From the NCBI GenBank assembly GCA_041690135.1, contig JAWLHY010000002.1:560342-624341 (forward strand): a stretch of DNA of 64,000 bases, in the 5' to 3' direction. Positions within the stretch are counted from its first letter, which is position 1. The number at the start of each line of letters is the position of its first letter. Below are positions 1 to 64,000 of the stretch, in pieces. The notes under the pieces were generated by a model, which was given only the letters and a program-made list of their open reading frames with translations, searched no databases and was not told the origin of the DNA. The stretch comes from Armatimonadota bacterium. Lineage in GTDB: Bacteria; Armatimonadota; SYMT01. The translations under genes and the position numbers were made by a program.

Positions 1-1
1 C

Positions 2-250
<249 letters not shown>

Positions 251-330
251 ATCCAGGAGCGCGCGTTGGGGATATAAGATACTGGCGCCCACGCGCGGTG
301 GCGAGCGTCCTCTAACGGAAACCAGGATTC

Positions 331-2427
331 ATGCAGCGTCCTTTCCATTCCCTCTATTCGCATGGCTTCGTGCGCGCGGCGGTCTGCGTGCCGTTTCTGC
401 GCGTGGCAGACCCCGCCTATAACGTGGAGCGCACGCTGGGCCTCGCGCGGCGTGCCTCGGAGATGCATGCGGCGGTTGCGTTGTTTCCGGAGCTGGGGAT
501 CTCCGCCTATTCGAACGACGACCTCTTTCACCAGGATGCCCTCCTGGAAGGCGTGGAGTCAGCCCTCGCGCGCCTGGTGGCGGAGAGCCGGGAGCTATCG
601 CCCGTGCTCCTGGTGGGGGCTCCGCTGCGGTTCGAGGAGAAGCTGTTCAACTGCGCGGTGGTGATCTACCGGGGCCGCGTGTTGGGGATCGTCCCGAAAA
701 CTTACCTGCCGAACTACCGCGAGTTCTACGAGAAGCGCCAGTTCTCCGCGGCCCGGAGCGCTGTCCGGCGAGAAGTCGAGTTCCTGGGGACCACCGTGCC
801 GTTCGGCAACGACCTGGTCTTCGAGGCGACCGGTCTGGAGCACTTCCGTATCCATGCCGAGATCTGTGAGGACGTCTGGACGCCGGTCCCACCGAGCACC
901 TTCGCGTCCCTGGCCGGAGCGACCGTGCTGGCCAACCTCTCGGCCAGCAACATCACGGTAGGCAAAGCGGAGTACCGGAAGGGGCTCTGCTCCATCCAGT
1001 CAGCCCGGTGCCTCGCGGCCTATCTCTATTCCGCGGCGGGGCCGGGCGAGTCGACCACCGACCTGGCCTGGGACGGGCACGCCCTCATCTACGAGAACAG
1101 CGAGCTCCTGGTGGAGTCGGAGCGGTTCGCCGCGGACGAGCAGATCATCGCCGCGGATATCGACCTGGAGCGCCTGGCCCAGGACCGCATGCGGATGACC
1201 AGCTTCAGCGATGCAGCCGGGGACTACCGGGACCAGGTCCGGGCCGTGCGCCGGGTCCCATTCGAGTTCCAGGTGCCCCAGGGCGAGATCGGTCTCTTGC
1301 GGAAGATCGAGCGCTTCCCCTACGTGCCCAGCGATCCCCGGGTCCGCGACGAGCGGTGCTACGAGGTCTACAACATCCAGGTCCACGGCCTGATGAAGCG
1401 CCTGAGTAGTACGAAGCTGGAGAAGATCGTGATCGGGGTCTCCGGCGGCCTCGACTCGACCCATGCCCTCATCGTTGCCGCTCGCACCATGGACCGGATG
1501 GGCCTGCCACGGACCAACATCCTGGCTTACACCATGCCGGGGTTCGCCACCAGCGACGTGACGCTCAACAACGCGCACCGGCTGATGAAGTCGCTGGGAG
1601 TGACCGCGCACGAGATCGACATCCGCCCGTCCTGCCTGCAGATGATGCGGGATATCGGGCACCCGTTCATCGAGGGGGAGCCGGTCTACGACATCACCTT
1701 CGAGAACGTCCAGGCGGGCGAGCGGACCTCGCACCTGTTCCGGCTCGCGAACTACCACAACGGGATGGTGCTGGGCACCGGCGACCTCAGCGAGCTGGCC
1801 CTGGGGTGGGCGACCTACGGCGTGGGCGACCATATGTCGCACTACAACGTGAACGCCTCCGTGCCCAAAACGCTGATCCAGCACGTGCTGCGGTGGGTGA
1901 TCGATACGGAGCAGTTCGACCCGGAGACGGGCAGCACGCTCCAGTCGATCCTGGACACCGAGATCTCGCCGGAACTGGTGCCGCACGAGGCCGGGAAGTC
2001 CGACCAGCCGGCGCAGAGCACCCAGGCGAAGATCGGTCCCTACGAGCTTCAGGACTTCAACACCTACTACATCACCCGGTTCGGCTTCCGGCCCAGTAAG
2101 GTCGCCTTCCTGGCGCTTCACGCGTGGGGCAAGAAGAACGAAGGGCTATGGCCGGACCTGATCGCCCAGGAGAAGCGCAACGAGTACGACCTGGCCACCA
2201 TCAAGAAGTGGTTGGAGGTATTCCTCTTCCGCTTCTTCCAGATCAGCCAGTTCAAGCGGTCGTGCGTCCCCAACGGCCCCAAAGTCGGCTCCGGAGGCTC
2301 CCTCTCCCCCCGCGGCGACTGGCGTGCCCCCAGCGACTCCGAATCGGTCGTCTGGCTGGAAGAGCTCCGCCGCAACGTCCCTGATGGGGATGTCTCACCA
2401 CGGAGTCACGGAGACACGGAAAAGTAA
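331..2427 (+). CDS. nadE: Glutamine-dependent NAD+ synthetase
   Basis: N-terminal nitrilase domain ([24 protein letters not shown]) plus synthetase motifs [27 protein letters not shown]. Confidence 0.97.
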
Positions 2428-2715
2428 AAGAGAGGTGGGTTCGGGAATCAGGGAGTGCTTGCCGGGTCACGTCTTCCCGGTCCTCAGGGCGGTCACCGAC
2501 TTTGCACCCCATCGTGGACACCGGCCATCATCCCGCACCCGCTGGGAGTCCGGATGCTAGTCCGGTGCCTCGCGATCCTGCCCCGCCTCCCGCCCCGCCA
2601 ACCCAGCACCCGTCTTGATCCCAAGCGTGGACTCGCCGATTGCATCGGCGCTTCGCGATCCTACCCCCGCTTCCCGTATTGCCACACGGGACCTCCGTAG
2701 TAGAGCACTCGGCGA

Positions 2716-2767
2716 CGTACACCTGGCGAAGTAAACCTGGCGGAGCATAGGGCTGTCCCCGACCAGG
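2716..2767 (-). repeat. Dispersed REP-like element, homologous to 42275-42389
   Basis: Reverse complement CCTGGTCGGGGACAGCCCT...ACTTCGCCAGGTGTACG matches GGTCGGGGACAGCCCTGACTTCGCCGGGTGTACG at 42356-42389. Confidence 0.65.
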
Positions 2768-2868
2768 GCCGTGCCCTTGATCCGTCCACCAACCATTTGC
2801 CGTTCTCTGAACACGGACGGCCGGCACGCGTCGAGGGAGTGCGAACCCAGGACGAATGATTCACTGGC

Positions 2869-3073
2869 GGGTCATTTGCTTCGCGCGTTTGCCTTGTCGG
2901 GGTGAGCGGAGCCCCACACGCCAGCGCCGGTACAAGACCACAGCCAGGCGGGGACGGAGCCTCCGCCCTACTTCTACGGGCGCGGATACCGAGACTATCC
3001 CGTCTACCTCGAGCCAGTCCTGCAGCAGCGCAGGGCAGGCGCAGACTCGCAGCACTTGGGTGGCAAGTAACCC
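2869..3073. repeat. MITE/REPIN-like element copy A with an internal GTAG-type REP
   Basis: Ends GGGTCATTTGC and GCAAGTAACCC form a 9/11 inverted match; internal GGCGGGGACGGAGCCTCCGCCCTAC (2947-2971); 2947-3073 aligns with 4108-4235. Confidence 0.55.
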
Positions 3074-3078
3074 ACCCT

Positions 3079-3315
3079 TCATTCCAGGTCGGGAAGCTCC
3101 TCACGGGACACGAGGAGCCGGATGGAACGGCCCTGGCCCGGCGTGCGCTCCAGGAGCCCGGCCTCTTCCAGGCGCTTCACCATCAGGTGGGCCGACACGG
3201 GGGTGATGCGGAAATACCAGGCGATATCCGCCTCCGCGGGTGGGATGCGGTTCAGCTTGGTGTACCAGTAGATGTACGCCAGGAACTGGCCCTGGCGCGC
3301 GGTAAACCGGCTCAT
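3079..3315 (-). CDS. Stand-alone LexA-N-terminal-like/MarR-like winged-helix regulator
   Basis: FTARQGQFLAYIYWY...PPAEADIAWYF...SAHLMVKRLEEAGLLERTPGQGRSIRL; no peptidase domain. Confidence 0.8.
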   Translation of the reverse strand: MSRFTARQGQFLAYIYWYTKLNRIPPAEADIAWYFRITPVSAHLMVKRLEEAGLLERTPGQGRSIRLLVSREELPDLE

Positions 3316-3893
3316 GGTTCTTGCCTCACCGTCGCGCTCGCCGGGTCCGGGAATTCAATTCCCTGCGGTGCTGCGTGTCGTCGCAGGCATTGGGTGACCC
3401 GCTTGGCGGCGCCTTCCACCACGACCCCCAGACCCGCCGCAAGCACCGCTGATCCCATGGCTCCGCCGACGAGGAGCAGCAGGAGCAGTGGAAGCGAGGC
3501 GAGGGTACCGGGGATAAGTGAGTAGGGTTCCGGTCCCCATTCCCAGAGCGTGAATGCGCGGTAATGTAGTTCCAGCCCACTCGCATACGAAGGGAGGTGT
3601 GGGAACAGGTACGCGAACCAGGGGAAGACCAGGACTACCAGCAGTGCCACCACCAGTAGCCGGCCAAGCACGTTCAGTGACATTCGGGTCAGGCGTTCTC
3701 CGGAATGCCGCCAGCGGTGGGTGAAGTCGAGGAGTGCTCGGTAACGCGCCGTAAGGGTGTCTCGGGCGGTGCGATCCTGCGATCGCGCCTCCTCCAGAAG
3801 TGCCCCATGGTTCTGCTCTACCGGCGGAGTAGCCGTCTGCCGGCCTCGGTACGGTGGGTGAATGAGTGGTTCGGAAGCCTTTCGGAGTTGCAT
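3312..3893 (-). CDS. Hypothetical membrane protein (about 2 TM segments); start uncertain
   Basis: Two hydrophobic stretches; stop overlaps the regulator start (ATGA). Confidence 0.45.
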   Translation of the reverse strand: MQLRKASEPLIHPPYRGRQTATPPVEQNHGALLEEARSQDRTARDTLTARYRALLDFTHRWRHSGERLTRMSLNVLGRLLVVALLVVLVFPWFAYLFPHLPSYASGLELHYRAFTLWEWGPEPYSLIPGTLASLPLLLLLLVGGAMGSAVLAAGLGVVVEGAAKRVTQCLRRHAAPQGIEFPDPASATVRQEP

Positions 3894-4107
3894 GGGCGCT
3901 TACGTACATTCTGCCGCAACACACGCCCAACCGCCAACCCGATCCTTTAGCGTCTCAACGCGAATCGGCATGGTCCCAGGCACTTCGTCCGCGGGCAAGT
4001 GACCCCGATCTTGCCACCGGGGGATCAATTGCCGCGTGGGTTGGCATTCGCTCTCGTGGGTCCGGAGCCGCCTTCCACATGGCAAGACGGGTGCTTACCC
4101 AGAGCCC

Positions 4108-4235
4108 GGCGGGGACGGAGATCCCGCCCTACTTCTGCGGGTGCAAGGGCAGAACTCATGGCGCTCACCAAGAGCTAGCCCGTCCGGAACCCAAAGCGTA
4201 GCGCTGGCAAGCGGAATCTGGGTGATAAGTGACCC
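4108..4235. repeat. Diverged copy B of the 2947-3073 element
   Basis: GGCGGGGACGGAGATCCCGCCCTACTTCTGCGGG ... GGGTGATAAGTGACCC, same spacing as copy A (112 vs 111 bp). Confidence 0.6.
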
Positions 4236-4244
4236 GCTAGGCTC

Positions 4245-4316
4245 GTTATCGTTATCTTCCTGTTCCTTACCACCCCACCTTCCTTATCCTTATCTTCCCG
4301 GTCCTTATCTTTATCT
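4245..4316. repeat. Degenerate (C/G)TTATC pyrimidine-rich repeats
   Basis: GTTATCGTTATC, CTTATCCTTATC, CTTATCTTTATC; complementary GATAAG repeats at 41109-41136. Confidence 0.5.
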
Positions 4317-4322
4317 GCCCCG

Positions 4323-5327
4323 CTATCCATTCCCCGGGCTGCCGTCGTTGATGCGGGGCCAGCCGTTCTCCCAATGGATGCGGTCCATCAGCAGCATGCG
4401 GGGGTGCTTGCCGCCGACCCGACCGCGCTGGTAGGCGTGGTAGAGAAAGTAGTCATGGCCGTCGTGGGCGCGGACGACGCTGCCATGGCCCGGTCCCATC
4501 CAGTGTTCGTCGCGGCGGAGGACCGTCTCCCGCTGCTTGATGAATGGTCCCAGCGGCGAATAGGCCCGGGCCACTCCCACGGCATAGTGTTCGTTGTAGA
4601 AGGCGTTGCCGCTGTAGAAGAGGTAGTAATAGCGCCCGCGGCGGACGACCCAGGGTCCTTCCACCAGGTGGTCTTCCCACTCCAGGTCGTTCTCCAGCAC
4701 CCGGTGCCGCTCCCCGACCAGCGCCATGCCGTCCTCCGAGAGTTGCTGGGCGTAGATGGGGGTCTTCTCCATCGGGCGCAGGTCGTTGCCGTCTTCCTTC
4801 CAGTAAAGGAAGCGCTTGCCGCTGCGATCGTGGTCGTGGAAGTAGTGGCTGTCGATCATGCCGACCCGGTCGTCCCGGACCAGCGGCCGTCCGGAGTCGG
4901 TGAACGGTCCGGTGGGATGGTCGGACCAGGCCACCCCTACGCACAGCCGCTGGGTGCGGTCGCGCGCCGTGTAGTAGGCGACGTAGCGACGACCGACCCG
5001 GTGAACCTCCGGCGCCCAGAAGTCGCTCCTCGCCCACGCCGGCCGCTGGCGACGGGGGAAGAGGTGGCCCACCCGGCTCCACTGGACCAGGTCCCGCGAG
5101 TGCCGGATCGGAAACGCGTCGGCCGCGTTGCCCGAGGTGGCGTAGAGGTAGTAGTCGTCCCCAGCACGCAGGATGCAAGGATCCGGAACGTTCTCCGCCA
5201 GGAGCGGGTTACGGGGCCCGGTAGGACTTCCGCACTCCAGGAAGTTGGAGAGGTGCGGGACGGCGACAGGGTAGGTGACGACAGGCGCCGCGGTTCTGCG
5301 GCGCTTACGAGGGTGTTCGCTGCCCAT
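4323..5327 (-). CDS. Glycoside hydrolase family 43 (arabinanase/xylosidase-like)
   Basis: PDP (base), FWAPEV, IDS, VEGPW (acid), GPGHGS motifs. Confidence 0.92.
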   Translation of the reverse strand: MGSEHPRKRRRTAAPVVTYPVAVPHLSNFLECGSPTGPRNPLLAENVPDPCILRAGDDYYLYATSGNAADAFPIRHSRDLVQWSRVGHLFPRRQRPAWARSDFWAPEVHRVGRRYVAYYTARDRTQRLCVGVAWSDHPTGPFTDSGRPLVRDDRVGMIDSHYFHDHDRSGKRFLYWKEDGNDLRPMEKTPIYAQQLSEDGMALVGERHRVLENDLEWEDHLVEGPWVVRRGRYYYLFYSGNAFYNEHYAVGVARAYSPLGPFIKQRETVLRRDEHWMGPGHGSVVRAHDGHDYFLYHAYQRGRVGGKHPRMLLMDRIHWENGWPRINDGSPGNG

Positions 5328-5569
5328 GGGACGCTCAGGATGTCCCTTCTACAGGGATGTGTTCCGCTTCCGATCACTGCCATACGTGATGGCTTGATTC
5401 CTTATTCGGCTAAGAATACGGATTCCCGCACCGGAACAATGCCCACGCCGTACTGGTTCGTCATTGCGTCACGAGCGCGCCCTGAACCGCGTACTCCAGT
5501 CAACAGATACGTCTTGCCTCGGGTACGCAAGCCCGCGTGCCCGGCAGGCGCCCGTGGGGAGATGCGGCA

Positions 5570-7354
5570 ATGCGTAAAAGAAGATGGGGTTTCGGGTTGA
5601 TGCTTCTGACCACCGCGGCGGCGATCGCGAGCGCCCAATCGCAGCGCGCGGCGGACCTGGTGGTCCACGAGTGGGGCACGTTCCTCGCGATGCAGGGCTC
5701 CGACGGAAGCTCGCTGGACGGGATGTACCACGAGGAGCACGCGCTCCCCTCGTTCGTCCACGCGCGCAGCCGGGACCAGCTCCGGCTGCGGTCGGCGATC
5801 CTCAAGGGGGAAACGCCGGTCATCTACTTCTACACCGGGCAGCGGCGGCGGGTAGACGTGCGGGTCGACTTCCCGCGCGGGGTCTGGACCCAGTGGTTTC
5901 CGCAGGCCAACCACGTAGGTCCCCAGTTCGCCGCTGCCGGAGATCCGCTCCAGCCCCGGAACGGGAAGATTACCTGGGTGGCGCATCTCTTCCCGGATCT
6001 GAAGAAGCCGCCCTCGGGCTATCCGGCCACGCCCGAAGACGCCCTGTGGAACCACGCTCGCGAGGTGGATGCCGCCTATGTTGCGACGCAGGACCACGCC
6101 AAGGGCGGACTTTCGGAGACGGACCGCTTCCTCTTCTACCGCGGCCTGGGCGAGGTGCCGCTGCCGCTGACGATGACCCATAGCCAGAGCGGCACCCTCA
6201 ACTGGGGTCGGGATGCAGGTGGAGATGCCGCGCACCTGTTCGTGCTGCGGGTGGAGAACGGCCGCGGCGCTTTCCGTTACCTGCCCAAACTCTCGCCGGG
6301 GGAGACGGTGCGGGATATACTCCCTTCCCAGAAGACCTCCCGGCCGCTTCCGGAGTTCACCCGCGCGGTTGCCGCAGAGCTGGCGAAGCGTCTTACGGAG
6401 AGCGGCCTCTACGCCAAGGAATCGCAAGCAATGGAGAACACCTGGCGCACCAGCTATTTCCACACCGACGGCGTGCGGGTGCTGTTCGTGCTGCCCCGCG
6501 CCTGGACCGACCGCACGATCCCCATGCAACTGCGCCCCGAGCCGCGCGAGCTGGTGCGGGTGATGGTCGGACGCCTGGAGCTCCTGACCCCCGAACGGGA
6601 GCGCCGGGCCGAAGAGGCCATCCGCGGGTTGACCGAGCCGCAGCGGCGTGCGGAGTCCTTTCGCTATCTCCGGGAGCAGGGACGCTATGTCGAGCCAATC
6701 GTCAGGAGAACGCTGAAGGAGACCCAGGACCCCTATCTCCGCCTGCTCTGCACGCGCCTGCTCGGGACGAGCCTGGTGACCGAGCTCCGGGCCGCCATCC
6801 ACGACGCGCGCACGGGCGGCCGGCTGGCCGATGACCCGCTCTACGTCCGCGCTCAACTGGCGTCGCTGTTGCGGGAGATGGGACTCGACGCGGAAGCAAA
6901 ACAGGAGGCGGATCCGGTTCTCTCGGAGTTGCGGAAGCGGCCGGAGCCCTCCCTGGAGCGGAGCACGGCGCGCCACCACCTTCGGGCCTACGCACGCGCC
7001 CTGGAAGGCGCCGGGGATGATGCGGGAGCGGCCGCGGCTTACGGCCGGTTCCTCACCTTTGCCGCCCAGGTGAAGACAAAGGAGCAGTGCCGCGGCTGTC
7101 ACATCGGCGCTGGCGGCCCCACCACCATGGCCTGGTACCGCGACTGGTGGGCCGGCCGGAAGTACGCCCACTACGCCGCCCGGGCTCAGGTCCTGGAAAG
7201 GGAGGTCGTTACCCTGGAGCGTACCGCACCAGGGAGTGTTCGGGAAGCCGAAGCCCAGTTGAAACTGGCGTTCCTGTACGCGGCCCAAGGGCGGGAGCCC
7301 CAGGTGAAGGCGGCGTGGTCGCGCCTGGGGGGCGCCGCACGACTGGCGGAGTAA
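5570..7354 (+). CDS. Secreted uncharacterised protein (HEWGT/ETPVIYFY/FLFYRG family) with a C-terminal helical extension carrying CxxCH
   Basis: Signal peptide MRKRRWGFGLMLLTTAAAIASAQ; conserved-looking blocks; CRGCH at 7088-7102; GGGGAG RBS. Confidence 0.8.
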   Translation: MRKRRWGFGLMLLTTAAAIASAQSQRAADLVVHEWGTFLAMQGSDGSSLDGMYHEEHALPSFVHARSRDQLRLRSAILKGETPVIYFYTGQRRRVDVRVDFPRGVWTQWFPQANHVGPQFAAAGDPLQPRNGKITWVAHLFPDLKKPPSGYPATPEDALWNHAREVDAAYVATQDHAKGGLSETDRFLFYRGLGEVPLPLTMTHSQSGTLNWGRDAGGDAAHLFVLRVENGRGAFRYLPKLSPGETVRDILPSQKTSRPLPEFTRAVAAELAKRLTESGLYAKESQAMENTWRTSYFHTDGVRVLFVLPRAWTDRTIPMQLRPEPRELVRVMVGRLELLTPERERRAEEAIRGLTEPQRRAESFRYLREQGRYVEPIVRRTLKETQDPYLRLLCTRLLGTSLVTELRAAIHDARTGGRLADDPLYVRAQLASLLREMGLDAEAKQEADPVLSELRKRPEPSLERSTARHHLRAYARALEGAGDDAGAAAAYGRFLTFAAQVKTKEQCRGCHIGAGGPTTMAWYRDWWAGRKYAHYAARAQVLEREVVTLERTAPGSVREAEAQLKLAFLYAAQGREPQVKAAWSRLGGAARLAE

Positions 7355-7400
7355 AAGGGGATAGGTGGGATAGAGAGTGGCAGTTGGTAGAGTTTGCTTG

Positions 7401-7429
7401 CGTTGACGCTGGTGATACCGGTGTCAACG
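7401..7429. terminator. Hairpin between convergent genes
   Basis: CGTTGACGCTGGT-GAT-ACCGGTGTCAACG; no clear U-tract. Confidence 0.4.
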
Positions 7430-7651
7430 ACTGATGCGGTGGAGTTGCCGTTCGAGAGCCGCTTTGCGATCCCGCAAGCAGGGATAGCCGCGCAGGTGCT
7501 CCCACATCCACTTCGCCCGCGCTTCGCCCGCCGACGCAGGTTCCGCACCCGGAAACCGCCACCCATCGCTCGGACCCAGTGCAATGTCGACGTCGCGCAG
7601 GTCGAGCGCGTGCGCCTCCAGCCGGAAAACCGCGAAGCCGCGGGCGACGGG

Positions 7652-8113
7652 TTACTCCTGTTGATAGGCGGCGATCTCCAGGATCGTGCCGTCCGGATCG
7701 GAGAAATAGAACAGCTTCTTCCGGCCGAGGTTACCCACCTGGAAGGGCACGAGCACCGGCTCACTGACGATCGGAACCCCCGCGGTTTTCAGGCGGGCGA
7801 GGAGGTCCTCCAGGGCGGCCCAGTCTTCCACGGCGAAAGCGAGGTGGCGCAGTCCGTGCGTGTTCGGGAGGCGATTGGGCGCCAGGGCTTCGCCTGCGGG
7901 GGTGAAGTACTGCAGCAATTCCAGACGGACGCCGGGAGCATCGGCTTCGAGGAAAACGCAGCGGGCGTGGGCTTCCGGGAGGCCGGTGACGGTCTCCACC
8001 CACTCACCCTGCAGGGTGGTTTCGAAACTCCGGCGCAAGCCGAGGAGCCCGGAGTAGAAGGCGAGCGCGCGGTCCATGTCCGCGACGACGATGTTGATGT
8101 GATCGAACTGCAT
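7652..8113 (-). CDS. VOC family (glyoxalase/bleomycin resistance) protein
   Basis: FDHINIVVADMDRALAFY...LELLQY...HLAFAV...YFSDPDGTILEI; true start at 8113. Confidence 0.9.
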   Translation of the reverse strand: MQFDHINIVVADMDRALAFYSGLLGLRRSFETTLQGEWVETVTGLPEAHARCVFLEADAPGVRLELLQYFTPAGEALAPNRLPNTHGLRHLAFAVEDWAALEDLLARLKTAGVPIVSEPVLVPFQVGNLGRKKLFYFSDPDGTILEIAAYQQE

Positions 8114-8210
8114 GTCTGGTGGGGCGCGATGCGACCTATACCGTCCGAAGGGCTGCGCGCGGACTCGCATCCGGCCGGGTAACCCGTTCAGGCGTATGCC
8201 TGCCGGAATA

Positions 8211-11075
8211 TCACTGGGAAGGCTCCGGGATGGGCGGGTCGGCGAGGGCGGTGGCGACCTTCTGGACCAGTGCCTCGTGGGTGAACGGCTTTTGAAGAAA
8301 GGCCACGCTTTCCTGGAGCACTCCGTGCTGGAGGACCATTTCATCCGAGTAGCCCGACATGTACACCACGCGCAGCCGGGGATGCAGTTCCACCGCCTGG
8401 CGGGCGAGGTCGCGTCCACTCAGTCCCGGCATCACGACATCCGTCAAGAGGAGGTCGACGGACACCTCGGGACGTTTGAGGATCTCCAGGGCCTGCTCGG
8501 CGCTCTGCGTGTCCAGCACGCGATAGCCTTTCCCTTCCAGGATACTGCGAATCAGGCCCCGGAGCATATCCTCATCTTCCACCACGAGAAGAGTACCCGT
8601 ACGGGACGGCACGGCGGAAAACCCCGTGCCGGCGCCCGGCACCCGCCCCGGTTGATCCGTTTGCGGCAGGTACACGTGGAAGGTGCTTCCCTTCCCCGGC
8701 TCGCTGGTCACGGTGATATGCCCGCCGCTCTGGGTAACGATCCCATAGACCATCGCCAGGCCGAGCCCCGTGCCCTGGCCCGGCGCCTTGGTGGTGAAGA
8801 AGGGCTCGAAGACCCGCGCGAGGGTCGTGGCATCCATTCCGCAGCCGGTATCACTGAGGGATAGCCGCGTATAGCGCCCGGCCGTGACCTCCGCGTGCTG
8901 GGTGGCGTAGGCGGCGCTCAACTCAACGTTCGCGGTGCGGATGAGAATCCGGCCCCCCTCCGGCATCGCGTCCCGGGCATTCACCACCAGGTTCATCAAC
9001 ACCTGGGAGATCTGGCCTGGGTCCGCCTTCACGTGGCCGAGGTCGGCGGTCGGCTCAATGGCCAGTTGGATGTTTTCCCCGATCAACCGGCGGAGCATGC
9101 CGGCCATCCCTTCCACGACCTGGTTGAGATCGAGAACCTGGGGAGAGAGCATGGACTTCCGGCTAAAGGCCAGCAGTTGCCGGGTGAGGGTGGCGGCCCG
9201 GTCGCTGGCTTTCTTGATCTCCTGCAGCCCGGAGTGGGCGAAGGGTTCGAGGCGGTTGCTCTCCAGCAGCAGTTCGCTGTAGCCGGTGATCACGGCCAGC
9301 ATGTTGTTGAAGTCGTGGGCTACTCCGCCGGCCAGCCGGCCCACGGCTTCCATTTTTTGCGACTGCCGGAGTTGCTCTTCCAGCAGCTTTCGGTCGGTGA
9401 TGTCGTGAATCGTCCCTACCAGGCGCAGTGGGCGGCCGGCGGTGTCCCGGACGAACTCGGCCTGTTCACGCACCACGCGCTCGCTACCATCGGGCCGCAC
9501 GACCCGATGCTCGAGATCGACGCGGCGCTCCATTTGCTGTGCGTCGAAGATGCCCGCCCGCACCGCCTCGTGGTCATCCGGATGAACTGCCTGCCAGAAC
9601 AGGTCGCCCGTGGGCGTGTGCTCGGCCGGAGAGAAGCCCAGGATGCGGAAGGTCTCATCGCTCCACTCCAGCGTTCCCCGCTCGAAATCGTATTCCCAAC
9701 TTCCCAGGTGGGCCACCCGTTGAGCATTGGCCAGGCGCGTTTCGCTGCCGCGGAGCGCCTCCTCCGCGCGCTTGTTTTCGATGAGACTCCCCAATAGGGA
9801 ACAGTAGACCGCCGTCACCTCTTGCTGGATGGCGTCTACCGGCGCGCCGGTGCGAGCGGTGTCGTTGAACAGGGCGCCGATGAGCCCCCGCGCGGACTGA
9901 ATCGGGCTGATGGCCAGCCAGCTCCGTTGCGGCAGTTCACGGTAACCCTGGCCATCCCACTCCTTTAGGGGCACCTCCTCCCGCAGGGTCCAGCGCGCTC
10001 CACCATTCCCTCCGTGGGGCAGCAGGGCGTTCCAGTCGACCCCGGTGGTGTAGCGGCAGGCGCGTTCGTCGGTCGTCTTGCCTTCCAGGCTCGTACCGAA
10101 GGTGGGCATGACCAATCGTCCGTGGTCGTCCAGCAGCGAAATACCGCACCGCTCCAGACCGAGATGCTGCCGCGCCAGTTCCACCGCGCGTCGGAGCAGG
10201 CTCTCCAGGTCGGCGCAGGAGAGCAACTCGTCGGCCGCCGCGAGTACGGAGCGCAATCCGGAGACCATCGCCGCCTGGCGCGCTTCCGCCTGTTTGGATG
10301 GCGTGATGTCTACCATCACCCCGCGGAGGCGCTCCGGTCGCCCCTGCGTATCGCGGATCACGTGGACGTTGTTCCGCAGCCATACGGTACGGCCGTCCGC
10401 GGCGATCGCCCGGTGGCGGAACTCCTCGTCGCGACCCGCCTGGGCCGTGGCGCTGTAACCGGCCCAGGCCTGCTCCCGGTCTTCCGGATGGATCAGCCGG
10501 TTCCAGAAGCCGCCGCCCGTCTGCCATTCCGAAACGGGGTAGCCGAGGATCGCCTCGGCTCGGCGGCTGACGAACTGGAAGGCAAACGTCTGGGCATCCG
10601 CCTCCCAGACGATCGCGTCGAGCCCGTCGACCAGGTCGCGGAATCGCTGCTCCGAACGGCGGAGACGGTCCTCATTGCGGCGTCGCTCCACCGCATACCG
10701 GATGGCGCGGTCCAGTATCGGTGCCGAAATCTGGCTCTTCACGAGGTAGTCCGCCGCTCCCGCCCGCATGGCCGCCAGGTCGACCTCCGTATCCCCCTGT
10801 CCGGTAAGGAGAATGAGCGGCGCTTCGCACCCCCGGCCCCGGGCCTCTCGGAGGAGGTCCAGGCCGTCGCGCGCTCCCAGGCGGTAGTCGATCAGGCAGA
10901 CGTCGTGCACTCCGCGCTCGATCGCGCGCAGGCCTTCCTCGAAGGAAGGCGCCCAGTCGAGGTGGATCTGCTCACCCGAGGTTTCAGAGAGGAGCTCCCG
11001 GGTGAGGACGTAATCGTCCTCATCGTCCTCGATCAGCAGCACGCGGATTTCCGGTTTTGCGAGCGAACCCGACAC
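8211..11075 (-). CDS. Hybrid sensor histidine kinase REC-PAS-GAF-like-PAS-HisKA-HATPase-REC
   Basis: LLIEDD/LIDYRL REC; [22 protein letters not shown]-box; [20 protein letters not shown]; C-terminal [11 protein letters not shown]. Confidence 0.93.
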
Positions 11076-11076
11076 C

Positions 11077-11565
11077 TCAGCCTCCGTGAGCCGGCTCGCC
11101 CGAAGGCGCCGCCTGCGCGTGCGGAGGGAGTTCTACGATCTCGAACCAGTAGCGTCCCAGCGCCCGCATCACCTCGACCAGGCCGTCGAAGGTGACCGGC
11201 TTGGTGATGAAGGAGTTCACGCCCAGCTCATAGGTTCGCAGGATATCTTCCTCTGCTTTGGATGTGGTCAGCACCACGATCGGGATCAGGCGCAACTCCG
11301 GATGTTCCTTGATCTCGCGTAGCGCCTCGCGACCGTCCTTGCGCGGCATGTTCAGGTCGAGCAGGATCAGGCCGGGGCGCGGCGCGGCTCCCGGCTCGGC
11401 GTACTGCCCGCGTTGAAAGAGATAGTCCAGCAATTGCTCGCCGTCTTCCACAAAGCGGAGGTCATTGGCCAACCGGTTTTCTTCCAGCGCATCTTTCGCC
11501 AGCATGCGGTCATCTGCATCGTCATCGGCAAGCAGGATCGTGATCGGCCTTCCATGCAAATCCAC
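11077..11565 (-). CDS. Single-domain response regulator, Rcp1-like
   Basis: ILLADDD...ILLDLNMPRKDG...VLTTS...NSFITKP...YWFEIVELP; GTG start overlapping the upstream TAG. Confidence 0.9.
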   Translation of the reverse strand: MDLHGRPITILLADDDADDRMLAKDALEENRLANDLRFVEDGEQLLDYLFQRGQYAEPGAAPRPGLILLDLNMPRKDGREALREIKEHPELRLIPIVVLTTSKAEEDILRTYELGVNSFITKPVTFDGLVEVMRALGRYWFEIVELPPHAQAAPSGEPAHGG

Positions 11566-14500
11566 TAGCAATTCTCCTGGTACTTCTCGCGCTGCGGAAC
11601 GGTGATAATGAACGTGGCCCCCTCGCCGGGACGGCTGGTGGCGGTGATCTCCCAACCGTGGCGTTCGACGATCTTGCGGCAGATCGCGAGGCCGATGCCG
11701 GTGCCGGCGTATTCATGGCGGCCGTGGAGGCGTTGGAAGGGGGTGAAGATGCGGGAGAGGTACTTTTCGTCGAAGCCGATCCCGTTGTCTTCGATCCGGA
11801 TCTGCAGCCCGTCCGATTCCCCGTGCCCGGGGTCGACGCGGGGGCGGCAACTGATACGCACCCGCGGAGCCGTCCCCTCCTGCCGGAACTTCAGCGCGTT
11901 GCCGATGAGGTTCTGCAGCAACTGCCGCATCTGGGTCGGGTCCGCCTCCACCGTGGGCAGCGGCTCCAGTTCCACGCTGGCCCCGGACTGTTCCACGGCG
12001 GCCTCCAGGTCCGTCAGCACTTCCCGGGCGATCCGTCCCAGATCGGTAGGAGCGAGCGGCTGGGCGCGCGTGGTGATGCGGGAAAACGCGAGCAGATCGT
12101 TGATCAGCGTTTGCATCCGGCTGGCGGCACCCTGCATACGCTCCAGGTAATCGTTCCCCGCGTCGTTCAACTGGTCGCCGCACTTCACCTTGAGCCGGTC
12201 GCCGAACATCAGGATCTTCCGCAGGGGCTCCTGGAGGTCGTGGGAAGCCACGTAGGCGAAGTCCTGCAGCTCCCGGTTGGTTTGCTCCAACTGCGCCGCG
12301 AACGTCTGCAGCTTCTCTTCGGCCTGGCGCCGCTCGTGCGACTGAATCGCCAGCGCCACCAGGTCCGCGGCCGAGCCCGCGAAGTTGATCTCTTCCAGCG
12401 ACCACCGACGCGGGGAGCCGGTATGTTCCAGGCAGAGCACGCCCCGGAGTTCTCCGCCGACGCGGATCGGCGCGTCGAGCATGGCTGTCACGCCCAGGGG
12501 TTCGAGGTAGGCGGAGGTGAACTCCCGCGTGCGAGGGTCGTGTTGTGCCTCATGCGCGTCGATCACGCGCCCCCGCTCCAGCGCGGCGAAGTAGAGGGGA
12601 TAGTCGCTCGCCAGCACCGCCAGACCTCCGCTGTGGCGCCGCAGTTCCCGCTCGTAGAGATTGGCGCAGCGCAGGCCGGTCCGGTCCTCGTTGAACAGCC
12701 AGATGGCCGCGCGATCGACCTGGAGCGTGAGGGAGGCGGCTTCCGCGATTTCCCGCATGCCCGCGGAGAGCTCTCCGGCCCAGAGCGTTTTGCTGCGGGT
12801 GAGGTCCTCGAACATCTGATTCTGCGCCCGCAAGCGCCGCTCGCTCTCCTCCAGCGCGAGTTGGGCGCGCTTCCGCTCGCTGATGTCGGTAAACAGGCCC
12901 AGCACGCCGACCACCTCGCCCGCATCGCTGAACACGGGCGCCTTCACCACCTCCACGAACCGCTCCTCGCCCTGGAGCACGTTCCGCTCTTCCAACGTCT
13001 CCGCGCGTCCCGTGTCCATCACGCGCCGGTCGTCCGCGCGGTACTTGTACGCCAGTTCCGGGGGGAAGAAATCGTGGTCCGTCTTCCCGACGACCTCGCT
13101 GGGGCCGACCCCCAGGTCGGCGGCGAAACGCGGGTTGACGGAGACGAACACGGAGTCCCGGTTCTTGAAGAACACCCGCTGCGGCAGGGCCTCGATCAGC
13201 GTGCGGTAGCGCTCCTCTCGCACCCGCAGGGCCTCTTCCACTTGCTTACGGGCGGTAATGTCGAGGACGGTGCCCACGAACTTCTCGGGTCGGCCGGAGG
13301 CGTCGTGCCGCAGTTCACCCCGCTCCTGAACCCAACGCTCTTCCCCATTACGGCGGCAGATGCGGTGTTCCACCTGGTAAGGGTGTCCGTAATGGATGGC
13401 CGCCTGGATGGCGCGACCCACCCGAGCCCGGTCCGCGGGATGGATGAGGCTCATGAACAGGGTGCGGGAGGCGCGCACCTCCTCCGGGTCGAATCCGAAG
13501 ATCCGGTAAGCCTGATCGCTCCAGTAAAGCGAGTTGGAGGCCAGGTCCACTTCCCAGTTGCCCAGGCGCGCGATCCGCTGCGCCTCCTCCAACCGGGCTT
13601 CCGAAAGGGCATGCGCCTCCTCGGCCTGCTTGCGCTTGGTAACGTCCGTGCAGACGCCAACTACGCGCCAGCGCCCGGAGCCGAGCGCCTCGATCCGGGC
13701 GTCTTCGTAGAGCCAGCGGACGCGGCCGTCGGCCAGGCGGATGCGGAACTCGTGAGTGTATCCCGGCGCCGCTGCCCGGATCGCTTCGTTGCCGATGCGG
13801 GCAATGCGTTCCTTATCCTCGGGGAGCTTGCTGTCGTACCACGCATCCGAGAACCGCTGCCCCGGTCGCTTGCGGAGGGGGAAGAACTGCTCGGCGGCCG
13901 TTTCGTTGGTGACGAACAGGTCCCACTCGAGCCCGCTGGGAGCAGCCGGGTCCTCGTAGACGTCGGCGCTCCAGAGCAGACACCGGACGCCCGTGAGCAC
14001 GTGCGAAAGCTGCTCTTCCGCCAGGCGTTGCTGCGTGACATCGCGCGAGATACCGGAGAGGCCGACGATCCGCCCCTCTGGGTCGACCACCGGGACCTTG
14101 GTCGTGAGCAGCCAGCGCCGGGAGCCATCCGCAGTGCGGAGCGGTTCCAGCTTGTTGACGACAGTTTCCCCCTCCAGCACCCGGCGTTCGTCCGCCTGGT
14201 AGGCTGCGGCCAGGTCCTCGGGAAAGAACTCCCCATCGGTGCGGCCGACCGCCTGGTCGGGCGACTCCAGCCCGAGGATGGCCGCCTGCGCCCGGTTGAT
14301 GCGGATGAAGCGGGACTCCCTGTCTTTGAAGTAGATCAGGTCCGGGATCGTTTCCAGCAGCGCCTGCAGCAGGCTGCGCTCGTGGGCCACTTCACCTTCG
14401 GCCCGGATCCGGTCGGTGACTTCCTGCGTGAGTCCGTAGATTGTCCCGTGGTGCCCCCCAACTCCGGGAATCGGCCGCACCACGTCCCGCACCCACACGG

Positions 14501-14834
14501 TGCTCCCATCTGACCGGAGCATGCGGTAATCGACCTGGAACTCCCGGCCCGCCGCAATCCGTTCCGCACAGTACTCCGGAGTCCAGCCGCGGTCTTCCGG
14601 ATGAAGTTGCTCGCGCCAGAAGTCCGCCTGTTCCCCCCAGTCCGCCGCGGGCACCCCCAGCAGTGCCTCTGCATTGGGGCTGACGAAGGAGTAGCGCCTG
14701 CGCTCTGGGTCCGCCTCCCAGTACACGATCCCTAACCGGTACACCAGGTCGAGGGGCCGTTCCACGGTGGAACACCCCCTGCCGGGTGCCCGGCCGGACG
14801 CGGCGGATGGCGTCGGTTCGTCCTGAGTGTCCAT
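11565..14834 (-). CDS. Cytoplasmic multi-PAS (about 5) plus GAF sensor histidine kinase
   Basis: Repeated PAS/PAC ends (DVT.R); GAF MLDAPI; H-box FAYVASHDLQEPLRKI; NALKF, DNGIG, GTGIGL. Confidence 0.93.
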   Translation of the reverse strand: MDTQDEPTPSAASGRAPGRGCSTVERPLDLVYRLGIVYWEADPERRRYSFVSPNAEALLGVPAADWGEQADFWREQLHPEDRGWTPEYCAERIAAGREFQVDYRMLRSDGSTVWVRDVVRPIPGVGGHHGTIYGLTQEVTDRIRAEGEVAHERSLLQALLETIPDLIYFKDRESRFIRINRAQAAILGLESPDQAVGRTDGEFFPEDLAAAYQADERRVLEGETVVNKLEPLRTADGSRRWLLTTKVPVVDPEGRIVGLSGISRDVTQQRLAEEQLSHVLTGVRCLLWSADVYEDPAAPSGLEWDLFVTNETAAEQFFPLRKRPGQRFSDAWYDSKLPEDKERIARIGNEAIRAAAPGYTHEFRIRLADGRVRWLYEDARIEALGSGRWRVVGVCTDVTKRKQAEEAHALSEARLEEAQRIARLGNWEVDLASNSLYWSDQAYRIFGFDPEEVRASRTLFMSLIHPADRARVGRAIQAAIHYGHPYQVEHRICRRNGEERWVQERGELRHDASGRPEKFVGTVLDITARKQVEEALRVREERYRTLIEALPQRVFFKNRDSVFVSVNPRFAADLGVGPSEVVGKTDHDFFPPELAYKYRADDRRVMDTGRAETLEERNVLQGEERFVEVVKAPVFSDAGEVVGVLGLFTDISERKRAQLALEESERRLRAQNQMFEDLTRSKTLWAGELSAGMREIAEAASLTLQVDRAAIWLFNEDRTGLRCANLYERELRRHSGGLAVLASDYPLYFAALERGRVIDAHEAQHDPRTREFTSAYLEPLGVTAMLDAPIRVGGELRGVLCLEHTGSPRRWSLEEINFAGSAADLVALAIQSHERRQAEEKLQTFAAQLEQTNRELQDFAYVASHDLQEPLRKILMFGDRLKVKCGDQLNDAGNDYLERMQGAASRMQTLINDLLAFSRITTRAQPLAPTDLGRIAREVLTDLEAAVEQSGASVELEPLPTVEADPTQMRQLLQNLIGNALKFRQEGTAPRVRISCRPRVDPGHGESDGLQIRIEDNGIGFDEKYLSRIFTPFQRLHGRHEYAGTGIGLAICRKIVERHGWEITATSRPGEGATFIITVPQREKYQENC

Positions 14835-15152
14835 CGAAAGCGTTCCCTACCGTAGCGGCTCCTACTGTGGCCGGTTCCCAAGTAATTACATTTCTCCGGG
14901 AACTCGGAATCTCCTTGCTCGCTTGTTTTCAAAACATGCGTGGAGTGGAGCCGCCAGCAGGAAACCGGGGACGTTTATCCCACACGGTGCAAGGCACGCG
15001 CCTCCAGCCGGGCATGAGTATGGCCGGCTTGGAAGATCTTCCCCACCCTTGCGTCATCACGCGCTTCGCTGGTGCGGGGGCCAGCCCGGCCGCACTCTTC
15101 CACAGACACGGACAGCATCGGACCACGAAGACGTCCGGAGAGCGGAGGCCCG

Positions 15153-15275
15153 CTAGCTGCGGCGGCGTCGGAGGACGGCGACCGCGCCCAGTGCGGGCAA
15201 GAGGAGCAGCATCGAGCCGGGTTCGGGCACAGCGCTGGGTTCGATGTCCGAACCCGTAGGTTGCCTGCGCTTCAC
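15153..15275 (-). CDS. 40-aa micro-ORF consisting of a PEP-CTERM sorting signal, or an orphan PEP-CTERM gene remnant
   Basis: GTG overlapping the kinase TGA gives MKRRQPTGSDIEPSAVPEPGSMLLLLPALGAVAVLRRRRS*: VPEP + hydrophobic helix + Arg tail + stop. Confidence 0.6.
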   Translation of the reverse strand: MKRRQPTGSDIEPSAVPEPGSMLLLLPALGAVAVLRRRRS

Positions 15276-17827
15276 CCGCCGTTCTCTAGCAACTGCTTCA
15301 GGTGATTTGGGTCCACCGGCTTGGTCAGGTGGTGATGGAACCCCGCCTCCAGCGAGCGCCGGCGGTCTTCCGGCTGGCCGTAGCCACTCAGAGCCACCAG
15401 CAGCGGAACGTCGGGGTTCTTCTGGGTTTCGGGAGCCGGCTTGTGGCCTGGCGTGGAGGGCGCCCTTCGGGGCGCGGCCGTGGCCGCGCCGGAGGGTGCC
15501 CTCCCGGTTTTGGCGCCTTGGCGGGGATTCCCGGCGTTGCTAACGCATGGGTCGGCGACCTCCGCGGATGGGTGCTCTCCTCCCGCGCCGTTCGCGGCCC
15601 CGGCCCGCAGCCGGCGAGCCACCTGGTAGCCATCCAGCGTCGGCAGTCCGATGTCGAGCAGCACGACGTCCGGACGATAGTCGCGGGCCGCTTCCAGGGC
15701 GTCGGGGCCGTCCAGGGCCACATGTACCTCGTGGCCCCACAGTTCCAGCAACTCCGCCAGGGTCTGCGCGGCGTCCACGTTGTCGTCCACCACCAGCACC
15801 CGCCGCTTGCCGGGGGCCGCCGTCCGGCGCTCGGGGTGGGTCTCGCGGGGAGGTTCTCTCCCGGGCCTCTCCCCGGCGGACGTGCCGAGGCTCTCCTCGA
15901 AGGGTTCCGCGGCATCATCGAGCGGCAGGTGGACGGTAAACTCGCTGCCGGCGCCGTGGCCCTCGCTGGATACGGAGATGGTGCCGCCGTGCTTCTCCAC
16001 CAGAGCCTTCACCAGGCTCAGGCCAATCCCCAGTCCGCCCTGGGCCCGGTCCAGCGAGCGGCTTGATTGCGTAAAGAGATCGAAGATCCGGGCTTGGAGT
16101 TCGGTGGGGATCCCTACGCCCGTGTCCCGGACCCGGATGGCAACCCCCCGCCTGGGTGTGGACCTGACCGGCATGCCGGCCTCCGTCGTGGGTTGCGGCT
16201 CGACGGGTGGCGTCGGCGCTTCGTCCGTCACCGTCGCATCCAACCAGATCCGGCCGCCGGGATCCGTGTATTTTGCGGCGTTATTGAGCAGGTTGGAGAG
16301 TACCTGCTCCAGGCGCGTCGGGTCAGCCCGGAGCGGGATCTCGCCCTCGGGCAGTTCCAGGGACAGCACCTGCTGCCGCGATTCGATCAGCGGGCGGGTG
16401 GTCTCCACGGCCCCGGCAATCGCCTGGGCCAGGTTCACCCGGCCCATCCGAAGATCGACCCGTCCCTGGGTAATCCGGGAGACGTCCAGCAGGTCGTCGA
16501 CCAGGCGCGAGAGATGGTGGGTCTGGCGGGAGATGATCGATTGGAGGCGGCTACTGCGGTGCGGGTCTGCCGCTCCCCCTTGCTCCAGGGAGTACGCCGC
16601 GGACGAGATGGCGGCGAGCGGGTTGCGGAGTTCGTGCGCCAGCATGGCGAGGAACTCATCTTTGCGGCGACCCGCTTCCTCCACCTCATGGAACAGGCGG
16701 GCGTTGTCGATGGCGGCGGCCGCCCGCCGGGCGAGGTCCTCGGCCAGCCCCAGGTCTTCCTGCGTGTAGGTATGCCCGGCATCGCAGGTGCCCAGCGTGA
16801 TCACGCCCAGCTTGTGCCCGCGCGCCTCCAACGGCACCACCAGGTACGAGTGGGGGCCGAGGTCGCGCATGATTTCCAGGTGGGCTTCATCCAGCGCGGC
16901 GTTCCGCAGCCAGGTCTCGTCGACCCGCTCCACCAGTTCGGAGCGGCCCGTGCGCAGCACGCGCGCCGCCGGTTGCGGCGAGTCCAGCAGCGGAATGTAT
17001 TCTTCCTGCAGCCGGTTGAGCAATGCGTTCTTACGCGGATCGGCGTGGGTCGAAGTGGCCCGCCGGATCTCTCCCTCCGGGGTCACCAGGTCCACGATGC
17101 AGAAGTCTGCCAGGTACGGGACCGCCAGTTCGGCCACTCGTGCCAACGTGGTCGCGTAGTCCAGCGAACTGGCCAGGATCGCGCTGGCCTGCCCCAGGAA
17201 CAGGAGCCGCTGCTGGACCGCCTCGGCGCGCGCGCGTGCCGTCTGTTCCAGTTCCAGCAGGCGCTGGCGTTCCCGCTCCGCTCGCTCTCGCTCCGTGATC
17301 TCCCGGCGGAGAGCCCGGTTGGCTTTTTCCAATTCTGCCGTGCGTTCGGTTACGCGGCGCTCCAGGTCCGCGTTGAGGTGGCGGACTTGCTCCTCGGCCT
17401 CCCGGCGCTGGGCCGTCTCCTCCTGGAGTTGGCGGGTCTTCTTCGCCATCTCAACGAAGGCGGAGACCTTGGCCCGCAGCACTTCCGGGTCGAACGGCTT
17501 GAAGACGTAGTCCACCGCCCCCACGGAGTAAGCCCGGCTCACATACGCTTCTTGCTTGCTGTACGCGGTCAGGAACACGATGGGGGTGTGGGCGGAACGG
17601 GTCCGCTCCCGGATCAGGGCCGCCGTTTCGAAGCCGTCCATCTCCGGCATCTTCACGTCCAGCAGGATGACGGCGAACTCTTCATCCAACAGGCGACGCA
17701 GCGCTTCACGCCCGGAAGTGGCCGTAACCAGGTTCTGGCCCAGGTCTTCCAGGACGGCTTCCAGGGCGACGAGGTTCTCGGGCTGGTCGTCGACCAGTAG
17801 GATGCTGACGCGGGAGTCAGGCTGCAT
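15272..17827 (-). CDS. Hybrid histidine kinase REC-coiled coil-GAF-HisKA-HATPase-REC
   Basis: ILLVDD/LLDVKMP; KDEFLAMLAHELRNPL; NAAKYT; GGLGIGL; C-terminal LLDIGLP REC. Confidence 0.93.
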   Translation of the reverse strand: MQPDSRVSILLVDDQPENLVALEAVLEDLGQNLVTATSGREALRRLLDEEFAVILLDVKMPEMDGFETAALIRERTRSAHTPIVFLTAYSKQEAYVSRAYSVGAVDYVFKPFDPEVLRAKVSAFVEMAKKTRQLQEETAQRREAEEQVRHLNADLERRVTERTAELEKANRALRREITERERAERERQRLLELEQTARARAEAVQQRLLFLGQASAILASSLDYATTLARVAELAVPYLADFCIVDLVTPEGEIRRATSTHADPRKNALLNRLQEEYIPLLDSPQPAARVLRTGRSELVERVDETWLRNAALDEAHLEIMRDLGPHSYLVVPLEARGHKLGVITLGTCDAGHTYTQEDLGLAEDLARRAAAAIDNARLFHEVEEAGRRKDEFLAMLAHELRNPLAAISSAAYSLEQGGAADPHRSSRLQSIISRQTHHLSRLVDDLLDVSRITQGRVDLRMGRVNLAQAIAGAVETTRPLIESRQQVLSLELPEGEIPLRADPTRLEQVLSNLLNNAAKYTDPGGRIWLDATVTDEAPTPPVEPQPTTEAGMPVRSTPRRGVAIRVRDTGVGIPTELQARIFDLFTQSSRSLDRAQGGLGIGLSLVKALVEKHGGTISVSSEGHGAGSEFTVHLPLDDAAEPFEESLGTSAGERPGREPPRETHPERRTAAPGKRRVLVVDDNVDAAQTLAELLELWGHEVHVALDGPDALEAARDYRPDVVLLDIGLPTLDGYQVARRLRAGAANGAGGEHPSAEVADPCVSNAGNPRQGAKTGRAPSGAATAAPRRAPSTPGHKPAPETQKNPDVPLLVALSGYGQPEDRRRSLEAGFHHHLTKPVDPNHLKQLLENGG

Positions 17828-18404
17828 CGCCGGGCCTCACGTTTGTGGCGGTCAGTTGGAGCAGGAAGGGAGCGATGCCGGAGAGGGGAAGGACCCGGTC
17901 GGCACAGCCGGACTGGATGGCGGCCTGGGGCATCACGGCACATTCCGCGGTGGCCGGGTCTTGCACTACCACGAAACCGCCGTGTTGCTTCACGTAGGTC
18001 GCACCTCGGGCGCCGTCGTCGCTGGCGCCGGTGAGCACCACGGCAATCAAGCGGTCGCGATAATTATCCGCGGCGGATTCGAAAAGCACGTCGATGGATG
18101 GGCGGGAGTGGCGCACGGCACCCTCGGTCGAAAGCGCGAAGCTGTGGTCCTCTACCAGCAGGTGGTAATCGGCGGGGGCGAGGTACACGCGACCCGCCTC
18201 GATTGCCTGCTTATCCTGGGGCTCCACCACCCGCAAGGGGGTGTGTCGCTGGATGGCGGCGCGGAGTGGGTCGCCGGACTGGGCGCTGCGGTGGAGCACC
18301 ACCGCGACGGGCAGCGGATACCCGGCCGGCAGGCCGTTCAGGATTGTCTCCACTGCAATCAGCCCCCCCAGGGAAGCCCCGACCACCACGAGTTCGTAAC
18401 TCAC
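17817..18404 (-). CDS. cheB: Stand-alone CheB-type methylesterase without a REC domain
   Basis: GASLGG (Ser), VLHR (His), RPSIDVLFES, LTGASDDG (Asp), MP motif. Confidence 0.92.
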   Translation of the reverse strand: MSYELVVVGASLGGLIAVETILNGLPAGYPLPVAVVLHRSAQSGDPLRAAIQRHTPLRVVEPQDKQAIEAGRVYLAPADYHLLVEDHSFALSTEGAVRHSRPSIDVLFESAADNYRDRLIAVVLTGASDDGARGATYVKQHGGFVVVQDPATAECAVMPQAAIQSGCADRVLPLSGIAPFLLQLTATNVRPGDAA

Positions 18405-19294
18405 TAGCGGAACCTTCGATAGAGCTTTACGCCCGGCTCCAATTGCTCGTACTCCTTTTCATGCGGGGTGAACTGCAGCGATTCCTTCGCTCCCAGCCCC
18501 AGGATTCCGAAAGTGGCCAGGCTATCAAAGATGAGGTTGTGGACCCGGTATTGCAGCGTCTTGTTGAAGTAGATCATCACGTTGCGGCACAGGACGACGT
18601 TGAACTCGTTGAAACTTCCGTCGATGGCCAGATTGTGCTGCGAGAACAGGATGTTCTCCCTCAACGAGGCGCGGAAAATGGCACTCCCATAAGCGGAATT
18701 ATAGTACTCCGCCAGGGGGCGCGTTCCGCCCGCCAGCCGGTGATTTCTTTCGGCAGCGGCCATTTGCTCCAGCGGGAAAATACCCTCTCGCGCCTGCCGG
18801 AGAACCAGTTCGTTCATATCTGTCGCATAGATCCGGCTGCGCTCGTAAAGACCCTCCTCCTGGAGCAGGATGGCCATGGAGTAGACCTCCTCTCCCGTCG
18901 AGCAGCCTGCGTGCCACAGGCGCAAGAACGGGTACGTGCGCAGTTGCGGAATCACCTTGCGCCGGAACGCCAGGAAGAACTCCGGGTCCCGGAACATGGA
19001 GGTAACGTTGACCGAAACCGCCAGCAGGAACCGCTCCAGGCATTCCGGGTCGTGCAGCAGGCGTTCCTGAAGCCCCGAAATACTGGTGAGACCCTCTTCG
19101 CGGATCACGTTCCACACGCGCCTCCGTAACGAGGCCATCGCGTAGTCCCGGAAGTCATAGCCGTAATGGCTGTAGATCGCCTCCAGCAGCAGGCGTAGCT
19201 CGAGGTCCTCTCTCGGCCCCGCCGGGAGGGGTTGACCGTCCGACCCCTCTGCGCGCCCATCCACTGTGCTGTCGTTCACCGCTTCCACGCTCAT
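18404..19294 (-). CDS. cheR: CheR-type protein-glutamate O-methyltransferase
   Basis: VTSMFRD, WHAGCSTGEEVYS, ATD, HNL, CRNVMIYF, LGAKES. Confidence 0.93.
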   Translation of the reverse strand: MSVEAVNDSTVDGRAEGSDGQPLPAGPREDLELRLLLEAIYSHYGYDFRDYAMASLRRRVWNVIREEGLTSISGLQERLLHDPECLERFLLAVSVNVTSMFRDPEFFLAFRRKVIPQLRTYPFLRLWHAGCSTGEEVYSMAILLQEEGLYERSRIYATDMNELVLRQAREGIFPLEQMAAAERNHRLAGGTRPLAEYYNSAYGSAIFRASLRENILFSQHNLAIDGSFNEFNVVLCRNVMIYFNKTLQYRVHNLIFDSLATFGILGLGAKESLQFTPHEKEYEQLEPGVKLYRRFR

Positions 19295-19530
19295 CCCAGC
19301 TTGCCCACCTGGCGGCCTCCTCCAAACCCTTCTAGCAGTGGAAGACCGGCTGAAGGTTTCTACCGCATCCGCGGCCGGCTCAATCGCTCGGTCGAAAAGG
19401 GGATTGGGAAAGGGAGCCGGGGAAGCCGGCGCCCCGGTAACGACCAGGTCTCCCACTCCCCCTTCTCCCATTTCCCCTTCTCCCACTTCCCCCGTTCACC
19501 GATCTCCAGGCAGCACTGCGGGATGGGTGA

Positions 19531-22500
19531 TTACCGGTAGAGCCACACGCGCAGCAGGGAAAGCAGCTGGTCGGTGTCGACCGGCTTGGCGATGTAGTCC
19601 GAGGCCCCGGCCTCCACGCACTTCTCCCGGTCGCCCTTCATTGCCTTGGCGGTCAGGGCGATAATCGGGACGTCGCCGACTTCGCTGTTCTCGCGAATCC
19701 GCCGCATGGTTTCGTAGCCGTCCATCTCCGGCATCATCACGTCCATCAGCACCACGTCCACATCGGGCGTACTGGCCATTAACTCGAGCGCGTCCTTGCC
19801 GTTCTCCGCGTAAAGCACCTCCATGTGGTGCCGCTCCAGCAGGCTGGTCAGGGCGAAGATGTTCCGGATGTCGTCGTCCACGATGAGGACCTTCTTACCC
19901 ACCAGCACGGGGTCGGTCTGCCGCATTTGCTCCAGGATCTGGCGCTTGGATGGCGGCAGGTTGGCTTGCACCCGGTGGAGGAAGAGCGTCGTCTCGTCCA
20001 GGAGCCGTTCCAGCGACTGTACGTTCTTCACGATGATGGTATCCGCCAGTCGCTTGAGCTCCGTCTCCTGCTTCCGCGTCAACTCGCGCCCGGTGTAGAC
20101 GATGATCGGGAGCTGCGCGAGGCCTATCTCCTTGCGGATGCGCTCGATCAGCTTCGTTCCGGTCATGTCCGGCAGCCCGAGGTCGAGGACCATGCAGTCG
20201 AACTGCTCTTCCTTCAGCGCCTCGATCGCTTCGGCGCCGGAGCCGACCGCGCGGGTGGTCACGTCCCCGTTGCCGATCAGCTCCACGATCGCGTTCCGCT
20301 GCGTCTCGTCATCTTCCACCACCAGGAGGCGCTTCTGTTTCCGGTCCACGAACCCCTTGATGGCCGTGAGGGCGTCGTCGAGCGCCTCCTTCGTCACGGG
20401 TTTGTGGAGGTAGGCGAGGGCTCCTTGCTGCAGGCCTCGCTGGCGCTCCTCCGTCGCGGAGATGATGTGGACGGGGATGTGGCGGGTATCCGGATCGTGC
20501 TTCAGCCGATCCAGCAGAGCCCAGCCGTCCATGTCCGGCAGCCCAAGATCGAGCGTGATGGCGTTGGGCCGGTACTGGCGCGCCAGGTTCGGGACCGGTT
20601 CCCCCTGGGCCGAGATGATCCCCTTGAACCCGCGCTCGCGAGCCCGGTCGAGCAAGATCCGCGCGAACGTCGGGTCATCCTCCACGATCAGGAGCACCTG
20701 GTCGTCCGGGCTCAGATCGCTGCGGTCATCGCTCACGTCGGCCGGCAACTTCAGTTCCTCATCCGCCGTGGCGACTGCCGTGGCCGCCCCGCCGCTGCCA
20801 GGGTGGGCGCGCTCCGTCTCCGTTGCCGGCGCCGTTGCGGTTGCCGTGGCGACGGAGACCCGTTCTCCGGGACCGTTCTCCCGGGGTGTGGGGCGGTAGG
20901 CCGGGCCGCGCGCCGGCCGTGCCGGCGCGGCCGGCACGAACGCATGCGGAAGGTAGAGCGTGAAGGTGCTCCCTTCCCCCGGCACGCTGTGCACGCGGAT
21001 TTCTCCGCCCAGCAGCCCGGCGATCTCCCGGCTGATGGATAGGCCCAATCCCGTCCCGCCGTACTTCCGGCTGGTGGTGCCGTCCGCCTGCTGGAACGCC
21101 TCGAAGATCATCTTCTGCCGGTTCGGAGGGATACCGATCCCGGTGTCGAGGACGGAGAAGGCGATCACGCTCTCCGCCTGGTTGAGCGGCTTGTTGTCCC
21201 GGCTCCAGCCGCCCCGGGCTACGCTGACGTTCAAGACGACCTCTCCGCTCTCGGTGAACTTGATGGCGTTGGACAGGAGGTTTCGCAGGACCTGCTGCAG
21301 CCGCTGGGAGTCGGTGTGGATCGCTCCCGGCAGGTCGTTCGCCAGTTCGACGCGGAAGTCGAGCCCCTTGTCCTGCGCCACCTCGCGGAAGTTTCGCTCC
21401 ACGTAGTGCCGCAGCGTATCGAACGGCACATCGGTGACCTGCACCTCCATCGTGCCCGATTCGATCTTCGCCAGATCCAGGATTTCGTTGATCAAGGCGA
21501 GCAGGTCGTTGCCGGCCTGGTGGATCGTGCTGGCATACTCGATCTGCTTGGACGAAAGCGTCTGTTCCCGGTTCTCGGACAGCAGCCGGGAAAGGATCAA
21601 CATGCTGTTGAGCGGCGTCCGCAGTTCGTGCGACATGTTCGCCAGGAACTCGGACTTGTAGCGGGAGGTCAGGGCCAGTTGTTCGGCCTTTTCCTCCAGT
21701 TCCTGCCGTGCCAGTTCGATCTGCCGATTCTTGCGCTCGACCTCGCGGTTCTGCTCGGAGAGGAGTTGCGCCTTCTCTTCCAGTTCCTCGTTGGTCTGCT
21801 GTAGTTCTTCCTGCTGCTGCCGCAGGAGCTCCTCGGAGGCCTGGAGGGAGCGGGCCTGCTGCTCCAGCCGGCTGTTGGTCTCCTGCAGTTCCTGCTGGCG
21901 CTGCTGGAGTTCCGTAGTGAGCGACTGAGATTGCTTGAGCAGTTCCTCCGTCCGCATGTTCGCCTGGAGTGTGTTCAACACGATCCCGAGGCTGTCGGTG
22001 AGTTGTTCGAGGAAGGTGAGGTGGATGTCGCTGAACCGGCCGAAAGAGGCCAGCTCCACCACGGCCAGTACCTCGCCTTCAAAGAGGACGGGCAGCACCA
22101 CGATGTTGCGCGGGGAAGCCTCACCCAGTCCCGAGCTGATCTTAATGTAGTCCTGCGGCACGTCGGTCAGCAGGATGCGCTGGCGCTCCAGCATGCACTG
22201 TCCCACCAGGCCCTCGCCCGGCTTGAAGCGGTTGTTGAGGCTCTTGCGCTCCTGGTAGCCGTAGCTCGCCAGCAGTCGGAGGACCGTCTCACCGTCGCTG
22301 GCGTCGTTAATGTAGAACGCGCCGGCCTGTTCGGAGACCAGCGGGGCCAACTCCGAGAGGATGAGACGCGCCACCGTCAGGAGATCGCGCTGGCCCTGGA
22401 GCAACCGGGTGAAGCGGGCCACGTTGGTCTTGAGCCAGTCCTGCTCGGTGTTGATCCGCGTGGTGTCCCGCAGGTTGCCGATCATCTCGTTGATGTTGTC

Positions 22501-25500
22501 TTTGAGGGCGGCAACCTCGCCCGCGGCTTCCACCGTAATCGACCGGGAGAGGTCGCCCGTGGTCACCGCGGTGGCCACTTCGGCGATGGCGCGGATCTGG
22601 GTGGTGAGGGTGGCCGCCAGCCGGTTCACGTTGTCCGTCAGGTCGCGCCACGTTCCGGCCGCGCCCGGCACGTTTGCCTGGCCGCCCAACTTCCCTTCGT
22701 TACCCACTTCGCGGGCCACGGTGGTCACCTGGTCGGCGAAGGTGGCCAGCGTGTCGATCATCGCGTTGATCGTCTCGGCCAGTTCGGCGATCTCGCCCTT
22801 CGCTTCCAGGACCAGTTTCTGACGGAGGTTTCCGTTGGCGACCCCCGTCACGACCCGGGCGATGTTTCGCACCTGGTCGGTGAGGTTACTCGCCATGGAG
22901 TTCACGCTGTCGGTCAGATCCTTCCAGGTCCCGGAGACCCCCTTCACCTCGGCCTGGCCGCCCAGCTTCCCTTCCGTGCCCACTTCGCGGGCGACGCGGG
23001 TCACTTCGGATGCGAAGCCGTTGAGCTGATCGACCATCGTGTTGATGGTGTTCTTCAGTTCCAGGATCTCGCCGCGCGCCTCGACCGTGATCTTCTTGGT
23101 CAGGTCGCCGTTCGCCACCGCGGTGGTTACCCCGGCGATGTTGCGCACCTGACCGGTGAGGTTGGAGGCCATGAAGTTCACGTTGTCGGTGAGGTCCTTC
23201 CAGGTTCCCGCCACCCCGGAGACGTAGGCCTGCGCTCCCAGCTTTCCTTCCGTGCCCACCTCGCGGGCCACGCGGGTCACTTCCGTCGCGAAGGCGTTGA
23301 GCTGATCGACCATCGTGTTGATGGTGTTCTTCAGCTCGAGGATTTCTCCCCGCACGTCCACCGTGATCTTTTTCGACAGGTCACCATAGGCCACGGCCGT
23401 GGTCACGTCGGCGATGTTGCGGACCTGGGCAGTTAGATTGGAGGCCATCAGGTTCACGCTGTCGGTCAGGTCTTTCCAGGTCCCCGAGACCCCCTTGACC
23501 TGGGCCTGGCCCCCCAGTTTCCCTTCGGTACCCACTTCCCGCGCCACGCGGGTGACTTCGGAAGCGAAGCCATTGAGCTGATCGACCATCGTGTTGATGG
23601 TGTTTTTCAGTTCCAGGATCTCGCCGCGGACGTCTACCGTGATCTTCTTGGAGAGGTCGCCGTTCGCCACCGCGGTGGTGACTTCGGCGATGTTGCGCAC
23701 CTGCCCCGTCAGGTTCGAGGCCATCGAGTTCACACTATCGGTGAGGTCCTTCCAGGTCCCGGAGACCCCCCGGACCTCCGCCTGACCGCCCAACTTCCCT
23801 TCGGTACCTACTTCCCGCGCCACGCGGGTGACTTCCGAGGCAAAGGCGTTGAGCTGATCGACCATCGTGTTGATGGTGTTCTTCAGTTCCAGGATCTCGC
23901 CGCGGACGTCTACCGTGATCTTCTTCGACAGGTCCCCGTTCGCCACGGCGGTGGTCACCTCGGCAATGTTCCGCACCTGGCCTGTCAGGTTGGAGGCCAT
24001 GGAGTTCACGCTGTCGGTGAGGTCTTTCCAGGTGCCGGCCACTCCCTTCACCTGGGCCTGGCCCCCGAGCTTTCCTTCCGTGCCCACTTCCCGCGCCACG
24101 CGGGTCACTTCGGAAGCGAAGGCGTTGAGCTGATCGACCATCGTGTTGATGGTGTTCTTCAGTTCGAGAATCTCTCCCCGCGCGTCGGCGGTGATCTTCT
24201 TGGAAAGGTCGCCGTTCGCCACCGCGGTGGTGACCTCCGCAATATTTCGCACCTGGCCCGTCAGGTTACTCGCCATGGAGTTCACGTTGTCGGTCAGGTC
24301 CTTCCAGGTGCCGGCGACCCCCTTCACCTCCGCTTGTCCACCCAGGATCCCTTCGGTGCCCACTTCACGGGCGACGCGGGTCACTTCGGAAGCGAAGCCG
24401 TTGAGCTGATCGACCATCGTGTTGATGGTGTTCTTCAGCTCCATGATCTCGCCGCGGGCGTCGGCGGTGATCTTCTTGGAGAGGTCCCCCGTGGCGACGG
24501 CGGTGGTGACTTCCGCGATGTTGCGCACCTGGTCGGTCAGGTTGCGGGCCATGAAGTTCACGCTGTCGGTCAGGTCTTTCCAGGTCCCGGAGACCCCCTT
24601 CACCTCGGCTTGCCCGCCCAGGATCCCCTCCGTGCCCACTTCGCGGGCGACGCGGGTGACTTCCGAGGCGAAGGCGTTGAGCTGATCGACCATCGTGTTG
24701 ATGGTGTTCTTCAGTTCCAGGATCTCCCCGCGGGCATCGGCGGTGATCTTCTTGGAGAGGTCGCCGGTTGCGACGGCGGTGGTCACTTCCGCGATGTTGC
24801 GGACCTGGCCCGTCAGGTTACTCGCCATGGAGTTCACGTTGTCGGTGAGGTCCTTCCAGGTGCCGGCGACCCCCTTCACCTCCGCTTGTCCACCGAGGAT
24901 CCCTTCGGTGCCCACTTCACGGGCCACGCGGGTCACTTCGGAAGCGAAGCCGTTGAGCTGATCGACCATCGTGTTGATGGTGTTCTTCAGCTCAAGGATT
25001 TCCCCGCGGGCGTCGGCCGTGATCTTCTTGGAGAGGTCCCCCGTGGCAATGGCGGTAGCCACCTCGGCAATGTTTCGTACCTGGCCCGTCAGGTTACTCG
25101 CCATGGAGTTCACGTTGTCGGTGAGGTCCTTCCAGGTGCCGGCGACCCCCTTCACCTCCGCTTGTCCACCGAGGATTCCTTCGGTGCCTACTTCGCGGGC
25201 CACGCGGGTCACTTCGGAAGCGAAGCCGTTGAGCTGATCGACCATCGTGTTGATGGTGTTCTTCAGTTCCAGGATCTCTCCGCGCACATCCACCGTGATC
25301 TTCTTGGAGAGGTCGCCGGTCGCGACGGCGGTGGTGACTTCGGCGATGTTGCGCACCTGGTCGGTCAGGTTGCGGGCCATGAAGTTCACGCTGTCGGTCA
25401 GGTCCTTCCAGGTGCCGGAAACCCCCTTCACCTCCGCCTGTCCGCCGAGGATCCCTTCGGTGCCTACTTCGCGGGCCACGCGGGTCACTTCGGAAGCGAA

Positions 25501-26235
25501 GCCATTGAGCTGATCGACCATCGTGTTGATGGTGTCCTTCAGGTCGAGGATCTCGCCGCGCACGTCGACCGTGATTTTCTTGGAGAGATCTCCGTTTGCT
25601 ACCGCAGTCGTTACCTCCGCGATGTTACGGACCTGCGCGGTGAGGTTGGAGGCCATCAGGTTCACGCTGTCGGTCAGGTCCTTCCAGGTTCCCGAGACCC
25701 CCTTCACCTGGGCCTGCCCCCCGAGCTTTCCTTCGGTGCCTACTTCCCGTGCCACGCGGGTCACTTCGGATGCGAAGGCGCCCAACTGATCGACCATCGT
25801 GTTCACCGTCTTGGCCGTCCGCAGGAACTCACCGGTGAGCGGGCGTCCGTCGATGTCCAGCGACATCGTTTGGGAGAGATCGCCTTTAGCCACCGCGCCG
25901 ATGACTCGGGCCACTTCCGTGGTGGGCTGCACCAGGTCGACGACGAGATCATTGACGGCTTCAACGCAATCTGCCCACTTGCCGGTCGCGTTGGCGAGGT
26001 GCGCGCGCTGCGAGGTCTTTCCCTGCTTGCCTACCACCTTGCTGATGCGGGCCAACTCGGCTGCCAGCCGCTCGTTCTTATCGATGACCTCGTTCAGGGC
26101 ATCGTAAATCTTGCCTGCGATGCCGGTCGCGTCGACCGGCATTCGTGCGGAGAAGTCACCCTTGTTGACCGCCAGCAGGACGCTGAGGAGCTGTTTCTCA
26201 TCCAGAACTTGAGTTTCGGCTGGTACTGTAGCCAT
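19531..26235 (-). CDS. Cytoplasmic poly-HAMP hybrid histidine kinase (Nik1/OS-1/OsaA-like): HAMP array-GAF-Q/E coiled coil-HisKA-HATPase-3xREC
   Basis: 12 conserved 92-aa repeats ([13 protein letters not shown]...WKDLTD) plus a degenerate N-terminal one; [17 protein letters not shown]; GGTGLGL; three REC domains; no TM helix. Confidence 0.95.
22474..25785 (-). repeat. 12 x 276-bp intragenic tandem repeat (HAMP units)
   Basis: GCTGATCGACCATCGTGTTGATGG recurs at 276-bp spacing. Confidence 0.95.
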
Positions 26236-26605
26236 GGATTGCTTCCGAAAATGAGCAGGAACCGGTGAAGGGGAGAGGCCGGCTACCTGAGCGACAAGCC
26301 CCACTCCCGCCGGGTCGGGGAACCGGTGAAAGCAGGGGAAGAAGGGTCGCGGCGGTGGGAAGGGCAGGCGCCGCCGGCAAGGAAATACCATCCGCTTCCT
26401 CTCACCGGTACGGCGTTTCCGCGCGACCCCATCTCGGATGTGCGGCGGAAGCTCACGAAACGAGCGGCCTACCGGTGAGCGGTTGGGAAGCGGGGCAGCG
26501 TACTTGGAGAGGAACCGAACGGGTCCGACCGGCTGATCGTACCCACCGCGGCGGCATGCTCAAACATCGAAATTTGGGAAAAGTTCGAGCGCGCCGCTCG
26601 GGGGA

Positions 26606-27049
26606 TCAGATCCGGTCGTTGAAGAGGAGAGTCCCGACGGCCCCGGCGAGGAGAACCAGACCGAAGAGCAAGACAATGGCGAGAAACCAGCCCAGGCGCA
26701 GCAGGGGTCCCGGAGGCTCCGCAACGGGAGGGGCTTCTCGGGGGCGGTTGGCGCATTCCTCACAAACGAGCACATCCTTACCGCGACTGCGCTGGAGTTG
26801 CTCTTTAGGGAACAGGCCGCTGCAGCGGTAACAGCGAGTGGGCCGGTGCTGATGGCAGCAGGGCTCCCCTTCTTCCGTGAAGCTGCCGAAGGGATACTTC
26901 GAAGAACGAGGCACTCGTAAAGTGTTGGCTCCCAGTGGAGCCCCGCAGGCGGCGCATTGGAATGGGGGCCGGCAGTTGCACCGGGGGCAACTGTCGGCCT
27001 TTTGTGAAAGTTCGGCCCCGCACTGCCGGCAGTGGAGCGGAACGGACAT
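26606..27049 (-). CDS. Cys-rich multi-zinc-ribbon protein with a C-terminal TM anchor
   Basis: CRQC, CPRC, CAAC, CCHQH, CYRC, CEEC, then LGWFLAIVLLFGLVLLAGAVGTLLF. Confidence 0.75.
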   Translation of the reverse strand: MSVPLHCRQCGAELSQKADSCPRCNCRPPFQCAACGAPLGANTLRVPRSSKYPFGSFTEEGEPCCHQHRPTRCYRCSGLFPKEQLQRSRGKDVLVCEECANRPREAPPVAEPPGPLLRLGWFLAIVLLFGLVLLAGAVGTLLFNDRI

Positions 27050-27211
27050 ACAGTCTTCCGGGAGAGCGCGTCACTTCGGTCTTCACACGCGGACCGATTC
27101 TGATCTCATACGGATGATGGAGGAGCGTGGAATAGAGGGTCCGCCGTACGAGAGATCGCTTGCTCACCTAAGGAACTACTTGTCCGAAAATTGCGCTTTT
27201 CCCTCCGTAAC

Positions 27212-28273
27212 TCAGCTTTGGAGTTCCTTAACGTACGTTTCCAATTCCGCGGCCCGGTGTGCCGCGGAATGGGACTGCAACACCCTCTGGCGAGCGCGCT
27301 CTCCGAGGGCGAGACGCTCGGATTCCGGGAGGTCGCGGACCCGGGCCAGGCTTTCCTCGGGGCTGCGGGCTACCAGGATTTCCTTTTCCGGTTCGAAGAA
27401 GGTGTCGAGCCCTTCCCACCAGTCGCTGATGATCGGCGTGCCGCACGCCGCGGCCTCGAACAGGCGCACGCTGGGAGAATACCCGGCGCGGATCATGTCG
27501 GCGCGGGTGACGTTCAGGGTGAAACGTTGACGATTGTAGAAGGCCCGGTGCTCCCGTGGCGGGAGGTGTTCGATGCGCCGCACGTTCGCGGGCCAGCGCA
27601 CGGATGCGGGATACTGCGGCCCGGCCACGACGAAACGCCCGGCACTCCAGCGCCGGGCCGGCTCCAGCAGGAGATTCTCCAGGGGCGGTTGGCGGTCGTC
27701 GCTGTAAGTGCCCATGTACCCGAGGTCCCACTCTATTTCCCGCGGTTCGGGGAAGTAGAGCTCCGGGTCGAACGAGCAGTAAAGCGGGCGTGCCGCCGGC
27801 GAGCCGTAGCGGCTTTCGATCTGCTTCAGGATCGGGCCGCCCGAGAAGGAGAGGTAGAGTTGGTAGGCGGGGATCAGCTCGGGTGAGAGATACTCCAGAT
27901 CGCCCCGTTCGAGCTTCGCCAGGGTTACCGGCGTATCGATGTCGTAGAATGCGGAAACACCTTGCGCGGTACGCGTCACCCACTCGCCCACCCGCACTCC
28001 TTCGGGAACGTAGGAGCCCACGATCACGAGGTGCGAGGCCCGCACGGCCGCCTGGAAGCGGTCCTTCAACTCGTCGAGGTTAGCGTAGAGTTCGGTCCGG
28101 CCGAAGGGCGGACGGGGGAGGTCCCGGTTCTCGGCGTACCAGGGCACGTCGCGCTCGAGAAAAAGAACGTCATGGCCGCGGGCCACCAGTTCCCGGACAA
28201 GCCCCCGATACGTGGTGGCATGCCCGTTGCCCCAGGAAGAAGTGATGGAAAGACCGAGGATCGTGATGCGCAT
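27212..28273 (-). CDS. CgeB/YkvP-family glycosyltransferase
   Basis: SSWGNGHATTYRGL, YDIDTP, LNVTR...SPSVRLFEAAACG; true start at 28273 (the ORF-track N-terminus is the microsatellite). Confidence 0.88.
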   Translation of the reverse strand: MRITILGLSITSSWGNGHATTYRGLVRELVARGHDVLFLERDVPWYAENRDLPRPPFGRTELYANLDELKDRFQAAVRASHLVIVGSYVPEGVRVGEWVTRTAQGVSAFYDIDTPVTLAKLERGDLEYLSPELIPAYQLYLSFSGGPILKQIESRYGSPAARPLYCSFDPELYFPEPREIEWDLGYMGTYSDDRQPPLENLLLEPARRWSAGRFVVAGPQYPASVRWPANVRRIEHLPPREHRAFYNRQRFTLNVTRADMIRAGYSPSVRLFEAAACGTPIISDWWEGLDTFFEPEKEILVARSPEESLARVRDLPESERLALGERARQRVLQSHSAAHRAAELETYVKELQS

Positions 28274-28298
28274 CGGTTCGGGTGAGTGTGAGCGTCGA

Positions 28299-28410
28299 GG
28301 GTAAGAGTAAGAGTAAGAGTAGGGGTAAGAGTAAGAGTAGGAGTAAGAGTAGGAGTAAGAGTAAGAGTAAGAGTAAGAGTAGGAGTAAGAGTAGGAGTAG
28401 GAGTAGGAGT
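28299..28410. repeat. Intergenic hexamer microsatellite (GRGTAR)x18
   Basis: GAGTAA/GAGTAG/GGGTAA units from 28299 to 28406 plus GAGT. Confidence 0.95.
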
Positions 28411-28418
28411 GAGAAAGG

Positions 28419-29492
28419 CTAGAGCAGCAGTTGCTCGAGTTGCTCCGCGCGGTGGGCGTAGGTATGCTCCGCAAGCACGCGCCGGAGTGCCGCCTGGCCG
28501 ATCTCCCGGGCGCGTTCCGGCGTGAGCGAGCGCACGTGCTCGGCCACTTCGTTCCCATCGTGAGCTACCAGGACTTCGCGGTCGGGCTCCAGGAATTGCT
28601 CCACGCCCTTCCAGGCGTCCGTGATGAGGCATGCGCCGGCGCCGGCCGCTTCGAAGACGCGCGTGGCCGGGGAGAAGCCGTACTCCGCCATGCTCTCCCG
28701 GCTGATGTTGAGGACGGCCAGTGGCGTGCAGTTGAACGCGTTGTGGTCGCGGGTGTACACGTGCCCGCGGTAGCGCACGTTCTCCGGCATTGGCTTGTCG
28801 CCCCACCCGCTGCCGCCCAGCAGGAAGTGCCGTTCGGGCAACTCGGCCGCGGCCCGGAGGAAGAACTCCTCCACGCGTCGCTCCCGGTCCGGCAGGCGGT
28901 TTCCGAGAAAGCCGAGATCGGCGGCGAACTCCGGGTTCGGCGGTACGGGATGGTGCGTCTGCGGGTCCAGCGCATTATAGATCGGGATGCAGGCTCGCGC
29001 GCCCAGGGCCCTGTAAGCATCCGACACCGGATCGCCGCCGCCGTAGGTGAGTACGAGATCGTAGCGGGGGATCAGCGCGCGGAACGGATCGCCGGGGTTC
29101 TCGTGGACCCGCGCCAGGGTCGCGGGAGCATCGACATCCCAGAAGATCACCCGGGTGTTCGGTCCCTGGTGGCGCAGCACTTCTCGCTCCAGCAGTTCAT
29201 CGAACACGCCGACGCCGCTCGCCTTCACCACCAGGTCGCATCCGGCGGCCCGTTCGACCATGCGGATCGCTTCCCCCTCGTCCGTACCGGAGTAGACCAC
29301 CACCTCCGCCCACTCGGGATCGGGGATGTCCCGGTGCTGTTGCCGCTCATAAGCGTCCGGTTCGTAAAAGGTCACCCCATGCCCGCGCTCGTACAACGCC
29401 CGGACGATGCCCCGGTAGTAGGTGGCGGCGCCGTTCCAGTAGGCGGAGACCAGACTGGAGCCGAAGAAGGCGACTTTAAGACCGCGGCTCAT
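28419..29492 (-). CDS. CgeB/YkvP-family glycosyltransferase
   Basis: SAYWNGAATYYRG, WDVDAP, LGNRLPDRE, SPATRVFEAAG. Confidence 0.88.
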   Translation of the reverse strand: MSRGLKVAFFGSSLVSAYWNGAATYYRGIVRALYERGHGVTFYEPDAYERQQHRDIPDPEWAEVVVYSGTDEGEAIRMVERAAGCDLVVKASGVGVFDELLEREVLRHQGPNTRVIFWDVDAPATLARVHENPGDPFRALIPRYDLVLTYGGGDPVSDAYRALGARACIPIYNALDPQTHHPVPPNPEFAADLGFLGNRLPDRERRVEEFFLRAAAELPERHFLLGGSGWGDKPMPENVRYRGHVYTRDHNAFNCTPLAVLNISRESMAEYGFSPATRVFEAAGAGACLITDAWKGVEQFLEPDREVLVAHDGNEVAEHVRSLTPERAREIGQAALRRVLAEHTYAHRAEQLEQLLL

Positions 29493-30664
29493 ACGAGTAC
29501 CTCTTCCGAACGAGCCGGCTGCGATTGCGGCTCGTCACTTCTATCCTGGGGTGGAAACAACTCCCGGCGAAGCTCGGTAGCGATCGATAGCAACTCATCG
29601 ACCCGATGATGACAACTGTGTCGCGCGAGTACGGTTTGCCGGCCGTGTTCTGCCAGCACTCGACGCAGATCCGGGCTACTCATCAACACCCGCAGGTGGG
29701 CCGCCATTTCCGCCCCGTTGCGGGCGACGAGGAAGTCCTGGCCAGGATGGAATAATCCCTCGGCATCGCACCAGGGAGCGGAGACGAGCGGGATGCCGCA
29801 GGCCATGGCCTCGAACGGCCGGATCGTCGGGATCCCCGGCAAGGCCTCTACGTAGGGGCGCCGGGGTACGTGGACTGTCATGCGGTAGCGGGCGAAGACT
29901 TCCGGAACGCGGTAGTTCGGCAGCCACCCGCCGTACTCGATCCCAGCACGTTCCAGTGCCTTCAGAGCGTGTTCCGGGTAACGCACTCCATAGACCCGAG
30001 CTTTGAGCCCGAGGGCCCGCACCGGCTCGAGCAGGAATTCGTGGAGCTCCGCCGTGCGTTCCTCGTCGCCCCAATTGCCGACCCAGACCAGGTCCCCCTC
30101 GGGTTCGCGCTCCGGATGGGGGAGGGGAAGAGGTCGGAAGCGCCGCGTATTGGCGGCCTCGTGCCAGGTCCAGGCACGGCGCGCCCAGCCCCGTTCCAGG
30201 TAAAGCTCGCGGATCACCTCACCGAACGCCAGCACCCCGTCGTAGTGGGTGAGGTCGTAGGCCGCCATCGCTTCCGGCTCCGTGACGGAACGGTGGTGGG
30301 TGTCGTGGAACAGCAGCGCGTAGTTTCCCGTCCGCGCCCGGTGTTCTCCGATGCGAGCGACCAGTCCGTGGTCGTTCCACTCGTGGACCAGCACGAGGTC
30401 GGCCCCGTCCAGCACCGCTTCGAGGTCCAGGGTCCGTGACGAGTAACGGGTACTTCGCAGCCCGGGATAGGCGGCATAGAAGTCCCGGATGGCCGTGGGG
30501 CCGTGGTCGCGGAGCAGGTTCTGGACACTCCAGGCGTCTCGTGGCTCCAGGATCTCCACCGGGTGGCCCCGCTCCATCAGTTCCGAGGCAACCCCGCGCA
30601 GGAAGTGGGCGTTGCCGTGGTTCCAGTCCGACACCAGGGAGTGATAGAACATCACCACGCGCAC
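29489..30664 (-). CDS. CgeB/YkvP-family glycosyltransferase
   Basis: SDWNHGNAHFLRG, HDTHHR, GNWGDEER, PTIRPFEAMACG; GTG start with GAGGAGG RBS. Confidence 0.88.
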   Translation of the reverse strand: MRVVMFYHSLVSDWNHGNAHFLRGVASELMERGHPVEILEPRDAWSVQNLLRDHGPTAIRDFYAAYPGLRSTRYSSRTLDLEAVLDGADLVLVHEWNDHGLVARIGEHRARTGNYALLFHDTHHRSVTEPEAMAAYDLTHYDGVLAFGEVIRELYLERGWARRAWTWHEAANTRRFRPLPLPHPEREPEGDLVWVGNWGDEERTAELHEFLLEPVRALGLKARVYGVRYPEHALKALERAGIEYGGWLPNYRVPEVFARYRMTVHVPRRPYVEALPGIPTIRPFEAMACGIPLVSAPWCDAEGLFHPGQDFLVARNGAEMAAHLRVLMSSPDLRRVLAEHGRQTVLARHSCHHRVDELLSIATELRRELFPPQDRSDEPQSQPARSEEVLV

Positions 30665-31806
30665 GCCGGTTCCTCCTCTTCTATTTCGGATTCCATCGGC
30701 GTCGGCCGGTGGGCGGCTGCAGGGGCGACTCCTCCCAGCAGCCCTTGATACAGCGACAGGTAACCTCGCGCCATTCGCTCGGGCGTGTAGGCCATGGCTC
30801 GTTCGCGGGCCGCAACGCCCAGGGAGCGGCGCAGGTCCGGCGCGGCGATCAGCCTTCGCAGGGTCTCTCGCAGCGCCTCGCTGTCGTCGGGAGGGACGAA
30901 CAGCGCCGCGTCTCCCCACACCTCTCGAAGGCTGGGGAGGTCGCCGAGCACCAGGGCACACCCGGCGAGACCCGCTTCCAGGGCGGAGAGCCCGAACGGC
31001 TCGTAGCGCGCCGGTAGCGCGTAGATGGCGGCACGCCCCATGGCCTCCGCCAGATCCGGGGGAGCGAGGCGCCCGAGCACCTGCACGTTCCGGTGGGTCG
31101 CGACGTTCCCATTCGGGTGGCGGCCGTCGCCGGCCACACAGACCGGCCAGTCCAGTCCCGCGGCCGCCGCTTCCAGCGCCTGAATGTTCTTCGCCTCATC
31201 CCACAGGCGTCCCGCGGCCAGGATGTAGTTCCCCTTCTCCGCGGGATTCGCGACGCGATGGAAGACATCCACCGTTCGGCCGTTCGGCACCACGTCCACG
31301 GCCGGGAAGGGACCGTAAAGCGCCTGCAACGCCTCCAGCATGGCGCGCGAGGGGGCGGTCACGGCGCCGGCAGCGGCGAGGCCCGCGGACACTTCGCGGC
31401 GGTACCGGTCCCAGGAGGGAGGGGCGGGCTCACCCCGGACCGCCTGCCACCAGGAGAGGACGCAGGAGTGTCCGACGACCAGCGCCGGCGCGCTCCACGG
31501 CAGGTTGCCGTGAACGTAGCCGTTCAGATGGACCACGTCCGGTCGGACGCACTGCTCCAGCCAGAGCAGCCACTCCCCCGCGGCCCGCACCTCGTCCCAC
31601 GGGTCGTCCATCCATTCCAGCTTGAACCCGCTGGGGATCAATTGGAGATCGGGAACCTGCTCCGCTTCTTCCTCCTGCTCGCGCGTGGGGAGCGCCCCCA
31701 TGGTCGCCAGGGCGGTGCGGATCCCATGAGGGTGCAGGGCCCGCGCCAGTTCCAGGGCATAGGTCCACACTCCGCCGACCGTATCGGCGGTCATCAGCAA
31801 CTGCAT
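30652..31806 (-). CDS. Glycosyltransferase family 4
   Basis: TADTVGGVWTY, AGRLWDEAKN, YEPFGLSALE (EX7E). Confidence 0.9.
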   Translation of the reverse strand: MQLLMTADTVGGVWTYALELARALHPHGIRTALATMGALPTREQEEEAEQVPDLQLIPSGFKLEWMDDPWDEVRAAGEWLLWLEQCVRPDVVHLNGYVHGNLPWSAPALVVGHSCVLSWWQAVRGEPAPPSWDRYRREVSAGLAAAGAVTAPSRAMLEALQALYGPFPAVDVVPNGRTVDVFHRVANPAEKGNYILAAGRLWDEAKNIQALEAAAAGLDWPVCVAGDGRHPNGNVATHRNVQVLGRLAPPDLAEAMGRAAIYALPARYEPFGLSALEAGLAGCALVLGDLPSLREVWGDAALFVPPDDSEALRETLRRLIAAPDLRRSLGVAARERAMAYTPERMARGYLSLYQGLLGGVAPAAAHRPTPMESEIEEEEPACAW

Positions 31807-32771
31807 CACAGCGATATCAGGGCCTTCATGAAGCCGTCCGGTCGCGTGCTGGTGGCCTCCAGCGCCTCTCCCAGCCGTTCCAGCGGATAGATGTGCGTGT
31901 AGAGCGGCGACGGGTCGAGCCGGTCATGGCTCACGGCCTCCACCGCCGCCTGAATCCCGGCGACATAGACCGCGGGATCGCGCTCGTGGGCGTTGATCAC
32001 GTCGAGACCGCGCCAATTCCAGAGTTGCATGTTGACCTGGCGCGGGCCGTCCTGGTGATACCCGGCCACGATCAGCCGGCCTCGTTCCCGGGTCAACTCG
32101 GCGGAGAGATCGAGCGGCCACTGCTTGCCTACGCATTCGACCACCGTGTCGCAGAAGGTGCCACCGGTCAGGGATCGCACCTGCTCAATGATTTGCCAGT
32201 GATCCTCCATCGGGATCGTCTCCGCTGCTCCCAGCGCCCGAGCCGTCGCCAGGGCGGAAGGCCGGCGGGTGATCGCGATGACGCGCGCTCCCGTCTGCGA
32301 GGCCAGCCGGGTGAGCAGCGATCCCAGGAAGCCGATGCCGACTATCGCGATCGTTTGCCCCGGCCGGATTTCGCTGCGCCGGAAGATGTTCATCGCACAG
32401 CCCAGCGGCTCGCCCGGGAAGGGACGGTCGTCCAACTCCGCGGGCAACGGCACCACCGCCTCGACCGGCGCCACATCATACTCCCCGTAGGCATGGTTCG
32501 AGAGCATCGCCACCCGCTGACCCGCTTGGAACCGGGAGACGCCCGGACCGACGGCATCGATCCGGCCCCAGCCCTCGTGTCCGAGTTGGCCCGGTTCCAT
32601 TGGATAACTGAACCACTCGCGGCCTTCCCACGGAGGAAGGTTGCTGGCGCAGACGCCGCAGCCTTCGAGGCGCACCCGCACCTCTCCGGTTCCCGGTTCG
32701 GGAAGCGAGACCTCCCGCACTTCGAAGCGGCGAGGCTCGACCAGTACCGCCGCGCGCATGGAAGCGGTCAT
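31806..32771 (-). CDS. Zn-dependent medium-chain (sugar/polyol) dehydrogenase
   Basis: GVC..., GHE, GIGFLG Rossmann motif; lacks the structural-Zn Cys loop; ATGA coupling. Confidence 0.88.
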   Translation of the reverse strand: MTASMRAAVLVEPRRFEVREVSLPEPGTGEVRVRLEGCGVCASNLPPWEGREWFSYPMEPGQLGHEGWGRIDAVGPGVSRFQAGQRVAMLSNHAYGEYDVAPVEAVVPLPAELDDRPFPGEPLGCAMNIFRRSEIRPGQTIAIVGIGFLGSLLTRLASQTGARVIAITRRPSALATARALGAAETIPMEDHWQIIEQVRSLTGGTFCDTVVECVGKQWPLDLSAELTRERGRLIVAGYHQDGPRQVNMQLWNWRGLDVINAHERDPAVYVAGIQAAVEAVSHDRLDPSPLYTHIYPLERLGEALEATSTRPDGFMKALISL

Positions 32772-34834
32772 GCGGCCATCTCCCGGGTGGAGAGCAGCGC
32801 CGTGCTTTGGAGCCACTCATAGAGGCGGCGGACACCCTGGCGGACGCCAACCCGCGGGTTCCAGCCGGTGGAGGCGCGAAACTTGGAGATGTCGGAGACG
32901 TAATACCGCTGGTCACCGGGGCGCCATTCGGAGAAGTTCACCACCGGCTTCTTACCGTGAAGCTCCCGGATCATATCGATCAGTTCCACCAGGCTGGTGG
33001 TGTTGGCGGGACCGCCGCCGATGTTGAAAGCCTGGCCGGTGAGGGCGTCCATGTTAGCCTGCGCGAGCAGGAAGGCGTCCACCAGGTCCTCCACGAACAG
33101 CACGTCCCGCACCTGCATCCCGTCCCCATAGAGGGTGATGGGGTCACCCATCAGGGCGCGGATGAGGAAGTGCGCTACCCAGCCCTGGTCCTCGGTTCCG
33201 AACTGGTGGGGACCGTAGATGCAGCTCATGCGGAACACGACGGCGGGGAGGCCGAACGTGCGGGCGTAGTCGAGCACATACTGGTCCGCGGTGCCCTTGG
33301 AGCAGCCGTAGGGGCTGTGGAAGTCCAGCGGATGCTCCTCGCTGATCCCGCACATGCGCAGCCGGTAGTCGACGGGTTCGTAACGGGCGTCGTGGGCTCG
33401 GAATGGGACTTGCTCCAGGCCGCCGTACACTTTATTGGTGGAGGTCATGACCAGGGGCGGGGGGTTCTCGCAGGCTCGCATCGCCTCCAGCAGGTTAAGG
33501 GTGCCGCGCGCGTTGACTTCGAAGTCGTGCATTGGGTCCACGAGGCTAGTGGTCACCGCCACCTGGGCCGCGAAGTGGAACACCTGGCTGGCCCGCTGGA
33601 CGGCTCGCCGCAGGGCGAAGGCGTCCCGGACATCCGCGACCTCGATCTGGAGGCGGTCACCATGGGTGCTGCGCAGCCACTGGAGGTTACGTTCGACACC
33701 CGGCCGGGCCAGGTTGTCGTACACCAGCACCGGCTGCCCGGAGGTGAGCAGGCAGTGCGCGAGGTTGGTGCCGATGAAACCGGCGCCGCCGGTAATGAGC
33801 ACGGGCCGTTCCTCTCCCCGCAGGAGACGCGCCGATTCGCCCATCCAGGCTGCCTCCCGGACCGCCTTGGGCCCGCCGCTCGACCAGAGCCGGTACAGCA
33901 GCTTGGGACTTCCGTCGGCGCGTTTGAGCCCGAAGTGGTAATCCCGCTCGTCCAGGTGGGAACCGTCGACCGTCAGGAGGTCTTGCTGCAGGTCGCGCGC
34001 CCCATGCCAGTAGACCCGTGCCACGGGGGCCTCAAGCGCGTTGACGAACTCCCGGAGTTGGCGGCGCTCGTCGTGCCGCCAGGTGGAGTAGCCGGTCTGC
34101 GTGATCCAGATCTCCGCCTCGGAGCCCTGCTGCGCCAGGACCTCGCGGACCTTGGCCACGTTGGTCTCCCAGCCCTCCCAGGTGTACTCAAAGGTACCTG
34201 GGAACGCGTGGATACCGACCGCATCGATATACTGCATCACCCCGCGCTCGAACATCAGGCGGAGGAAGTGCGGGTCCACCGGCCCGAGCCCGGCCAGGAG
34301 AGTCTTCTTGCCGCGCTGTTTGGCCCAGTATGCGGCTCCGCCGACCATCTCGCTGAACAGCCACCACTCGGGGTCGAGCGTCACGTCCCAATCGCGAATG
34401 TTATTGGAAGAGTTCCAGAGCTCGACCCACTCGAAGTGCTCGCCGAACCGGCTCAGGAGGCTGTCCAGCCAGTCGGCATAGGCCTTCGGCTCCCGTGGCG
34501 GGGAGGAGCTCTTCGGCGCGATGCCGAGCGAGGGCGGCGTGTAGGCGAAGCAGGGGAGCAGGTTCACCTGACTTGCCAGACGCGGCAGGAGCCAGGAATA
34601 CCAGCCTTCCCCTTCCGGCGTGCACCAATCGGCCCAGGAAACCCCCGTGCGCAACTCGGTGACCCCCAGGGTTTCGAGGTCCGCGAGCACCTTTTCGACG
34701 CTCTCGTACTCGCCGGGGCGGAACCACTCCACCAGGCCGACAAGGGGAGTCTCCGGCTCGCCGGCGGGTTCGGCGCGCCGGGCGGCCTTCCGCTGCCGTT
34801 CGGTGAGCGGGCGGTTTCGGGGAGGTTTCTTCAT
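32768..34834 (-). CDS. Fusion: GH-A-like TIM barrel (probably inactive) plus CDP-paratose-2-epimerase-like extended SDR
   Basis: N-half ELWNSSN/GIHAFP/WITQTGY; C-half TGGAGFIG, AAQVAVTTS, STNKVYG, YGCSK. Confidence 0.85.
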   Translation of the reverse strand: MKKPPRNRPLTERQRKAARRAEPAGEPETPLVGLVEWFRPGEYESVEKVLADLETLGVTELRTGVSWADWCTPEGEGWYSWLLPRLASQVNLLPCFAYTPPSLGIAPKSSSPPREPKAYADWLDSLLSRFGEHFEWVELWNSSNNIRDWDVTLDPEWWLFSEMVGGAAYWAKQRGKKTLLAGLGPVDPHFLRLMFERGVMQYIDAVGIHAFPGTFEYTWEGWETNVAKVREVLAQQGSEAEIWITQTGYSTWRHDERRQLREFVNALEAPVARVYWHGARDLQQDLLTVDGSHLDERDYHFGLKRADGSPKLLYRLWSSGGPKAVREAAWMGESARLLRGEERPVLITGGAGFIGTNLAHCLLTSGQPVLVYDNLARPGVERNLQWLRSTHGDRLQIEVADVRDAFALRRAVQRASQVFHFAAQVAVTTSLVDPMHDFEVNARGTLNLLEAMRACENPPPLVMTSTNKVYGGLEQVPFRAHDARYEPVDYRLRMCGISEEHPLDFHSPYGCSKGTADQYVLDYARTFGLPAVVFRMSCIYGPHQFGTEDQGWVAHFLIRALMGDPITLYGDGMQVRDVLFVEDLVDAFLLAQANMDALTGQAFNIGGGPANTTSLVELIDMIRELHGKKPVVNFSEWRPGDQRYYVSDISKFRASTGWNPRVGVRQGVRRLYEWLQSTALLSTREMAA

Positions 34835-35949
34835 ACCGCCAACCCTCTGGCCGCGAGCTCGGCTCGGGCTTGCTCGACCCGGTCTTCGGCGACCTGGCTT
34901 TCCAACCAGGAGGCTAGCTCAACGAACCCTTCCTCCAACTCCACCTGTGGGCGATAGCCCAGAACGTGCTGTGCGTGGGTGATGTCCGGGAAGCAGTGGC
35001 GGATATCTCCCATCCGGTACTTGCCGGTGACCTCGGGCTGGAGGTGCTCCTTCCCCAGGGCATCCGCCATCCGGTGGGCCAGCCCCAGGATGGTCTGCGG
35101 ACGACCGCTGCCGACGTTGAACACCTCGCCGGCCGCCTCCGGCACTTCGAGAGCGAGGCGACAGGCCTGGGCAACGTCCTTCACACTGACGAAGTCTCGC
35201 TGCTGATAGCCATCCTCATTGATGAGCGGCGGCTTGTTGTTGAGGAACCGGGAACCGAAGATTGCCAGCACGCCGGTGTAGGGATTTGAGAGTGCCTGTC
35301 GCGTGCCGTAGACGTTGAAGAATCGCAGGCCAACGGTCGGTATCTGGTAGGCCCGACCCACGGTGAGGCACATTCGCTCCTGGTCGTACTTGCCGAGGGC
35401 ATAGACGGATGGAAGGGTAGGCTGTTTCCATTCGGGCGTGGGAAGCGGCTCCAGGGTCTCGCCCTTCTCGTTGCGGACCTCCCAATCGCGACGCTTCAAC
35501 TGTTCCAGCGTGCGCTCGGGACCCGGAACGAGCGCTCCGGACGGGTCGCGGTAGAGGCCTTCCCCATAAATGCTCATACTGGAGGCGACGATCAACCGCT
35601 CCACCGGCCGTTCGATCAACGCCTCCAGCAGCACCGCAGTCCCGAGATTGTTGATGCTGGTGTAGCGCTCGATCTCGTACATGCTCTGGCCCACGCCTAC
35701 GATCGCCGCGAAGTGGTAGACGGCGTCCACGCCCTGCAGGGCTTTCCGCACCGCCTCCGGGTCGCGGATATCGCCCCGGATCAACTCCACTTCACGATCC
35801 AGGTAGCCCGGCCGCGCGGCATCCGGACCGTGGACCTGCGGCGCGAGATTGTCCAGCGCCCGCACGCGGTAACCTTTCGCCAGCAACTCGTCCGCCAGGT
35901 GAGAGCCAATGAACCCGGCACCCCCGGTGATTAGAACATGCTTCTTCAT
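34831..35949 (-). CDS. NAD-dependent NDP-sugar epimerase/dehydratase
   Basis: TGGAGFIG, ASSMSIYG, YALGK, RFFNVYG, RDFVSV. Confidence 0.92.
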   Translation of the reverse strand: MKKHVLITGGAGFIGSHLADELLAKGYRVRALDNLAPQVHGPDAARPGYLDREVELIRGDIRDPEAVRKALQGVDAVYHFAAIVGVGQSMYEIERYTSINNLGTAVLLEALIERPVERLIVASSMSIYGEGLYRDPSGALVPGPERTLEQLKRRDWEVRNEKGETLEPLPTPEWKQPTLPSVYALGKYDQERMCLTVGRAYQIPTVGLRFFNVYGTRQALSNPYTGVLAIFGSRFLNNKPPLINEDGYQQRDFVSVKDVAQACRLALEVPEAAGEVFNVGSGRPQTILGLAHRMADALGKEHLQPEVTGKYRMGDIRHCFPDITHAQHVLGYRPQVELEEGFVELASWLESQVAEDRVEQARAELAARGLAV

Positions 35950-36637
35950 CTTGTATGAATTTCTCGTGCACCCCCTCGGCCCGCGCAGCAGCCGAGTAGA
36001 TCCTGAGCACGTTTAGCAAGTTCCCCCGGCCTGGGAGAGGTAAACCCGTCTTTGCCTCAAGCGGCACTCCGGCCCCCTTCCCGCCCGGCGACGGAGCAGG
36101 TCGAGATAGCAGGGAGAGTGGAGAGTGCGCTGACTTTAGCGGGTACGGTGACCCGGGTAACCTCACCCCCGCCACCCACTTCGTGGGTACCCGGCTCTCC
36201 GACGCAGAGAGGGGGAATCCTTGCCGATTACGGAGTGATTCTTACGGTTGCTGACTACCGTTTTTGAGACTGTGCTGCCGTAAGTTAACGCACATGGGGG
36301 AGAGGGGAGGATGCGAGGGTGGAGGGTTCGCCAAGGTGTCAAGCGACCTGTTTCGCTCTCGCGGTACACGTACCACGAGTTGCTCTATAGGAGCGCGGAC
36401 GTCCCGTCCGCCGGTGGGTGCGACCTTGAGCCCTTTCGGCCCCCCGTCCCCCAATCCTGGGGAGGAACCGGCGCCACACCGACCAGCGAGGCCAGCAGAC
36501 AGGCGAATGAGGACCTGGTTTTGCGTATTGCAGTTCGAGCGGGCGGGGTACAACTCTGCTGCTGCGGCAGAAGTTGATGGAGCGCGGTGGGCGCGGATCG
36601 GTCGAGGGTGGGTGACCGGCGAGGGAAAGGACAGGGA

Positions 36638-37192
36638 ATGGTGAGGCGCATCAGCCGGCGGCCGGAACCGATGGTTACGGGAATCGTGACGCGTAATATC
36701 CGCGCACTCCTGGAAGTACGCAGCGAGGAAGCCTCGCACGCGACCCGCGAGACACGGATCGCCGATGCAATCACGCGTTTCGCCGGCAGCATGCGATTCG
36801 TATACGCGCACGCGCTGCTGTTCGGGGGGTGGATTCTGCTGAACCTGGGGCTGATTTCCGGGATCCGGCCATGGGACCCGTTCCCCTTCGTGATGCTGGC
36901 GATGTTCGCCTCAGTGGAGGCGATCTTCCTGTCGACGTTCGTCCTGATTAGCCAGAACCGGATGTCCGCCGCGGCGGAGCGGCGGGCGGAACTAGACCTG
37001 CAGGTCAGTTTGCTGTCGGAACACGAAGTCACTCGCCTGATCCAGATGGTGGATGCGCTCTGTACGCACCTGCAGGTGAATGTGGAACGACCGCCCGACG
37101 TGGAGGAATTGAAGCAGGACGTCCGCCCCGAGGTAGTGATTCACGAAATCGAGGCGGCCGAGGCACGGGAACGGAATCGGGAGGCAGCGTAG
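36638..37192 (+). CDS. DUF1003-family membrane protein
   Basis: IADAITRFAGS..F, WDPFPF..L, SVEAIFLSTFVLISQNR, DLQVSLLSEHE. Confidence 0.88.
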   Translation: MVRRISRRPEPMVTGIVTRNIRALLEVRSEEASHATRETRIADAITRFAGSMRFVYAHALLFGGWILLNLGLISGIRPWDPFPFVMLAMFASVEAIFLSTFVLISQNRMSAAAERRAELDLQVSLLSEHEVTRLIQMVDALCTHLQVNVERPPDVEELKQDVRPEVVIHEIEAAEARERNREAA

Positions 37193-37197
37193 GAGAG

Positions 37198-37297
37198 CGG
37201 GTGTTCAGGTAGTCAGGTGTGCGGGTGTTCAGGTGTTCAGGCGTGCGGGTGTGCGGGCCCTCCTGTGGGGGGACGTTCAGGCGCGCGGGTGTTCAGG
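37198..37297. repeat. Degenerate octamer tandem repeat (GGTGTTCA/GGTGTGCG)
   Basis: Directly after the DUF1003 stop; same unit family as 46698-46735. Confidence 0.75.
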
Positions 37298-37490
37298 TTC
37301 GGTTGATCGGCTGCAGTTGGACTGCAGCCGCCGGGTACCCGGAACGGGTGGCTCGTGCGCAGTTGCACTGCGCCGTTCCCGATTTGGTGCCGGTACTGGC
37401 GATCCGGGTGATCCGCGACGGCTGCGGACCAGAGTCCTCCGGAGTGCAACCCGTACGGGCGTATGCCGGCCCGCGATTGATTTTCATGTA

Positions 37491-38717
37491 CTACTCCGCC
37501 ACTCCTCCGGAAAGTGTGCCGGTGGCCCGCAAGCGGTCGGCGAACTCCGGGGGATCGGATTCGCGGATGACCACGTCCGGAGTCCCGTGCCAGGCGGCGC
37601 AGGACTGGAGGGTGGAGGCGAGCTCCGTCGCCAGTGCATCCGTGATTGCCACGCCGGGTTCCAGGTGAAGCCGGCGGATCTCAAAGAGGCCCTCCTGCCG
37701 GTGCGCCTTGGGGCAGAGGCGGCCGACGAGTGCCCCGCGGTGGAGGATGGGGAGCGTAAAGTAGCCGTAGCGACGCTTCTCGGCGGGCGTATACACTTCG
37801 ATGCGGTAGTCGAAGCCGAACAGCTCCGAAGCGCGGGCGCGGTCCCACACCACCGGATCGAAGGGGGACAGCAGCGTGGTGACCTCCGAGCGCAGTTCTT
37901 CGGCGGTGGCCGCTTCCGCTGCGTGCCAGTGGTCCGGGTGGACGTAGGCCGGCTCCGGGCCCAGGTCGGGAACGTCGACGGCGAGCAGTTCCCCTTCCTC
38001 CGCCAGGCGAGCCAGGCGGGCGGGCATTCCCCGCTTCGAGCGCCGGAAGTAGTCCGGCACCCACCGGGCGGGAGCCACCCCCAGGGCGTGAACCGTCTTC
38101 AGCGCCAGGGTACGCTCGATTTCCTCTTCCGTGAGAAGATCGGTGTCACTCCAGCCCGGCAGCACCCGCTCTTGGAGATCGTAGACTCGCTGGAAGTTCT
38201 CCCGCCGCGCGATCATCACTTCACCGCCGTCAAAGAGCTCCTCGAGAGCCACCTTTTCGGGCTTGCGATCCCACCATGCGCCGGCACGGCCGTCGGTCCG
38301 CTCGAACTCCGCGGCCCGGACCGTTCCGTCGCGCCGGATCCGTTCCAGCACGCGTTCCCCGACTTCCCCGTGCTGCCGTAACCACCCTTCCTGGCGAGAC
38401 TGGTTTCGGCGCCGGAGCATCGCGGGCCGGTAGAGTGGAAAATCTTCGATCGGAAGAAAGCAGGCAGCATGCGACCAGTATTCAAACAGCGCTCCCTCCG
38501 CCAGGAGATCATCGAGCCAGCGCGGTTCGTAGGCGCCCAGCCGGCTCCAGAGCACCAGCAGATGGCTTCGAGCGACAACGTGGATCGTGTCGATCTGCAG
38601 GGCTCCCATGCGGCGGATGCAGTGGAGCACGTCCGCCTTGGAGGCGGGGGATGGCGGCCGGTTCAACCCCTGGGCCGAAAGGTGGAGGGCGCGAGCGCCG
38701 GAAAGGGAGAGTTGCAT
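37491..38717 (-). CDS. ycaQ: YcaQ-like (HTH_42) interstrand-crosslink DNA glycosylase
   Basis: LQIDTIHVVARS (QxD), FEYWSHAA, LLSPFDP, YRIEVYTP...RRYGY. Confidence 0.88.
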   Translation of the reverse strand: MQLSLSGARALHLSAQGLNRPPSPASKADVLHCIRRMGALQIDTIHVVARSHLLVLWSRLGAYEPRWLDDLLAEGALFEYWSHAACFLPIEDFPLYRPAMLRRRNQSRQEGWLRQHGEVGERVLERIRRDGTVRAAEFERTDGRAGAWWDRKPEKVALEELFDGGEVMIARRENFQRVYDLQERVLPGWSDTDLLTEEEIERTLALKTVHALGVAPARWVPDYFRRSKRGMPARLARLAEEGELLAVDVPDLGPEPAYVHPDHWHAAEAATAEELRSEVTTLLSPFDPVVWDRARASELFGFDYRIEVYTPAEKRRYGYFTLPILHRGALVGRLCPKAHRQEGLFEIRRLHLEPGVAITDALATELASTLQSCAAWHGTPDVVIRESDPPEFADRLRATGTLSGGVAE

Positions 38718-38920
38718 GGCTGAACGCTTGTTTGATATTGCAGGGCATTTATCCTCCGTTCCGGCTGTGGTGCGGGCCATAGGCGGGTGGGATTGCGGCT
38801 CACCGGGGGACTGCCGCCAACATCACTTACCACCTGTGGGCCGGTCGATCCGGCGGTCGTCCATCCGGACCGATACCTGTAGTAACAACGGAACGGTCTA
38901 CGAATGAAGGAGAGACGGCG

Positions 38921-39121
38921 ATGCGGAACCTGTTCTTGATCCTGACGGCGGGCCTGGGTGCGTGGTGGATGGCGGCGCAGGCCCTGCAGTTGGGCGGCGG
39001 GCTGGTGGAGCACGCCACCACTGTTAATCCGTTGAGCGGTTTGATGATTGCCCCGGCGGTACTGTTTGGAGCGCTCGTCGGAGCGATGTTGGGGGCCCTT
39101 GCTTATCCGTCGGCCCGGTGA
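38921..39121 (+). CDS. Small 2-TM Gly/Ala-rich membrane protein
   Basis: AAGGAG RBS, two hydrophobic segments, GC-rich third codon positions. Confidence 0.65.
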   Translation: MRNLFLILTAGLGAWWMAAQALQLGGGLVEHATTVNPLSGLMIAPAVLFGALVGAMLGALAYPSAR

Positions 39122-39262
39122 ATGGGGACGACATGGTCGTCCTCGACACTCTCATGGCGCCTACTGATTCGGAGTACGGGGCCTCCTAACAGGAGCCCTT
39201 CCGTTTGCCGATAAAGGAAGGGGGAGGTCCTCGCCCGATCGGCCCCGCTCGATTCAGAATGT

Positions 39263-41110
39263 ATGAGGACCTCCGACCAAAGCTTTGGCGCGCGCTGGCG
39301 TGATGCCCTCCAGGTGCGGCTCACCATGCTCCGGCTGGCCTTCCGCCTGGTGTGGGAAGCCGCGCCGGGGTGGGCCGTGGCCGGCATCGCCCTGACGGTG
39401 GTGCAGAGCCTTTTGCCATTGCTGCAGCTGTCGCTCGGCAAGCAGGTGATCGATGCCATCGTCGCGGGCGCCCAGTTGGGCGACCGGGGAGAGGCATGGC
39501 GCGGGGTGTTTCCGCCCCTAGTGCTGGCGGCAGTAGTGATGCTGGTCGACTCCCTCTGTCGGTCGGTAGCCGGTTACGTGGGCGAGGTGCAGGCCGAGCG
39601 GATCGACGACCATGCCCAGGAGATCCTGCAGCGCCAGGCGGCCGCCGTGGACCTGGCGTGTTACGAGAATCCGGACTACCACGACCGGTTGCACCGCGCG
39701 CAGCGGGATAGCGCCTACCGGCCGGTCCGCATCCTGAGCTCGGTGATGCAACTGCTGCGGGGGGGCGTCACCCTGCTGGCGATGGTCGGGCTCCTCGTTT
39801 CCCTGCACCCCCTGGTGGCGGCGCTCGTCTTCCTCGCTGCCGTTCCGGGCGTGGTGGTCCGGCTGGTTTACGCAGGCAGCTACTATCGCTGGCAGCGGGC
39901 TAGCACCCCACTCCTGCGGCGGGCGGATTACCTCCGCGACCTCCTGTTCGCGGCTACTCACGCCAAGGAGCTGCGCCTGTTCGGCCTGGCGCCCTCCTTC
40001 CGGGAACAGTACCGGGAACTGCGTGCCACACTGCGTGACGGCCGGCTCGCGCTGACGGCACGGCGGGCACTGCGGGAGTTCCTGACCCAGGCGATGGCCA
40101 TCCTCGCCCAGTTCGGGGTGCTGGCGTTCGCGGCCTGGATGGCCGTGGGCGGTCGCATCACGTTGGGGGCGCTGGTGATGTACGAGCAGGCGTATCAGCG
40201 AGCGCAGGGAGCGTTCCAGAACCTGATCGGCGCGTTCGCCGCCCTCTACGAAGATAGTCTCTACCTCACCCATCTCTACGACTTTCTCGCCATCAAGCCG
40301 CTGGTGCAGGACCCGGCAGATCCACAGCCTTTCCCCCGGCCGCTGCGCCGGGGTGTCGAGTTCGGGAGCGTGAGCTTCGGCTACCCCGGTGAGGACCGCC
40401 AGGCCCTTTCGGACGTGTCGCTGGAGATCCCGGCCGGCGCCACGGTGGCGCTGGTCGGCGCCAACGGGTCGGGGAAGACCACCCTCACCAAGCTCCTCTG
40501 CCGGTTCTACGACCCGGTGGAGGGGAGTATCCGGATCGATGGAACCGACCTGCGCGACTTTTCTCAGGAAGACCTGCGCCGGGCCATCGCGGTGGTGCTG
40601 CAGGACTTCGCCCGTTACCACCTGACGGTGGAGGAGAACATCGCCCTGGGAGCCCGCGAGGAGAACCCGAGACCGGAAAGGGTCACGGAAGCGGCGCGCC
40701 TGGCAGGAGTACACCCGGTGGTAGAGCGCCTGCCCCAGGGGTACGCCACCCTGCTGGGGCGCCTGTTCGAGGGGGGCCTGGAACTGAGCGTGGGAGAGTG
40801 GCAGCAACTGGCCGCGGCCCGGGCCTTCCTCCGGGATGCGCCGATCCTCATCCTGGACGAGCCGACCAGCGCGCTCGACCCGGCAGCGGAAGCGGATTTC
40901 CTGGCTTCCCTGCGAGAGTTGCGACAGGGGCGGACGACCCTGCTGATCAGTCACCGCCTTTCCACCGTGCGCGAAGTGGACCGGATCTTCGTCCTGGACG
41001 GCGGCCGGGTAGCGGAAGCGGGCACCCACGCGGAGTTGCTGGCGCACGATGGTCTGTATGCCCGTCTCTATCGCGCGCAGGCAGACCTCTACCAGAGCTT
41101 CGCAGATTAG
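39263..41110 (+). CDS. ABC exporter with fused permease and ATPase (MdlB-like)
   Basis: TM N-half; GANGSGKT Walker A; LSVGEWQ signature; ILILDEPT Walker B; SHRLS. Confidence 0.93.
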   Translation: MRTSDQSFGARWRDALQVRLTMLRLAFRLVWEAAPGWAVAGIALTVVQSLLPLLQLSLGKQVIDAIVAGAQLGDRGEAWRGVFPPLVLAAVVMLVDSLCRSVAGYVGEVQAERIDDHAQEILQRQAAAVDLACYENPDYHDRLHRAQRDSAYRPVRILSSVMQLLRGGVTLLAMVGLLVSLHPLVAALVFLAAVPGVVVRLVYAGSYYRWQRASTPLLRRADYLRDLLFAATHAKELRLFGLAPSFREQYRELRATLRDGRLALTARRALREFLTQAMAILAQFGVLAFAAWMAVGGRITLGALVMYEQAYQRAQGAFQNLIGAFAALYEDSLYLTHLYDFLAIKPLVQDPADPQPFPRPLRRGVEFGSVSFGYPGEDRQALSDVSLEIPAGATVALVGANGSGKTTLTKLLCRFYDPVEGSIRIDGTDLRDFSQEDLRRAIAVVLQDFARYHLTVEENIALGAREENPRPERVTEAARLAGVHPVVERLPQGYATLLGRLFEGGLELSVGEWQQLAAARAFLRDAPILILDEPTSALDPAAEADFLASLRELRQGRTTLLISHRLSTVREVDRIFVLDGGRVAEAGTHAELLAHDGLYARLYRAQADLYQSFAD

Positions 41111-41157
41111 GATGAGGATGAAGATAAGGATAAGGAGTTCGGTTACGAGACAGTATC

Positions 41158-41555
41158 TCTAACCAAGAGACCTGCCGCTCCTATGCCGGCTGCGGCAATC
41201 CCCCTGGTGAATGGACCGAGCGACTGGAGACGGATGTGGATGTCGGGACTCCGGGCAAGACTGGGGTGCTGTCCGGTCGTCCCACGACCAGATGCCTGTT
41301 GCCAGGATGCTGCCGCTCCGCATTGGAACCGGTGCCCTGCCCTAACCAGGGGACCTGCCACGCGCGCCCGGCGAAGTTAGGGTCGGGTACCGGGGTTCAG
41401 GTCCAGGGTGGCTGTGCTCCGGCAGTGTGGAGGCGGCGAGCGGTTTGGCAGGAGGTTGCCACGCCCGTGTGAGGACCGCTTCCCTAACCAGGGGGCCTGC
41501 CACGTCGGGTACCGGGGTTCAGATTCAATGTGGCTGTGCTCCGCCAGTGTGGCGG
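41158..41555. repeat. Direct-repeat cluster (CTAACCAGGGGACCTGCC...GTCGGGTACCGGGGTTCAG...GTGGCTGTGCTCC)
   Basis: Near-identical copies at 41340-41433 and 41482-41555; partial copy at 41158-41176. Confidence 0.75.
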
Positions 41556-41614
41556 TGCCGGTCTGTGAAGTCGGCTGGGTCTCCCCCTCCTCGCAGTGAC
41601 TGATTATGATATTT

Positions 41615-41635
41615 TATTATATGAATGATATAATA
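41615..41635 (+). promoter_or_regulatory. Extended -10 promoter (TGnTATAAT) inside an 8-bp palindrome
   Basis: TGATATAAT at 41626-41634; TATTATAT-GAATG-ATATAATA; AT-rich patch upstream of ATG 41672. Confidence 0.6.
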
Positions 41636-41671
41636 CACTAATCCGGCCAGGCAGCATCTCAATTACGAATT

Positions 41672-42067
41672 ATGCGCACCACCAGGGAATACATCGAACG
41701 GGAAGCCGATGGCGCCATCCGCTCTCGCACGGTCTTCGATTGCGATGCTGATGGGCGGGAGGTCGGGCGAAGGGGTTACGACGCGAGAGGTGAGCTACTC
41801 TACCGGCAGGTAGAAGAGCGTCAGGATCTCCCTTCCGGACGCCGCGTTCAGGTCACCACTTCAGGTCCCGACGGGCAGTTGATGGAAACGCAGCGGATAA
41901 CATTCGACTCCAGTGACCGGCCCACGGAAGCTGTCGCTTGGGCCTCCGATGGGTCTCTCCTGGATCGTCAGGTCTATACGTACGATGACCCTGCGAAAAC
42001 CGTACGCTTTCAGCGCTGGAATCCTGCCGGAGAGCTAATTGAGGACTGGAGCCGAAGTTACGAGTAA
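41672..42067 (+). CDS. Hypothetical protein with YD/RHS-like beta-hairpin repeats
   Basis: Recurrent (Y/F/W)DxxG turns: FDCDADG, YDARG, WASDG, YTYDD, WNPAG; atypical codon usage. Confidence 0.7.
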   Translation: MRTTREYIEREADGAIRSRTVFDCDADGREVGRRGYDARGELLYRQVEERQDLPSGRRVQVTTSGPDGQLMETQRITFDSSDRPTEAVAWASDGSLLDRQVYTYDDPAKTVRFQRWNPAGELIEDWSRSYE

Positions 42068-42274
42068 CGCACTTCTAACCACGACAGCCAAGTACCCCCA
42101 CCTTGATGGAAGGACAGACGACGGCGTCTTTCCTTCACCTGGTCCTGGGAACAGGGCCGTAGTGGGTCGCTTGCCTCGCGGGTTCACGCAAGCCGGGGAC
42201 AGCGCTGTCCCACACGGCGCGACGGGTGCACCTGCAGGACCCGCCGCAGTGCACTCCGAGTGCGGGGGCCTGAT

Positions 42275-42402
42275 CCTGGTCGGGGACAGCGACACCGACC
42301 CTACCGCCTGCATTGCGACTGCCGCGATGCAGTACGGGTGCGAGGGCCGAGCTCCGGTCGGGGACAGCCCTGACTTCGCCGGGTGTACGACTCGACCCGA
42401 CC
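42275..42402. repeat. REP-like cluster
   Basis: GGTCGGGGACAGCGACACCGACCCTAC (GTAG-type, 42278-42304) and GGTCGGGGACAGCCC...CCCGACC (42356-42402). Confidence 0.65.
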
Positions 42403-42472
42403 TCCATCGGCGCGAAGGCTATGGCCGTCCCAGTTGGCAGGAGCCGCATCTTGCGCCACCGGGGGGGGCTTG

Positions 42473-42790
42473 ATGATGGGTGATAGAGCCTTCCGAGAGG
42501 TAGGCCCGGCGGACGTGGCCCGGTTGAACGCGGACTACAGGGTACTGTGGAGCAACTGTGATCTGGACATCCGGATCTGCAGCAGTGGAGACCGGGTCGA
42601 GTTGGAGTTCGTCACGCTCCGAGAGCATGGCGGAGATGGGTTCACCCCGGTCGCAAGTACCGGCGTCGCGACGGGGCGGGCCGTGGCCAGGATCTTGTGC
42701 GGTTTACACCAGGCCTGGTTCGTGACCAACGGGCACGAGGCCCTTCCATACGGACGCATGCGCTGCTACCTTCTGGCGCCCATTCCCTGA
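42473..42790 (+). CDS. Hypothetical protein
   Basis: Protein-like composition; G-run upstream as a possible RBS. Confidence 0.5.
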   Translation: MMGDRAFREVGPADVARLNADYRVLWSNCDLDIRICSSGDRVELEFVTLREHGGDGFTPVASTGVATGRAVARILCGLHQAWFVTNGHEALPYGRMRCYLLAPIP

Positions 42791-42916
42791 TCCGTTTCGC
42801 TCCGTTCGATCCGTGTCATCCGTGTCGAAAGAGTTGCGGTACTCTGTGTCCCCTCTTGTTCCGTCAGTGTCCCTCTGTGTCGGAGAGAGACCCCATACAG
42901 GGTAGGCGAATGGTAG

Positions 42917-43237
42917 CTAGGGTTCGTGGAGGTAGGTCCGGCCGCCGCCCTGGGCCACGACTTCGGCGAGGCGGTACCACACGTCCTGCGCGATGAACTT
43001 GCGACGGTAGCCGGCGGGGGAGCGGGCTACCCAGACCTGGCCATCGGGCTGGAGTTCGCCGACGAGGTCGCACTCGTGCAGGATGTCGGTGGGGATGGCG
43101 TCGCCGGGCCGCGCGGCTCGGCCGGCGAAGTCGGGAATCACGGTGACGCCCGCCTCCCGCAGGACGGCGATGGCGGCCTCTTCTTCTACTCCATGGCGCA
43201 AGGCGATTTCCCGGGCACGACTTTCGGTAATGGTCAT
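42917..43237 (-). CDS. Hypothetical protein
   Basis: GC3-biased ORF, GGGGG RBS-like motif. Confidence 0.7.
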   Translation of the reverse strand: MTITESRAREIALRHGVEEEAAIAVLREAGVTVIPDFAGRAARPGDAIPTDILHECDLVGELQPDGQVWVARSPAGYRRKFIAQDVWYRLAEVVAQGGGRTYLHEP

Positions 43238-43329
43238 CAGCTATCCCCCGACCATTTTAGCGCCATTGTGGTGCGGCCGGTCGGGGGTGTAAACCACGAA
43301 GGCACAAAGGGCACGAAGGGAAGGAAAGG

Positions 43330-44070
43330 TTACCCTCCCGTGATGCGGCGGATGAGCTTGCCGAGGGGATCGTAGTATTCGTCGACGACGCGCTCCTTGA
43401 GCGGGATAATGCCGTTGTCGGTGATGTTGATGTGCTCGGGGCAGACCTCAGTGCAGCACTTGGTGATGTTGCAGAGGCCGATGCCGAGCTCGTTCTTCAG
43501 CATCGGCAGCCGGTTCTCCGTGTCCAGGGGGTGCATCTCCAGGCTGGCGACGCGGATCATGAAGCGAGGGCCGCCGAACTCGCTCTTCATGTCGTGGTCG
43601 CGCAGGACGTGGCAAACGTTTTGGCAGAGGAAGCACTCGATGCACTTTCGGAACTCCTGCACGCGGTCCACTTCCTCCTGGCTCATACGCCAGGTGCCGT
43701 CCGCTTCCGGCGGCTTGGGCTTGAACTTCGGAATCCGCTGGTTGACCGTGTAGTTCCAGGAGACGTCGGTCACCAGGTCCCGGATGATCGGGAAGCTCTT
43801 GATCGGGGTGATCGTGATCGGGGCCTCGGTGGGGAGGGTCTCGAGGCGGGTCATGCACATCAGCCGCGGCTTGCCGTTGATTTCGGCCGAACAGGAGCCG
43901 CACTTGCCCGCCTTGCAGTTCCAGCGCACGGCAAGATCGTTGGCCTGGGTGGCCTGGATCTCGTGGACGGCATCCAGCACGACCATCCCTTCGCTGATCT
44001 CCGTTTTGTAAGCCTTGAACTCCCCGCCCTGCGCGTCGCCGCGCCAGATGTGAAAGGTCGCCTGCGGCAT
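43330..44070 (-). CDS. sdhB: Succinate dehydrogenase/fumarate reductase Fe-S subunit (mycobacterial Sdh1 type)
   Basis: CKAGKCGSC...C; CIECFLCQNVC; CNITKCCTEVCP. Confidence 0.95.
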   Translation of the reverse strand: MPQATFHIWRGDAQGGEFKAYKTEISEGMVVLDAVHEIQATQANDLAVRWNCKAGKCGSCSAEINGKPRLMCMTRLETLPTEAPITITPIKSFPIIRDLVTDVSWNYTVNQRIPKFKPKPPEADGTWRMSQEEVDRVQEFRKCIECFLCQNVCHVLRDHDMKSEFGGPRFMIRVASLEMHPLDTENRLPMLKNELGIGLCNITKCCTEVCPEHINITDNGIIPLKERVVDEYYDPLGKLIRRITGG

Positions 44071-45881
44071 CACTTCATCTCCTCGATGACCTGTTTCAGT
44101 TCGTCGCGCATGGGTCGAACCGGGTCCTGCTCCACCTGCATGCCGCCGTCGGGCTGTTTGCGGATGATGATGTTGACCTGCCCGAAGCGGGCGTCCTTTT
44201 CGGGGTAGTCATCGCGGAACTGCGCGCCGCGGCTCTCCTTTCGCTCGATGGCTCCCCGCGCGATCGCCTCCGAGACGGTGAGGAGGTTGTGGAGGTCCAT
44301 GGCCGTGTGCCAGCCGGGGTTATACTCCCGGTTCCCCTCCACGCGCACGTGGCGGGTGCGGTCCCAGAGGTTCCGGAGGCCGTCGAGAGCGCGGACCATC
44401 TCCTCTTCCCGGCGGACGATGCCGACCAGATCCTGCATCATGTCCTGAAGGTCGTGCTGCACCTGATAGGGACCCTCGCCTCCAGAACGCTCGAACGGCT
44501 CCAACGCCCACCGGGCGGTCGCCTGGATCTCGTCCTCGTTGACTTCCGCGGCCCCTTTTTCACGGGCGTACTGGGCGGCGAACTCGCCGGCGCGCTTGCC
44601 GAACACGAGGAGGTCGGAAAGGGAATTGCCCCCGAGGCGGTTCGCCCCGTGCAGCCCCGCGGCACACTCGCCGCAGGCGAAGAGGCCGGGGACCGTGGAC
44701 ATCTGGGTGTCGCCGTCTACCCGCACGCCGCCCATCATGTAATGGGTGGTGGGGCCCACTTCCATCGGCTCTTTGGTGATGTCGACGCCGCCCAACTCCT
44801 TGAACTGGTGGTACATGCTGGGAAGTTTGCGCTTGATGTGCTCCTCCCCGTTGGGGATCCGCTCCTTGATCCAGGCGATGTCGAGGAACACCCCGCCATG
44901 CGGGCTCCCGCGGCCTTCGCGGACTTCCCGCAGGATGCACCGGGCCACGTGGTCGCGGGTGAGCAGTTCCGGCGGGCGGCGGGCATTTTTGTCCCCCTGC
45001 GTGTAACGCCAGCCTTCTTCCTCGTTGTCGGCGGTCTGGCTGCGGTAGTTCTCGGGGATGTCGCCGAACATGAACCGCTTGCCCTCGCTGTTACGGAGGA
45101 CGCCCCCCTCGCCGCGCACCCCCTCGGTAACCAGGATCCCGCGGACGCTGGGAGGCCAGACCATTCCGGTCGGGTGGAACTGGACGAACTCCATGTCCAT
45201 CAGGTCCGCTCCGGCGTGGTAGGCGAGGGAGTGGCCGTCGCCCGTGTATTCCCAGCTGTTGCTGGTGATCTTGTAGGCCTTGCCGATCCCGCCGGTTGCC
45301 AGCACGATCGCCTTCGCCTTGAATAGCACAAAGCGCCCGCGCTCGCGGGAGTAGCCGAAAGCTCCCGCGATCCGCTCACCGTCCTTGAGCAGGCGGATGA
45401 CGGCACACTCCATGTGGACCTTGATCCCCTGGTGGATGCCGTGGTCCTGGAGAGTCCGGATCATCTCCAGGCCGGTGCGGTCGCCCACGTGAGCCAAGCG
45501 GGGGTAGCGGTGGCCGCCGAAGTTGCGTTGGAGGATCCGCCCGTCGCGCGTGCGATCGAAGACGGCTCCCCAGGCCTCCAGCTCGCGCACGCGGCTCGGC
45601 GCCTCTTTGGCGTGCAGCTCGGCCATCCGCCAGTTGTTGACGTATTGCCCGCCGCGCATCGTGTCGGCGAAGTGCACGCGCCAGTTGTCCCGGTCGTCCA
45701 CGTTGGCGAGGGCCGCGGCCACGCCCCCCTCCGCCATCACCGTGTGTGCCTTGCCGAGGAGGGACTTGCAAACCAGCCCGACCGTTACCCCGGCGGCGGA
45801 AGCCTCGATCGCGGCGCGGAGCCCTGCGCCGCCCGCTCCAATGACCAGTACGTCGTATTCGTGTGTCTCGTAGCCCTGCAT
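44070..45881 (-). CDS. sdhA: Succinate dehydrogenase/fumarate reductase flavoprotein
   Basis: GAGGAG, KAHTVMAEGG (FAD His), QFHPTG, EGVRGEG, HYMMGG, HGANRLGGNSL, ESRGA. Confidence 0.96.
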   Translation of the reverse strand: MQGYETHEYDVLVIGAGGAGLRAAIEASAAGVTVGLVCKSLLGKAHTVMAEGGVAAALANVDDRDNWRVHFADTMRGGQYVNNWRMAELHAKEAPSRVRELEAWGAVFDRTRDGRILQRNFGGHRYPRLAHVGDRTGLEMIRTLQDHGIHQGIKVHMECAVIRLLKDGERIAGAFGYSRERGRFVLFKAKAIVLATGGIGKAYKITSNSWEYTGDGHSLAYHAGADLMDMEFVQFHPTGMVWPPSVRGILVTEGVRGEGGVLRNSEGKRFMFGDIPENYRSQTADNEEEGWRYTQGDKNARRPPELLTRDHVARCILREVREGRGSPHGGVFLDIAWIKERIPNGEEHIKRKLPSMYHQFKELGGVDITKEPMEVGPTTHYMMGGVRVDGDTQMSTVPGLFACGECAAGLHGANRLGGNSLSDLLVFGKRAGEFAAQYAREKGAAEVNEDEIQATARWALEPFERSGGEGPYQVQHDLQDMMQDLVGIVRREEEMVRALDGLRNLWDRTRHVRVEGNREYNPGWHTAMDLHNLLTVSEAIARGAIERKESRGAQFRDDYPEKDARFGQVNIIIRKQPDGGMQVEQDPVRPMRDELKQVIEEMK

Positions 45882-45890
45882 GGATGCTTC

Positions 45891-46682
45891 CTAGAAGATG
45901 ATGCGGAGGTCGGTGATGGCGCCGGTGGCGACGGAGCGGATGTAGAGATCGGTGAGAACCACGCTGGCGAGGGAGGACCACGCCCACTGCATGTGGTTGC
46001 GGTTGAACATGGAGACGGTCCGCCAGCACTTGTAGCCGGCATCCGCCTGGGATTCCCCGCTGCTCCCGGCGGGGCAAGAGAAGCAGTCTTTCTTCCCGCC
46101 CACCAGGTGGCGCAGTGAGTGGCAGCCGAAGGTGTAGCCGGTGAGCAGGACGACGTTCGCCAGGATGATGAGGCTGCCGACCCCGATGCCGAACCGACCA
46201 TCGAACCAGAAGGCCTTGAGCACGTCATACCACAGGAAGACGAGGAAGAGGAGCGCGAAATAGAGGGCGTAACGGTGGAGGTTCTGGAGTGTGAAGGGGA
46301 ACTGTCGCTCACCCTGGTAGCGGGTGCGAGCCTTCGGTTCCGGTACGGCGCAGGCGAGGGGGTCCATGAAGAACGACCGGTAATAGGCCTGCCGGTAGTA
46401 GTAGCAGGTCATCCGGAACGCCAGCGGAAAGACGAGGATGTAAAAGGCCGGCGAGATCAGCCAACCGTTGATCCGGTACTCGAACGGCAGGAGCGGAGAG
46501 TAGAAGGGGGAGAGGTACGGTTCAGGGTGGTAGTACCGGTTCTCGAAGGCGCGGAAGGTCGCCCAGATCGCGAAGATACTCAGCCCCAGCACTGTCAGCA
46601 GGGGCTTGACCCACCAGGTGTCGTTGCGTACCGCAGTTTCCAGCGGCACCCTCGCCGCCGGCTTATCCGTTGCTAGAGCCAA
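45891..46682 (-). CDS. Succinate dehydrogenase membrane anchor, Rv0249c/type F-like
   Basis: YLSPFYSP, TCYYYR, NLHRY, GCHSLRH, NHMQWAW; TTG start with GGAGG RBS; first gene of the sdh operon. Confidence 0.85.
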   Translation of the reverse strand: MALATDKPAARVPLETAVRNDTWWVKPLLTVLGLSIFAIWATFRAFENRYYHPEPYLSPFYSPLLPFEYRINGWLISPAFYILVFPLAFRMTCYYYRQAYYRSFFMDPLACAVPEPKARTRYQGERQFPFTLQNLHRYALYFALLFLVFLWYDVLKAFWFDGRFGIGVGSLIILANVVLLTGYTFGCHSLRHLVGGKKDCFSCPAGSSGESQADAGYKCWRTVSMFNRNHMQWAWSSLASVVLTDLYIRSVATGAITDLRIIF

Positions 46683-46697
46683 GTTAACCTCCGGAAA

Positions 46698-46809
46698 TCG
46701 GGTGTTCGGGTGTTCGGGTGTTCGGGTGTTCGGGTTGGAGGATGTCGGACGGACGGGAGGTGGTTGGGATTCTGCCTACCGCCTACTGCCTACTGCCTTC
46801 CGCCTTCTG
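46698..46809. repeat. Short tandem repeats upstream of sdh
   Basis: (TCGGGTGT)x4.75 at 46698-46735 and degenerate (CTGCCTA)x5 at 46772-46809. Confidence 0.85.
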
Positions 46810-46826
46810 GCCCCTAGCCCCTGACT

Positions 46827-47369
46827 TCACATCCAACCCGCCGGCGTTAGGCGGCGGATGCGGGCGGTGAGGTCGCCGAGGTCGTCGCGCACGTGCTCCA
46901 CCAGCATGCGGCACCGGCGGCCGATCAGGTCATCCGGGTCGAGATCGCGGAGTGCCGTGCGGAGCGCCGCCCGGCACTCCGGTCGGTCCAGGTCCTCCGG
47001 ATTGCGGACGTCGGTAACAACTCCCATCGCCACGAGGAGCTGGCCCAGGTGGTTGTCGGGGCGACAGGTGGTACCGGTCACGAAACCGAGTGCTTGGGGA
47101 GTCCAGTCGTCGTAGTCGCTGGAGGGGATCGCGCGGAAGTGCCAGACGGCGCGCTGTCCTTCGATGGGTCGCCACTCCACGAGTTCGGCCGTGAAGACGC
47201 CGGCGGGGTGCACTTCCGCCTCCTCGTAGTGGAAGGGGGGAGGCTGGTGTGGGTGGAGAGCGTCTCCCTCCTGAACACACTCCATATCGGGTAGGGGCCA
47301 CATATCGGCCGGATCGCCGACTTCAGGCGTCTCGCCTGCTGCAGGTTGGCCTTTGAACAGCTTGAACAT
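46827..47369 (-). CDS. Hypothetical protein, DUF669/phage-SSB-like
   Basis: PAGVFTAELV...WHF...LGQLLVAMG...LDPDDLIGRRCRMLVEH...ARI; AAGGGAGG RBS. Confidence 0.7.
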   Translation of the reverse strand: MFKLFKGQPAAGETPEVGDPADMWPLPDMECVQEGDALHPHQPPPFHYEEAEVHPAGVFTAELVEWRPIEGQRAVWHFRAIPSSDYDDWTPQALGFVTGTTCRPDNHLGQLLVAMGVVTDVRNPEDLDRPECRAALRTALRDLDPDDLIGRRCRMLVEHVRDDLGDLTARIRRLTPAGWM

Positions 47370-47585
47370 CGCTTGCCCTCCCTTGGACAAGCCCAGCGTT
47401 CTGGGCGTATTGCGTTAATAGTGCCTCAACCGGGATGCTTGAAACCATCTTCCGCCGCCGGTGGAGTTACTCCTTCGCAAACTTCACTACCGCCGGAGAT
47501 ATTTTTCCGTGCGGCGTTTGCTCCGCGCCCTGGGAAGGGAATGGCACCGTTGATCGGCGTGCGGCGTCGAACAGGGGAGATGGGA

Positions 47586-47819
47586 ATGACGAACGAGGAG
47601 CGGAAAGTGGGCCGGGAGACCGGGACGACCGGGGAACTGCCGCGCGTCCGGGTAGGGACGAATGAGGTGCAGCGGGGCCCGCAGCCCCACCCGGAGGTGC
47701 TGGAAGAGGAAGAGATGACGCCCGCGGGCGCCTACCCGATGGGGGAGGCGATGACGGGAGGGCTCGTGAATGACGATGCCACGAGCGGCGGCGCCGCGGA
47801 CGGCGACATCACTGGCTGA
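47586..47819 (+). CDS. Small acidic, probably disordered protein
   Basis: GGGGAG RBS; strong GC3 bias; MTNEERKVG...GDITG. Confidence 0.65.
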   Translation: MTNEERKVGRETGTTGELPRVRVGTNEVQRGPQPHPEVLEEEEMTPAGAYPMGEAMTGGLVNDDATSGGAADGDITG

Positions 47820-47828
47820 AGCAGCCGG

Positions 47829-48029
47829 TTACTCCTTCACTTCGGGTACGTCGAGCTTGTCGTAATCCGCCTTACTGACGAATTTCGTCAGGTTACGTCC
47901 CTCGTGCTCGCCGCGCAGAGCGTAGCGAGCGCCGCCGCCGCTCTTGGGCTGATAGGTCACCTTCTTGATCTGGCTCTCCGGGACGCTGACCTTCTGCCGC
48001 GACTTGACGTCGTAAAACTCAATTGCCAT
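47829..48029 (-). CDS. 66-aa Lys-rich protein, candidate CC1-like nucleoid/DNA-binding protein
   Basis: AAGGAG RBS; MAIEFYDVKSRQKVSV...RYALRGEHEGRNLTKFVSK; only the tail of ORF 47829..49271 is real. Confidence 0.8.
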   Translation of the reverse strand: MAIEFYDVKSRQKVSVPESQIKKVTYQPKSGGGARYALRGEHEGRNLTKFVSKADYDKLDVPEVKE

Positions 48030-48124
48030 GGGTTTGCTCCTTTGCAGATCGCGCGTGCGGGCTGCCTGCGACCGCATGCAACCTACCCCGGTTCGCCGTA
48101 ACCCAAGCGTGAATCTGACGCAGG

Positions 48125-49594
48125 TCAGGGAGAAAAAGGCCCCACGAACCGTAACCCACCGGCCGAGACATAGCCCCGAGCCCCGGCGACCGCCGTCAGG
48201 CTCACCTGTACTTCGGGCCGGGACCCGGAAAAACGGTACCGACCCAGCGATTGCCAGGTCCCGGTCTTTCCGGGAGTCAGGATGCGCTGGTAATGCGTTC
48301 CTCCGCTGGTGATGTTGTAAACCACCTGCTGGGCGCCGCGCTTCACCGTCGGGGCGTTCGTATAGATTTCCCACTCCCCGTCCAGCGGCAGGGTCGCCTT
48401 CCAGCGGGCCGGATGCTGCGGTTCCGAGGTATCGGGAGCAAACCACTTTCGCACTCCCGAAACTTCCAGCGTTTCCACGGACGTCCACCCGGGAGCCGTG
48501 AAGTCCGGACTTCCGGCGAGGACGTCGATCTCCCAGGGCCGTACCGCGAGCCGGAGCGTAGTGGTGGGCCCGAAGGCGACGGGAATCCGGGGGGCGATGG
48601 GGATTCGGGCCAGCCGCAGCTTCTCTTCCAGCACGCCCAGCGTTCTCGGCCCGCGGAGGGTGAAGGTGAACGCGGCCGTGTTCGCCGGGCGGATCTCTCC
48701 GGGCCCGGCCGGGGCGCAGAGGAACTGGGGACTGATCCAGGTGGGCGTATCGTGGAGCGCCGAAGTGTAACGGGGACCCACCCCCGGGTAGGTCCCCACG
48801 CCGAGCAGTACCGGCAGTTTCGCGGCATCGGCCGGTCCGCGCCGGCTGCCCGGCACCGGCCACGGATCGTCGCCGCGGTTGGTGAAGGAAATGGTGACGC
48901 TCAGGCGCTCGCCCGGCCGGATTTGCGCCGGCGCGGCCACAGATTCGACCCGGGCATCGCTGCGGACCAGCGTCATGTAGTAGTCCCAGTCCCAGTAGGG
49001 ACCGGGGTCTGTGTGGCCGCTGCGGCCGCCACGACGGTTGGGGTCCGTGGGGTGCGGGACCTCGGCGTGCGCAATGATGTGGGTGCGGTCCCGCGGGATG
49101 CCGTGGCGTTCCGAAATGGAGCGTACGAGCCGGGCCGAGGCCTCGTACAGCTCCGGGCAGAAGAAGCCCGGGCGGTAGGCGTACCCCTCGTGCTCCAACC
49201 CGATGGAGCGCGCGTTCAGGTCCGAGTTGCCGGCGTGCCAGCCGATGTCTCGCTCTCGCACTTGCTGCCACACCCGGGCATCCGCCCCGACGACGTAATG
49301 GGCGCTGGCCCGGGCACGGGGGTTCTGAAACCAGCGAACCGCTGACTCGGCCGGGCCTTCAATGTCGTGGATCACGATCCGGTCGATGGTGCGGTCCGCC
49401 GGGCGGTTGGCGGTCCGAAAGTTTGTCGGGGATGCGGGCGCCCAGATAACGCCGGGCTCATCGGTGGCGGGAACCTGGGGATCGGATTGCGCCCAGGCGG
49501 CAGCCGCGCCACAGAGGGCGGTGACCGCGGCCAGGCGAGAAAGCAGCACACGATCGCGGGAGCGTGCGCGGAACCAGGGGATACGAGGCAACAT
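48125..49594 (-). CDS. Secreted N-acetylmuramoyl-L-alanine amidase (Amidase_2) with Ig-like and C-terminal beta domains
   Basis: IVIHDIEG, SAHYVV, WHAG, SIGLEHEG, AHAEV, HTDPG; signal peptide ending AAWAQ. Confidence 0.9.
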   Translation of the reverse strand: MLPRIPWFRARSRDRVLLSRLAAVTALCGAAAAWAQSDPQVPATDEPGVIWAPASPTNFRTANRPADRTIDRIVIHDIEGPAESAVRWFQNPRARASAHYVVGADARVWQQVRERDIGWHAGNSDLNARSIGLEHEGYAYRPGFFCPELYEASARLVRSISERHGIPRDRTHIIAHAEVPHPTDPNRRGGRSGHTDPGPYWDWDYYMTLVRSDARVESVAAPAQIRPGERLSVTISFTNRGDDPWPVPGSRRGPADAAKLPVLLGVGTYPGVGPRYTSALHDTPTWISPQFLCAPAGPGEIRPANTAAFTFTLRGPRTLGVLEEKLRLARIPIAPRIPVAFGPTTTLRLAVRPWEIDVLAGSPDFTAPGWTSVETLEVSGVRKWFAPDTSEPQHPARWKATLPLDGEWEIYTNAPTVKRGAQQVVYNITSGGTHYQRILTPGKTGTWQSLGRYRFSGSRPEVQVSLTAVAGARGYVSAGGLRFVGPFSP

Positions 49595-49658
49595 CGAGGG
49601 AGAGTTCGGCGCGGTCAGGCTCTGCCTCCTCCTCCGCCTCCTCCTCATCATCCGCAGG

Positions 49659-49925
49659 TTACCAGCGCGGGCCGTACTGGCTGCAGTAATGATCCAGGGC
49701 GTGGCCCCAGAGAGAGAGGAGGCGGTCGTGCCAGGCCATGTCGCCGTGATGCATCGAGGAGAGGAGCGCGTGCTCTTGCAGGAGGGCGTAGCCATCCGCT
49801 AGCCGGCCCGCCTCGGCCAGGCTCCAGGCGCGCAGAAGGACGTCGGTGAAAAGATCGATCTCCTCACCGGGGAGGCCGAGCAAGCGCTCCAGGGGATCGT
49901 TGGAACAGGTGAACGGAGGCTCCAT
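49659..49925 (-). CDS. Small helical hypothetical protein
   Basis: GC3-biased ORF MEPPFT...YCSQYGPRW. Confidence 0.6.
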   Translation of the reverse strand: MEPPFTCSNDPLERLLGLPGEEIDLFTDVLLRAWSLAEAGRLADGYALLQEHALLSSMHHGDMAWHDRLLSLWGHALDHYCSQYGPRW

Positions 49926-50071
49926 GGATGTTACTGCTGGTTCCGAGCCGCCAAACGAGGAGCAGCCCTGTTGCGCCAGTGTTTCCCCGGACTGTACCCG
50001 GATAAACGCTCGTTTCCATGACCAGGGCATGACCGGGGCGACAGTCCGCATCTGCCGCCCCGAACGGTGAA

Positions 50072-51133
50072 TTACTGTGGTGTCAGCAGGAATGCGCGGC
50101 TGCGACCGTTGAATCGACCTTCACCCACGATCTGACCTTCCTCGTTGATGTCCAGCGCTCGCCAGAGGACCCAGCCGGAGCGACGCGGGATGCGGGTGTT
50201 CAGGTCGACCCGCCTTCTCCCCGACCATAGCAGCGCGCGCTGCTGGGGGGCGCCCACGCCTCCGGACCATCCCACGACCTGGCCTGCATTGTTGATTGCG
50301 TGGGCCACGGTTACCCGGGCGCGGGGGCGTCCGGCCAGGGGACGGAAGGTGCGCTGAACGGTATCGGCCAGAAATGCACGGGTCTGCCGGCCGACCACGC
50401 CCGAGCCGACGACCAACCCCGAATTGTTCACGTCGTACGCCTCGCTGACGCGACTGCGGTTGAAGAAGATGGTGAAGGTGCCCCGGAGAGGGGTCCAGAG
50501 CGTGGCCCGCACCGAGCCGTCCGCCAGATCGGCCGCCCCGGCCACTTCGAACTGATCGTTCAGCCCGTTAGCGCGGCTCTGTAACCCGCCCAGGGTTCCC
50601 AGGTCGGTCAGCCCTCCGGTCGGGTCATAGCGAAAGGCGCGCCAGTTGCCCTGCTGGTCCTGGGCCAGGCCTGCGGCCTGCCCACCGGCATTCACGGCCG
50701 TGGTCCGGCTGTTCTGGCCGCCGAGAAACGTGCCACGGCCGTTGAGGTCGACCAGTCCCGGGTTGAAGACGAAGGCGTGACTGAACTCGAAGGGGTTGGC
50801 AGGGGTGCCGGCGGTGTTCGCTTCTCCGCCGATGGTTCCCGTGTCGTTGATCGCCCAGGCGGCACTGTGCGCGCCGCCGAAGGTGAGACCGCGGTTGCGC
50901 AGGTCGATGATGCCTTTCCCCGGGTCCCAGAGGAAGGCACGGCGCGTTCCCTGGTCGGTGTCTGCCAGCCCCACAACCTGCCCGAGGTTGTTGATGCCGA
51001 GTGCCAGGCTGTCGCCATTATTGTCCTTCCGGAGCGAACCGAGATCGGTGATGGTGTAGCGCTGGGCGGCGGCCGGCTCGCCGGCAACCAGCACGAGCAG
51101 CATTACCGCCGCGAACAGCAAAGTTCGTCTCAT
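50072..51133 (-). CDS. Secreted HAF-repeat (beta-propeller-like) protein
   Basis: Signal peptide; repeats S.A..IN..GQVVG...(H/R)AF.W...DLG.LGG. Confidence 0.9.
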   Translation of the reverse strand: MRRTLLFAAVMLLVLVAGEPAAAQRYTITDLGSLRKDNNGDSLALGINNLGQVVGLADTDQGTRRAFLWDPGKGIIDLRNRGLTFGGAHSAAWAINDTGTIGGEANTAGTPANPFEFSHAFVFNPGLVDLNGRGTFLGGQNSRTTAVNAGGQAAGLAQDQQGNWRAFRYDPTGGLTDLGTLGGLQSRANGLNDQFEVAGAADLADGSVRATLWTPLRGTFTIFFNRSRVSEAYDVNNSGLVVGSGVVGRQTRAFLADTVQRTFRPLAGRPRARVTVAHAINNAGQVVGWSGGVGAPQQRALLWSGRRRVDLNTRIPRRSGWVLWRALDINEEGQIVGEGRFNGRSRAFLLTPQ

Positions 51134-51141
51134 GAGCGTCT

Positions 51142-51174
51142 CCTACTCCTAACCTTCTCCACCTTAGGAGTAGG
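51142..51174 (-). promoter_or_regulatory. 11-bp hairpin overlapping the Shine-Dalgarno of the HAF-repeat gene
   Basis: CCTACTCCTAA-N11-TTAGGAGTAGG. Confidence 0.5.
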
Positions 51175-51245
51175 CAGGATTACTGTGGGGGTTGATGCTG
51201 CTTATGGTGGACGAACGACCAGGGGCTGTTGGATATACTGAGCGA

Positions 51246-51647
51246 GTGAAATCTCCCCTGTCTCAGTCGCCAGCTCAACCCACCGTCGAGGAGTTTCTCG
51301 CGGGGGCGCCGCCCCAGGTTCGGGAAACCGTGGAATGGCTGCGCGCCCTCGTGCGGGCGACGGTCCCTAATTGCATCGAGCGGGTCTACCCGGGGTGGCA
51401 ACTGATCGGATACCGGGTGCCGCACGGCAAGAAGTCGCATTATTTCGGCTTTATCGCGCCGCAGGGCGAACGGGTGGCGCTGGGCTTCGAGTACGGCGTG
51501 CGGATGAGCGACCCCCATGGAGTGCTGCGTGGCACCGGCCGGCAGGTCCGCCAGGTCGAGTTCACCGCACCGGGCGAACTCGACCTGGCAGTCCTCACCG
51601 CGTTGATTGAAGAAGCCGTCTTCGTGGCCATACACCGGACCGGTTGA
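51246..51647 (+). CDS. DUF1801 (YdhG-like) protein
   Basis: LRALVRATVP..ERVYPGW..IGY...LGFEYG...DP.G.L.GTG...R. Confidence 0.85.
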   Translation: MKSPLSQSPAQPTVEEFLAGAPPQVRETVEWLRALVRATVPNCIERVYPGWQLIGYRVPHGKKSHYFGFIAPQGERVALGFEYGVRMSDPHGVLRGTGRQVRQVEFTAPGELDLAVLTALIEEAVFVAIHRTG

Positions 51648-51655
51648 AAAGGCGC

Positions 51656-53035
51656 CTACCGCGTGCGCACCTTGACCAGCGTGCTGAACTTGCCGCGCCG
51701 GAACGAGGGGTGCTTCACGATCAGGTTGGCCTGGTGTTTGCACCGCCCAACCGCGCCGAACCGGAAGTTAACGTTGGTTGTGGAGTTTGGCGCCAGCACG
51801 ACCTTGCCTTGCGGCTGCACGCGCCAGAATTCCGCGTGGAACTTAGAGGCGTCGATCTCCACCTCTTGCGGCTGGTCCGTATTGTTCTCAATGGCCAGGG
51901 AGCGGGTGTGGAACTGGTTGGTCGCCACCGCACCGAAGTCGATGAGGCGTGCCCCCACCTTGACCGGCTCCTTGCCTACCCCGCGACAGTGGACAGTCCC
52001 GATACTGCGCATTCGTCCGGAGACGCGGGCCTTCAATCCGAATCCTGTCCTGAACTCTCCGGGGAAAACTGGCGAGAAGGTGACCTGAATCTGCTTGCTT
52101 TCTCGAGCACCGAAAGTAACGGTTCGCTCCTGTCCCGCCGCCGGGAAAAAACTAGCCCCTGGAGAGAGGGTGACACTGACGGGTTGATTCAAGCAGTTCG
52201 TCAAAGTGAGTGGCAGGGTACGGGTGGAATCAACGATTACGTCGCCAAAATCCAGCGGACTGGGGTCCTGGGTGAAGAAGATGCCCGATCCGTCGAACGG
52301 CAGATAGATCCCGGCATCCCGGTTACCCGGCGCGGTTGCGGAAAGGAATACGGACCGGCGGAACCGGCCCAGTCGGTGGGGTTGGAATTGCACGGTCAGG
52401 GTAACCGTTTCGCCGGCGGCCACCGTAGTAGGAGAACCCGGCGCCAGAGAGAAGGGGGCCTCCGCGTTAGCCCGTAGCGTCAGGGCTCGTGCCACGGAGG
52501 TTTTGTTGGTGATCATGATCTCCAGGGCGCGCATTTCCCCAACGCATACCTCGCCGAAATCGACTGGTGTCGGTTGGGCCGTGACTCGGGAGGCCGACGC
52601 GAGGGTTGCCTCACCGGAACGGAACAACCGGAGGGCGTTTGCCAGGTCGGCGGCGGCCCGTTCGAGGAGGTGACTGGCGAGCACCGGGTCCGCCGCCAAT
52701 TCCTCCGGAAGCAGGTCGGCTTCTACCGCGAGGAGGGAGGCTCGTACCGTTTCGGGCGCCGCCATCCCGAGGCCCCCGAGCGCCTGCTGGATCTGGCCGC
52801 GCGCCGCGAGGAGCCCGGCGGCCAGGCCGCGAGGGTTCCCCTGGGCCAGCGCCTGCGAGGCGGCGGCAATCTGTTGGAGCGCGAGGGAGATCCCGCGCTC
52901 GACTTTCAGGTTCCGTGCGGCAACAGCGGGTGCGCCGCGCAGCCCGCCGGCGCTGGCCGGCCGTTCGGGACTTGCCGTAAGAATGCAGCACATGGCTCCC
53001 AGCAGGAGTGACAGTCGAAGACAGGCAGCGCGCAT
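51656..53035 (-). CDS. Secreted protein with about 3 choice-of-anchor-D/ASH-type Ig-like domains
   Basis: Signal peptide; three (V/L/I)DFG.V...(I/L).N...V.F units. Confidence 0.75.
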   Translation of the reverse strand: MRAACLRLSLLLGAMCCILTASPERPASAGGLRGAPAVAARNLKVERGISLALQQIAAASQALAQGNPRGLAAGLLAARGQIQQALGGLGMAAPETVRASLLAVEADLLPEELAADPVLASHLLERAAADLANALRLFRSGEATLASASRVTAQPTPVDFGEVCVGEMRALEIMITNKTSVARALTLRANAEAPFSLAPGSPTTVAAGETVTLTVQFQPHRLGRFRRSVFLSATAPGNRDAGIYLPFDGSGIFFTQDPSPLDFGDVIVDSTRTLPLTLTNCLNQPVSVTLSPGASFFPAAGQERTVTFGARESKQIQVTFSPVFPGEFRTGFGLKARVSGRMRSIGTVHCRGVGKEPVKVGARLIDFGAVATNQFHTRSLAIENNTDQPQEVEIDASKFHAEFWRVQPQGKVVLAPNSTTNVNFRFGAVGRCKHQANLIVKHPSFRRGKFSTLVKVRTR

Positions 53036-53224
53036 GGGACCTCCCTACCTCCTGATCCGGTAATCCGGCGGCTAACCTGGAATAGCGGTGTGCAAAGTAA
53101 TCCGGTTTCCGGTGTGCGGCTCACAGAAGGGTTAGTGGAAGGTCCCTTCACCTCCTCCATCCTGCATCGGATGGACGAGCGACCGTTCCGGGGTTTCCGG
53201 AACGGCTGCGGGTATGCAGCAAGA

Positions 53225-53298
53225 GTGGGAGAGCGGGGGAATGGGAGAGCGGGGAAATGGGGGCAGTCGCTCCCATTCTCCGCTTCCCCCATTTCCCC
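53225..53298. repeat. Purine/pyrimidine-block inverted repeat element
   Basis: GGGGAAATGGGGG (53251-53263) pairs with CCCCCATTTCCCC (53286-53298); similar elements at 19396-19507 and 56934-57011. Confidence 0.7.
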
Positions 53299-53335
53299 TT
53301 TCGTTCCGGCACGGGGTGGGTGCTCTGAAGACAGA

Positions 53336-54907
53336 TCAGGGCGAGAGCGACGAACCGGCCTGGGTGCGCATCCAGGAGAGGCGCTCGTAGGTGCCGGTGG
53401 TGGGGAAAAAGGGCGGAGGGTTGATGGCCATCCGGCGGTCGTACCGGTAGTGCTTGTCGTAGCCGGAGACCTGGGCGCCGGTGCTGCCGTTGAAGGTGCC
53501 GACCGGCCCGCGCTTCTTCTGGATCAGGCCCCCCAAGAGGTTCAGTGTGCCGGTGGATTTGGATGCGTAGTTGTTCACGTAGAACGAGCCGTCCGACGTG
53601 TTGCGGCCACCCGCCAGGGCCACCGCGTGGAGGGTGAGGTCTCTCGGCGCGTTGTCCGCGATCCGGATATTGCGGGCGACAATGCCGAGGGCCGCCGCCC
53701 GCAGGTTGAGCGGATCGTCCCAGGGCCGGGACATGTCCGGCGTGGTTTCGTAGGCGAGGTTGTCGGTAATCGTGACGTTCTTGCCGTTTACGACGTCGGT
53801 GGCGATGGTGAAGGCGCCCCGGTGAGTGACCTGGCTGCCGGACATGGCGCTGTCCGCCAGTTCGCCCTTGAGGCTGGTGATATGGCCGGTGCTGTAAATA
53901 ACCCCGTTGGGGAGCCCGGCTTTCGTGGTGGTGCTGGAGCCCTTCTGAATCACGGTCTGGTTGGCGTCGTACTTGAGGGTCACCGTCGTGGTGGTAGACC
54001 CCTGGACGATGGCGATGCGCTGCCAGCCTTCGGGCGTCACCGAGAAAGTCATTGATGAATCGCCCGCCACGTAGATGCCGCCGGCGGCGGGGAGATAGAC
54101 GCCGGTGCTGCCGGGGAAGCCGCCGCTTTGGCCCCACGCGGCGATCTTCTGCTTGTCCGTGTTGGCGGGCAGCTCGATCCGGTTGACGCCCAGCCGGAAG
54201 CCACGCGAGCCGTCCCGGTAGATCTTCTCGTAATCCTCTTCGCTGGAGGGAGTACCGGGTACGTAGTTGATGTTGTTGGAAACGGCGGTGAGGCGGTCTT
54301 TGAAGATGGAGTCGGTGGAGCCCACGTAGTTGATGTTGAAGTCGCTTCCCTCCGAGTTGTTGCTGTGGGCCGGCCCGTCGATGACCTCCCCCTCTTTGAA
54401 GTAGATGGCGCCGTTGGTGACGGAGGAGCGCTCGTAGTCCGTGAAGTAGGCGTAGCGGCCGAAGTTGGCCTGCTGTACGTAGAGTTGCACGACTTCGCGC
54501 CGGGAAGCGGCGATTCCGGTGCTCTGGATCGTGAAGCGCTTCAGTTCCGTGCCGGGGTTGGCATCATCCGGGTCGATCTGCACCCGGTAGGTTCCCGAGC
54601 CCAGGGTGACGGTGCCTCCGAAGGGATCGAAGGGCGTGGTGCCGCTCGGAGGGGAGGACTGCTGGCGCAGCCAGAGCAGGGCTCGCTCCGCGCCCGATTC
54701 CGCGAAGTTGAAGGCCGTGGAGGCGTCGCGCTGCAGGCGAGTCAGGCTCAGGCTGTGGAGAGTTGCCGCCGCGAGCCCCATCCCGGTGATGGCCATCACC
54801 ATCAGCACGAAGAGAGCGAACAACAGGGCCGAGCCGCGCCGTCCCGCCGGCCCGAACCGGCGCGCTGGATTCAGCCACTCCAACCGGTTTTGAATATCCA
54901 TCGTCAT
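53336..54907 (-). CDS. PilX/GspK-like minor pilin with a large C-terminal (DUF4900-like) domain
   Basis: RRG|SALLFALFVLMVM (no Glu5), AFNFAESGAERAL, C-terminal GYDKHYRYDRR...PPPFFP. Confidence 0.8.
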   Translation of the reverse strand: MTMDIQNRLEWLNPARRFGPAGRRGSALLFALFVLMVMAITGMGLAAATLHSLSLTRLQRDASTAFNFAESGAERALLWLRQQSSPPSGTTPFDPFGGTVTLGSGTYRVQIDPDDANPGTELKRFTIQSTGIAASRREVVQLYVQQANFGRYAYFTDYERSSVTNGAIYFKEGEVIDGPAHSNNSEGSDFNINYVGSTDSIFKDRLTAVSNNINYVPGTPSSEEDYEKIYRDGSRGFRLGVNRIELPANTDKQKIAAWGQSGGFPGSTGVYLPAAGGIYVAGDSSMTFSVTPEGWQRIAIVQGSTTTTVTLKYDANQTVIQKGSSTTTKAGLPNGVIYSTGHITSLKGELADSAMSGSQVTHRGAFTIATDVVNGKNVTITDNLAYETTPDMSRPWDDPLNLRAAALGIVARNIRIADNAPRDLTLHAVALAGGRNTSDGSFYVNNYASKSTGTLNLLGGLIQKKRGPVGTFNGSTGAQVSGYDKHYRYDRRMAINPPPFFPTTGTYERLSWMRTQAGSSLSP

Positions 54908-54926
54908 CCCACCCTCTGATCCGGCG

Positions 54927-55451
54927 TCAGTTGTTTCGGAGATAGAGAACGCGCCCGTTCAGCCGGGTCTCGCTTTTGCGTCCCCGGCCCGCCTTTTCCG
55001 TGTGGACGGTGAGGCGGATCGAGTGGCGGGAGTTCGAGTTCACGCGCAGCAGCTTGAGGTTCTCCGCCACCGCGCGGCCGGTATCACTTTCGGTGCGCCG
55101 CCACAGGCAGTTTCCAGTGGGGGAGGGTCGGCCGGTGGCGTCCGTCTGCGCGAATTCGATGTACTGGCTGTCGTTGAGCCGGAAGCGGTCGTAGTGCCCA
55201 TTGGCCAGCAGCGACGGGTAGTAGACGCGGAAGCGATGCGCGTTGAGGATCTCCACTTCCTTGGCCTCGCGGATCTCCGCGACCATCCGGTTCATGGCGC
55301 GCGAGGCGCCCTGGTCGGTGGTGCTCTGCAGATTGACGGCCTGCTCCAACTGGCCGGCCGTGCCCATCAGTCCCGCCGTCCCTCCCACCACGAGCAGGAG
55401 CAGCGCTGCGGCCACGAGCACCTCGGCCATGGTAAACCCGCGCTTATTCAT
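54927..55451 (-). CDS. PilW/PulJ-like type IV minor pilin
   Basis: KRG|FTMAEVLVA prepilin motif, M..EIREA. Confidence 0.85.
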   Translation of the reverse strand: MNKRGFTMAEVLVAAALLLLVVGGTAGLMGTAGQLEQAVNLQSTTDQGASRAMNRMVAEIREAKEVEILNAHRFRVYYPSLLANGHYDRFRLNDSQYIEFAQTDATGRPSPTGNCLWRRTESDTGRAVAENLKLLRVNSNSRHSIRLTVHTEKAGRGRKSETRLNGRVLYLRNN

Positions 55452-55884
55452 TGGGGATAAGCACCGTGACTTCATGGACCCCTCCCATTGGTTTCAAAGA
55501 CCCGGCTCCCCACTGAAGACGGACTGTGGCCGCGACGACATCCGTGCCCGCACCGGTCAGCGAGATCGTCCCGACCGGAGCAGGCAGGTCCTGCGCCAGA
55601 CCATCCACGGCTTCGAACCGGAACGGGGCCGCGTTCGGGGAAGCATCGATCACGCCCGCGGATCGGAGCTCCGAATAACTCAGGCGGCCGTAGCCAACGG
55701 CCCGCAGTTGATCGATCTTGTGCTGGACCGCGCTGGTCGCCTGCGCATAGTTACCGCTCATCCGCGAAGACTTCGCGGCGGTGGGATAGAGGGCCGAAAA
55801 GGTGAGCACCGCCATCCCCATGAGGAAGACGGCCAACGCCACCTCGATCAGGGTATAACCCCGCCGGTGTCCGGGTTTGCGCAC
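55444..55884 (-). CDS. PilV-like type IV minor pilin
   Basis: RRG|YTLIEVALAV prepilin motif, A...QHKIDQLR. Confidence 0.85.
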   Translation of the reverse strand: MRKPGHRRGYTLIEVALAVFLMGMAVLTFSALYPTAAKSSRMSGNYAQATSAVQHKIDQLRAVGYGRLSYSELRSAGVIDASPNAAPFRFEAVDGLAQDLPAPVGTISLTGAGTDVVAATVRLQWGAGSLKPMGGVHEVTVLIPNE

Positions 55885-56004
55885 GTTCCTGTTCCGCCTT
55901 TCGGGACAGAGCCTTCTCGGTCCCAGCGGACTCATCGGCGCGGCACGAACGGAACGTTAGGGATGTCCTACTCTTTTCGTCCCTGCGTGGGATGCCCGGG
56001 ATGA

Positions 56005-56023
56005 ACCGTGTAATCAACACGGT
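56005..56023. promoter_or_regulatory. Palindrome upstream of the pilin operon (candidate operator or terminator)
   Basis: ACCGTGT-AATCA-ACACGGT. Confidence 0.35.
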
Positions 56024-56082
56024 CAGCCTTAGGTCCATCTTTAGAATGACAGGAACCGGACGAGGAATAGTGTGCCGGTGGC

Positions 56083-56877
56083 TCAACCTTCCCGCCGAGA
56101 ACGGCGGGAACGGAGGATCGCATCCGTGAGGCGGGGGCTGAGGGTGTCGAGTACAAAGGCCAGGCGGATCAACACCCCCGTATAGATCTCCGGCTGGGGG
56201 CGCCGGATCGCTTCCAGGATCAGCGCGGCCAGCCTTTCCGGGGTCAACATCCGCCCTCCGGCGGAGTAGGCGCGGGTGGCCCGGTTGGTGGCGTGCGCGA
56301 AGAACGGGGTTCGGACGGAGGTGGGGAGGATCTCCGTGATGTGCACCCCCGCCTCGGCCGCCTCGATCCGGAGAGACTGGCTGAGCGCGTGCATTGCGGC
56401 CTTGGTGGAGGCGTAGACGGAGAGGCCCGGGAGAGAACGCCGGGCGGAGGCGGAAGAGATGTTGAGGATGTGCCCCCGCCCACGGGAGGCCATCCGGCGT
56501 AATGCGTCGCGGCTGAGGAGAAACGCTGCGAAGTAGTTGACTTCGAACAGCCGGCGCAGGTCTTCCTCCCGGGTCTCGAGCACGTCGGCCTGAAGTCCGA
56601 TGCCGGCGTTGTTGATCAGGATGTCCAGGGGGCCGTACTCAGCTTCCACCCGGTCGATCAGGCCCGCGGCGACCCCCGGCCGGGCGAGGTCCGCGACCAC
56701 GGGAAACACCGCATTCCCTTCCGCCCGCAGCGCGGCGACGGTATCGGCGACCTCCTCCGGCGAATAGGAATTGATGCCGACCTCATAACCGGTGCGGGCG
56801 AGGAGCTCCGCGGCGGCGCGTCCGATGCCGGTGGTCGAGCCGGTGATAAGCACCCGGGCGGGAGGGTTTATGGGCAT
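56083..56877 (-). CDS. Classical short-chain dehydrogenase/reductase
   Basis: TGSTTGIG, NNAG, ISS, YASTK. Confidence 0.92.
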   Translation of the reverse strand: MPINPPARVLITGSTTGIGRAAAELLARTGYEVGINSYSPEEVADTVAALRAEGNAVFPVVADLARPGVAAGLIDRVEAEYGPLDILINNAGIGLQADVLETREEDLRRLFEVNYFAAFLLSRDALRRMASRGRGHILNISSASARRSLPGLSVYASTKAAMHALSQSLRIEAAEAGVHITEILPTSVRTPFFAHATNRATRAYSAGGRMLTPERLAALILEAIRRPQPEIYTGVLIRLAFVLDTLSPRLTDAILRSRRSRREG

Positions 56878-56933
56878 GGAGACGCCTTCCCCCCATCGTC
56901 GGAGTGACCCTGTAACGAGGTTCCGGGGCGACC

Positions 56934-57011
56934 CGAAAGGGAGAATGGGCGAACGGTAGCCGAGGGAGGCCGGACCGACTCCCCTCCTCCGTTCCCCCAT
57001 TCTCCCTTTCG
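56934..57011. repeat. Long inverted repeat (23-bp stem, 1 mismatch)
   Basis: CGAAAGGGAGAATGGGcGAACGG ... CCGTTCcCCCATTCTCCCTTTCG. Confidence 0.8.
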
Positions 57012-57042
57012 CAGCGACACTTCCGGCACCTTCCGACCCGAA

Positions 57043-57669
57043 CTAGCCGTCACCGGGCTTTGCATCGGCCTCCGGGGTGAAATCCCCGGTTACCACCTGA
57101 GCAGCGACCTGGTTGAAGACCGACCGCGGACCGGTGTGCTTCGGCACGGTGGGGGGCGCCGACGGTTCTACCGGCATGTCCTGCAGGGTGAAGGTGCCGA
57201 GCACGTAATCCGCCAGCGGGCAGACGACGTTGTAGTTCCATCGCGCGCGATGGTGGTGGTAGCGGTGGTACTCGCAGTAGAAGTGCCAGAGGCGGGTCCG
57301 CTGGAACCAGTAGTTGCGCGGCGTGTGGATGAAGAAGTGGATCACTTCGTACGCCGTGATGTAGAAGCCGGCGCCGGCCGCGCAACCGATGGCGGCCCAC
57401 TTGTTCACCGTGAAGGCTACCAGCAGGTAGAGGGGGATGTGGGCCAGCCAGAGGAGGGGGACCGACGAGGACTCCCAGATCTCATAACGCTGGAGGGGAG
57501 CGTAGAAAGATTTAAGAGAGCGACTCTGCGCGTGGTGCTGGATGGCGTGTCGTTTGAACGCCCACTTCGAGATCTTTTCCGTGTGCATTCCGACACGGTG
57601 TACGAACCACTCGGCAAAGCTGGCGTAGATGCACGTCAGCACGAAACCCAGAACCAGCGACAAAACCAT
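57043..57669 (-). CDS. Fatty acid hydroxylase/sterol desaturase superfamily di-iron membrane enzyme
   Basis: His boxes HRVGMH, HAIQHH, HFFIH, HRYHH; NYNVVCPLADY..GT. Confidence 0.85.
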   Translation of the reverse strand: MVLSLVLGFVLTCIYASFAEWFVHRVGMHTEKISKWAFKRHAIQHHAQSRSLKSFYAPLQRYEIWESSSVPLLWLAHIPLYLLVAFTVNKWAAIGCAAGAGFYITAYEVIHFFIHTPRNYWFQRTRLWHFYCEYHRYHHHRARWNYNVVCPLADYVLGTFTLQDMPVEPSAPPTVPKHTGPRSVFNQVAAQVVTGDFTPEADAKPGDG

Positions 57670-57833
57670 CCTGCATCCTTTCGCGCCAGGGTTTCCGTTC
57701 ATCCGGAAGATGCTCGCTTGCCTGGCAGGTCCCACTTAGCTTTCGGCAGGTCGGGTTCATCTCCCTACTGCCTATGTCACCCGTGGTTGGCCGTTCTTAA
57801 GCCTCCCGGGTGGAACGGGCCGGTGCCGGACCC

Positions 57834-57871
57834 AAGCGAAACGGGCCTCACAGATCCCTCCGTGAGGCCCG
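57834..57871 (-). terminator. Rho-independent terminator downstream of the tRNA
   Basis: CGGGCCTCACGGA-GGGA-TCTGTGAGGCCCG followed by TTTCGCTT. Confidence 0.7.
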
Positions 57872-57934
57872 CAAGTTTTCCAGCCGGTCCGCCGCGGCAG
57901 CCTGCCGAGGACCGGCACTTCCATGCTCCATTAT

Positions 57935-58015
57935 TGGGCGAGGTGGGACTCGAACCCACATGCCTCTCGGCAGCGGATTTTAAGTCCGCCGTGTCTGCCA
58001 TTTCACCACTCGCCC
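57935..58015 (-). tRNA. tRNA-Leu(UAA), CCA not encoded, no intron
   Basis: GGGCGAG acceptor stem, anticodon arm GCGGA-CTTAAAA-TCCGC, variable arm, GGTTCGAGTCC T-arm, discriminator A followed by ATA. Confidence 0.96.
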
Positions 58016-58025
58016 TAACACCAAG

Positions 58026-58034
58026 ATTGTAACA
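58026..58034 (-). promoter_or_regulatory. Extended -10 promoter of tRNA-Leu
   Basis: TGTTACAAT 10 nt upstream of the tRNA 5' end. Confidence 0.55.
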
Positions 58035-58666
58035 GCAGAAGCGCCGAATGCGCCATGGTGCAATTGGGGAAACCGTGACAGAGGGGGCAAGGACCTACCG
58101 TTTCACCTGCCGAGGCTGATCGCTGTGGGTGCGGTTTGCCAGGTGGCGGGCATCACGTTTCCCATCGCAAATGCGGACAGCGCTAAAGCGCTTGACTACA
58201 AGCCAGAGGTAGCGACTCATACCCAATTACTCTGTCGCCTCTCCTGGGCTCTTGCGAGTGGGCGTTCCGGTCCGGGGTTTGCGCCCCCCTGCCCGCATGC
58301 GGGCGCCCGTCTCCCTTCGCCCCTCCCGGGCTACGGACCGGATCAGCGCTGGAGTGCAACCGTCTATATCGGGTGGGAAGGGATCAATAGGTCCTATGTG
58401 CAACGGGGGAGCGGGCAAGCGGGTTCTGGTCGCAACGGGACCTGTGGCGCCGCGCCGGATTCACCACAATCAACGAGACGGCATGTGCCGCGCCCCGGAA
58501 GACGGCACCCGCCGAAGCCGACGACGAGTCAAAGAGCATCCCGGCCCGCCCTCAAGGAGCGTGGCGGGAGCCGCACGGGATGGTACTGGCCCCGTGGGAG
58601 GGGGACGAGGGTCCGGAAAGGACGCCGCCCCGTACGCTCGCACGATCAAGAAGAAGGAGAACAGCT

Positions 58667-59878
58667 ATGAGGCGTCTGCTCCTGCCCGCACTGGCGGGCG
58701 TGGTGATGCTGTCCGCCGTCCCCGGGCTGCCGCGCTCGGCCGGTGCGGCGCAGGGGGACGAGCCGTCCGCGGGTGGCGCTGCCCCGGCCCGCACCGGAAA
58801 GCAGAACGATCCTTCGCTCGAGATCCTGGCGCGCCTGGCACGGGCCGAGCTTCTCGCCGGTCTCACGCCGGTGGAAGGCCCCGGCCTCACGGTCTCGCTC
58901 CGGCACAGCTCACGCAAGCCGGCCCGGGGAGCGGACCGCAGTAACTACCTCCTGCACGATCGGGACGTCAACTTCATCCTGAATGCCCTGCGGGCGGCTG
59001 GGGCGGAGGCGCTGGCAATTTCGGGTGCCGGGTCGGAGGGGCCGCAGCGGGTGACCAGCAACAGCGTGGTCGTGGAGACCCGCGCCGGGTTCCAGGTGAA
59101 CGGTACGGAGATCAAGGTTCCGCTCCAGATCCTGGCGATTGGTGAGGCCGTACGTTTGCGCGCGGAGTTGATGCGCCGGGACGGCGCAATCAAAACGGCC
59201 GGGCTCGACGTGCTCCAGATGGTGCAACTCGCCGACATGCCGGTGCTACGGATTCCGGCCGCCAGGCACCTGGCGGAATTCCGCTTTGCCCGCGTGCCGG
59301 GTGCGAGCTCGGTAGTGGCCGAGGCTTCCCTGGGCGAGCCGGCAAGGCCAGTACCTTCCACGCCTGCTGCCCCGGCCACGGCTGTAGCGGGTACGACGCC
59401 GGCCTCCTCTCCCGGGTCCCTCAAGCCGGAAACTCCGCGTAATCCGGCGCAGACGGCGGTCAAACCCTCGGAGCCGTCACGCCCCGCCGCAACCGCCATT
59501 ATGCCCCGGGAGTTGCTGCCGAGCGCCCCGCAGCCAGCGACCGTTGCCGACAAAGGGCCCGAGAAACCCCCGGCGGGCGAACCCGTAGCCGTCGTTCCTT
59601 CCGGCACGCCTCCACAGCGGGAGCCGAAGGTTGTGGCGGTGACCCCCCGTTCCGCAAATTCCGCCCCTCCCGTCCAGGCGCCGGTGGAGGCCCCGGCGGC
59701 CCGTCCGGCGGTTACCGGCCCGGTCTTTGGGGGCAAAGGTTATGCCAAGTATCACGTGGCCGGCTGTCGTTTCGGAGAGCGGATCGGCCGCCAGGAGCGG
59801 ATAACCTTCGCCTCCCCGGAAGAAGCGGCGAAGGGTGGCCGGAAGCCCTGTTCGATCTGCTGTAGCGGCCGGTCCTAG
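58667..59878 (+). CDS. Exported DUF881-domain protein with a Pro/Ala linker and a C-terminal Ada-like Zn-binding domain
   Basis: AGLTPVEGPGLTVSL...LHDRD...NALRAAGAEALAI; C-terminal YH..GC...F.S.EEA...G..PC..C; AAGGAG RBS. Confidence 0.8.
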   Translation: MRRLLLPALAGVVMLSAVPGLPRSAGAAQGDEPSAGGAAPARTGKQNDPSLEILARLARAELLAGLTPVEGPGLTVSLRHSSRKPARGADRSNYLLHDRDVNFILNALRAAGAEALAISGAGSEGPQRVTSNSVVVETRAGFQVNGTEIKVPLQILAIGEAVRLRAELMRRDGAIKTAGLDVLQMVQLADMPVLRIPAARHLAEFRFARVPGASSVVAEASLGEPARPVPSTPAAPATAVAGTTPASSPGSLKPETPRNPAQTAVKPSEPSRPAATAIMPRELLPSAPQPATVADKGPEKPPAGEPVAVVPSGTPPQREPKVVAVTPRSANSAPPVQAPVEAPAARPAVTGPVFGGKGYAKYHVAGCRFGERIGRQERITFASPEEAAKGGRKPCSICCSGRS

Positions 59879-59936
59879 TTCCTTTGGATCTCCCAGGGCC
59901 AGGTGGTGTTGACAGAGGAAAACTACTGATTGGGTG

Positions 59937-60959
59937 TTACAGGCTGGGGATAACCTCCCCCACTACCTCGCCGCGGGTGTTTAGCACTGGGGGGCGGCGG
60001 AGCGGGGCCAGAGCGGTGGGGAACTCTTCCGGCAGCACGCCCAACCGCTCGAGCACCGCCAGCACGACCGGGGCCAGTGGGCGGGCGGAGCCGTCTTCGA
60101 CTTTGACGGCGATCCCGATCCCGCGGCCCAGGAGGCCGACGGCCTGGCAGCCTTCCGCCCCGCCTTTGCTGGCGAGCACGCCGGGGAGCGCCCGCATCAG
60201 CACGCTGTCGAAGCCCCCTTCTCCCCTCACCATCTCCGGTTCCGCGTTCATGGCGACGGTGATCCGGGCGGCGGCCCGCGCGTAGGGACGGTCGGGGGTG
60301 TCCGGCAGGGCCTCGGGAGCAGCCAGGCGCGCGAATCCCAGTGCCAGCTCATGCAGGGGCATCAGATACGTGGGCACACCACAGCCGTCCACTCCCCAGC
60401 GCAGGGTGGAGAGGTCGGTCCCGGCGGTGGCCTCCAGGACCTGCAGGATCTCCTGCTGGACCGGATGGTCGACCTCCCAGTAACCCCGGAGTGGCGCCCC
60501 CAACAGGCGCGCCAGGGCGAGCATGCCGGAGTGCTTGCCGGAGCAGTTGCTGTAGATCGGCGTCGGCTCGCGACCTTCGCGGATCAGCTCATCCCGGCTG
60601 GGAAGGTGGGGGACCGGGTGGGGCCCGCAGCGGAGGTCCGCTTCGGAGGCCTCGATCCTGGCCAGGATCCGCGCGACCGCCTCCCGGTGCCGGGGCTCCG
60701 CGGCGTGCGAAGCGCAGGTCACCGCGATCTCGGCGTCGCTGAACCGGAAGGCCTCCGCCGTGCCGCGCGCGATCCCGGCCAGTGCCTGGAGCGGCTTCAG
60801 CGAGGAACGGGGGTAGGTGAGGCGCTCCGGATCTCCGGCGGAGAACAGCACGCGTCCGGCCGCATCCACCACAACCACGTGGCCGTAGTGACGGCTTTCG
60901 ACTTCCGAGCCCCGGAGGACTTCGGCGAGGAGGGAAGGGGGATTCAGGTGTTCGGGCAT
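59937..60959 (-). CDS. L-asparaginase, Rhizobium AnsA-type (Asparaginase_II family)
   Basis: RG..VES.H.G, RSSLKPLQA, CASH, NCSGKH, DGCGVP, KGGAEG, KVEDG. Confidence 0.92.
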   Translation of the reverse strand: MPEHLNPPSLLAEVLRGSEVESRHYGHVVVVDAAGRVLFSAGDPERLTYPRSSLKPLQALAGIARGTAEAFRFSDAEIAVTCASHAAEPRHREAVARILARIEASEADLRCGPHPVPHLPSRDELIREGREPTPIYSNCSGKHSGMLALARLLGAPLRGYWEVDHPVQQEILQVLEATAGTDLSTLRWGVDGCGVPTYLMPLHELALGFARLAAPEALPDTPDRPYARAAARITVAMNAEPEMVRGEGGFDSVLMRALPGVLASKGGAEGCQAVGLLGRGIGIAVKVEDGSARPLAPVVLAVLERLGVLPEEFPTALAPLRRPPVLNTRGEVVGEVIPSL

Positions 60960-61170
60960 TCGGGTGATAAGGCCTTGGGACGAGCGATCCACGAATTGGA
61001 CGAATGGAGCGAATAAGGAAAGACTTGCAGGAACCCCTGTGGCCCGTTCCCCTTTATCCGTGCTGTTCCTCTCAGGAGGACACCTCGGACGAACCACCGC
61101 AATAGTTCCTCGGTGATGACCTCCGTTCCCTCTCCTTTACTCACTTGTTTGCACGTCCTGGAAGGTGGCC

Positions 61171-62100
61171 ATGAAATACGCACCGTTCGCGCCGCTGGAC
61201 CGCTCTCTTTCACGCCTCGTTCTGGGAACGATGGTCTTCAAACAGGAGACCCGGGACCTGACCTTCGCGATGATGGACCGCTGGCGGGAGTTGGGCGGCA
61301 ACGTCGTGGATACGGCTCACCTCTACAACAGCGGAGAGAGCGAGCGGGTGCTGGGTGACTACCTGGCGGAACGGGGCTGCCGGGACGAGATCGTGATCCT
61401 CACCAAGGGCGCCCACCACAACGCGGACCGGCGACGCGTGACCCCGGAGGATATCACCTGCGACCTGCGGGACAGCCTCGCCCGCCTCAAGACGGACCGC
61501 GTCGATTTGTATGTCTTGCACCGGGACGACCCCGAGTTGCCGGTGGGGCCGATTGTGGAGATCCTGAACGAGCACCAGCACGCCGGGCGGATTCAGGCCT
61601 TCGGCGGGTCCAACTGGACGACGGCGCGTTTGGACGAGGCGAATGCGTACGCGGAGGCCCACGGACTGAACGGGTTCACCCTCAGCAGTCCCCATCTGAG
61701 TCTCGCGGTTCCCAACGGGGAGATCTGGCTCGGCTGTGTGGATGCGCGCAGCCCGGAAGCGATGGCCTGGTACTCGGAACGCCAGATGCCGCTTTTTGCC
61801 TGGTCGTCGCAGGCGCGCGGGTTCTTCTCGGGCGCATTCACGCCGGAGGATAACTCGAACGAGACGGTGACCCGGGTGTTCTACAGCGAGGGCAACTGGG
61901 AGCGTCTCCGGCGCGCGCAGGAGTTGGGGGCGCGGCGCGGGTTCAGCGCTATCCAGGTAGCCCTTGCCTGGGTATTGCACCAGGCGTTCCCGGTCTTTCC
62001 GCTGATCGGGCCCGCCAGCCTGGAAGAGCTGGAATCGTGTGTCGCGGCGCTGGAGCTCGAATTGACGCCGGAAGAGGTTGCCTGGCTGGATCTGCGCTGA
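61171..62100 (+). CDS. Aldo/keto reductase
   Basis: LGT, DTAHLY, TKG, DLYVLHRDD, GGSNW, QVALAW, LIGP. Confidence 0.92.
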   Translation: MKYAPFAPLDRSLSRLVLGTMVFKQETRDLTFAMMDRWRELGGNVVDTAHLYNSGESERVLGDYLAERGCRDEIVILTKGAHHNADRRRVTPEDITCDLRDSLARLKTDRVDLYVLHRDDPELPVGPIVEILNEHQHAGRIQAFGGSNWTTARLDEANAYAEAHGLNGFTLSSPHLSLAVPNGEIWLGCVDARSPEAMAWYSERQMPLFAWSSQARGFFSGAFTPEDNSNETVTRVFYSEGNWERLRRAQELGARRGFSAIQVALAWVLHQAFPVFPLIGPASLEELESCVAALELELTPEEVAWLDLR

Positions 62101-62107
62101 GGGGCGG

Positions 62108-64000
62108 TTACTGGACGAAGCCGGTGTTGGTGCGGCCGTCGTTGAAGCAGCGGTTGATCGAGGCGGCGGCGTCGTTGAGATTCTCCACCGTCATTCCTGC
62201 AGGGAGTGCGCCGGTGCTGCCTCCGAGGACGGTGTTGCAGAGCGCGAGGACCTGGGCCACGGTGTAACCGGCCAGGGGTCCCGACTGCACCGTCAGCGCA
62301 CCCAGCCCGGTGCGGAACACGCCCGCGGCCGAGAAGTCGACGTTGAGACGGAGGCCCAGCACGTTGCCGGCGAAGTTACTCAGGCGGGCCGTGGGGTTGG
62401 TGTAACTGGTCGTTAGCACGGCGGGCTTGCCCCCTTGCGGAAGGAACCGCTCAATGGCGGAGGCGCTGGTGAAGGCGAGCGTGTAGTTTCCGCCCACGGT
62501 CACGGCCCCTCCGGGATAGACGGTAGCGAAGTGGGTCGCCAACTTTTGTCCGGGGTTGTTGCCGCTGGGTGAGGTCCCCCAGGCGCCGGCCTCGTAGGTG
62601 GTGTAAGGCCCGGTGCCGGGTGAGGCATCCGTGTAGCCGAAGGCGACGCCGGCCTGTGTGGAAGTTGCCGAAACCGTGAGGGTCGCCGCATGGGTGGTGG
62701 AGAGACCGTCGAAATCGTAGGTGGGCCGGAGTCCCGTCGGGAGCGTCGAGGTATCCACCGTCAGCGTGTAGGTGCCCGCGGTGAGGCCTGGGAACTCATA
62801 GCTACCGGTATCGTCCGTCAGCGCGGAAGCCATGAGGCCGTTCGCTCCGCTGAGGGTCACGCCCGCCTGGTTGAAGCCGGGCTCGTCGCTCTCCTGGAGC
62901 GCGTTGCCGTCGAGGTCGTACCACACCGTGCCGCTGACCAGGATCGCCCCCTGCTGGCTGCCGCCCACTCCATAGCCGAAGTCCAGCGTGAGATTGCTGG
63001 CGTTGGTGAGGGTCGCCGTGCGCTTCTGGCCTCCGGTGGTGGAGTGAAGCCCCAGGAGGGGGCGACCCGGACCGAAGTTGGCGTAGCTTACCCGCACTGT
63101 GTAGGTACCGGGCACGACGTCGAAGGCGTAATTGCCGGTCGCATCCGTCACGGTGCTCTCCAGGTAGACGCCGGCCGCGTCGAGAAGATCGATCACGATC
63201 CCGGCCATGCCGACCTCGTTTCCGTCCTGTACGCCATTGCCGCTGGTGTCGCGCCATACCCGGTCTCCCAGCAGGAGCGGACGCAGCGGTTCGGCGGGTC
63301 CGCCGTCTTCGGTCACTCCGATGATCGAGCGGTCGAACCGGAGAAAGCACCCGTTTCCCAGGTCGATTCCCGTAAGATCGAGTCGCCAGAGACCCGGCGC
63401 GAGGCGCGGCTCAGTTACGAACGAGCTATCGTCTTCCGCCGCCACCGGGCTGTAATCCGCGAGTTGCCGGAGGGCCGTACTGTCGGTCGTGATGCGGAAC
63501 TGCTCCCACTCCAGGTTTCCAGAGGGGTTGGGGATCCGGTACGCCTGCCCCCGGGGATCGGTCAGCGTGTATTCGACCGCCGGGCTGCGGCGCAGCAAGT
63601 CGAAGAAGCTGTCGTCCTCCGGTAGGCCCGTTCCCTGCGCGGCTTCCCTCTGTTCGTGCCCCAGGGTGGCGAAGGTCGGCAGCGTATCGGGGCTGTCCGG
63701 GTCGTCCGTATCGGCGCTGGGAGTGAGGGTGAGTTGGGACGGCTCCGTAACCGCCGCGGAGTTACCCAGGTCGAGATCCCCGTCCCACAGCCGCAATTCC
63801 GTGGCGCTGGTACCCAGGTCCAGGAAGAAGCGCCAGGAACCGTCGTAGGTGGTCGGCGCGTTGGCGAAGAAGAACGGGTCCGCGGGCGGATAATCGCCGG
63901 CCCAGGTGGGATAGATGTTGTAGGCGTCGGTGTACTGGTTGAGGACTCCCATGATGCCGATGCTGCCCGGCACGAGGGAGACGGTGCCCGACGTGCGCAG
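62108..64000 (-). CDS. Large surface protein with SdrD-B-like repeats, 5'-truncated by window end
   Basis: GDRVWRDTSGNGVQD..E.G...TDATGNY.F...PGTY...DFGY (two units); frame open to 64000. Confidence 0.85.
   Translation of the reverse strand: MRTSGTVSLVPGSIGIMGVLNQYTDAYNIYPTWAGDYPPADPFFFANAPTTYDGSWRFFLDLGTSATELRLWDGDLDLGNSAAVTEPSQLTLTPSADTDDPDSPDTLPTFATLGHEQREAAQGTGLPEDDSFFDLLRRSPAVEYTLTDPRGQAYRIPNPSGNLEWEQFRITTDSTALRQLADYSPVAAEDDSSFVTEPRLAPGLWRLDLTGIDLGNGCFLRFDRSIIGVTEDGGPAEPLRPLLLGDRVWRDTSGNGVQDGNEVGMAGIVIDLLDAAGVYLESTVTDATGNYAFDVVPGTYTVRVSYANFGPGRPLLGLHSTTGGQKRTATLTNASNLTLDFGYGVGGSQQGAILVSGTVWYDLDGNALQESDEPGFNQAGVTLSGANGLMASALTDDTGSYEFPGLTAGTYTLTVDTSTLPTGLRPTYDFDGLSTTHAATLTVSATSTQAGVAFGYTDASPGTGPYTTYEAGAWGTSPSGNNPGQKLATHFATVYPGGAVTVGGNYTLAFTSASAIERFLPQGGKPAVLTTSYTNPTARLSNFAGNVLGLRLNVDFSAAGVFRTGLGALTVQSGPLAGYTVAQVLALCNTVLGGSTGALPAGMTVENLNDAAASINRCFNDGRTNTGFVQ

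Follow-up and report, generated by a model that had tools for sequence, protein, structure and literature searches.

Organization of the locus

Analysis of the window, i.e. the whole 64,000-nucleotide stretch of the Armatimonadota contig under study, indicated that the genes for a HAMP-repeat hybrid kinase, CheR, CheB and a REC-GAF hybrid kinase follow one another on the reverse strand and together constitute a chemosensory-like two-component operon (Table 1). The REC-GAF kinase gene is the last tightly packed gene of this operon, and its product is predicted to be soluble, the maximum hydropathy over 19 residues being 1.54. A micro-ORF of 40 codons begins where this 851-amino-acid kinase ends: its GTG (15275-15273) and the TGA of the kinase gene (15274-15272) have two bases in common, and the neighbouring genes of the operon overlap as well. 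A preliminary description of this DNA had reported a 40-amino-acid micro-ORF opening at a GTG that overlaps the kinase stop; both the reading frame and the GTGA are present and the translation agrees.

The deduced peptide, VKRRQPTGSDIEPSAVPEPGSMLLLLPALGAVAVLRRRRS, in which the first codon may be read as V or M, consists of a 14-residue lead, VPEP at residues 16-19, a 14-residue hydrophobic stretch MLLLLPALGAVAVL (residues 22-35, mean Kyte-Doolittle value 2.6) and RRRRS, followed by the stop. The tail of VPEP, transmembrane segment and arginines ending at a stop, as described earlier, was thus recovered, with domain, hydrophobic helix, basic cluster and stop in that order. It had also been claimed that the micro-ORF lacks a signal peptide and a passenger domain, and this was borne out. 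The N-terminus, MKRRQPTGSD, when read by eye contains no hydrophobic region and no signal peptide of the kind carried by a complete substrate, and only 14 residues precede the PEP-CTERM domain. The frame from stop to stop comprises 128 codons, of which 88 open codons precede the GTG. These 88 codons are an off-frame reading of the C-terminal part of the kinase's second receiver domain; they are rich in Arg, Pro and Gly, and neither a start codon (ATG, GTG or TTG) nor a hydrophobic N-terminal segment occurs in them.

Inspection of the 30 nt preceding the GTG revealed none of the Shine-Dalgarno motifs GGAG, GAGG and AGGA. The 318-nt spacer that follows the micro-ORF gave no Pfam, Rfam, promoter-like or terminator-like match, and none of the six ORFs that overlap the place of the micro-ORF in other frames or strands matched a Pfam family under E 0.2. 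Three sub-threshold Rfam matches to animal RNA families at this place were not credible and were discarded.

Table 1. Coordinates of the micro-ORF, its surroundings and related loci of the same genome (G000)
Feature	Position	Strand	Remarks
40-codon micro-ORF, 40 aa	15153..15275	-	start GTG, stop TAG; ORF listing and translation
PEP-CTERM domain proper, residues 15-39 of the micro-ORF	15159..15233	-	sole stretch with DNA and protein similarity to paralogous tails
GTGA start/stop overlap	15272..15275	-	micro-ORF in -1 frame relative to the kinase
Hairpin, 7 bp, 5-nt loop	15237..15255	-	inside micro-ORF codons 7-13
Hybrid histidine kinase, 851 aa, REC-GAF-HisKA-HATPase-REC	15272..17827	-	domain matches
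CheB methylesterase	17817-18404	-	
CheR	18404-19486	-	
HAMP-repeat hybrid kinase, 2286 aa	19531-26391	-	
Spacer from micro-ORF stop to PAS-rich kinase, 318 nt	14835..15152	-	unique in the genome
PAS-rich histidine kinase	11565-14834		next gene beyond the spacer
Paralogue examples	C3:821875-822570, C2:459432-460142, C1:1558557-1559261, C14:231324-231992, C6:153006-153767		genome G000
Exosortase/PEP-CTERM neighbour pairs	C14:194919-197606 + C14:197683-198459; C3:717550-718362 + C3:718511-719494		genome G000

Assignment to the PEP-CTERM domain family

Comparison with curated domain models placed the micro-ORF above the cut-offs of both PEP-CTERM families: 28.0 bits against PF07589 (cut-off 20.7, residues 15-39) and 23.9 bits against TIGR02595 (cut-off 16, residues 16-39), the latter being the check that had been proposed for the peptide. 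When the whole 9.1-Mb genome was searched in six frames, the micro-ORF ranked 5th among 25 PEP-CTERM matches (26.7 bits, E 8.5e-5 per genome), 17 of which exceed the Pfam cut-off. The other 16 sit in open frames of 222-895 aa, each with an N-terminal hydrophobic segment that by eye is signal-like or membrane-spanning and in many of them is a common MRRW...GLLGGARPAAAQT signal, so that the micro-ORF is the sole one of the 17 without a signal-like N-terminus and a passenger.

A genome-specific tail model was built from the 19 other tails of the same genome, these tails being scored leave-one-out. The micro-ORF scored 49.5 bits as a 40-aa peptide, 8th of 20, and 45.5 bits in the genome-wide six-frame scan. 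In that scan the 20 real tails reached at least 32.8 bits, the next real segment 11.7 bits and the best decoy among 172,157 reversed-genome segments 13.1 bits. The motif of the micro-ORF ends one residue before the stop, and in 18 of the 19 paralogues -1 to 5 residues follow.

Off-frames of G+C-rich DNA are rich in A, L, G, V and R, and the window contains 65.7% G+C; a chance motif, or else a chimeric assembly, might therefore be considered. Both are hardly credible here. The tail score of 45.5 bits against 13.1 bits for the best decoy, together with both curated cut-offs exceeded, argues against chance. With regard to the assembly, two public DNA runs (X1 and X2) share small parts with this DNA, their contigs being pieces of single-read size; the listing of public runs showed no RNA run that contains it. 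A contig of 151 letters and depth 2 from X1, an independent run, aligns to 15238-15388 with three differences and takes in the kinase stop together with codons 1-12 of the micro-ORF. Because this contig spans the junction, though only at depth 2, the joining of kinase and micro-ORF is unlikely to be chimeric. Chance and artefact were in this way largely refuted.

Haft et al. (2006, PMC1569441) reported a signal peptide in about 97% of PEP-CTERM proteins; in their model of exosortase action the PEP motif comes to lie at the interface of membrane and periplasm after export driven by that signal peptide. Like the PEP-CTERM proteins (PF07589, TIGR02595), which are substrates of the exosortase EpsH/Xrt, the micro-ORF has VPEP, helix, arginine cluster and stop, but unlike them it is the sorting signal alone, at 40 aa, without signal peptide or passenger. 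The micro-ORF thus truly belongs to the PEP-CTERM domain family, yet it is not a complete PEP-CTERM protein, as both of these parts are lacking. An exosortase, whose presence in the genome was a further point to be confirmed, is represented by three PF09721 matches, which exceed the cut-off with scores of 146.7, 146.7 and 72.7 bits.

Paralogues in the same genome

Searches of the peptide against its own genome revealed homology to the C-termini of about 19 full-length paralogues, tblastn giving E values of 1e-9 to 1e-6 at identities of 64-77%. With C2:460035-460139 the alignment begins at residue 5 of the micro-ORF, nine residues ahead of the AVPEP motif, and this early start hints that the end of a former passenger domain may be preserved there. 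At the DNA level the identity to paralogues was 69-80% in seven alignments of at least 53 nt (E <= 0.002); the similarity is confined to about 15160-15233, with a maximum of 80% over 74 nt. Judged by similarity at both levels, the tail clearly descends from the genome's own paralogous family. In comparison with that family, the tail is alike (64-77% in protein, up to 80% in DNA) and the stop falls at the same place, while the paralogues have the MRRW signal and a passenger and the orphan tail has neither.

The paralogues constitute a genome-specific PEP-CTERM family with a conserved signal, MRRW-W-G-LA-GLLGGARPAAAQT, a conserved tail of the form AVPEPGAL-LFLPALGVVAVLRRRRS, and passengers seemingly unrelated in sequence; roughly 170-270 residues separate the signal-like segment from the tail. 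A model of the family signal peptide matched 10 places genome-wide, all 10 with a tail; between signal start and frame end eight of the 10 span 213-226 aa, the other two 233 and 294. The architecture of the family looks cassette-like. Such an arrangement, in which common signal-peptide and tail modules surround unrelated passengers, in copies of which eight of 10 measure 213-226 aa, suggests that the orphan might be a silent tail cassette, kept or tolerated as a recombination donor or by-product among paralogues. We regard this as very unlikely: DNA identity not exceeding 80% over 74 nt, with saturated synonymous sites, gives no sign of recent exchange, and neither flanking repeats nor a matching signal-peptide stump were found.

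Kinase-like sequence was found within a few kb at two of 22 other PEP-CTERM loci examined in the genome, so a kinase neighbour is not a habit of the family. Two of the three exosortase homologues directly adjoin a gene for a PEP-CTERM protein; one of these PEP-CTERM frames measures 895 aa and has several hydrophobic N-terminal segments, the other 327 aa.

Comparison with relatives and databases

A protein search of seven genomes of the family yielded one syntenic ortholog, on contig C76 of genome G005, which belongs to another genus. At this nearest syntenic locus the kinase is 60-72% identical and the CheB directly upstream of it 58%. About 390 nt separate the kinase stop from the end of the contig, and no tail was found there in the three forward frames. 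Since the G005 genome as a whole gave no PEP-CTERM match at E <= 0.001, the absence of a tail at its locus says little. Neither the family model (E <= 1) nor a generic motif detected a tail at 159 loci of distant kinase homologues, 79 of them metagenomic (best identity 51%) and 80 from species genomes (best 53%). DNA searches of 31 relatives matched only conserved pieces of receiver domains.

Among 5.8 billion clusters, a search for homologous short proteins (22-70 aa) returned one candidate and nothing significant, the search being word-limited and weak for a 40-aa query. Longer proteins gave 375 candidates and none at E <= 0.001, again a weak negative for a query of this length. The exact 40-aa sequence is absent from a collection of 15 billion proteins.

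A survey of a sample of 81 genomes of the phylum gave 682 PEP-CTERM matches, and among the 150 of these that were listed two lie in open frames under 130 aa. Neither was retained as an orphan tail: the first lies at the start of a contig, and the second, on contig C25 of G067, is a full-length gene split by a frameshift. At this second locus (113400-115400) passenger and tail occupy different frames, 342-1403 and 1087-1335; the split is a frameshift or sequencing error and exemplifies the usual origin of short PEP-CTERM frames. On the strength of the 150 matches listed of 682 in these 81 genomes, a true orphan PEP-CTERM tail looks rare.

Start region and hairpins of the micro-ORF

The start region of the micro-ORF is part of a locally stable fold (-43.8 kcal/mol, z -2.7), which, on the idea of translational coupling, a ribosome terminating at the kinase stop would open. 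This fold and the GTGA, the latter in an operon with overlapping genes, are compatible with a working micropeptide, in which reinitiation at the GTG would give a bare 40-aa PEP-CTERM membrane peptide that titrates the exosortase or links the kinase operon to surface sorting. The intact frame, the tail at consensus level with no signal of relaxation, and the presence in the genome of three exosortase homologues and 16 other PEP-CTERM matches point in the same direction. We nevertheless consider a micropeptide unlikely. The chance that a start codon falls within the 14 codons before the motif is about 4 in 10 by our own uncomputed estimate from start-codon frequency in G+C-rich DNA, so the GTGA overlap is weak evidence, and a canonical Shine-Dalgarno motif is missing. 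The peptide has no signal peptide, and by the positive-inside rule KRR at its N-terminus and RRRR after its helix would disfavour the N-out orientation that such a peptide needs. Its neighbour, the predicted soluble kinase, would offer no obvious contact to a membrane peptide. The failure to find the tail at the G005 syntenic locus or the 159 homologous kinase loci, or short homologues among the 5.8 billion clusters in the word-limited search, also argues against it.

That a free 40-aa sorting signal acts on the exosortase, as competitor, primer or sensor of sorting capacity, seems improbable. If this were true, CheR/CheB-controlled signalling would be tied to the display of surface proteins, and the peptide would be the first stand-alone sorting-signal micropeptide. 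Were the peptide made and active, it would open a new route to regulating or probing the exosortase-dependent sorting of proteins, the mechanism of which is still poorly known, and would be an uncommon instance of a sorting signal that serves by itself.

Small single-pass membrane peptides that modulate sensor kinases, such as MgrB with PhoQ, and SafA, act on membrane kinases. The micro-ORF product resembles them in size, in its one hydrophobic helix and in its position beside two-component genes, a likeness for which no homology is claimed; their kinases are membrane-bound, whereas the kinase here is predicted to be soluble. A two-component link of another kind is given by PrsK, PrsR and PrsT, which according to Haft et al. 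(2006, PMC1569441) regulate proteobacterial PEP-CTERM genes, PrsK being a transmembrane kinase and PrsR a sigma-54 activator. The kinase of the present operon differs from PrsK in its REC-GAF-HisKA-HATPase-REC architecture and in having no 19-residue window above a hydropathy of 1.54. Of the 183 NCBIfam matches of this kinase, the 25 best do not include PrsK, and each of the 25 falls short of its own cut-off. Owing to this architecture and the absent membrane segment, assignment of the kinase as a PrsK-type regulator was rejected.

A 7-bp hairpin had also been noted at the junction. It is present but only mildly unusual (-11.8 kcal/mol, z -2.5), as 4 of 200 shuffled sequences fold equally well, and it reflects in part the CGAACCC repeated in two Glu-Pro codon pairs. 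Two mutually exclusive hairpins are in fact contained in 15218-15256; they share the arm ACGGGTTCGGACA (15245-15256), whose partner is either 15237-15243 (7 bp) or 15218-15229 (12 nt, 92% complementary).

Relative to the kinase, the tail is read in the -1 frame, which stays open through the junction and has a hairpin downstream; a -1 frameshift near the stop might therefore extend the kinase by the tail, so that some of the kinase molecules would be anchored to the membrane. Such a C-terminal extension is extremely unlikely. No X XXY YYZ slippery heptamer exists at ...AAC GGC GGG TGA, and the hairpin begins 16 nt after the stop, which is farther than usual for frameshift stimulators. RRRR after the helix would oppose the N-in orientation that a cytoplasmic kinase needs, and the pairing of kinase and tail is absent from the G005 locus and the 159 homologous kinase loci.

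Divergence of the tail

Synonymous and nonsynonymous differences were estimated over the 25 tail codons against 12 core paralogues, with seven more divergent tails omitted (C9_338650, C1_1575835, C3_718523, C1_257904, C2_398697, C11_275689 and C1_1085723). Between the orphan and the 12 paralogues pS was 0.62 and pN 0.18 (ratio 0.29; 0.286), and among the 66 pairs of paralogues pS was 0.63 and pN 0.215 (ratio 0.34; mean 0.341). Synonymous sites are saturated, at about 0.62, in the comparison of orphan and paralogues. These values indicate that the orphan tail diverged long ago from the paralogues under purifying selection and has accumulated no extra amino-acid change, with the proviso that in 75 nt a neutral divergence of a few per cent would escape notice. 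As the tail bears no mark of decay, a relic must be young, or the tail must still be selected; pN/pS fits either of these and does not tell them apart.

Origin of the micro-ORF

The preliminary description had offered two readings, the stump of a deleted surface-protein gene and a membrane micropeptide. The former is favoured by the homology, by the standing of the micro-ORF as the sole orphan and by the failure to find kinase and tail paired at the G005 syntenic locus or the 159 homologous kinase loci; the latter, which draws on the intact frame and the GTGA, did not hold up equally well. The micro-ORF is probably a young 3' stump of a PEP-CTERM paralogue without selected function. We favour a stump because this is the only orphan among the tails, because the sequence upstream is off-frame and no conserved kinase-tail module was seen at the loci compared, and because a Shine-Dalgarno motif, a short homologue and an exact database match are all missing from the searches described above.

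According to this interpretation, a full-length PEP-CTERM paralogue would once have lain downstream of the hybrid kinase. Its promoter, its signal peptide and its passenger domain would have been lost through a deletion or rearrangement, with the 75 nt that code for the tail remaining about 40 nt after the hybrid-kinase stop. We infer that the N-terminal part was lost by deletion and that the micro-ORF has no selected function today. Ribosomes terminating at the kinase stop may occasionally translate the stump. Its product, with KRR at the N-terminus and no signal peptide, would not be expected to show VPEP at the periplasmic face, given the positive-inside rule and the model of Haft et al. 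(2006).

Several observations speak against a stump. The stop is retained at the usual place of the family and the tail stands at consensus level; the first in-frame start overlaps the kinase stop, which fits translational coupling; and a junction within about 40 nt of that stop needs a somewhat lucky end-point of the deletion. No ancestral full-length gene was found, and the family signal-peptide model, run over the genome, gave no reciprocal copy with signal and without tail. A motif search of the window for signal peptides found nothing, and blastx of 14835-15700 against the paralogues, in search of a passenger remnant, matched the tail only.

As a relic, the micro-ORF would be a commonplace trace of gene loss, to be annotated as a partial PEP-CTERM gene and not as a new gene. 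A caution would also follow for domain models built on short sorting signals, which can give matches to stumps.

Additional features of the operon and its surroundings

The second receiver domain of the REC-GAF kinase carries an in-frame insertion in the loop preceding the 'VPLLVALSGYG' strand (window positions 15400-15600, reverse strand): 66 residues lie between RRLR and this strand, compared with 18 in the G005 ortholog, and in relatives the DNA matches leave out query positions of about 100-297. The insertion is rich in Ala, Gly and Pro and unique in the genome, and has a core palindrome at 15455-15504. Its inverted repeat, with 20-nt arms, folds at -47.3 kcal/mol (z -4.5; 0 of 200 shuffles as stable). 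Positions 15436-15586 are also represented by a nearly identical contig of run X1, 151 letters long.

In the 2286-aa kinase, 11-13 HAMP domains are encoded by a 276-nt tandem repeat at 22858-25803 (10.7 copies, 85% matches). Farther along the window, the hexanucleotide GTAAGA is repeated in 19 copies at 28301-28414 and reads (SY)n near the N-terminus of the longest ORF of a glycosyltransferase-like protein (27212-28558, reverse strand), the true start of which may lie downstream of the repeat.
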